A DNA stretch of 64,000 nt from Malacoraja senta (Eukaryota), in NCBI GenBank assembly GCA_038087875.1, contig JAXLNO010002421.1, positions 124,001 through 188,000 of the forward strand. Direction: 5' to 3'. The position numbers and the translations under genes were made by a program. Within the stretch, counting starts at the first letter, position 1. Each line of letters starts with the position of its first letter. Below are positions 1 to 64,000 of the stretch, piece by piece. Below the pieces are notes generated by a model. It was not told the origin of the DNA and searched no databases. It was given only the letters and a program-made list of their open reading frames with translations.

Positions 1-1438
1 ACTGCAGATGCCATGGTCTTGGCAAGTACATTTCTCAGAATAACATGATGTATCTTTAGAAAGGGATAAGGAGGAATCTCTAGAGTCAGATGGTGGTGAA
101 TCACATATTAAGTTCTTGGAGCTCTGGAAAATTATCAATCTTTGATGGGAAGAATGGATAGGGAGGCTGCTCGCTTTGCTGGAGGGTTTGAGAGTGGACA
201 AGGAATTCTATGCAACGTGCGTTTGGAATTTCAAGTGTACGGCACGTAGATGTTGTGTAATTGGCTCAATTATGCCCTTAGTGCATTGGAAAAGGTAAAC
301 AGGGTTTTCACCTATGATGACATTTTCTGCTAACTGCACTTTATCGTAAGCAAGTAGGCTGGCTTTCAGAAACAATTAGATGATTGAGGGCTCGCTTAGA
401 ATAACTGGGAAATTATGGAGCAGCCTACAAGGATATTTACAGTGTAGCTAAAGGATAAGTTAAACCTTTCTTTTCTCCGAGACATGCAAGAATAGCTCGG
501 TGCTTGATTTAATGCAGAACTTTTGAAGGACAGTTGCTGGGCCCGCAAGATCTCTATACCAGCCATCATAAATAGGAGTCTCCAATGGGCAGAAGACTGT
601 GAGACTTGATGGTATTTGCCACGGCTTCTATCATTTAACACATTGAGCTGAAAGCCATGAGATTCATTGCTTTTTTAATGCTTTATCTTGTAATTTGATG
701 TAATAAAGATAGTCATTTGTACCCCTGAAATTTTCTTTCTCCGTTCATTGATCCGAATCCTATTTATGTTTCATCACAAAGAGAGAATTGGATAAACTAA
801 TTGTGAGCAAAAACATGCAAAACTACAGTCGAAGGGCTGGGGTTAAACAAGTGATTTTCTCCAGTAGAGTGGTGGCATTGGCCTGATAGGATGAATGGTC
901 CCCATCAGCACAGTAAACATTTAAATGATCCATTGATTTGTATTCATCATCGTATATCAAATAAACTTAGGGATACGGAAGGAGAAATATTTTGGCCTGT
1001 TTATATGGTGCAAAATAACCCACCCCAGAACAATAAATAGTTGTGAATTTACACTTAATATTATCTGTCACTGAAGCAGAGTGCAGAGGTTCTCAAATTT
1101 TATTTAAGAAATCGTATTAAGGCGACTGTATAGAAAATGGTGGGTATTGCTTGGCTGCAAGATGGGAGTAGTATTGTAGTGGTAGTGATGAGGTGTTTTG
1201 ATGGCAGTGATAGTAAGATTAAACGAGAACTTACCAAGTTTGAAGTTTGATCTTTATTTTATGAGGAGTAACGTTGAGGGATTACGTGAAGAAGACCCCG
1301 TCCAGCCGCACACGCATCAATCTTTCAAAGCAGCGGAGTGACAATCACAGACGATAATTACTGAAGTATGATAGTAAGATGCATAAAGACTTAGAACTAC
1401 CAGCTTGATCCTTTTATGAGGGTGGGAGCGAAGGGCAT

Positions 1439-1549
1439 GTAATCCCTCAACGTTACTCCTCATAAAATAAAGATCAAACTTCAAACTTGGTAAGTTCTCG
1501 TTTAATCTTACTATTTTACTTCGGAGTCACGTGAGTGACTACGTGAAGA
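1439..1549. repeat. DIRS internal complementary region (ICR)
   Basis: 1439-1514 is the exact reverse complement of 1210-1285 (76 nt); 1514-1549 is the exact reverse complement of 6091-6126. Confidence 0.92.
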
Positions 1550-1842
1550 TTTCAAAGCTCTGTGATTTCACACCGTGGATTCAAATCCAGGTGTTCACTG
1601 CATCGATTGACTCTATTTGAGTAAGCATAATCAACAATGCATAACCACAACATTTGAATGTAATCAGTTAATGGTTTTATTTATTTTACTAAAAATAACA
1701 AAATTTAGGCCCATTTATAATGGGGGATTTAATACTGTATCCAGCACGGCATCACCAAACCCTCTGAGATCTTTAATCTCCTTGTGGTAATACTTGTGAA
1801 ACATCTGTTCACTTGCCCATCCTGCGGCCGCGAGAATAAGGT

Positions 1843-2709
1843 CTATTGGCACGCTGAATCCCTGTCCGCTGATGTTGATGCCGCCCTCGAGGAATGAGAT
1901 TTAAATTTATCAGTATCAATACCTGAATATCTCAACACCTGTTTCAACCATCGTGAAATTGTTTGTGTTGATACTTTCTTATGAGGCTTTTTATGACTAA
2001 TAAAAAATGCCAATTCGGCGCCTCTTAAAACTTTTGTTGTTTCTATGTAACATTTCACATATGTTACTACACACAGTCGTGAATCTGTAGGATATGCTAA
2101 AAATTCCAACTTGCATCCTGTGGACCCAGGTCTACTTTGCTTCAGTAAATCATAGACATAGAATGTCACGGCATTGTGCCCTACTTTCATTCTATCAATT
2201 CTGAGTTTCTGTAATGTTTGAACTCTCTGCGCTGAAACTAATGCCATGAGCATAACCAATTTCATGGTAATTTTGGATAATTACAGGGTTTCAACTGGAT
2301 TCCAACTCCTTAGGAACATCAGTACATCTTTTACATTCCAAATTTCTGTATACCTGGGTCTGGGAGGATTAGAGTTAAAAATTCCTTTCATAAACCTACA
2401 GACCGAAGGATGTGCTCCAATTGGAGTTTGTTCTGATTCACTGCTTAAATATGCAGAGAGTGCACTTTGTGCAGTATTAATTGCACTATAACTTAATTTC
2501 AATTCATAGTGTAGAGTTGAAAGAAACTCTATTACATCTGAAATTTCTACTGTGTTATATGCAATATTCTTTCCTGAACAAAACACCTCCCATTTCTTTA
2601 TATAGGAAATGTACTGCTTCTGGGTACTATTACTCCAGGCTGCTGTCATAACATCCACCGTACGGTCTGATAATCCTTTTCCAAGATATGGCCTTCTTAG
2701 AATCTGCAA
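1843..2709 (-). pseudogene. DIRS tyrosine recombinase, frameshifted (ORFs 2281-2709 and 1843-2265)
   Basis: N-terminal SAM-like part (WSNSTQKQYISYIKKW, YSAINTAQSAL, RFMKGIFNSNPPRPRY) and catalytic part (SAQRVQTL, HSSRAASTS = H-x-x-R); premature end. Confidence 0.88.
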
Positions 2710-3242
2710 ATCAACAAACCAATACGATTATGTAAAGGATGTGATTCATTAGTCACAGGGTGTACAAGCAGTTTAATCTGCTTTGGAATAACCATAAGGG
2801 GTTTTTTGATCATTTTTAACACCAGTGGGTACCATACCTGTGTAGGCCAATCTGGTACTACCAAAATCCCTGAGGCTGAATCTTGTTTAATTTTCTGTAT
2901 GCATTTGTGGATTAAACAAAATGGTGGATAAGCATACAGAAACATACCACCCCAATGTAGCGAGAAAGCATCCACCACTACTGCTCCAGGATCAGGTTCC
3001 CATGACACATATTTAGTCAACTGGTGGTTCAATTTTGATGCAACCAGATCAATTTCTGGCATTCCAAATTGTGTGATAATTTGTGTGAATATTTTCCAAT
3101 TTAACATCCATTCTGTATTATCATTAAATTTACGTGATCTTTTGTCTGCAATTGTATTAATTTTTACCTGGTAAATATATTGCTGACAGCCAAATTTTTC
3201 TGGCAATACCCCAGGTCCAAATTTCATTTGCCAATTTATCAC
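2697..3242 (-). pseudogene. DIRS methyltransferase-like domain
   Basis: PEIDLVAS, DAFSLHW, YAYPPF (NPPF-type motif IV) and LVVPDWPTQVWYP, characteristic of the DIRS1 MT-like domain. Confidence 0.8.
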
Positions 3243-4330
3243 ATGATTCTGATTTTATACCACCCATGTGATTTATGTATGCTACAGCTGTAGTATTGTC
3301 AACCTGTACCTGAACATGCACATTTCCCATATCAGTGCAATAAGCTCTAAGGCCGTAAAATGCGCCTAATAGCTCTAGGTAATTGATTCCCAGATTTTCC
3401 AGCAAAGGTACTTCATTCACATTCCACCTACATCCACAGTTGGAAATCATGTTAGTAGCGCCCCAACTCAGCACACTTACATCAGTCAGTAGAGTGACGG
3501 AAGGTGTTTCGACCAGAACTTTTCTGGAAGCATTAGAAACATTGTTAATCCATCATTCTATTTCCGTAATGGATTGAATTGTTAATTTCATGGGCCTATC
3601 AAAATGCCCTCTATTCATTTTTAACGCTTGTACCTTAGCTCTCTGTAAACATTGATAATGCAATGGTCCAAACGTGACCGCTGGAAACCCTGCAATTAAT
3701 TTGCCTAGCAAGCTTGCCACTTCTCTAATTGAAGGTGTCCTCGTTAATGGGTTTTATGCATCCTTCAATTAACTGCAGCTTTTTATCTTTTGGCAAAGTG
3801 ATTACCATGTGTTCGGAGTTAATTGTGAACCCTAGGTAATCAATCTTTTTGCTTGGTAACAATTTAGATTTTTGTAGGTGAATAATGAAACCTAATTTCT
3901 CAAAATGTATTTGACTTTGGATCCTGACAATTTTGCAGCAGCCAAAGTGTCCCCTACAATGAGGATATCATCTAAATAAGCCATTAATACATGGCCCTCA
4001 GCTCTTAACAGAGCTAAAATTTGGTTTGAGCAATTTAATGAATAATCTTGGTGCTGAAATCAGACCATTGGGCAATGCTTTAAATTGCCATAACTGACTC
4101 ATCCATCTAAATTTCAAATATCTTTGATCATTACCATGCATTACCACAGAATAATATGCATTTTGCAGATCTATGCTTGTCTTATAGCAATTCTTAATGA
4201 CTAGCTAAATGGCATTGGTAAATGTTTCCATTTTGAAATGTTTCTATTGTACATAAAGGTTAAGATTTGTCAGATCGGAAATGATTCTATGTCCACCATC
4301 CCTTTTATAGAAGAATATTCCTAGGAGAAT
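3157..4330 (-). pseudogene. DIRS reverse transcriptase / RNase H, frameshifted
   Basis: MAYLDDIL on the minus strand near 3960-3995; RNase H motifs INYLELLGA and VQVDNTTAVAYINHMGG in ORF 3157-3474. Confidence 0.88.
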
Positions 4331-4366
4331 ATTTGACACAAACTGATGGTGTTGTTCTCCTGACAT

Positions 4367-5480
4367 TTATATCATCCTTTTCTGCATAAAGTTTTTCAAT
4401 TCTCCTTTGATCAACCCATTCTCTTCCTTTGAGAAAATCCGGCAGTTGTTGTCCCCTTCTAATAGGCACATTGCAACCTCCACGTATCCTCGGTGCAGCA
4501 CGTCAACGTGTATACGAGAATGATAGGATTGTTCCTTCTCCAGCACCACATTTCGCCTGTAGGGATACTGCCTTCTCACCGCTCTGCTCAGCATAGGTGA
4601 TCCTTTAGTTTCTTTGCTAGATTTTCTCCAAAACAGATTTAGGCATTTGTATTTTGCATGGTTTGCAGAGCCTGCATACTTAGGATGAATATTTGGTCTT
4701 ATTGCATTTTTATGAATACAATTTATTTCAAAGTGCGCACTACACACGAGTGCTACATTTTGTTGTGAATACGATATATAACCTTCATCCAAACCACTGA
4801 CCCCAGAAATTTCAGCACTTGTGTAATTTCAATTCTTGTGAGCGTAAACCACTGCTCAAATTACCCATATCAAGTTTATTCACTGCTGTAACTGCTGCAA
4901 TTTCCCGGGTCTCATATTTTTTGATAGTCTCATCCATGGTTAATTCCTGGGCTGATGGGGGAGTAGATAATTTATAGTCATAGCTATTTCCTCTCTCAAA
5001 GGTTCCCCTGTTACTCTGGGAACAGCAAAGTTTTGTGCCAGCCTTGGAACATTTTTGGCTCTGATAATGGGCTCTGGTCCTCATTTAAATCATCATCTAA
5101 ATCTAGATATTCATTTTTATGTTGGGTAATTTCTGGCTCCCCTGTTTCAGGTAAGTCTCTGCCAGATTCCCCCTGCACGGGCTCTCTTGTAGGCCCACGG
5201 ACAGGCAGCCCTGCTTCAGGTGCTGCTGGCGCTGGCACAATTCTAGGCCAACGCTTCATTATTTTACTCTTTATATTTGTCGGTGCTGGCACATTAGCAC
5301 GTTTGTGCTGCCTTTTGTTCAGGCATTTCTAGTACTGGCTCTCCAATAGGCCAACATATAACTTGCCTTTTTTCTGGCATTTTTGGGCACTGGCTCTCCT
5401 GTAGGCCAACCTCTTTAATGTTTCTGCACAGGCACTGATGGCTCTCCTGTAGGCCACCCTTGTGGCTGTTCCAAGGCACC
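4367..5480 (-). pseudogene. DIRS ORF1 (gag-like), fragmented
   Basis: Lies between the 5' ITR and RT; broken into several short ORFs; no diagnostic motif read. Confidence 0.5.
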
Positions 5481-6124
5481 TCCTGTGCTATACTTCATTG
5501 GCCAACACCGACTTAAATCCTCCTGTGGGGGTTCTTTACAAATCATCTGCCCCATAAGAAGTTAAAAAGTTTTTTTTAAATTATTTTTTTTATTTTTTAT
5601 TTTTTATTTTATTATTATTATTTTTTTAATTTGTTTTTACCCTTGCAGTGTAATACTCTTTCCTGCCTGAGGAGGGCATACCTCCGGGTCTGACTCATCC
5701 GAGTCTACAGGTCGGGAGATTTTTTTTTTTTCCTCAGCCTTGCGCCCCGCCGCCGGCGGTTTACGCACATTCGACCACAACGGGAGCTAATGGCTTCGCT
5801 GCCACTGACTCCCCTGACTGACGCCCGCTAACTTTAGGGTCTGGGGTTTTACTACGGTGCGTCCCTGGCCTCTCCTTCCCATTTCTCCATAATAAACTTG
5901 AGTGGAGCTCCACCAACAAGTCTAAACGAGAAGGAAACGCTCCTGTAAGTGAAAAGTAACTCCACTTACCTTCCGACTTTTGTTTTACTTTTGTTTTACT
6001 CACCGGCTGGAGGAGCTCCTGCTCCTCCACACACGGTCATGAACGCTATGCGTCTGATCGATAATGACGCGTGTGCGGCTGGACGGGGCTTCTTCACGTA
6101 GTCACTCACGTGACTCCGAAGTAA

Positions 6125-9100
6125 AATTGTTATTTAGACCCAATCCTGGACAGACTCTCAACAAAACCGGCTCCTACCATAGCCTCAGTGCAAACTTTAA
6201 ATGATTTAACTAAGACTAGGAATATGGTTGACATTTGGCGACTGCAGCATCCTACTAACAGAGATTTCTCTTTCTATTCTCATGTCCACAAATCTTACAC
6301 TAGGGTTGACTATTTTTTGATTTCGTCTGAATTACTGTCCAGTATAACAAATTCCACCTATCATAATATTTTGATTTCTGACCATAGTCCGGTGTCACTT
6401 CAATTTAAATATATTCTGTCCAAACAAAAGTACAGCTGGCACTTCAACCCTCTTCTTCTTAATGATCACTCTTTTATTGACCAAATGACTGCATGTATAG
6501 ATGAGTTTCTTACCATAAATGATAATGGGGAAGTCTCTGATTCCACTTTATGGGAGGCTTTTAAGGTTGTGATGAGAGGCCATATCATTTCATTTGAATC
6601 ATATACAAAAAGAGAACTTAATCGTCGCCTTAGGGATATTGATAAGATGCTTCCAGTGCTTGAAGAGACGTATAGATCCTCTCTCTTACAGTCTGACTAC
6701 AATAAGATCTTAAAACTAAAATATGAATATAATACTATCCTCAATAAACGTCTTAGCAGCCAATTACTAAAGCTCAAACAGAAATACTTTGAACTCTGTG
6801 ATAAACCAGAGAAATTATTAGCAAGTCAACTTAGAGGTGAGCAAGCTAATCGTGCCATTCATAGGATTAAATTAAAATCAGGTATGCTGGTTATTGACTT
6901 GAAGCATATAAATGCTTGCTTCAGGGACTTTTATAAAGAACTTTATTCCAGTAAAGTAAAGCCCACTGAAACAGATTTTTGTGATTTTTTCACTAACCTA
7001 AATATTCCACAACTTGATGGAGCATCTAGAGATGATATTGACACTCAGATTTCTGTAGATGACCTTCTGGAAGCTATCTGAGCATTTCCCTCTGGAAAAG
7101 CAGCAGGCCCAGATGGCTTCGGCTGCGAATTCTATAAGGCGTTTCATGGAAAAATAGTCCCTCTCATGTTAAGAATGGTGAATGATTCAGTGAAAAACAA
7201 GAGGCTCCCTAGCTCACTCTATGAAGCTAATGTTTGCTTGCTCCTGAAAAAGGGAAAAGCAGAGACTGACCTTGCAAGTTACAGACCAATCGCTCTTCTG
7301 AACTGTGACCAGAAGATGATAACTAAAGTCCTGGCCACAAAATTAGGTAAGCATATCTCAAAAATTGTACATCCTGATCAGACTGGATTTATACCGGGTA
7401 GATTCTCATTTAGTAATGTTCGTCTGCTGTTAAATACATTATATTCGGTTCATGACAAGGATACGCAAGCTGCCATCCTATCTCTCGATGTTCAGAAGGC
7501 TTTCGATCAGATCGAATGGCCCTATATGCTAGAGACGTTAAAACAGTTTGGGTTCGGGATGAACTTTATAGAGTGGATTAAAATAATTTATTCAAATCCA
7601 GTATCTTCTATTCTGACTAACACAGAAAAATCCCAACCTTTTGACCTGCAGCGCGGTGTGAGACAGGGTGATCCCCTTTCTCCCCTGCTGTTTGATATCG
7701 CTTTAGAACCTCTTGCAATAGGAATCAGGGGTCACCCGGGTATTCATGGTGTAAAATTTGATAATGTTGAATGTCTTGTGAATTTATATGCAGATGATTT
7801 ATTAATTTGTTTATCTGATCCGGTAGTGTCAGTTCCCAACCTTCTGAACTACATTAAGTCATTTGGTAAACTGTCAGGATATACAATTAACTGGGATAAA
7901 AGTGAATTCATGCCCTTGACGAATAATTTGAGCCCTGCTTTCTTGAAATCTTTGTCATTTAAATTAGTTACCACCCACTTTCCCTATCTTGGACTGAAGA
8001 TTTCCAGAAACCCCAAACTTCTACTTAAATTGAATTTTTTGGACATGGTAGACAAATTAAAAGCTAGCAATAGGTGCTGGAAGCTGCTTCCCCTCTCAAT
8101 GATAGGTCGCATCAATGCTATTAAAATGGTTGCACTTCCAAGATTTTTGTATCTTTTCCAAAACCTTCCTGGCTACTTACCTTTGTCTTTTTTCAAACAA
8201 CTGGATTCGGTTATACTCTCATTTGTCTGGGCAGACAAATCCCCTCGCATTGCTAAAGCCCACCTACAGAAAAATGTGGACAGGGGTGGCCTCGGCCTTC
8301 TGGTACTGAAGCATTACTACTGGGCTGCAAATGCGAGGGCTCTCACTTTCTGGAAATGGGGTTTTCCTGATGATGTTTCCCCACTCTAGCTAAAAATTGA
8401 ATCCATGTATGTTTCAGAGACCTCTCTCCCAGTGTTGCTCTTTTTCGGAGCACAGGTTCCCTACAAATTAGTTGGCCATAACTTCATTCTCAGAAACTCC
8501 GTAAGGATTCTGAATCAAATAAAAACAAATTGGGGATTGGTAAATATCTCAGTGTATACTGTTTGTGTCTACTGTTTGTGGGTGGGGGTGTTTGTTTGTT
8601 TGGTGTTCAGCCATGAGCGAGTGGCGGTGTGGGCTCGATGGACCTGGTGGTCTGCTCTCGCACCTACTTTCTATGATTCTATGATACCCCTATAGTACAC
8701 ACAATCACTTGTTCAAACCGGCACTGATGGATAGAGTGTTTCTGGACTGGAGGGGGAAGGGGCTGTGTTGTATTGATGATTTCTACATAGATAATAAATT
8801 TGCCTCATTTTTTCAGCTCCAAACTAAATATCGCCTTCCTCAGCAACACTTCTATCGCTACCTTCAAGTCGGGCAATTTGTACGGGAGCGTATCCCAGAA
8901 TTCATAGTCAAACCAAAAAGTCACATTCTTTATGATCTACTTCTCTCACAGCCTGACTCTAAACACTTGATCTCCCGCTTTGTCACTGCCTTTACGACAC
9001 CAGTTGAAGCTGGTCATCTCAGGGAGGCCTGGGCTACAGAATTGGGCACTCCTGTGTCAAATGAACTGTGGGAGGAAGGTTTGTCCGGTATACAGAGTTG

Positions 9101-9870
9101 CTCTATCAGTTCCAGATACAGATTAATTCAATTTAAAGTCTTGCATAGACTACATTATTCTAAAACCAAACTTAACAAGATTTTTGAATCAGTTTCCTCC
9201 ATGTGTGACAGATGTGGTACTGCAGAAGGATCACTATCACATTTATTTTGGCACTGTCCAGTATTAAGTAATTTCTGGAGTGACATATTTAACTGTCTTT
9301 CCAAACAATGTCGAATAAATATTCGGCCTGATTGTAATCTGGCTATTTTTGGTTGCTCTAACAATACAAGGGCCCTTCCTTCCCACCAGAAGCAGATTCT
9401 TAGAGCAGGTATGGTTGCAGCTAAAAAAATAATATTACTGAATTGGAAGTCCCCACTCTCCCCATGTTTTAAGAGGTGGCTCAACGAAATGCTTTCTATT
9501 GCTAAGATGGAACAGATTTGTTTTAACAAAGGAAATTTACAAAATTATTTTTTGAAGGTGTGGAAACCATTTTTGATTTTGCTTGAAGAGGCATAATTGT
9601 CTGATCTGTTTATTTTGCTGCTGTGCTATGTCTTTAATCTGAGCGAACTTTGATCTTGCACTCTGATTGATATTCTGGCTGCCCTCCACTCGTTTTTTGT
9701 TTTTTTTTGTTTCTTTAATTGGTGTTTTTTGTTTGCTGTCTACTGTGTGTTCGTTATGATTAAAAAAATGAAGCTGTACAATAATTGTATAATGGTAGAT
9801 GCCGAGCGATTTATCCTTGTACAATTGCTTCCAATAAAAATAAATTAATAAAAAAAGGATAAAAAAAGAA
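6125..9870 (+). mobile_element. L1/Tx1-clade LINE, 5'-truncated, ORF2 with stops and an insertion
   Basis: APE C-terminus (NCYLDP, DIWR, YTRVDYFL, ISDHSPV), RT (QGDPLSP, YADD), C-terminal CDRC...HLFWHCP, A-rich tail about 9830-9870; stops at about 7081 and 8389. Confidence 0.93.
8560..8687 (+). mobile_element. Short CR1-type 3'-end retroposon inserted into L1 ORF2
   Basis: Ends in ctatgattctatga; flanked by ATAC (8556-8559 and 8684-8687); removal rejoins L1 ISVYT/PIVH. Confidence 0.75.
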
Positions 9871-11053
9871 GTAATATCCTTCCTCTGTATATAATGATCC
9901 ATTACAGCCCCTTCGGGTATTAATGACTTCTCCCCCTCCAGACCAGTCCCTCCACGCTTCACTGATCCCATTGCTATAACTGGGGATTGGTAGGTAATGG
10001 GATCCTACCGTCAGATGAGTCCCGTTAGCCCATCCACACAACAGCTGAAATCCAGCATTTACAGGGATACATTCCTTAGACACCTTACATTGGACTCCTT
10101 TATAGGTAAGGTTACATGCGGAGCCATGAACGGGCCCTTGCAGAGCGCAAGTGAGGTTATTTTTTAACATTTATGACTATACACCCGTGTCCTTGGTTAC
10201 TAAAACAATTTTCATATTGCCTGTTGTCATTATTGGTGGTGAAGTTACATGGCCTAGCCGGTGCTCTTGACGCCGTCCTAGATCCATGATAGCAATTGTC
10301 GTAGGAGTGGTTATTGTTCTTAGGGAGCGGTAAGCAGTTGGCCGGTGGAGCGAGAAGCCTATCATAGCTGATGATAACGGGCTTGACAGGGACCGGTTTT
10401 TCGTCCTGGCACTTCACCAGTCGTTCAGTTCTGCCCCATGCAGGGGATGGGGTAAACAGGGAGGTAATTGATGTCATTCGTGGATAACAAACCACCTGCC
10501 CCTTCCCGAATAGCTCGCTGTGTGCCTGAATAAATAGATTGGAGTATTCTCGTTCCCCTTTCTTTCCTCGTTTGTTCCATCCGTATTCAGGCTTTGTCCA
10601 TTTCCAACCGAAACCGATTAACCCTACTGAGGTCGTCACACATATTAATGCCACGAAGACCCTCATCTTAGCGGTTTATTTCGTATCTGCGAACACAAGG
10701 GAAGGGAAAAGAAAAGAACGTGCAATTTCATAGCAAAATTAATTCGTACCCTGCTTTTCGTGGACCAGATCCCTCTCCCTGACCTCGACCTCCCCCCTTT
10801 GGTTGATGTCACCAAGCACTTTACAATGGTGCAAATGCACCCATGCCGATCGTCCTTCCACCTTTACCGCGGTGGGGGTGGTGAGGAGAACCTGGAAGGG
10901 GCCCAACCATCGAGGAGAAAGGGTGTCCTTACGAACGCAATTCTTAATCAACACATAAGAACCCAGGGTGATCCGTCCATCAACGGGAAAGTCTATGTCG
11001 CCCACATAAGCGGCCTTGATCTCCCCGTGAATCTCACGCAGGGCCCTTGTAAG
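9871..11053 (-). mobile_element. Endogenous retrovirus fragment (class I, gamma/epsilon-like): integrase C-terminus plus env-like SU remnant
   Basis: KDTLSPRWLGPFQVLLTTPTAVKVEGRSAWVHLHHCK (10739-10950); downstream Cys-rich frames with sequons NHS, NFT, NLT, NGT, NGS; ends at CNGSLYTEEGYYF against the L1 tail. Confidence 0.8.
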
Positions 11054-11226
11054 CAAAGATACTAGAGGAGCAAGATAGACCACTCCTCCGAAATCCAATG
11101 GACTGACGTGTAGTACGCAATGGAACGTCACGGCCGCCATTTTCTAATGCAAAACGCGACTTCCGGTTTGCCTCCCGCTGCAAAGATTATATAGCGGAGC
11201 GGATCGGAGCTCCTCTAGTATCTTTG
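11054..11226. mobile_element. P-element-family non-autonomous remnant
   Basis: Perfect 18-bp TIR caaagatactagaggagc (11054-11071 / 11209-11226); extra internal caaagattata end at 11181; start resembles the 5' end of the THAP element at 18627. Confidence 0.7.
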
Positions 11227-11507
11227 GTGTAACCAGTGTAATTAGTGTTGTAGGGAACAGTGTTTGATATAGCGCATCTATCACCTCACATATTTCAGTT
11301 AATTTTATTGTAAATGTTTTCCCCGTTCCCCCATTTCCCTCCCATCTTTCCTCCCCAGCCGCCACCTTTGCGTAGTTTCCCTTGCATTGTATTGTGCAGC
11401 TTCCCTTGTATTGATTTAACACACACTGTGCACAAAATTAAATGTAACTTATATATATATTTATATGAATGTGTGTTTGTGTGTGCCTGTATGTGAGAGG
11501 CAAGTTA

Positions 11508-11566
11508 AGGGTCTGTCCCACCAGCATGCAATTGCATGCGTCCAGCGCGACCGAACGTGGTCACTT
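11508..11566. mobile_element. Harbinger-MITE terminal stub
   Basis: tta|agggtctgtcccac... closely matches the left end of the element at 41079. Confidence 0.65.
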
Positions 11567-12320
11567 GTGTTTTTAAATGTGCTATATAAATAAAAGTGAC
11601 TTGAGTTGACATATTTCTCCAGTTTCTTTCTTCAGATTTCCTCTAATTTGTTTAGCAACCTTTTTCTTTCAATNNNNNNNNNNNNNNNNNNNNNNNNNNN
11701 NNNNNNNNNNNNNNNNNNNNNNNNNNNNNNNNNNNNNNNNNNNNNNNNNNNNNNNNNNNNNNNNNNNNNNNNNNNNNNNNNNNNNNNNNNNNNNNNNNNN
11801 NNNNNNNATTACAATAAGTGTGTATATACATATATAAACACATATATTTGTATGTATACACATATATATATACACACACACACATATATATAAAATATAT
11901 ATGAAATCCTAATATTGTGAATAAAATATCCATGAACACAATGTCGAAATATTTTTCCATTATTTCATTCTATATTAGCGTAACACAATGTAGTACATAC
12001 ATCCCTACATATTTAAATTCAGTCGATAAGTTGGTCAAATAATATGGGGACCTTCTTGCTTTTTTCGAGACATGGATTTTAAAAACTTGAATGTCTCATA
12101 ACGATACATTTGTGGGTCAGCAGTATTTTGCACCAACACCCACAATTTCAAATAATTCTAAATTGAACTTCATAAACAAGGAAAACACTTTTTATTTACA
12201 TCATTTTGTGCGCGACATATACAGGGTTGCAGTGTTTTGCATATCAGCTAATCAATAAAAGTGATGTCAAATTCAACATATTTCAAACAAAGGACAACAT
12301 TTCCAACTTATATACAATAA

Positions 12321-33822: not shown

Positions 33823-34670
33823 CTCTTGTGTAAAGTCCTTTCTGAATAATTTCCCTTATCTGTGCTGAATGCTAACCTGGTTCTGGAAGGGCAGAGTTTG
33901 GGGATAATGCAATAGATGAAGTAGTTTGCATCAAGAAGCCATTGGGATAACCTCAGTGGAAGCTTGAGAGTGATGAGTGGTGAGTATGGAATTCTCTGTC
34001 TCAGAGGGCGGTGGAGGCAGGTACTCTGGATGCTTTCAAGAGAGAGTAGATAGGGCTCTTAAAGATAGCGGAGTCAGGGGATATGGGGAGAAGGCAGGAA
34101 CGGGGTACTGATTGGGGATGATCAGCCATGATCACATTGAATGGCGGTGCTGGCTCGAAGGGCCAAATGGCCTCCTCCTGCACCTGTTGTCTACTGAACT
34201 GACTGTGGAATAAATCCATTAACGGAGCCACTCTGCTGCCGGATTCCATGTTGTCCCTGCCTTCCCTCTGGAAGCCTCCCTCCTCGTCCCCATCAGATGC
34301 CGAGTTCCCAGAGCCCTGGTTAAACCGGGCCGGCTGCTTACGGTTAAGTCTGTGAAAGCGGCCCCATCACAGACTGTGAGCAGCAGCAAAGGGTTCACTA
34401 TAGAAAGGACCATTACGCCTATTGTAGCGGGTGGGTGGCTGCTCGTTCCCTCCCCGCCCTTTACCCCACCTGCCCGTCACCTTATCTCTTGTCCCCTGAA
34501 GCAGGCAGGCAGGTCGGGCACAGTCGGAGCCGGCTCTGACATTGTTAAACTTGCAGCAGCCGCGCACCGACTCCAACACTCCTGATCTTGAGCTGAAATT
34601 CGAGCCGGTGTTCAGCCCCAGAGACTGTGTTGAGTAAATGCCCAGTGTCCGTTCCCTTGTATTTCCGCAG

Positions 34671-35578
34671 TGAATTTGGTGGCGATTGTGATCCTGTCCC
34701 GGGGAAAGTGCGGCCTCTCCACCTGCACCACTCGCTACCTGGTGGCCATGGCAGCGGCCGATCTACTGGTCCTCATCACCGAGGTCATTTTGTATCGGAT
34801 CCGAATACATTACTTTTATTGGAGTTTCCTGTCCATCACCCCTGTGTGCAGTGTTAACGATGTACTGACGTTTGCAGCTACAGACTGTTCTGTCTGGTTC
34901 ACTGTCACTTTCACCTTTGATCGCTTTGTCGCCATTTGTTGCCAGAAGCTGAAAACTAAATATTGCACCGGGAAAACTGCGGCTGTGGTTCTGGCAACAA
35001 CCGGCGTTCTGTTCTGTGTGAAAAACTTTCCCCGCTACTTCACACAGAAACCGAAATATATCATCGACAATGTCCCGTGGGGCTGTGACACGGTTGACAA
35101 TGCTTACACTGACCCCGGGTGGGTGGCATTTGACTGGATCGACGCGGTTTTAACTCCGTTCCTCCCTTTCGCTGTAATCCTGCTGCTCAACGCTCTGACA
35201 GTCCGTCACATTTTAGTGGCCAGTCGGGTCCGTAAGGGGCTGAGGGGTGAGAGCAAGGGGGAGAACCGCAGTGACCCGGAGATGGAGAGCAGGAGGAGGT
35301 CTATGGTTTTACTCTTCACCATCTCCGGCAGCTTCATCCTCCTGTGGCTGACGTTTGTTGTAAACTTCGTCTATTATCAGATCACACGAATTGGAACTAA
35401 TCTGAATGAATCTCAATATATCTTTCACTACGTCGGGTATTTGCTGAGGAATCTCAGCTGCTGCACCAACACATTTATTTACGCGGTGACCCAGTCCAAG
35501 TTCAGGGAGCAGCTGAAGAGCACGGTGAAATATCCGCTCACCTCAGTGCTTCTGCTCATGAATAAATCCCCGCCCTGA
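34671..35578 (+). CDS. Class A GPCR (GPR139-like family), coding exon 2; spliced protein 329 aa
   Basis: Acceptor tttccgcag; open 7TM frame: AAADLL (TM2), TFDRFVAIC (TM3), FLPF (TM5), SCCTNTFIY (TM7); TGA at 35576-35578. Confidence 0.92.
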
Positions 35579-35593
35579 GCGAATCCATCCCAG

Positions 35594-35811
35594 AGGCGGG
35601 CGGGCGGGCACAGTCTCTCCGCTCCGGGCTCCCCCCCCTGGCAACAGGTGACGTCCCGATGGGGTGCGGCAGCCAATCGGATTGGATCTTGCGCTTCCCC
35701 TTCGGCCAATCAGTAGCCCCCTTCCATCCCCGACAACAGATGATGCTGAATGGGGGGTACACAGCGACCAATCAGAGGTCCCCCACCTCCCCTTAGCAAC
35801 AGGTGATGTCA
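35594..35811. promoter_or_regulatory. GC boxes plus three RFX X-box/CRE-like and four CCAAT/Y-box motifs
   Basis: cctggcaacaggtg-acgtc (35637), cccgacaacagatg (35729), ccttagcaacaggtg-atgtca (35791); CCAAT at 35673, 35706, 35768; ATTGG at 35681. Confidence 0.45.
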
Positions 35812-35879
35812 GAGGACCTGTTCTGGAAACTGGTGCTAGATCAGGATCTCCAGGACTTTATGTTCTAGATCCAAGATCT

Positions 35880-37310
35880 CCCTCCGCCTCTCTCTCCCTC
35901 CCTCNNNNNNNNNNNNNNNNNNNNNNNNNNNNNNNNNNNNNNNNNNNNNNNNNNNNNNNNNNNNNNNNNNNNNNNNNNNNNNNNNNNNNNNNNNNNNNNN
36001 NNNNNNNNNNNNNNNNNNNNNNNNNNNNNNNNNNNNNNNNNNNNNNNNNNNNNNNNNNGGAGAGAGTTAGAGAGCGAGAGAGAAAAGCAGAGAGGGAGGG
36101 AGGGGGGAGAGAGTGAGAGAGAGGGGGGAGGAGAGAGGGGGAGAGAGGAGGAGAGAAACACACACACACACAGAGGGAGAGAGAGATAGAGAGAGGGAGA
36201 GGGAGAGGGAGAGAGAAAGAAACAGAGAGAGTGAGACAAAGAGAGAGGGAGAAGGAGAGATAGACATAGAGAGAGACAGAGAGAGAGACAGAGGAGAGAG
36301 AGAGAGGAGAGGGAGAGAGAAACACAGAGCGAGAGAGCCTCTCAACATCTCTCCCCCGCTCTCTCACCCTGTCCCTCTCTCTCTCTCCCCCTCACTCTCT
36401 CTCTCTCTGTCTCTCTCTCTCTCTTGTCCGCATTGGAGAGGGGAGTNNNNNNNNNNNNNNNNNNNNNNNNNNNNNNNNNNNNNNNNNNNNNNNNNNNNNN
36501 NNNNNNNNNNNNNNNNNNNNNNNNNNNNNNNNNNNNNNNNNNNNNNNNNNNNNNNNNNNNNNNNNNNNNNNNNNNGTAGAGAGGGAGGGGGATAGAGGAG
36601 CAAAAGAGAGAGGAGCGGGAGATTGGGAGGGGAGAGAGTAGGGGGAGAGGAATGGGGAGAGGAGGTGGGAGGGAAGAGGGGGAGTGGGGGGAGAGGAGGG
36701 GGAGAGAGCAGCGAGGAAAGTGGAGGGGGAGAGAGGAGGTGGGGGGAGGGGGGAGCGAGGAGGGTGGGAGAGAGGAGGGGGAGAGAGAGAAGGGGCAGAG
36801 AGGGGGGAGAGAGTGGGAGGAGGGAGGGGAGAGAGGGTTGAGAGAGGAGGATGAGAGGGGGAGAGAAGGAGGGATGAGAGAGGGGTAGAGAGACGGGGAA
36901 GGGGAAGGGGAGGGGGAGAGGGAGAGGGGTGACAGGGGGAGGTGAGAAAGTGGGAGAGGGAGGGGGAGAGGGAGGTGATGGGGGAGTTAGAGAGGGGAGG
37001 GGGAGGCAATGGGGGGCGGTAGCGAGAGGTAGAGGAGGGTTCAAGGGAGGAGGGGGTGGGGAGAGGGGAGAGTTAGAGAGGGGAAGAGANNNNNNNNNNN
37101 NNNNNNNNNNNNNNNNNNNNNNNNNNNNNNNNNNNNNNNNNNNNNNNNNNNNNNNNNNNNNNNNNNNNNNNNNNNNNNNNNNNNNNNNNNNNNNNNNNNN
37201 NNNNNNNNNNNNNNNNNNNNNNNNNNNNNNNNNNNNNNNNNNNNNNNNNNNNNNNNNNNNNNNNNNNNNNNNNNNNNNNNNNNNNNNNNNNNNNNNNGAG
37301 ATGGAGAGAG
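35880..37310. repeat. Purine/pyrimidine-rich low-complexity tract with three N gaps
   Basis: (GA)n and GGGA-rich sequence between gaps. Confidence 0.9.
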
Positions 37311-37409
37311 GGGGAGAGTGGTGACAGTACAGGGTAGACTTGTCCAGGTAGAATGTGAGCAGGAAGGAGGTGGTGAGGACGACTCTCTCCCTCTCACACT
37401 CGCGGGGAG

Positions 37410-38330
37410 ACATATAACCATATAACCATATAACCATAACAGCACGGAAACAGGCCATCTCGGCCCTTCAAGTCCGTGCCGAACATTAAAAAAAAAAAAA
37501 AAAAAATTAAAAATAAATACTTCCTCCTAGTCCCATCTACCTGCACTCAGACCATAACCCTCCATTCCTTTCCCGTCCATATACCCATCCAATCTATTTT
37601 TCAAGGATAACATGGAACCTGCCTCCACCACTTCCACTGGAAGCTCATTCCACACAACTACCACTCTCTGAGTAAAGAAGTTCCCCCTAATGTTCCCCCT
37701 AAACATCTGTCCCTTAATTCTCAAGTCATGTCCCCTTGTTTGAATCTTCCCTACTCTCAATGGGAAAAGCTTATCCACGTCCACTCTGTCTAACCCGCTC
37801 ATAATTTTAAAGACCTCTATCAAGTCCCCTCTTAACATTCTGCGCTCCAAAGAATAAAGACCTAACTTGTTCAACCTTTCTCTGTAACTTAGTTGCTGAA
37901 ACCCAGGCAACATTCTAGTAAATCTCCTCTGTACTCTCTCTATTTTGTTGACATCCTTCTTATAATTAGGCGACCAAAATTGTACTCCATACTCCAGAAT
38001 TGGCCTCACCAATGCCTTGTACAATTTTAACATTACATCCCAACTTCTATATTCAATGCTCTGATTTATAAAGGCCAGCACACCAAAAGCTTTCTTTACC
38101 ACCCTATCTACATGAGATTCCACCTTCAGGGAACTATGCACAGTTATTCCTAGATCCCTCTGTTCAACTGCATTCCTCAATTCGCTACCATTTACCGTGT
38201 ACGTCTTATTTTGATTTGTCCTGCCGAGATGTAGCACCTCACATTTGTCAGCATTAAACTCCATCTGCCATCTTTCAGCCCACTCTTCCAAATGGCCTAA
38301 ATCTCTCTGTAGACTTTGAAAATCTACTTG
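37410..38330 (-). mobile_element. CR1 LINE 3' fragment
   Basis: ORF 37527-38291 (WAERWQMEFNADKC, ERVQRRFTRMLP); (ATATAACC)n tail at 37412-37440. Confidence 0.9.
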
Positions 38331-38379
38331 TGGGGGGATGACTTTTGTGTGCTGTGCCTGTTAGTCTGTGTGCAAGATG

Positions 38380-38628
38380 GCGGTCGGAGGGGAAAGTGGA
38401 CGCTGGCGCGAATTGGCTGCCGCTGCTCTCTCCTCAAATTGTGTTTCTTATTTTCTTTTTGTGCTTTTGTACTTGAATTCTGTCCTTGATTTGTGTACTG
38501 TCGTGTTTTTATATTTAATTTACTCCGATTATGTGTTTTGTATTTTTGTGATTCTATGCCTTGTAAGGTGTCCTTGGGTTTTAGAAAGGCACCAGTAAAT
38601 AAAATGAATTATTATTATTATTATTATT
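38380..38628 (+). mobile_element. Short element with an L2-type 3' tail
   Basis: Starts caagatggcgg; ends gtgtccttggg...gaaaggcacc...aaataaaatgaa(tta)n. Confidence 0.6.
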
Positions 38629-38629
38629 A

Positions 38630-39600
38630 ATGTGACCATGGCTAATCATCTGCAATCAGTACCCCGTTCCTGCCTTCTCTCCATATCCCTTAATTTCGCT
38701 ATCCCTAAGAGCTCTATCTAACTCTTTCTTGAAAGCATCCGGAGAACCAGCCTCCACCGCCTCTGAGGCAGAGAATTCCACACATTAACAACTCACTGTG
38801 CGAAAAAGATTTTTCTCATCTCCGTTCTAAATGGCTTACCACTTATTCTTAAACTATGGCCCCTGGTTGTGGACTCCCCAAACATTTGGAACATGTTTCC
38901 TGCCTCCAATGTGTCCAAACCCATATTATCTTATATGTTTCAATAAGATGCCCTCTCATCCTTCTAAATTCCAGAGTATACAAGCCCAGCCGCTCCAATC
39001 TATCAACATATGACAGTCCTGCCATCTCGGGAATTAACCTTGTGAACCTACACTGCACTCCCTCAATAGCAAGAATGTCCTTCCTCAAGTTTGGAGACCA
39101 AAACTGCACACAATACTACAGGTATGATCGCACTAGGGCCCTGTACAACTGCAGGAGGACCTCTTTGCTCCTATACTCAACTCCTCTTGTTATGAAGACC
39201 AACATGCCATTCGTTTTCTTCTCTTCCTGCTGTACCTGCATGCTTCCTTCCAGTGAGTGATGAACAAGGACCCCCAGATGTCGTTGTACTTCCCCTTTTC
39301 CCAACTTGGCACCATTTAGATAATAATCTGCCTCCCTGTTTTTGCCACCAAAGTGGATAACCTCACATTTATCCACATTAAACTGCATTTGCCCACTCAC
39401 CCAACCTGTCCAAATCACCCTGCATCCTCATAGCATCCTCCTCACAGTTCACACCCAGCTTTTTGTCATCTGCAAATTTGCTAATGTTACTTTTAATCCC
39501 TTCATCCAAATCATTAATATATATTTTAAATAGCTGCGGTCCCAGCACCGAGCCTTGCGGTACCCCACTAGTCACTGCCTGCCATTCAGAAAGGTACCCG
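38630..39600 (-). mobile_element. CR1 LINE 3' fragment, frameshifted
   Basis: QGSVLGPQLF, FADD, QFWSPNLRKDI in minus-strand frames. Confidence 0.88.
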
Positions 39601-39629
39601 TAAAAGATGGCGCCTGCCTGTGGCGACAT

Positions 39630-40739
39630 TTTGCCATCAGCTCAACAGAAGAGAATTATTTATAGCTTCACTCAACTCACCTGGATCAGAGAAATGGCAG
39701 AAATCAGTGCCGTAATGGACAATCTAAATCGTCTATATTTTGTGTTGTCTACCCATAGTCAATATTTTTATACTAAATATCAGTTTGTCCCATGTATTGT
39801 GCAAAAAATATTTTTTTTGATTATATTGTGTGGATGTTTCTAGATTAATTTATGGGAATTAAACTTCAAATTCCTTCCATCTGGCATATGAATTCATGAC
39901 AGTGAGATTTAAAAATCATGTTATATTATGAATTCTTGTGTGACTGGGATTAGTTTGTTATTTGGATACTTAGGCTATTTAAAAAAAATATCCTTTTCTT
40001 AAGAAATGGAATCTACAGGACATTCTTAATGGGAGAGTAGTGGGCAGAAAGGCATGTCATGCGTGGTTTGAAGAGCAAAAACTTGTAGTTTACAATGCCA
40101 AAATTGAAAAGTTGAGGAAAAACAAGGTGTACAGAGTTACAGTCTGAGGAGTATGATGATGCTACTGATTATGATATGCCAATGTACCAGCTAGCAACTG
40201 ATCTTCTTCATAAAGACTTGGTCTATTGCTAGAAATTGTAATATATTTACCTATCTGTTACGGACTTACAGCATATAATACAATAATATTAAAGTTCTGA
40301 TCTTGAGAATATCACATTTTTGAATTTTCAAGGCAGTCTGGGTGTTTATTACAATTTCCGTCACAACGGTCAATTTTGTAATTGACTACAATTAGGTAAT
40401 TAACTAATTATATGCCTTAATTTCAGGTCATCCAAGTAAGATGTTTTCATTTGTTTCAGAATGCTTCAATCTATAATAACTGAAAATTGCATTCAGTTCT
40501 CTTAATTTTTAAGAAAGTTATGGGCTTTTGACTGTCCTCGATCACAGCTTTTGTGTTGTCAATGCAAAAGCAATAGGGAACAAGATGGTAATTTCCCAGT
40601 ATGAAAATGGCCATAACCTTTTTAATACTGAAGATATGAAGGTGAATTAGGTGTCAAATTAAATTTCTTTTTATGTGTTATCTGATGGGATAAATTGCAG
40701 ACTTTATTTTTAAAATCTCAAAATTTTGTAACATTGCTA
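39630..40739 (+). mobile_element. 3' remnant of an intron-containing DNA transposon (possibly Academ-like)
   Basis: Acceptor tccttttcttaag at 40003, then KWNLQDILNGRVVGRKACHAWFEE...YDMPMYQLATDLLHKDLVYC*; ends ...acattgCTA; superfamily is inference only. Confidence 0.4.
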
Positions 40740-41000
40740 AATTGTGTCCGGAAACGTGGCCGACGGGCAGGATTTCAGGTCAGACTGAAGCGCAGGGGAC
40801 TTCGATCCCCTCTCCCTACTATCGTACTACAACTCTGTGTGGTGCTCAGACGTGGCAGTCCTGTCCAACTCCTGCTCTCCACACCTCGAACACCTGGCTG
40901 TGAAGTGCCATTCCTTCTACCAACTGAGGGAATTCACCTCCATCATCCTGACGGTCTACATCCCACCCCTGGCTGATGCCCATCTGGCACTTCAAGATCA
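40740..41000 (+). mobile_element. Rex1/Babar endonuclease-region fragments
   Basis: RKRGRRAGFQVRLKRRG and WCSDV...LEHLAVKC...FTSIILTVYIPP. Confidence 0.75.
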
Positions 41001-41078
41001 AACTTCAAACGCTAAGTTCTCATTTACTCTTTCTATTTTTCACAGTTATCAATTTAATGCGTGGTGGCATGGGCGTTA

Positions 41079-43669
41079 AGGGCCTGTCCCACGAGCATGC
41101 GACTGCATGCGGCTAGTGCGACCTAACGTGGTCACGCTAGCCGTGCGGCCTCGCAGGGCCGTTGCTACTTCGATCGCCGGAGCCGTATGGAGTTGTGCGG
41201 AGCTGGTCCCGACATCGCACGGGGCTCCGTAAAACTGACAGTGTTCAAAAATTCCGCGCGTCAACGGCCTGCCGGCCCGCTGCTGCATTGAGGCCGCACG
41301 CACCGCCTCAACGCCGCACGCACCACCACGACGCCACAAGCACCGCCTCGACGCCACAAGCGCCGCCTCGACGCCACACGCACCGCCTCAACGCCGCACG
41401 CACCACCATGACGCCACAAGCACCGCCTCGACGCCACAAGCACCGCCTCGACGCCACACGTCAGTGTCTTGACGCCGTGGTGTTAGGTAAATTGAATGGA
41501 TTAAATGCCGATAAATCCCCAGGGCCAGATAGGCTGCATCCCAGAGTGCTTAAGGAAGTAGCCCCAGAAATAGTGGATGCATTAGTGATAATTTTTCTAA
41601 ACTCTTTAGATTCTGCAGTAGTTCCTGAGAATTGGAGGGTAGCTAATGTAACCCCCCTTTTTAAAAAGGGAGGGAGAGAGAAAGCGGGGAATTACAGACC
41701 AGTTAGTCTAACATCGGTAGTGGGGAAACTGCTAGAGTCAGTTATTAAAGATGGGATAGCAGCACATTTGGAAAGTGGTGAATCTTATGGAATTTTTCGA
41801 GGATGTAACTGGTAGAGTGGATAAGGGAGAACCAGTGGATGTGTTATATCTGGACTTTCAGAAGGCTTTCGACAAGGTCCCACATAAGAGATTAGTATAC
41901 AAACTTAAAGCACACGGTATTGGGGGTTCAGTATTTATGTGGATAGAGAACTGGCTGGCAGAGAGGAAGCAAAGAGTAGGAGTAAACGGGTCCTTTTCAG
42001 AATGGCAGGCTCTACTAGTGGGGTACCGCAAGGCTCAGTGCTGGGACCCCAGCTATTTACAATATATATTATTGATTTGGATGAGGGAATTGAATGCAAC
42101 ATCTCCAAGTTTGCGGATGACACAAAGCTGGGGGGCAGTGTTAGCTGTGAGGAGGATGCTAGGAGGCTGCAAGGTGACTTGGATGGGCTGGGTGAGTGGG
42201 CAAATGCATGGCAGATGCAGTATAATGTGGATAAATGTGAGGTTATCCACTTTGGTGGCAAAAACAGGAAAGAAGACTATTATCTAAATGGTGGCCAATT
42301 AGGAAAAGGGTAGATGCAACGACACCTGTGTGTCATGGTACACCAGTCATTGAAAGTAGGCATGCAGGTGCAGCAGGCAGTGAAGAAAGCAAATGGTATG
42401 TTAGCATCATAGCAAAAGGATTTGAGTATAGGAGCAGGGAGGTTCTACTGCAGTTGTACAGGGCCTTGATGAGAGCACACCTGGAGTATTGTGTACAGTT
42501 TTGGTCTCCTAATCTGAGGAAAGACATTCTTGCCATAGAGGGAGTAGAGAGAAGGTTCACCAGACTGATTCCTGGGATGTCAGGACTTTCATATGAAGAA
42601 AGACTGGATAGACTCGGCTTGTACTCGCTAGAATTTAGAAGATTGAGGGGGGATCTTATAGAAACGTACAAAATTCTTAAGGGGTTGGACAGGCTAGATG
42701 TAGGAAGATTGTCCCCGATGTTGGGGAAGTCCAGAACAAGGGGTCACAGTTAAGGATAAGGGGGAAATCTTTTAGGAAATCATTTTTTACACAGAGAGTG
42801 GTGAATCTGTGGAACTCTCTGCCACAGAATGTAGTTGAGGCCAGTTCATTGGCTATATTCAAGAGGGAGTTAGATGTGGCCCTTGTGGCTAAAGGGATCA
42901 GGGGGTATGGAGAGAAGGCAGGTACAGGATACTGAGTTGGATGATCAGCCGTGATCATATTGAATGGCGGTGCAGGCTCGAAGGGCCGAATGGCCTACTC
43001 CTGCACCTATTGTCTATGTTTCTATGTACGCAGCGTCTTGATGCCGAACGCAGCGTCTTGACATCACAGCCCGACGCCGTGCTACGTCCAGATTCAGTCG
43101 GCCCGCCTCCTGCCCAGCTGATTGGTGAGTTTGATGTAGGGACCGGACCGGCCCCGCACAACTCCACGCGGCCCCGCACAACTCCACGCGGCCCTGCACT
43201 GCACAACTCCACGCGGCCCCGCACAACTCCACGCGGCCCCGCACAACTCCACGCGGCCCCGCACAACTCCACGCGGCCCCGCACAACTCCACACGGCCCC
43301 GCGGTTGGAAGTGGGACCAGCCCCGCACAACTCCACGCGGCCCCGCACAACTCCACACGGCCCCGCACAACCCCGCGGTTGGAAGTGGGACGGCCCCGCA
43401 CAACTCCACACGGCCCCGCGGTTGGAAGTGGGACCGGCCCCGCACAACTCCACACGGCCCCGCACAACTCCACACGGCCCCGCGGTTGGAAGTGGGACCG
43501 GCCCCGCACAACTCCACACGGCCCCGCGGTTGGTAGTGGGACCGGCCCCGCACAACTCCACACGGCCCCGCGGTTGGAAGTGGGACCGGCCCCGCGCGGC
43601 CGTACGCCTCAAGTCACCACGTTAGGTCACGCAAGACGCGTGCAGACGCATGCTGGTGGGACGGGCCCT
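41079..43669. mobile_element. PIF/Harbinger non-autonomous element carrying a nested CR1
   Basis: 14-bp TIR agggcc(t/c)gtcccac at 41079-41092 and 43656-43669; TTA duplication both sides; internal 21-bp (41290-41460) and 20-bp (43150-43590) GC-rich tandems. Confidence 0.85.
41478..43026 (+). mobile_element. CR1 LINE, 5'-truncated, inserted in the Harbinger element
   Basis: KSPGPDRLHPRVLKE, YRPVSLTS, DFQKAFDKV, FADD; ends ctatgtttctatg. Confidence 0.92.
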
Positions 43670-43691
43670 TTAGTTTTATCTTTCTACTCAC

Positions 43692-43829
43692 CTTTATATG
43701 CCGCAAGTTTAGAAACATCAATGCCAGTGCCAGCAACGCCACAATCAGGAATCGTCCGACATTAGTGTTTATTTTTGTAGCTTGTTTGTCCATGTTGGAG
43801 TTCCCCCACACTCCCGTGTACATCCACAA
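43692..43829 (-). CDS. Candidate exon 2 of a type II membrane protein (transmembrane exon)
   Basis: tttttttag|138 nt|gtgagt, phase 0/0, open: LWMYTGVWGNSNMDKQATKINTNVGRFLIVALLALALMFLNLRHIK. Confidence 0.45.
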
Positions 43830-44016
43830 CTAAAAAAACAATTAAGAGCTCGAGAGTTTCCGCCCGTGGCTTCACACGTTAACTTTACAAAATGACAGTG
43901 CGAGTAAAACTGTGGCAAAGGACTGGAGGAGTATCTTTGGTATGAAGTTAGTTACGTTTCGTATGTAATTGTCTCTTCACTGCGTTAAGTACAGTGTTCT
44001 GTTAGAAACTGCTCAC

Positions 44017-44070
44017 CCGTCGCGTTACATGATTTCTGCTGAAGCTCTCAAGTTTTGTACTTGGTTCCAT
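44017..44070 (-). CDS. Candidate first coding exon of the same protein
   Basis: acaATGg Kozak context with an upstream in-frame stop; MEPSTKLESFSRNHVTRR|gtgagc; phase 0; 187-nt intron. Confidence 0.4.
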
Positions 44071-44499
44071 TGTCAATATAATCTAATATTCTGGTCCCTG
44101 AACCCATGAAGAGCCCGGGTAAAACATCCGCACGCATCCTCCGCCCGTCAATGGATTTATTGATCAACCTGTGATATTGATTTCGCGTTACGCCATTCAT
44201 CGTGAAAGTCAATCTATGATCTGCCCCGTGCTTTAAATATATTTGTCGGAAACACATGAAATAATAGTTCTATGAATCAGCCCTCCATCGAACAGTTTAC
44301 GTCCGAGAGTTCAAAGTTATCTGGCGGCATCTCTGGAGAACATCGATAAGATGGAGTTTGTCGTCGAGTCCCTTCTTCACACTGATTGTGGTGGTTGGAG
44401 AGGTTGTGGTGATGGTTGGTCGGATATACCGTTTCTAGGGGCACCAATATCTACCAAAGATACTAATATCTACCCCTAAAAAAAAACCTCCACGCCACA

Positions 44500-44640
44500 C
44501 TCAGTCTGTAGAAGGGTCCCGACCAGATTCATCGCCTATCCAAGTTCTCCAGAGATGCTGCCTGCCTGACCCGCTGAGTTACTCCAGCACTTCGTGTCTT
44601 TTTCTTTGTCAACCAGCATCTGTGGTTCCTTGTATCTGCT
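44500..44640 (+). mobile_element. Degenerate Penelope-terminus repeat
   Basis: ctgtagaagggtcccgacc...ttctccagagatgctgcc...gagttactccagcac; hammerhead core decayed. Confidence 0.65.
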
Positions 44641-45249
44641 TTTATCGCGAGGTAGTTTTCTCAGGCACGAACAGTTTATTTGATTCTAAAACATAATAAC
44701 ATAAACGAGTTCGCGACGGCGTTGAATTACCTGCGATTTGCAATTATTTTCTTTTCATTGATGTCGAGAAGCTTTGACATTATCTGCAGGAGACAGATTG
44801 CTGTTGATATTACCTGGTCACATTTAGCACGAATGAATGCTTCAAACATTGATTGAGAAGTCGTCTCCTCCCAGTTTCGCTGTCCTCCTTATCTAATGCC
44901 ACACCCATTCATTCTACACGCACTCCTGTTCCGTGTGCAACAAGTCATCAGACCCTTCATCAGACGAAATAAACTTTGCACTTATTTTTATAAAAATTAA
45001 AGTATTCAGTAAAAGTTATTTTGTTTGGCCATTGACATCATGAACAGCACGGAGTAAAACTGTGTCTTGAACTTCTGTGAGAACATTTCTGACTTCCTCC
45101 TCAAGAGGTGAAAGGCAAGAACAATAATAAAAAATATATGAAAAGCAGGACATCAGTGTTCACAATGAGAAAAACGAATTAATGGTGGTGCAAGAAGTGG
45201 TCCGAAATGTTCCGTTGCCAAGTCAGGATTAGGGTTATGCAGGTTGGTT

Positions 45250-46870
45250 CAAACAGCTGAAAGTTGTGGGAAAGTAGCTGGTTTGAAGCTGGTTGTGTGA
45301 GCCTTCAGCCTGTTGGAAGCAGTAAGAAGTGGACATGGACGATGACAGATGGCACATACTTGAGATGATTCATATAGATACTTTCTATGGTGAGATGTGT
45401 TGTTCCACTGATAGATCGGGATGAGGTCACCACCCTCTACAGCCTCCTGTGTTGGAATTGCCACACAATACAATTACGCCACCAGTCAAGGTGCTTTCTC
45501 AGTATATTATGCTGAATCTCTTTAAACCAAAGAAAGTTTAAGGTGATCAGAGAGTGAGACAAAATTGACTTTTCAGGTCAAGGACTCTTCATTGGAATGG
45601 AAAAAAAAAAGAAACCAATTTTAAAAGTCTCTTTCCCAAAGAACATCTTGAAAGGGGCTGCACAATGGATTGATCACCCTTAAAGATGGCCACAATCTCT
45701 TTCAAGTGATTGCTGGGATCAGCGCCAGACTTAATGATACAGTTAAAAGATATCTAGTTGTGTAAGAGAGTACAGAGGTTATGCCATTTTATGTCAAAAT
45801 AATAAATTAGTCAAATTCAGATTAGTTAATGGTTATATATATATAGGTTGCAATTCATTTCCTTATTCAGATGAAGTTTACACAGCAAGCAGGAAATGGC
45901 AATGATAGATACACCTATAAATACAACAACAAATGCAAATCAGCAGAATCGAATACAATACATTTTATTGTCATTGCACAGCAACTGTACAACGAAATGT
46001 CAGTGCATCTCCTTCAGTTGTATACAATAAAAGACAGGATAAAAAGATTTAAAAGTACAAAAACACATTAACTCTCATATTACCAGCAAGACCTCAGGAA
46101 ATATAGCCGCTGCTGTGACTTCTTTACAAGAGTGATGGTGTTCACTGTCCATGCGAGGTCCTGGGAGATGTATGTACCCAGGAACTTAAAGCCAGTGACT
46201 CTCTCCACCATGTCTCCTTTGATGTAAAGAGGAGCAGGTTCTTCTCTCCTCCTCCTGAAGTCAATAACCAGTTCTTTTGTTTTGGTTGAGTTGAGTACCA
46301 GGTTATTGTTAGTGCACCAGACAGTCAGTTTTTGGACTTCATCTCTGTAGGCAGACTCGTCGTTGTTATTTATCAGCCCCACCACAGTCGTGTCATCTGC
46401 AAACTTAATGATCCGGTTTGTGCTCTGTGTTGGTGTGCAGTCATGGGTGTATATTGTTTAGAGAATAGGACTCAGCACACAACCTTGTGGCGCTCCTGTG
46501 CTGAGCGGCAGGACTGGGGAGTGATTGGACCCCATCCTGACAGTCTGTGGGCGATCTGTTAATAAGTCCTTGATCCATCTGCATGTGTTGGCATTTACAC
46601 CCAGTTTGTCCACCATTCTGCTGGGGATGATGGTATTGAATGCAGAACTAAAATCTACAAACAACATCCTCACATATGAGCTGGGGCGCTCCAGGTGAGT
46701 CAGTGCAGAATGTAGAGCTATGTTGATGGCGTCCTCTGTTGACCTGTTAGCTCTGTATGCAAACTGATGCTGATCCAGGGTGGATGGGAGTGAGGATTTA
46801 ATGTGGGCCAGGACCAGCCTCTCAAAACACTTCATCACAGTTGAAGTAAGAGCAACAGTTGAAGTAAGAG
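45250..46870 (-). mobile_element. Rex1/Babar RT fragments (45250-45480 and 46075-46870)
   Basis: MKCFERLVL, QFAYRANRSTEDA, FVDFSSAFNTI, PQGCVLSP, KTKELVIDFRR. Confidence 0.85.
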
Positions 46871-46904
46871 CAACAGGATACCAAGTTAAACTAAGGCAAC
46901 ACAG

Positions 46905-47160
46905 AGGCACTGTGATAGAGTGGCTGTCTTACAGCATTAGAGACCCGGGTTCGATCCTGACTAGAGTGCTGTCTGGATGGAGTTTGTACGTTCTCTCTGT
47001 CACCCTGTGGGTTTTCTCTGGGGGCTCCGGTTTCCTCCCAAATACAAAAGACGTGCAGGTTTGTAGGTTAATTTGCTTCTGTAAATTGTCCCTAGCTTGA
47101 AGGACAGAAATAGTGAATGGACAATTGCTGGTCCGTGTGGACTCAGTGGCCCAAAGTTCC
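46905..47160 (+). mobile_element. tRNA-derived SINE
   Basis: Pol III B-box ggttcgatcc at 46948-46957, followed by a SINE body (ccggtttcctccca). Confidence 0.75.
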
Positions 47161-47499
47161 TGTTTCCATACTCTATCTCTAAACTAAACCAAAACTAATC
47201 TCCACTGCCTGCATGTGATCCATATCCTTGTATTCCCTGCATACCCACGAGCCTGTCCAAAACCTTCTTAAGCACCATTATCATGTCCTCCTCTACCACC
47301 ACTCCTGGTAGCGCATTCTAGGTATCAAGCTCTCTCTGTGAAAAAAACACTTGACCTGCACATCTCGTGTAAATTTTGCCCTTCGAAGCTTAACGCTGTG
47401 CTCTTTTGAAATGTGTGATAGACATGCAATCCCATTAGGGGCTGTCAACTGTGGTCAATAAAATCCATGGTTAACTACTATGAAAGACATCAATTACAC

Positions 47500-47765
47500 T
47501 TTCTCCCTGTCAAACAGGGATGTAATGCTGAGGTTCTATAAGGCGCCAGTCAAACCACATTTGGAGCATTGTGAGCAATTTTGGGCACCATATCTGAGGA
47601 AGGATGTGCTGGCTCTAGAGAGGGTCCAGAGGAGGTGTACAAGAATGATCCCAGGAATGAATGGGTTAACATATGATGACCATTTGATGGCAGTGGGCCT
47701 GTACTTGCTGGAGTTTAGAAGAATAAAGGGGGGACCTCATTGAATCATACAAAATAGTGAAAGTC
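47500..47765 (+). mobile_element. CR1 fragment
   Basis: QFWAPYLRKDVLALERVQRR. Confidence 0.75.
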
Positions 47766-47789
47766 TGTTTGCCTTTTGAAATTGGTTTG

Positions 47790-49135
47790 ATTATGTTTTC
47801 TCCCACAAAATTGCTTTAAAAAACCTATAGTGAAAATCCTATAATATATAGTGGTATACGAATTTGGAAACAATTAAAAAAGACTTTAAAATTGGATAAT
47901 TTATCACTCTCTCCCCATTATAAACAACCCTTTATTCAAACCCTCCATGTTGGATAAAGGCTTTACACAATGGAAAAATTATGGAATTAAAAAGATTGGT
48001 CATCTTTATAGGAAAGGCACTTTTCTTTCATTTCAGGAGTTACAACAGATTTACGGACTACACTCAAATAACTTTTTCAGATATTTACAACTTAAAGATT
48101 ACATTAAATCAAATACACAAGATTACAGAACTAGGGAACCAGAAATCCTTGATGAATGTTTGAATAAACATCCTAATACAGAAAATTTAATATCTCATAT
48201 TTATAATACCCTCTTAGATAGTGAGGTCTCGCCGACGGATTTATATAGACACACATGGGAAAATGAATTAGGCCAACCATAACGAAAGATATTTGGGACG
48301 AAAGTCTACAATATATACATCAATGCTCGTTAAATGCCAGACATGCCTTAATACAATTTAAAGTATTACATAGATTACATTATTCTTAAACAAAATTAAA
48401 TAGAATCTTCCCACATATCTCTCCTATTTGTGATAAATGCCAGCATTTAGAGGCTAACTTAACTCATACCTTTGTAAATTGTATAAAAATCAAAAATTTC
48501 TGGAAGGACATTTTCAGAATAATTTCTGAAGTAGTCAATACCCAATTGGATCCCGACTAAAAACTAATAATATTAGGAATGTCAGAACAAAGCCTAAGAC
48601 TTCCAATAAACCAAAGAAACTTTCTTGATTATAGTATAATAATTGGGAAAAAATTAATATTAAAATTTTGGAAAGGTCCTATAACCCCCACAATCAAAAT
48701 GTGGATTATGGAAATGTCAGAGACCTTACATTTGGAAAGAACTAGACTTGTCTTAATTGACAAACTTGAATTATTTAATAGAATAAGGTCTCTATTTATT
48801 GATTTTTTGAAAGGGTAAATTGGTTCAGCATGGGAATCTGACTGAAATCCAAGCTCAGGATTAGATGAATAGTTATGCTTTATAACTTACGGACCTATCT
48901 CCAAAGTTGTATTATTGGTAAATTATTCCATTCTTCTTTATCATGCCTTTTTTTAAATTTCTCACTTTCTATCTATAAAACAAAACTAAATAGAAGCAGA
49001 TTTAATATACAATTGATAAAGGAGGACCACTATTATTTTGATAGCTGGATTCCCACCTATTAGCAAAGTAGGATTGATATATAAGAAATGTTTGTATTAT
49101 GATATGCACATGCTTCTAATAAAAATATATATTTT
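47790..49135 (+). mobile_element. L1/Tx1 3' fragment
   Basis: NNPLFKPS, QFKVLHRLHY, CDKC...HTF, KKLILKFWK; AATAAA and A-rich end; homologous to 62240-63200. Confidence 0.88.
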
Positions 49136-49139
49136 TTTT

Positions 49140-49490
49140 AAAACAAATAGTGAAAGGCTTGGATAGATGTGGATGTGGAGAGGATGTCTCCAATGGTGGG
49201 AGAGTCTACGACGAGAGGTCATAGTCTCAATATTAAAGGACATTCCTTTAGGAAAGAGATGAGGAGGAATTTATTTTGTCAGAGGGTGGTGATTCTGTGG
49301 AATTATTTGCCACAGAAGGCTGTGGAGTCCGTCAATGGATATTTTTAATTCTTGATTAGTATGCAGGTCAGGGGTTATGGGGAGAAGGCAGGAGAATGGG
49401 GTTAGGAGGGAGAGATAGATCAGCCATGATTGACTGGCGAAGTCGACTTGATGGGCCGAATGTTCTAATGCTGCAGCCATCACTTATGAC
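49140..49490 (+). mobile_element. CR1 3'-end fragment
   Basis: gaggaggaatttattttgtcagagggtggtg and CR1 3' UTR. Confidence 0.7.
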
Positions 49491-49783
49491 CTTATGACTC
49501 AGTTGGCTTCCTCCATGTGCTCCAGTTTTGACCAATATACCAAAGACGTGCCAGTGAGTTAGTTGGACATTGCAAATTATCCGTCGTGGAGCTGAATGCA
49601 AGGAGAATCCAAGGGAGCTGAGTGCAAGTTGTGAGAGAGAGCTGTGGAAGTTTGTCGACATTGCGTAGAAAACTAGCATAGAATCAATGGGCCGAATGAC
49701 CTTTCCCTCTGTCATGATTGGGTCAGAGATAATATTACTCATTGCCTACCATTGCAAAACAACATCCTTTGTTCTGAACTCAC

Positions 49784-50059
49784 CTTTTCTGGTCAGGAAT
49801 GTCTTTCCAATTGCATAGTATGTAAGCCATAGATCCACACAGTCATGTTCTAACAAGCTCTTGAAATAACGGTTCATTTTTTCATTCTTGTCCCATTTCT
49901 CTTTGAAGGGCTCAGCTATTGGATCATGCACCGTCCACTTTAGCTTGTCCTTATCAAAACTAAATGCATAACTTCCATCAAAAGCCAACTTCAATATCCC
50001 TACAGTGGGACTGTGATCGTTCACCTCACAACCAAACTGTCCTTGAACGTAGTGATAAT
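49784..50059 (-). CDS. MHC class I-like alpha2-domain exon (non-classical); partner exons not found
   Basis: tttcag|276 nt|gtgagt, phase 1/1, open: HYVQGQFGCEV...AFDG...W...KEKWD...CVDL..TY...GK..L.RK; both disulfide cysteines present. Confidence 0.88.
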
Positions 50060-50224
50060 CTGAAATAAAAATAAAAATAATTATTTGATTAATTGTTATG
50101 ACTGGGTAATTTCTGAACACCAGGGTCCAAGTCATTTATATATGTCACAACTAGCAAGGGTCACAGCACAGATCCCTGCAGAACTCTACTTGTCACTGAA
50201 CTACAGCCTGAATATTTGTCTTTC

Positions 50225-50680
50225 CGTGCAACTGTAGAGACCATATTATTGTATGGGTGTGAGGCATGGACTCTCACTCCAGCACTGTCCTAGACTCTCG
50301 ATGGTACCTACACCCGAATGCTCGGAAAAGTTCAAAATGCAGATGGAGGGACCACATCACGAACGCCCAGCTCTATGGGGAGAATCCACCTCTGACCGAG
50401 AAGATCACGTTGAGAAGGATGAGGCTCGCAGGTCTCTGGCTCCGCCACCCAGAAATGCCAGCAAACAAGGTTGTGCTGTGGGAACCCACCCATGGAAGAC
50501 TTGACCCAGGATGGCCAATCAAGACGATGGTGAAGACGTTGATGGAAGACGCATGTGTAGAGATAAACGAGGCGCCTGCCAGCTGCATGGAGGACAGAGA
50601 TGTGTGGTGCGTCCGTCACCGTGCCCATCGGAAACCAGCACGGCACTAATGTTTTCAACGATTATTATTATCATCCACTA
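50225..50680 (+). mobile_element. RTE-clade LINE 3' fragment
   Basis: LLYGCEAWTLT, WRDHITNAQLY, RRMRLAG, MEDRDVW; (TAT)n-like tail. Confidence 0.8.
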
Positions 50681-50794
50681 CACCCCTCTGTCCTGGGGAT
50701 TTATCCACATTTCTCTTCAAGTGATCCAACATCTCCTTCTTGCTTAACTTCAAAGTGTCCCTGCATGTTAGCATTCTTCACATTGATTCTCCAT

Positions 50795-51545
50795 GTGTAA
50801 GAAAGAACTGCAGATGCTGCAGATGTTAAAATCGAAGAGAGACACAAAATGCTGGCGTAACTCAGCGGGTCAGGCAGCTTCTTCAGACTGATGTCAGGGG
50901 AGGGACAAAGATAGAATGTCGGCGGAGACAGTAAGACTGGTGGCAGAATTGGGAAGGGGGAGGGGATGGAGAGAGAAATCAAGGGCTATCGAAAGTATTA
51001 GAAGTCAATGCTCATACCGCTGGAGTATAGACTATCCAAGCGAAATATGAGGTGCTGTTCCTCCAATTTGGGCTGGGCCTCACTCTGACAATGGAGGAGG
51101 CCCAGGACAGAAAGGTCAGATTGGGAATGGGAGGGGAGTTGAAGTGCTGAGCCACCGGGAGATCGGGTAGGGTAAGACGGACTGAGCGGAAGTGTTCAGC
51201 AAAACGATCGCCGCGCCTGCGCTTGGTCTCACTGATGTAGAGAAGTTGACAACTGAAACAGCGGATACAGTACATGAGGTTGGAAGAGGTGCAAGTGAAC
51301 TTCTGCCTCACCTGGAAAGACTTTAGGTCCTTGGATGGAGTCGAGGGGGGACGTAAAGGGACAGGTGTTGCATCTCCTGCGGTTGCAGGGGAAAGTATCC
51401 GGGGAGCGGGTGGTTTGGGTGTGAAGGGACGAGTTGACCAGGGAGTTTCGGAGGGAAAGGTCTCTGCGGAAAGCAGAAAGGGGTGGAGATGGGAAGATGT
51501 GACCAGTAGTGGGATCCCATTGGAGGTGGCAGAAATGTTGGAGGA
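50795..51545 (-). mobile_element. Penelope-like element 3' part (GIY-YIG endonuclease remnant plus terminus)
   Basis: FTCTSSNLMYCIRC..C.LLYI.ETKR..GDRF.EH...VAQHFNS; terminal repeat at 50795-50900. Confidence 0.85.
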
Positions 51546-51849
51546 TTTTATGATGTACTTACTATTAATGGTCCTTACTATTCTACATGTCTTCCTTGGT
51601 GAAACCAAACCTCGCCTATATCCACAAACCAAGCACATATTCCCTTCTATATCCTTAAGCAATCCACCTTTTGCTGCAATGGTTGCCTCGCCAACAGTAT
51701 GTCTGTCCCTTCCTTCTTTGTGTCCATTTTGTACGTGTTAAATGTATATTCTTCAGTGTTCTTAAGCTTGTTTTTTGGGCGGGGGGGGGGGGGGTGGGGG
51801 AGTTGTGGGAAACTTTTCCTAATCTCTTACCTCGACGTTGATGCGATAT

Positions 51850-52375
51850 TTTCTGTATCGTATCTCCGTCCACAATGCGGCCTAACATTGAGGAATGGCG
51901 GCCTTTGCTAGAGATCGACCGGGAGATCCATCGCAGGAGCCTGTGGACTTACCATCATGGAGCTCGCAATCCTTGTCAGGGATCGACTTTAGAGCTCCAA
52001 CTGTGAGAGCCTGCAAGACTTTAACATCGCGGAGCCTGCGGTCCTCGGTCGAGACCGACATCCGGGATCTCCAAGCCGCAGGAGTTTCGACCGCTCCGAC
52101 CGCTCCGATGTGGGAGTTTCGATTCCCCAACGGGGGTTTCGACCACCGACTGCAGATTATTTGACTGCCCAGACCGCGGGAGATAAAGAGGAAGGAGATT
52201 AGACTTTATTGCCTTCTATCACAGTGAGGAACGTGCGGGCTCCTCTGTTGTGGATGTTTATGTTAACTTTTACGTTATTGTGTGTCTTGTTGCTTTTTTT
52301 TTGTATGGTGTATGGTAGTCTGCATTTCAATGTACCTTAATTGGTATATGTGACAACAAACTAACCATGAAACCT
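51850..52375 (+). mobile_element. SINE-like repeat with a Rex1-type tail (related copy about 55400-55790)
   Basis: Shared ...cacagtga(g/a)gaa...gtggatgttt...gtga(c/t)(a/g)a(c/t)aaa end in both copies. Confidence 0.5.
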
Positions 52376-52461
52376 TGAAAAAGATGTGGGATTTTCTGTA
52401 ATCTGACTTACTAAAGCCACTTTGTGGCCTTTATTAGCCCCTTAAGTTTTAAGCTTTAGAG

Positions 52462-55000
52462 CAGTGGTTCTTAACCTTTTTGGCCCCACGACCCCATCGG
52501 GCATTCTTGATCAGTACCGTGACCTCTGAAACAAAATTTGAAAAAAAACAGCCCGATTTATTAAAACATGTCAGCCAATGCTCAGTCAATGGGATGGCTG
52601 AAATTGCTTCGCAGTCATCAGGCAATCAAAACGAGCACGAATGCTCGACAGGCAGCATCTCATGTCAGTGTCGATCACAAACCTATTGAGTACCTTCGTT
52701 TTCAGAGTTACCATAGTTGAGAATCCACCCTCACAGTGAGAGGTTGAGGGGGACTGGACCAATAGGGTCAGGGCCCTCTTAGAAAGAGCAGGACAGTCCT
52801 TCACTTTCAGCCAAAACGTGGCGAGCTCTTGTTCCATGAAGTCACTCTTGAGTTGCGCATCTTCACAAATTCGGTAAAATTCAACCTTCGCAGTTACATC
52901 AGTATCACTGATGCCACCGTCTTCAACGGAAAAGGGTCGGATGATCCACTCATCATGAGAGCAGTCGTCCAGTCTGGGGAAGTAACGTTCGATGGCTTCA
53001 CTAATTGCCAGAAGGTGGGTTGAGATCTCCTCATGGAAGTGGCATTCAGCATCAGGCATAGCATCCAGGAGAGTCATCATCTCAGGGAAGATAGTCGAGT
53101 CACCGTCCTGGACTCTTCTCTGGTAAAGGTTCCTCCTGAATGCTGCCACTTTGCCATTGGAAGGTTTCCTTGAAGTGACAGGTTCAAGGAATTCACCTCG
53201 GTGAAGAAGTCAGCCAAGTAAAGGCCGTGTCTTACCTGTTTGCGGTCATCGGCGGTGAAGCGCGGCGTCGCCGGTAGCTAGGACCGCGCGGCAAAGGCGA
53301 GAGCGTCGAGCCTATCCACCGGAGCACCGCACGGATGTTGCGCGGGGGCCGAGTTAATTCAAACACGGCGGGTCCCACGTGCTTGCGGTAAGTAAAAAAA
53401 GGGCGGGCCGACTGCGATGACGTCGGCCCCCCGCATGTGACTCACCAGCGGCGGCTGTGGCGGCGGCCATCCTGATCGCGGCGCTGTAGCGATGGCTGTG
53501 CCTGTGGCCGTGCAGCACACGTGCCTCACTGGCGGCGGCACGTGCGTCACTGGCGGAGGCTGTGGCAGAGGAGGTTTGACGCACGGCGCTCGACCCACAC
53601 TGGCGGCGGCCCGTGCGAGCGGCCGTGCGCACTCGTGCATCACTGGTGGAGGTTGTGCGGTGAGTATAGAGTTTTCGACATTGTCGATTTTATTTTTGCA
53701 CCGCGCGGTGTTGGGAACACCGTCGCACGGCCCGGGAATTGTTCTTTCCCACGAGTGCGCGGTCTATGGCGGCAGATTCTTCCCGTTTTGCCGCCAATGA
53801 CCGCAGATTCGTGAGACAGACCTTTAAGCAACCTTCATCACGAACAGTTCAACCTGCATCTTTTCATGAAGCTGATTCTCCTTCTCAGTACCCCTTCTCT
53901 CCAAGAACAACGCTATTTCCTCTCAACGTTGAATCACATGATTGAGAACTTTACCACGCAAAAGCCAGCGCACTTCTGTGTGGAATAACAGAATAGTGAA
54001 ATCGGCGCCCATTTCTTCATACATCGCTTTGAAGATTCTTGAGTTTGTTGCACTCTCTCGGATGTGGTTCACAATCTTCACCACATCTGAAAGCACTTCT
54101 CGAAGACCAAGAGGGAGAGTCTTCATCGCTAAAGCATGGCGATGTATCATGCAGTGGGTGAAGGAGACATGGGAGCGACATCCTTCACGAAGGCTTGGAA
54201 ACCGGATCTGCAACCGACCATGGAAGGTGCCCCAACTGTACACATCCCGACAAGGCATTCCCAGCCTAGCTCATGTTTGATGAGGAAGGCTTCCAGCATT
54301 CTGAACACATCTTCTCCCCGAGTGGTAGTAGCCAATGGCTCCGAGAACAGGTACTCCTCCTCCTCCGTCATGGCTTTTCCATTGAGGTAACAAACGTAGA
54401 CTAGCAGTTGGGAACATGAGGCAACATCTGTTGACTCGCCCAGTTGCAGTGAATACACTGGACTGCTCGTCACAGCCCTCACTACTTGCAGCAGAATATC
54501 ATTACTCATATCCGAGATTCAACTTTTGACTGTGTCGTTCAAAAGGGAAATCTGCCTGAACTTGTTTGACTGCTGTTCCCCCAGCACCAACTTTGCTGCT
54601 TCGAGAAGGCATGGCTTGATAAGCTCTTCACCGATGCTGTGAGGTTTCTTAGTCTGTGCGATTCGATAAGCAATCCGGTATGAAGCCTCCAACGCTGCTT
54701 CATTTTGATGAGCGCAGTGACCCGTTGAATACATGCGGGAACCCTTGAGTACGGCTTCTTTTCGTTTGAAAGAGTCCACGCTCTTCCCCGCCAGGTTACT
54801 GTGACAAGACTCCAAATGGATCTTCAGTTTGCTGGGCTTCATGCTCTCGTGACTCTAAACCTTGGCACAGAGAACACATTGCGGCTTGACCACGGATTTG
54901 GAACAATGCTTGTGAAGCCCAACTTGAGAAATGTTTCACTATACGTGCGCGTCTTGGAAGACATGGTTCACAACACACACTGTTTGTGCGTGTATACGCA
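52462..55000 (-). mobile_element. hAT (Charlie/Buster-type) transposon, heavily frameshifted
   Basis: TIR cagtggttcttaacc at 52462; MKPSKLK.HL, GESTDV, GAPSMVG, HCMIHRHAL, HTEVRWL, CEGGFS; other TIR not recognisable. Confidence 0.88.
53222..53823. mobile_element. Harbinger-type MITE nested in the hAT transposase
   Basis: Imperfect ~30-bp TIRs (aggccgtgtcttac...gcggtcatcggcgg / ccgccaatgaccgc...gagacagacct), TAA/TTA flanks; interrupts the ..CL|YLADFF region. Confidence 0.65.
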
Positions 55001-55789
55001 GGGCCTCAGAGGAATTTTATCAGTGGATACAAAGTATCTTTTGGGCCCCCTTCCCTTCTCCAATAGTCATCCTGTTTTTATCCACTATGCTACAGTTTTA
55101 TGCCATGAGCTGTAGCCTGCACGGCAAAAAGGGGTACGGAAGTTGAGAGAGGGGTGGAATGGGGTGCTCTGTTGATTTTCTGCATTTGAGGCCTTATGTC
55201 CCTATACTCCCGCCATGATAAATATAAATAAATATAAATAACATAAAAGGATCAGCAAGCACATTTGTTTTCCTTCACTCTATAGATGCTGCCTCACCCA
55301 TTGAGTTTCTCCAGCATTTTATCTACCTATGTTTTGAACATCTTTGTTTATGCTACAATACAGATAAGGAGAAAGAATTCACATTGAAACATCCTTTTAT
55401 ATTTAACCGCAAAACCGCTGGCCTGCGGCCTATAACATCCTGAAGCTGCGGTCTCCAGTAGGAAAGTGCCGAGTCGGGACCTCCAAGCCGCACAGAGTGT
55501 GTTTGTCCGTCCCAACATCGGAGTTTGGATCATCCGACGAGAGGGCCTTGTACATCGGGCCGTCCCTAGCGGCGACTACGGAGGGGTTATGGCCCCGAAC
55601 ACGGGTGAACAAAGGAGGAGGACTTGCTGAAACTTGTTGCCTTCCACCACAGTGAAGAATGCTGTAGTGGATGTTTGTGTTCAATTTTATTGTGTATTGT
55701 GTGTTCTTTTTACGTGTATCACTGCTGGCAAATTCACTTCACTGCACCTTCGGGTGTATGTGATGAATAAAACTGACTTTAACTTTGAA

Positions 55790-55960
55790 TACTTAGCCTG
55801 GCCAAATCCACAAGACGTTCATGAGACATTGTCGACCTTAAATAATTCTTAATCAGCTTGAGTTTGCTAAATGACCTCTGCAGAAGCTACTGTTGCTGGA
55901 ATTGTTAATAGTATTCTGAAGCCAACACAAACATTTGGAAACAGGTTACCAAGTCAATAG
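55790..55960 (-). mobile_element. hAT (Tip100/ZMYM1-like) dimerisation-domain fragment
   Basis: LFPNVCVGFRILLTIPATVASAE.SFSKLKLIKNYLRSTMSHERL. Confidence 0.8.
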
Positions 55961-56529
55961 TCTGTTAACAAGTTCAACAGATCTAATGGTTTTAACTTCA
56001 TTTATAAAATTCACCCTCCACTAACACACATACACTCAGACACACACTCACTCACCTACTCACATACACCCACACACACACTCACCTACTCGCATACACC
56101 CAAACACATCCACACACACACACCTACTCACATACACCCCCCCACACACACACCCACCCACCCACACTGACCCACACAAATCCACCCACTTACCCACGCC
56201 CACTCTCCCACCCAAACGCAGGCCCGGACCACTGAAACAGCCGTGGCTGCCGACTCTCACCACCTCCCGGGCGGGGACACCGCAGCCACTGTCGCTGGAA
56301 AGCCCGTATCTCTACTCCAGCTCCCCACGGGCCTCCGCCAGCGACTCCGCCGACACTTGCCTCTCCACCGGCCACCAGCGGGCCAGAGCCGTCACCTTCC
56401 CGGTTCAGCACCAGGCCCACAACCTCCACCATGCAGGCAGCACGTGGTCTAATTCTGCTGGCTCCTAGTCCCCCTCCCCCTACAGGGAAGATCAATCAGT
56501 AGTGATGACTCTGCTGGGTCCTAGTGCTC

Positions 56530-57121
56530 CCCCCCCCCCCCGAGGAAGCGCGGAGGGGTATGTAGTTGTGCGCGACATCGCGCGGGGCTCCGATAATTTT
56601 GCAGTGAACTAAATCTTCGCACGCCAACGGCCTATCGCGTAACTGACGGCCAAAGTGGGACAGGCCCAAGACCCTGGCGCGACGCAAAGTTTCACCTCCA
56701 ACAGCAGCAGAAGCAGGCAGACGATCGCCGCACTCGGCCTGGGGCTCACAGCCGTTGCGGTCCGGATCCGCCCCCACTTCTACTCCCAGAGCGGGGCCAA
56801 GAAAATTGAAGACAGACACAAAATGCAGGAGTAACTCAGCGGGACCGGCAGCATCTCTGGAGAGAAGCAATGGGTGACGTTTTGGGTCAAGACCCTTCTT
56901 TTCAGACTGAAGAAGAGTCTCGACACGAAACATCATCCATTCCTTCTCTCCAGAGATGCTGCCGGTCCCGCTGAGTTACTCCAGCTTCGTGTCCATCTGC
57001 AAATAACGACACGCGCTCCAGACGGCTGTGCGTACGCATGTAATCGCGCCTGACCTTCGCCGGACCATCGCGGCTCAACGCGTAATTTGCATTCCAAGGA
57101 CACGTAAGTGGGACAGGCCCC
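56530..57121. mobile_element. Harbinger-MITE fragment with a nested palindromic Penelope repeat (56805-57000)
   Basis: Right TIR gtgggacaggcccc|tta; nested tail-to-tail repeat carries two decayed hammerhead cores. Confidence 0.7.
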
Positions 57122-57585
57122 TTAGATGATTCATTCCCTCTGGCATTGATTGATGAATCAAAGTGATGGAATTTGTAAGGATTTGCTGAAGTCAGTTTGC
57201 TTAAAACTGCTCACTCCTTGAAAAGGAGAGTCTGTGAACTTTAGCCCAGAGACAAAGAACAGTTTGTGAACTCAAGGTTGTAATTGATAAAGATCTAGGC
57301 ACAACTGTGAACACCAACCCTTTATTAGGATGAAGGTAATGAGCTAATGCCAACCATTCCCCTGGGACCAGGAGTAACAAGGAAGGGTCAAAACTTGGAT
57401 GATGTTTTCATACCAATAAGAAACTCTACAAACAATGATAGCTGAATAAAACATACTTATGTTGTATAGATGAAGAGCCTCCTTTTCAAGCTGCTTTCTG
57501 CAGTCTTTTAGTTGTTCTGCAGATCCTTTACATTCTCTCGTCTTCGTGTTTTCAAGAAACACCACCAATAGCCGAATGTATACTA

Positions 57586-59560
57586 ATTATAGAAACATAG
57601 AAAAATAGGCACAGGAGCAGGCCATTCGGCCATTCGAGCCAGCACCGCCATTCAATATGATCATGCCTGCATCTAGAATCAGTACCCCATTCCTGCTTTT
57701 AGAAACATAGAAACACAGAAAATAGGTGCAGGAGCAAGCCATTCGGCCCTTCGAGCCTGCACCGCCATTCAATATGATCATGGCTGATCATCCAACTCAG
57801 TATCCTGTACCTGCCTTCTCTCCATACCCCCTGATCCCTTTAGCCACAAGGGCCACATCTAACTCCCTCTTAAATATAGCCAATGAACTGGCCTCAACTA
57901 CATTCTGTGGCAGAGAATTCCAGAGATTCAGCACTCTCTGTGTAAAAAATGTTTTTCTCATCTCAGTCCTAAAAGATTTCCCCTTTATCCTTAAACTGTG
58001 ACCCCTTGTTCTCGACTTCCCCAACATCGGGAACAATCTTCCTGCATCTAGCCTGTCCCTTTTGACCCTTAAGAATTTTGTAAGTTTCTATAAGATCCCC
58101 CTCAATCTTCTACATTCTAGCGAATACAAGCAGAGTGTATCCAGTCTTTCTTCATATGAAAGTCCTGACATCCCAGGAATCAGTCTGGTGAACCTTCTCT
58201 GTACTCCCTCTATGGCAAGAATGTTCTTCCTCAGATTAGGAGACCAAAACTGTAGGCAATACTCCAGGTGTGGTCTCACCAAGACCCTGAACAACTGCAG
58301 TAGAACCTCCCTGCTCCTATACTCAAATCCTTTTGCTATGAATGTTAACATACCATTCGCTTTCTTCACTGCCTGCTGCACCTGCATGCCTACTTTCAAT
58401 GACTGGTGTACCATGACACCCAGGTCTCGTTGCATCTCCCCTTTTCCTAATCGGCCACCATTCAGGTAATAGTCTACTTTCCTGTTTTTGCCACCAAAGT
58501 GGATAACCACACATTTATCCACATTATACTGCACCTGCCATGCATTTGCCCATTCACCTAGCCTATCCAAGTCACCTTGCAGCCTCCTAGCACCCTCCTC
58601 ACAGCTAACACTGCCCCCCAGCTTCGTGTCATCCGCAAACTTGGAGATGTTGCATTCAATTCCCTCGTCCAAATCATTAATATATATTGTAAATAGCTGG
58701 GGTCCCAGCACTGAGCCTTGAGGTACCCCACTAGTCACTGCCTGCCATTCTAAAAAGGACCCGTTTACTCCTACTCTTTGCTTCCTGTCTGCCAGCAAGT
58801 TCTCTATCCACATCAATACTGAACCCCCAATACCCAATACCATGTGCTTTAAGTTTGTATACTAATCACTTATGTTGGATCTTGTCGAAAGCCTTCTGAA
58901 AGTCCAGATATAACACATCCACTGGTTCTGCCTTATCCACTCTACTAGTTACATCCTCGAAAAATTCTATAAGATTCGTCAGACATGATTTACCTTTCAT
59001 AAATCTATGCTGACTTTGTCCAATGATTTCACCATTTTCCTAATGTGCTGCTATCCCATCTTTAATAACTGACTCTAGCAGGTTCCCCACTTCTCTCTCC
59101 CTCCCTTTTCAAAAAGTGTGGTTACATTAGCTACCCTCCAATCCTCAGGAACTACTCCTGAATCTAAAGAGTTTTGAAAAATTATCACTAATGCATCCAC
59201 TATTTCTGGGGCTACTTCCTTAAGTACTCTGGGATGCACTCTATCTGGCCCTGGGGATTTATCGGCCTTTAATCCATTCAATTTACCTAACACCACTTCC
59301 CGGCTAACCTGGATTTCACTCAATTCCTCCATCTCATTTGACCCCCGGTCCCCTGCTCTTTCCGGCAGTTAATTAAGTCTTCCTTAGTGAAGACAGAACC
59401 AATGTAGTTATTCAATTGGTCTGCCATGTCCTTGTTCCACATGATCAATTCACCTGTTTCTGACTGCAAGGGACCTACATTTGTTTTAACTAATCTTTTC
59501 CCCCATATCCCTTGATTCCTTTCGCCTTAAGAGCTAAATCTAACTCTCTCTTGAAAGTAC
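57586..59560 (-). mobile_element. CR1 LINE fragments with a doubled 3' end
   Basis: ORFs 58088-58843 and 59075-59332; two tagaaacatagaaa tails at 57586 and 57700. Confidence 0.9.
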
Positions 59561-60119
59561 TTTGTTTAGATAAGAGCCTTCTTTTCAAGCTTCTTTCTGC
59601 GGTCTTTTAGTTGTGCTTTGCAGGTGCTTTAGTTTGCTCATCTTCTGTCTGCTGAATATGTAACAACTACAAGCTGTGAATAACAAAAAATCCTTGAAAA
59701 CTAACACTGGACTGCAAGTGTGAGTACAAAGCATGTTCTAACGTGTCCCAACTTCAGTCTGAAGTAGGATCCTCACCCGAAATATCTGCCTTCCCATGTT
59801 CTCCAAAGATGCCGCTTGACCCGTTGAGTTCCTTAGCACTTTGTGTGTGGAGGAAAGCAGCCTCTGCTCTTCCTTTCATCTACAATTGTTAAATAGTTCA
59901 ATCCAGACAATTACTTCAATTTTACATTGTTGACTAAATTGAGAAAGAAGGCAATTCAAGGATAAATAACGGCCCATAAATCCATGTGACAGAGAAAGAG
60001 GCCTTTCAGCCTCCTGAGCCCCCTCTAGCCCAGAGAACAAAATTATTCCAACACTAATTTTCCCCAAAACGGATCTTTCTCATTTCTATCAATGCCACAA
60101 ATCCACCTATTTGCAGCGG

Positions 60120-60270
60120 TGGCTTAATCTACTAATTCAGCACATTTTGTTATGTGGGAGGAAACTGGAGAACAAACATTGTCACAGGGAGAATGCTTAT
60201 ACTCCACACAGACTGCACTGGAGATGATTGAACCCGATCACTGGAGCTGTGAGACAGCAGCGCTCTTTGC
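60120..60270 (-). mobile_element. tRNA-SINE fragment
   Basis: Reverse-complement similarity to the SINE at 46905-47160 (gggaggaaactggag, gtcacagggagaa). Confidence 0.6.
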
Positions 60271-60399
60271 TATAAAGCAGTCATAGAGAGAGTTACACAG
60301 CAGGGAAACAAGCCCTTTGGCCCAACTTGTCCATGCTAATCAAGATACCCCATTTAAGCTAGTCCCATTTACCCAGCAATGGGTAGACATCATTCAAAA

Positions 60400-60688
60400 C
60401 GTTTCTCTCTAGATGTCAGCTGCTCTACATCGGTGAGACCAAGTGCAGGCTTGGCGATCGCCTCGCCCAACACCTCCGCTCAGTTCGCAACAACCAACCT
60501 GATCTCCCGGTGGATCAGCACTTCAACTCCCGCCTCCCATTCCAAATCCGACCTTTCTGCCCTCGGCCTCCTCCATGGCCAGAGTGAGGACCACCGTAGA
60601 TTGGAGGAGCAGCACCTCATATTTCGCTTGGGCAGTTTGCACCCCAACGGTATGAACATTGACTTCTTTAATTTCAGGTAGTCCTTAC
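60400..60688 (+). mobile_element. Penelope GIY-YIG C-terminal fragment
   Basis: CQLLYIGETKCRLGDRLAQH...QHFNS / LEEQHLIFRLGSLHPNGMNIDF. Confidence 0.85.
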
Positions 60689-61807
60689 TGTAGATGAGAT
60701 ATGCATGTGCCTTTAACATAGTGACCTCATACCTACTAACCACTCCCCATATCACAAGTATATCTACAACCTCCCCACCCACAGATCGCTCTCTAGTTCC
60801 TGTGACAGACCACGTACAGCTAGTGCTATGTGTAATGCTCCAGTATGAATAAAGATAGTAAAGTAACGACGCCTCGTTATGAAGCCTTTACATGGTGTCA
60901 CATAACTTACCTTGCGCCTCCTGTTTATCGGTTTATCATTTAATTTTGTCCCAGTTTTTTGTTTCCCCCGCCCTCCTGTTTCTTTGTCATGGCCTCTTCT
61001 GCCCGTAAGCCCGATGTGCTCGTTTTTGATTGAGACATCGCCCTTCGATGGGACATATTCAAACGTGACTTTGAACACTATTTCACGATCGCTCATCCTG
61101 ACGCCACCCCCGCTCTCAAAGCCTCCCTGCTTCTCAACTTGGCTGGTCCCGAGGCACTGACTCGCTCCGACTTCTTCGTCTACGCTGCGGGAGAATCAGC
61201 TCGGGACCCGGTATGTCTGTTGGCTAAGTTTGACGCTATTTGTGACATTCCGACTAATTGCATCTTAGAACGTTTTAAACTGTTCGCTGGGGAGTCTGCT
61301 GAGAACTATGTCATTGCGCTGCGGCACCTCGGTAGGCGCTGCCGCCTCCAAGCGTGGAACCCCGATGAGATTATCAGGGACCTACTGGTTTACGGTCTCC
61401 GTGATGAGAAGCTCAGGGCCGAACTTCTGCACAAGCCGGATCTGACTTTGGCCGATGCTATGCATGCTACTCGCTTAGCTGACGCTGTTTCCTCGGCGGT
61501 GCCGCCGGCTGAGCAGGCGATCAACTTTGCCAGCACTCCCAGTCATCTCATGAACACACCCCAGTCGCGACCCCCAGGGTCGCTCGCTGCTCGAGGGGGA
61601 CGCGCCCCGGGGTTCGGTGCTGCTACAAGGGGAGGTACCCAGCAAAGGTGCCCTAATTGCAACTTCACAACTCATCAATTCAATGTGTGCCCTGCTTTGG
61701 GAAAGACTTGCAATGTCTGCAATAAATTGAACCATTTTGCTGCGGCTTGTCGTTCCCGTGGGAAGCCTGTCGCTGCTCGAAGGGGAAATTTAAACAACCT
61801 TCTACAA
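60689..61807 (+). mobile_element. Gypsy LTR retrotransposon 5' part: LTR 60689-60892, PBS 60893-60900, gag 60989-61807
   Basis: TGTA...TACA LTR with AATAAA; PBS tggtgtca; gag with one TGA and two CX2CX4HX4C knuckles; cut by L1. Confidence 0.85.
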
Positions 61808-61809
61808 GC

Positions 61810-61840
<31 letters not shown>

Positions 61841-64000
61841 TTATTTATTAGAAGTACATTACATCACAGCCACATACATTAATACTCGTCATTTATATCT
61901 TCTTACAATTAATGTACTCCCTTTATTTATTTTTTTTACGCTAAAGAAAGAAAAGATTGAAAGAAAGAAGAAAGTGAAGGAAAAAGTGCAAGTGTAGAAA
62001 AGTGTAGAAAATGTAACAACAAAAAAAAAAAAAGGACGAGGACCCTATGAAAGCGAAATTAAAAACAAAAAAAAAAAAGAGTTAAGAAATAGGCCCTAAG
62101 AAAAGAAAAGAGAGAGAGAAAAAAAGAAAAACAAATGTTTTTTTTTTGAGCATCACGTAAATAGGACATACCAACTCTTCAACTATCATCCCCCCTTACC
62201 CGACCTCAATTTTTTATTTTTTTAAAGTACTTTTGCACCCTATGTTTGTAATAATTCTATAAATGCAGACCACGTCAGGTGGAAGTGATCTGGTTTACCT
62301 GCTAGGAGGAGTCTTATCTCTTCAAGGTGTAGTGTTTCAAACATATTTGAAATCCACATATTTATAGTTGGTATTGGAGCCTTCTTCCAAAATTTTAGAA
62401 TTAGCTTTTTTCCAGTTATTAACCCATAATCCATTAATTTCTTTTGAAACACATTTAGTTCTGGATCATCTTCCGTTATTCCGAAGATAATCCATTCTGC
62501 TTTGGGTATCAGTCTTGTTTTAAATAACTTTGTAAAGATTTCAAAAATTTCATTCCAAAATTTTTGAATTTTTGTACAGAAGACAAATGAGTGCGCTATA
62601 GTTGCTTCTTGGGATTGACATTTATCACAAATAGATGATACGTTTGGGAAAATTTTATGAATTTTAGTTTTCGAATAATATAATCTATGTAAAATTTTAA
62701 ATTGTATTAAAGTGTGTCTTACATTAATCGAGCATTTATGTACTTTTAATAAGTATTCATTCCAACTTTCCTTTGAAATTTTAATAGCTAACTCTTGTTC
62801 CCAGTCTCTTCTGATACCCTCCGTAGATGGTATTTGTACATTTAAGATAATATTGTACAAATATGATATTAAGTTTGCTGATTCCGCTTTTGTCTGCATT
62901 GCCTCGTCCAGTACATCTGCTGGGTTATTATGATGATCTTTTATATATTTTTTCAAATAGTCGCATATTTGAAAGTATTTAAAATATTGATTATTTCCGA
63001 GTTTATATTTTATTTGTAATTGTTGAAATGAAAGTAATTTTCCAGTTTCATACAAGTCACCAAGCGTTTTAATTCCTAGTCTATCCCATTGTGTATAAGC
63101 TTTATCTATAATAGAAGGACTAAACGAAGGGTTATTGACTATAGGTAATAAAAGTGATAAGTTTCTTAATTTTAAATTTTGTTTTATTTGTTTCCAAATA
63201 CGGATTGTACTATGAATAATTGGGTTCTTATTATAGTTTATGTTATTCAATTTCATTGGAGAGAGGAGGATCGCTCCAATGTTTCTAGAGGAGCAATCCT
63301 CTTTCTCCATTACAATCCAGTCTACTTGCTGGGCGGAGTTATCCATCAGTTGAATCATGTTTTTAATATTTACTGACCAATAATAATACATAAAATTGGG
63401 TAGTGCTAGACCCCCCAATACTTTAGATTTATTCAGATGGGTTTTTTGTATTCTATGTGATTTATAGTCCCATATAAAATTAGTGATATCTGAGTCGAGT
63501 TTTTTAAAAAACTTCTTAGGTAAGTATATAGGAATTGATTGAAATAGGTATAAAATTTGTGGTAAAAAGATCATTTTTATTGCGTTTATTCGGCCTATTA
63601 AAGACATCGGAAGCGTTTTCCAGAATTTAATTAATGTATTCAGTTTATTAAGTAGGGGGTCAAAATTTGCCCTGAGCATACCTTGATATGCTCTGGTAAT
63701 TTCGATTCCCAAATATTTAAATTTTTCTGTAGCTATTTTAAAAGGGAATTTTAAAAGATGTGTTGAATCTTTCGGTTTTATTGACATAATTTCACTTTTA
63801 TTCCAATTTATTCTATATCCAGAAAAAGATCCGAAGTCTTCAATTAAATTTAATATATTTGGTATAGTGATTTGAGGTTTTGTAATATACAATAATATAT
63901 CATCCGCGTATAAAGATATTTTATTATATGAGTCTTTAGTATTATATCCATGAATATCAGGGTGTATTCTAATTTTTTCTGCTAGCGGTTCAATAATGAG
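61808..64000 (-). mobile_element. L1/Tx1 LINE 3' part, continuing beyond the window; ORF2 open over the visible 550+ aa
   Basis: LYADDILLY near 63900, IGRINAIKM, QFKILHRLYY, CDKC...HSFVFC; poly-A seen as a T run at 61810-61836. Confidence 0.93.

What the first reader, a model, noticed from the sequence alone, without database searches (positions are those of the whole stretch)
49784..50059. Orphan non-classical MHC class I alpha2 exon
It has the canonical 276-nt length, phase 1/1 and the C101-C164 pair. By eye against HLA-A2, K146, W147 and Y171 are kept, but Y123>A, T143>F, Y159>L and W167>L. That removes classical peptide-terminus anchors and makes the groove more hydrophobic, suggesting a non-peptide or lipid ligand (inference). 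The frame and splice sites are intact among dense TE debris, yet I found no alpha1 exon in 14 kb upstream or alpha3 exon downstream. It may be a divergent lineage, a shuffled exon or a recent pseudogene.
Basis: partly seen in the sequence, partly recalled or inferred. Interest (0 to 1): 0.7.

Follow-up and report, generated by a model that had tools for sequence, protein, structure and literature searches.

The report
Stray exon of skate UGA gene
This is a real, undamaged second-domain exon from a skate copy of UGA, a recently described shark-and-ray MHC class I gene thought to bind lipids as CD1 does. The rest of the gene is not where it should be, so this copy is most likely a broken remnant and not a new kind of immune gene.

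Summary
The exon is real. It lies on the minus strand (50059 to 49784) and is 276 nt long, open, phase 1/1, with AG/GT borders identical to those of annotated orthologues.

It is not a new lineage. Its closest relatives are annotated skate class I genes (86/91 residues with Amblyraja radiata, 84/91 with Leucoraja erinacea). Its closest solved structure is PDB 9CH4, "shark nonclassical MHC class I, UGA". UGA is one of two elasmobranch CD1-like lineages reported to bind lipids.

Only about 5.6 kb around the exon is homologous to reference UGA-type genes. That homology stops at a LINE junction (about 46878) and does not resume. None of the other five exons, nor the roughly 15 kb of conserved 3' gene sequence, is in the window. 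An intact GPR139-like gene sits on the other strand where alpha3 should be. A piece of the gene's 3' flank lies inverted at 1-1189.

Most likely this is a truncated or rearranged UGA-type copy. An intact gene with giant introns, or a misassembly, is not excluded.

Earlier notes of this scan describe alpha2-less class I copies on other pieces of this genome, but not this exon.

The parts
49784..50059 (-). Alpha2-domain exon (276 nt, phase 1/1, open, AG/GT intact) of a UGA-type non-classical MHC class I gene copy
   Evidence: It matches the A. radiata exon at 266/276 nt and has the same splice borders as four annotated orthologous exons.
46881..52461 (-). The only stretch colinear with reference UGA-type genes: the exon with about 0.5 kb (Rhinoraja scale) of intron 2 and about 1.3 kb of intron 3, plus insertions specific to the window copy
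   Evidence: 86-93% identity to L001, L002, L003 and L005; divergence of 8-10% from the Amblyraja and Leucoraja genes.
47763..49143 (+). 1.4-kb repeat insertion in intron 3, present only in the window copy; I take it to be TE-derived
   Evidence: the reference coordinates are contiguous across this gap. ORF at 47890-48279, which had no Pfam match.
46083..46928 (-). LINE reverse-transcriptase fragment whose 5' end marks the point (about 46878) where homology to the gene stops
   Evidence: RVT_1, E=4.7e-14. (alignment showing the break). (the 2.4 kb that follows in the Amblyraja and Leucoraja genes is nowhere in the window).
1..1189 (+). Block homologous to the intergenic flank 5-6 kb downstream of reference UGA-type genes, in the opposite orientation to the alpha2 exon and cut by the window edge
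   Evidence: 93.6% to L001 93852-95035, 92.6% to L003 81926-82794, 79% to L005 47390-47874. There is one copy per locus, at the same relative place.
34670..35578 (+). Intact single-exon GPR139-like receptor gene, lying where the 3' half of the class I gene would be expected
   Evidence: 7tm_1, E=1.4e-20; only 50-58% identical to the GPR139-like genes beside the reference loci.

Best explanation
The exon is the alpha2 exon of a copy of the elasmobranch UGA lineage of non-classical MHC class I genes. In an intact heavy chain this domain supplies four floor strands and one helix of the ligand groove. It is pinned by the C101-C164 disulfide. In this lineage it lacks the classical peptide-end anchors T143 and Y159, which fits the lipid-type ligands reported for UFA/UGA. 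The lipid function is inferred from the literature.

This particular copy is most likely not a working gene. Only the exon and a few kb of its own introns survive, in a rearranged, transposon-filled region. The gene sequence breaks off 2.9 kb downstream of the exon, at a LINE junction. The other exons are absent from the 64 kb. A GPR139-like gene on the other strand occupies the place of alpha3, and a piece of the gene's 3' flank lies inverted at the far end.

The cause would be an inversion, or a partial inverted duplication, within a cluster of UGA and GPR139-like genes (inferred). The exon itself has not yet picked up a disabling mutation.
For: Identity of the exon:
- 9ch4_A E=2.3e-34, 54/90 identical.
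- 9CH4 is titled 'shark nonclassical MHC class I, UGA'.
- The full-length skate relative P0154 matches 9ch4 without gaps over 266 residues, E=8.6e-118. The next best hit is MR1 at 4e-48.
- The exon sits in the batoid clade with 98/98 support.
- The lineage-wide groove residues are shown.

Truncation:
- Rhinoraja, Amblyraja and Leucoraja genes are colinear at 80-85% from alpha1 to 6 kb past the last exon. The window holds only L005 29119-31245 (minus strand) and L005 46030-47874 (plus strand).
- A spliced transcript of six exons hits the window with exon 3 only.
- Homology ends at a LINE 5' junction and does not resume.
- No other class I domain is detectable.
- An intact GPR139-like gene lies 14 kb downstream on the other strand. 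It is not the orthologue of those beside the reference genes.
- In the reference genes alpha3 lies 2.8 to 20 kb downstream. Here 49.7 kb lacks it.

Substitutions specific to the window copy:
- Three of the four unambiguous exon changes are non-synonymous (N18T, R29S, Y87F).
- They hit residues kept in most or all of the other batoid sequences.
Against: - The exon is fully open with perfect splice sites.
- On its own branch it changed somewhat less than the flanking introns: 4-6 changes in 276 nt against 49 in 1377 nt (Fisher p=0.09-0.36). Past or present constraint therefore cannot be excluded.
- Alpha1 could lie just beyond the window's right end.
- The sequence left of position 1 is unseen.
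- Eight N runs (1,484 nt in all) are unread. Only one (280 nt) could just hold an alpha3 exon (267-282 nt in the references). A multi-copy repeat runs up to its low edge at 20153, and the conserved flanks of alpha3 are not found anywhere in the window.
- I could not identify the species, so I cannot say whether this is a paralogue or a rearranged orthologue.
Confidence: 0.7

Rival explanations
1. The exon belongs to an intact, functional UGA paralogue or orthologue. Its introns would be so swollen by transposons that alpha1 (more than 14 kb upstream) and alpha3 (more than 50 kb downstream) both fall outside the window, with the GPR139-like gene nested in intron 3.
For: - Reference genes of this lineage span 31 to 78 kb, with introns up to 32 kb.
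- The exon is open with intact splice sites.
- The exon rate on its own branch is 0.4-0.6 times the intron rate.
- Low-copy repeats at 28.2-30.8 kb and 55-60 kb lie in the same order as similar elements in reference introns.
Against: - Those extra anchors are only 73-87% identical, against 89-93% for the true block. They occur in more than one copy or in only one reference locus, so they look like repeat copies.
- The conserved sequence that directly follows the block in all references is absent.
- The 3' flank block is in the wrong orientation.
- Intron 3 would have to exceed 50 kb, against 2.8-20 kb elsewhere.
Confidence: 0.12
2. The picture is an assembly artefact. In a tandem array of near-identical UGA-type genes, a segment was joined or oriented wrongly through a repeat. 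The exon would then belong to a normal gene in the real genome.
For: - Rhinoraja longicauda carries at least 10 near-identical copies on one chromosome.
- L. erinacea copies sit on short unplaced scaffolds, and PMC10751288 notes that many key MHC genes of A. radiata lie on unplaced scaffolds. Such regions are hard to assemble.
- The break lies exactly at a LINE/SINE junction.
Against: - There is no N run near the junction. The nearest ends at 37297.
- The block is 8-10% diverged from the known skate genes and 11% from Rhinoraja, so it is not a collapsed recent copy.
- Flipping a segment would still not bring alpha3 next to alpha2 within the window.
Confidence: 0.08
3. The exon has been captured into another transcript (exon shuffling). 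It would be spliced to non-MHC exons, or read through into a neighbouring gene.
For: - The exon is phase 1/1 and therefore symmetric.
- NCBI predicts read-through isoforms joining a UGA-type chain to a GPR139-like receptor in L. erinacea (P0152).
Against: - The GPR139-like gene here is on the opposite strand.
- No protein of 50-159 aa in 5.8 billion clusters carries this exon.
- No neighbouring non-TE exon was detected on the minus strand.
- An isolated alpha2 half-groove is unlikely to fold usefully (inference).
Confidence: 0.05
4. It represents a new, divergent class I lineage.
For: It lacks several classical anchor residues.
Against: - It is 91-95% identical to the annotated skate proteins compared here: 86/91 with A. 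radiata, 84/91 and 83/91 with the two L. erinacea proteins. It is about 70% identical to shark proteins of one conserved lineage.
- All the 'odd' residues are shared by that lineage.
Confidence: 0.02

Closest known systems
UGA, elasmobranch non-classical MHC class I (PDB 9CH4, released 2026-03-18). Annotated skate relatives: XP_032898133 (A. radiata), XP_055486429 and XP_055521885 (L. erinacea), XP_078272153 and others (R. longicauda)
   Same: - Alpha2 sequence: 60% identical to 9CH4, 91-95% to the Amblyraja and Leucoraja proteins, 90% to the Rhinoraja protein P0164.
- Same exon length, phase and splice borders.
- Both cysteines present.
- Same groove signature (F143, K146, W147, L159, L167/W168, Y171).
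- Neighbourhood of GPR139-like genes.
   Different: - Only the alpha2 exon and its intron flanks are present.
- Leader, alpha1, alpha3, TM and cytoplasmic exons are missing from the window.
- Three private replacements: N18T, R29S, Y87F.
- 8-10% intron divergence from the Amblyraja and Leucoraja genes.
UFA, the second CD1-like elasmobranch lineage (named in PMC10751288 and PMC12562908). A possible example is XP_055486430 of L. erinacea, on the same 127-kb contig as the UGA-type gene.
   Same: Same general class I-like alpha2 fold and cysteine pair. A related motif appears in alpha1 of the family (YY.LNHG..LPEYS).
   Different: Only 42% identical in alpha2. Equating P0016 with UFA is my guess and was not tested.
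CD1 (lipid-presenting class I-like molecules of tetrapods)
   Same: It is said to work alike: a hydrophobic groove that binds lipids (PMC12562908, reported as a personal communication). The classical peptide-end anchors are lost.
   Different: No closer to CD1 than to other class I by sequence. No CD1 chain is among the 60 best PDB hits for the exon. UGA is MHC-linked. Orthology to CD1 is unresolved in the literature.
MR1 and classical class I (UAA, chicken BF2, carp UAA)
   Same: These are the next best sequence relatives after UGA (E about 1e-12 for the exon). Same exon architecture.
   Different: T143 and Y159 of classical molecules are replaced. Similarity is far weaker than to UGA.

Membership tests
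MHC class I heavy chain, alpha2 domain (Pfam PF00129) | Profile match above the curated threshold over the alpha2 half of the model | tested here: met
   49.7 bits against a cut-off of 28.3, model positions 93-177. E=1e-46 against my own profile of 86 class I chains.
MHC class I heavy chain, alpha2 domain (Pfam PF00129) | Intradomain cysteine pair (C101-C164) and a 276-nt phase 1/1 exon | tested here: met
   C10 and C73 are present, and the borders are identical to annotated orthologous exons.
UGA lineage (PDB 9CH4) | Closest to UGA, and inside its clade, rather than any other class I lineage | tested here: met
   9ch4 at 2.3e-34, next hit at 2.4e-12. P0154 against 9ch4 at 8.6e-118; entry title; batoid clade 98/98. 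No named UFA, UDA, UEA or UBA sequences were available for a labelled tree.
UGA lineage (PDB 9CH4) | Complete heavy-chain gene: leader, alpha1, alpha2, alpha3, TM and cytoplasmic exons in order on one strand | tested here: not met
   only exon 3 is in the 64-kb window. What lies outside the window could not be seen.
UGA lineage (PDB 9CH4) | Expression and association with beta2-microglobulin; lipid ligand in the groove | not testable with these tools
   A transcript exists for the L. erinacea relative (L004) but none for this copy. Lipid binding is known only from PMC12562908, as a personal communication.
Classical class I (UAA-type, peptide-presenting) | Conserved peptide-terminus anchors in alpha2: T143, K146, W147, Y159, Y171 | tested here: not met
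   F143 and L159 replace T and Y. K146, W147 and Y171 are kept.
CD1 | Sequence membership in the CD1 family | tested here: not met
   no CD1 chain among the 60 best PDB sequence hits. In the structure list, chicken CD1-1 (Z 16.9) is tied with ZAG, YF1 and classical chains, and the model was of low confidence (pLDDT 60.6).

The most novel reading that the evidence does not exclude
The exon is still in use. Either it is part of a UGA paralogue with introns of more than 14 kb and more than 50 kb that hosts a GPR139-like gene, or it is a surviving half-groove exon spliced into another transcript of the UGA/GPR139-like cluster. That would make this a diverged second UGA gene type in skates.
Probability: 0.12. 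Interest if true: 0.4.

Novelty: new member of a known kind. Interest (0 to 1): 0.2.

Why it matters
UGA and UFA are the candidate cartilaginous-fish counterparts of CD1. They bear on whether lipid presentation is as old as peptide presentation.

This window adds little to that question. It shows one more, probably dead, piece of the lineage in a skate. It also hints that UGA-type genes and GPR139-like genes duplicate and rearrange together.

The practical lesson concerns the scan. In skates these genes span 30 to 80 kb, so 'missing exons' in a 64-kb window must be judged against the intron sizes and conserved intron sequence of relatives.

Tried and rejected
1. I first favoured a whole gene with giant introns, because minus-strand blastn anchors seemed to run from 60 kb down to 8.5 kb. 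I rejected most of these anchors. They are 73-87% identical, and they occur twice in the window (12309-12555 plus strand and 30313-30758 minus strand) or in one reference locus only. The compact Rhinoraja gene shows which sequence is truly conserved.

2. A 46-nt match at 11565-11611 lies 330 bp past alpha3 in three references and next to an N run. No alpha3 or any other homology is around it, so I take it as a repeat fragment.

3. A simple inversion model predicts that 1189-46878 matches the region beyond the 3' flank of L003. It does not, and the GPR139-like gene is only 51% identical. This model is neither confirmed nor fully excluded.

4. Species identification failed. TE identities were uninformative. 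Searches of earlier findings gave only 'skate'.

5. A search for short proteins carrying the exon found nothing.

6. A full-text search for '9CH4' gave only false matches. No primary UFA/UGA paper is in the library.

7. The AlphaFold model of the A. radiata ectodomain was poor (pLDDT 60.6). I used it only to retrieve the 9CH4 title, not for groove analysis.

8. dN/dS on the exon's own branch has too few changes to be informative.

Full report
**What is there**

The stretch 49784-50059 does not code on the plus strand. On the minus strand it is a 91-codon open frame, bounded by a polypyrimidine tract with cag| and by |gtgagt. The exon is 276 nt long and phase 1/1.

I located the annotated alpha2 exons of the closest genes: Amblyraja radiata (L001), Leucoraja erinacea (L002, L003) and Rhinoraja longicauda (L005). 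They start and end at exactly the same bases. An RNA-seq contig (L004) splices that exon to five others in L. erinacea.

The match to MHC class I is far beyond chance:
- Pfam MHC_I, E=4.3e-13.
- PDB 9ch4_A, E=2.3e-34.
- P0001, E=3.7e-53 in a library of 1.84 billion proteins.

**Which family**

The exon differs at 5 of 91 residues from the A. radiata protein XP_032898133. It differs at 7 and 8 from the two L. erinacea proteins and at 9 from a Rhinoraja protein. It is about 70% identical to sawshark proteins.

The full-length skate protein aligns without gaps to PDB 9ch4 over 266 residues (E=8.6e-118). The next hit is MR1 at 4e-48. The entry is titled 'Crystal structure of shark nonclassical MHC class I, UGA', released 2026-03-18.

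Two papers describe UFA and UGA:
[quoted passage not shown] It says their crystal structure and mass spectrometry suggest lipid binding, and gives this as a personal communication.
- PMC10751288 says the same of UFA.

In a maximum-likelihood tree of alpha2 domains the exon sits inside the batoid clade (98/98), nearest A. radiata. A second L. erinacea gene on the same contig (P0016, 42% identical) may be the sister lineage. I did not test that.

**The residues**

I aligned the exon against classical class I from carp and from a teleost. The exon has F at 143, L at 159, L at 167 (W at 168) and A at 123. It keeps K146, W147 and Y171.

The same pattern is present in every member of the lineage, from cow shark to manta. 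It characterises UGA and not this copy. The HLA-A2 numbering is from textbook knowledge, and I did not align HLA-A2.

**Is it orphan?**

The reference genes are very long: 31 kb in Rhinoraja, 55 kb or more in L. erinacea and 78 kb in A. radiata. Intron 2 is 4.3-26 kb and intron 3 is 2.8-20 kb. Missing alpha1 within 14 kb is therefore uninformative.

The 3' side is informative. Rhinoraja, Amblyraja and Leucoraja are colinear at 80-85% nearly without a break, from alpha1 to about 6 kb past the last exon. Of all that sequence the window holds only two pieces:
- L005 29119-31245, at window 52461-46881 on the minus strand.
- Part of the downstream intergenic flank, at window 1-1189, in the opposite orientation and cut by the window edge.

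The transcript L004 hits the window with exon 3 alone. Neither tblastn with family proteins nor a profile of 86 class I chains finds another class I domain in any frame.

The homology ends at about 46878. That point is the 5' end of a minus-strand LINE reverse-transcriptase fragment. The 2.4 kb that follows in the Amblyraja and Leucoraja genes, and the conserved sequence upstream of alpha3, occur nowhere in the window.

Fourteen kb downstream of the exon, on the other strand, lies an intact GPR139-like receptor gene. GPR139-like genes also flank the reference loci. This one is only 50-58% identical to them, so the region is not the simple orthologue of those loci.

**Age and state**

- In the alpha2 block the window copy is 8-10% from the Amblyraja and Leucoraja genes. 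Those two are 2-3% apart, and all are about 11% from Rhinoraja.
- In the flank block the figures are 6.6%, 2.8% and 13%.
- The copy therefore split from the Amblyraja/Leucoraja gene after Rhinoraja did.
- I could not identify the species. It is either an older paralogue or the rearranged orthologue in another skate.
- On its own branch the exon has 4 clear changes (up to 6) in 276 nt, against 49 in 1377 intron columns. That is lower, but not significantly so (p=0.09-0.36).
- Three of the four clear changes are replacements (N18T, R29S, Y87F). They fall at positions kept in most or all of the other batoid sequences.
- This does not settle whether the exon is still constrained.

**Verdict**

This is a genuine exon of a known, recently described lineage. 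It is most likely (about 0.7) a fragment left by an inversion or a partial inverted duplication in a cluster of UGA and GPR139-like genes.

Other readings, not excluded:
- An intact gene with introns longer than the window (about 0.12).
- A misassembly in a repeated gene array (about 0.08).
- Capture of the exon into another transcript (about 0.05).

**Limits**

- Only one of them (280 nt) could just hold an alpha3 exon. A multi-copy repeat runs up to its low edge at 20153.
- The conserved flanks of alpha3 are not found anywhere in the window.
- Sequence outside the window was not available.

**Earlier notes of this scan**

Earlier notes report several class I genes on other pieces of this genome that lack the alpha2 exon. 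I could not compare them with this exon.

Noticed in passing
window 34670-35578 (+): Intact 302-codon GPR139-like rhodopsin-family receptor ORF (7tm_1, E=1.4e-20). Related genes lie beside the UGA-type genes in L. erinacea (three in L003) and Rhinoraja (one in L005). The two families seem to travel together.
   Followed up: partly
R. longicauda chromosome CM130181.1 (locus L005 and proteins P0164, P0178-P0186): At least 10 distinct, near-identical UGA-type proteins (seven of them full-length, 334 aa) are annotated on one chromosome. The 2025 review calls UFA/UGA single- or low-copy.
   Followed up: partly
L003 (L. erinacea JAMYXN010000161.1), proteins P0001, P0152, P0169: NCBI isoforms of LOC129716032 join the complete UGA-type chain to a GPR139-like receptor about 35 kb downstream. 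This is either read-through transcription or an annotation artefact.
   Followed up: no
L. erinacea contig JAMYXN010000384.1 (holds L002): A second class I-like gene (P0016, XP_055486430, 'MR1-like, partial') has the accession number next to that of the UGA-type gene. It is 42% identical in alpha2 and shares the alpha1 motif YY.LNHG..LPEYS. It is a candidate for the UFA lineage.
   Followed up: no
window 12309-12555 (+) and 30313-30758 (-): Two inverted copies of a low-copy repeat that also sits once in intron 3 of each Amblyraja and Leucoraja UGA-type gene. They mimic colinearity and misled me at first.
   Followed up: yes
window 18414-19393 and 42893-43762: Long tandem arrays that read open in several frames (for example repeated ALKGMHASLAAL units). 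They are probably minisatellites.
   Followed up: no
window 14178-16237 (-) and 22436-27391 (-): Large open frames on the minus strand at 14178-15278 and 15335-16237 (367 and 301 aa). By eye they look like transposase remnants. A LINE-like 974-codon ORF with an adjoining 571-codon ORF lies at 22436-27391. The left 47 kb looks dominated by mobile elements. These ORFs were not run against Pfam.
   Followed up: no
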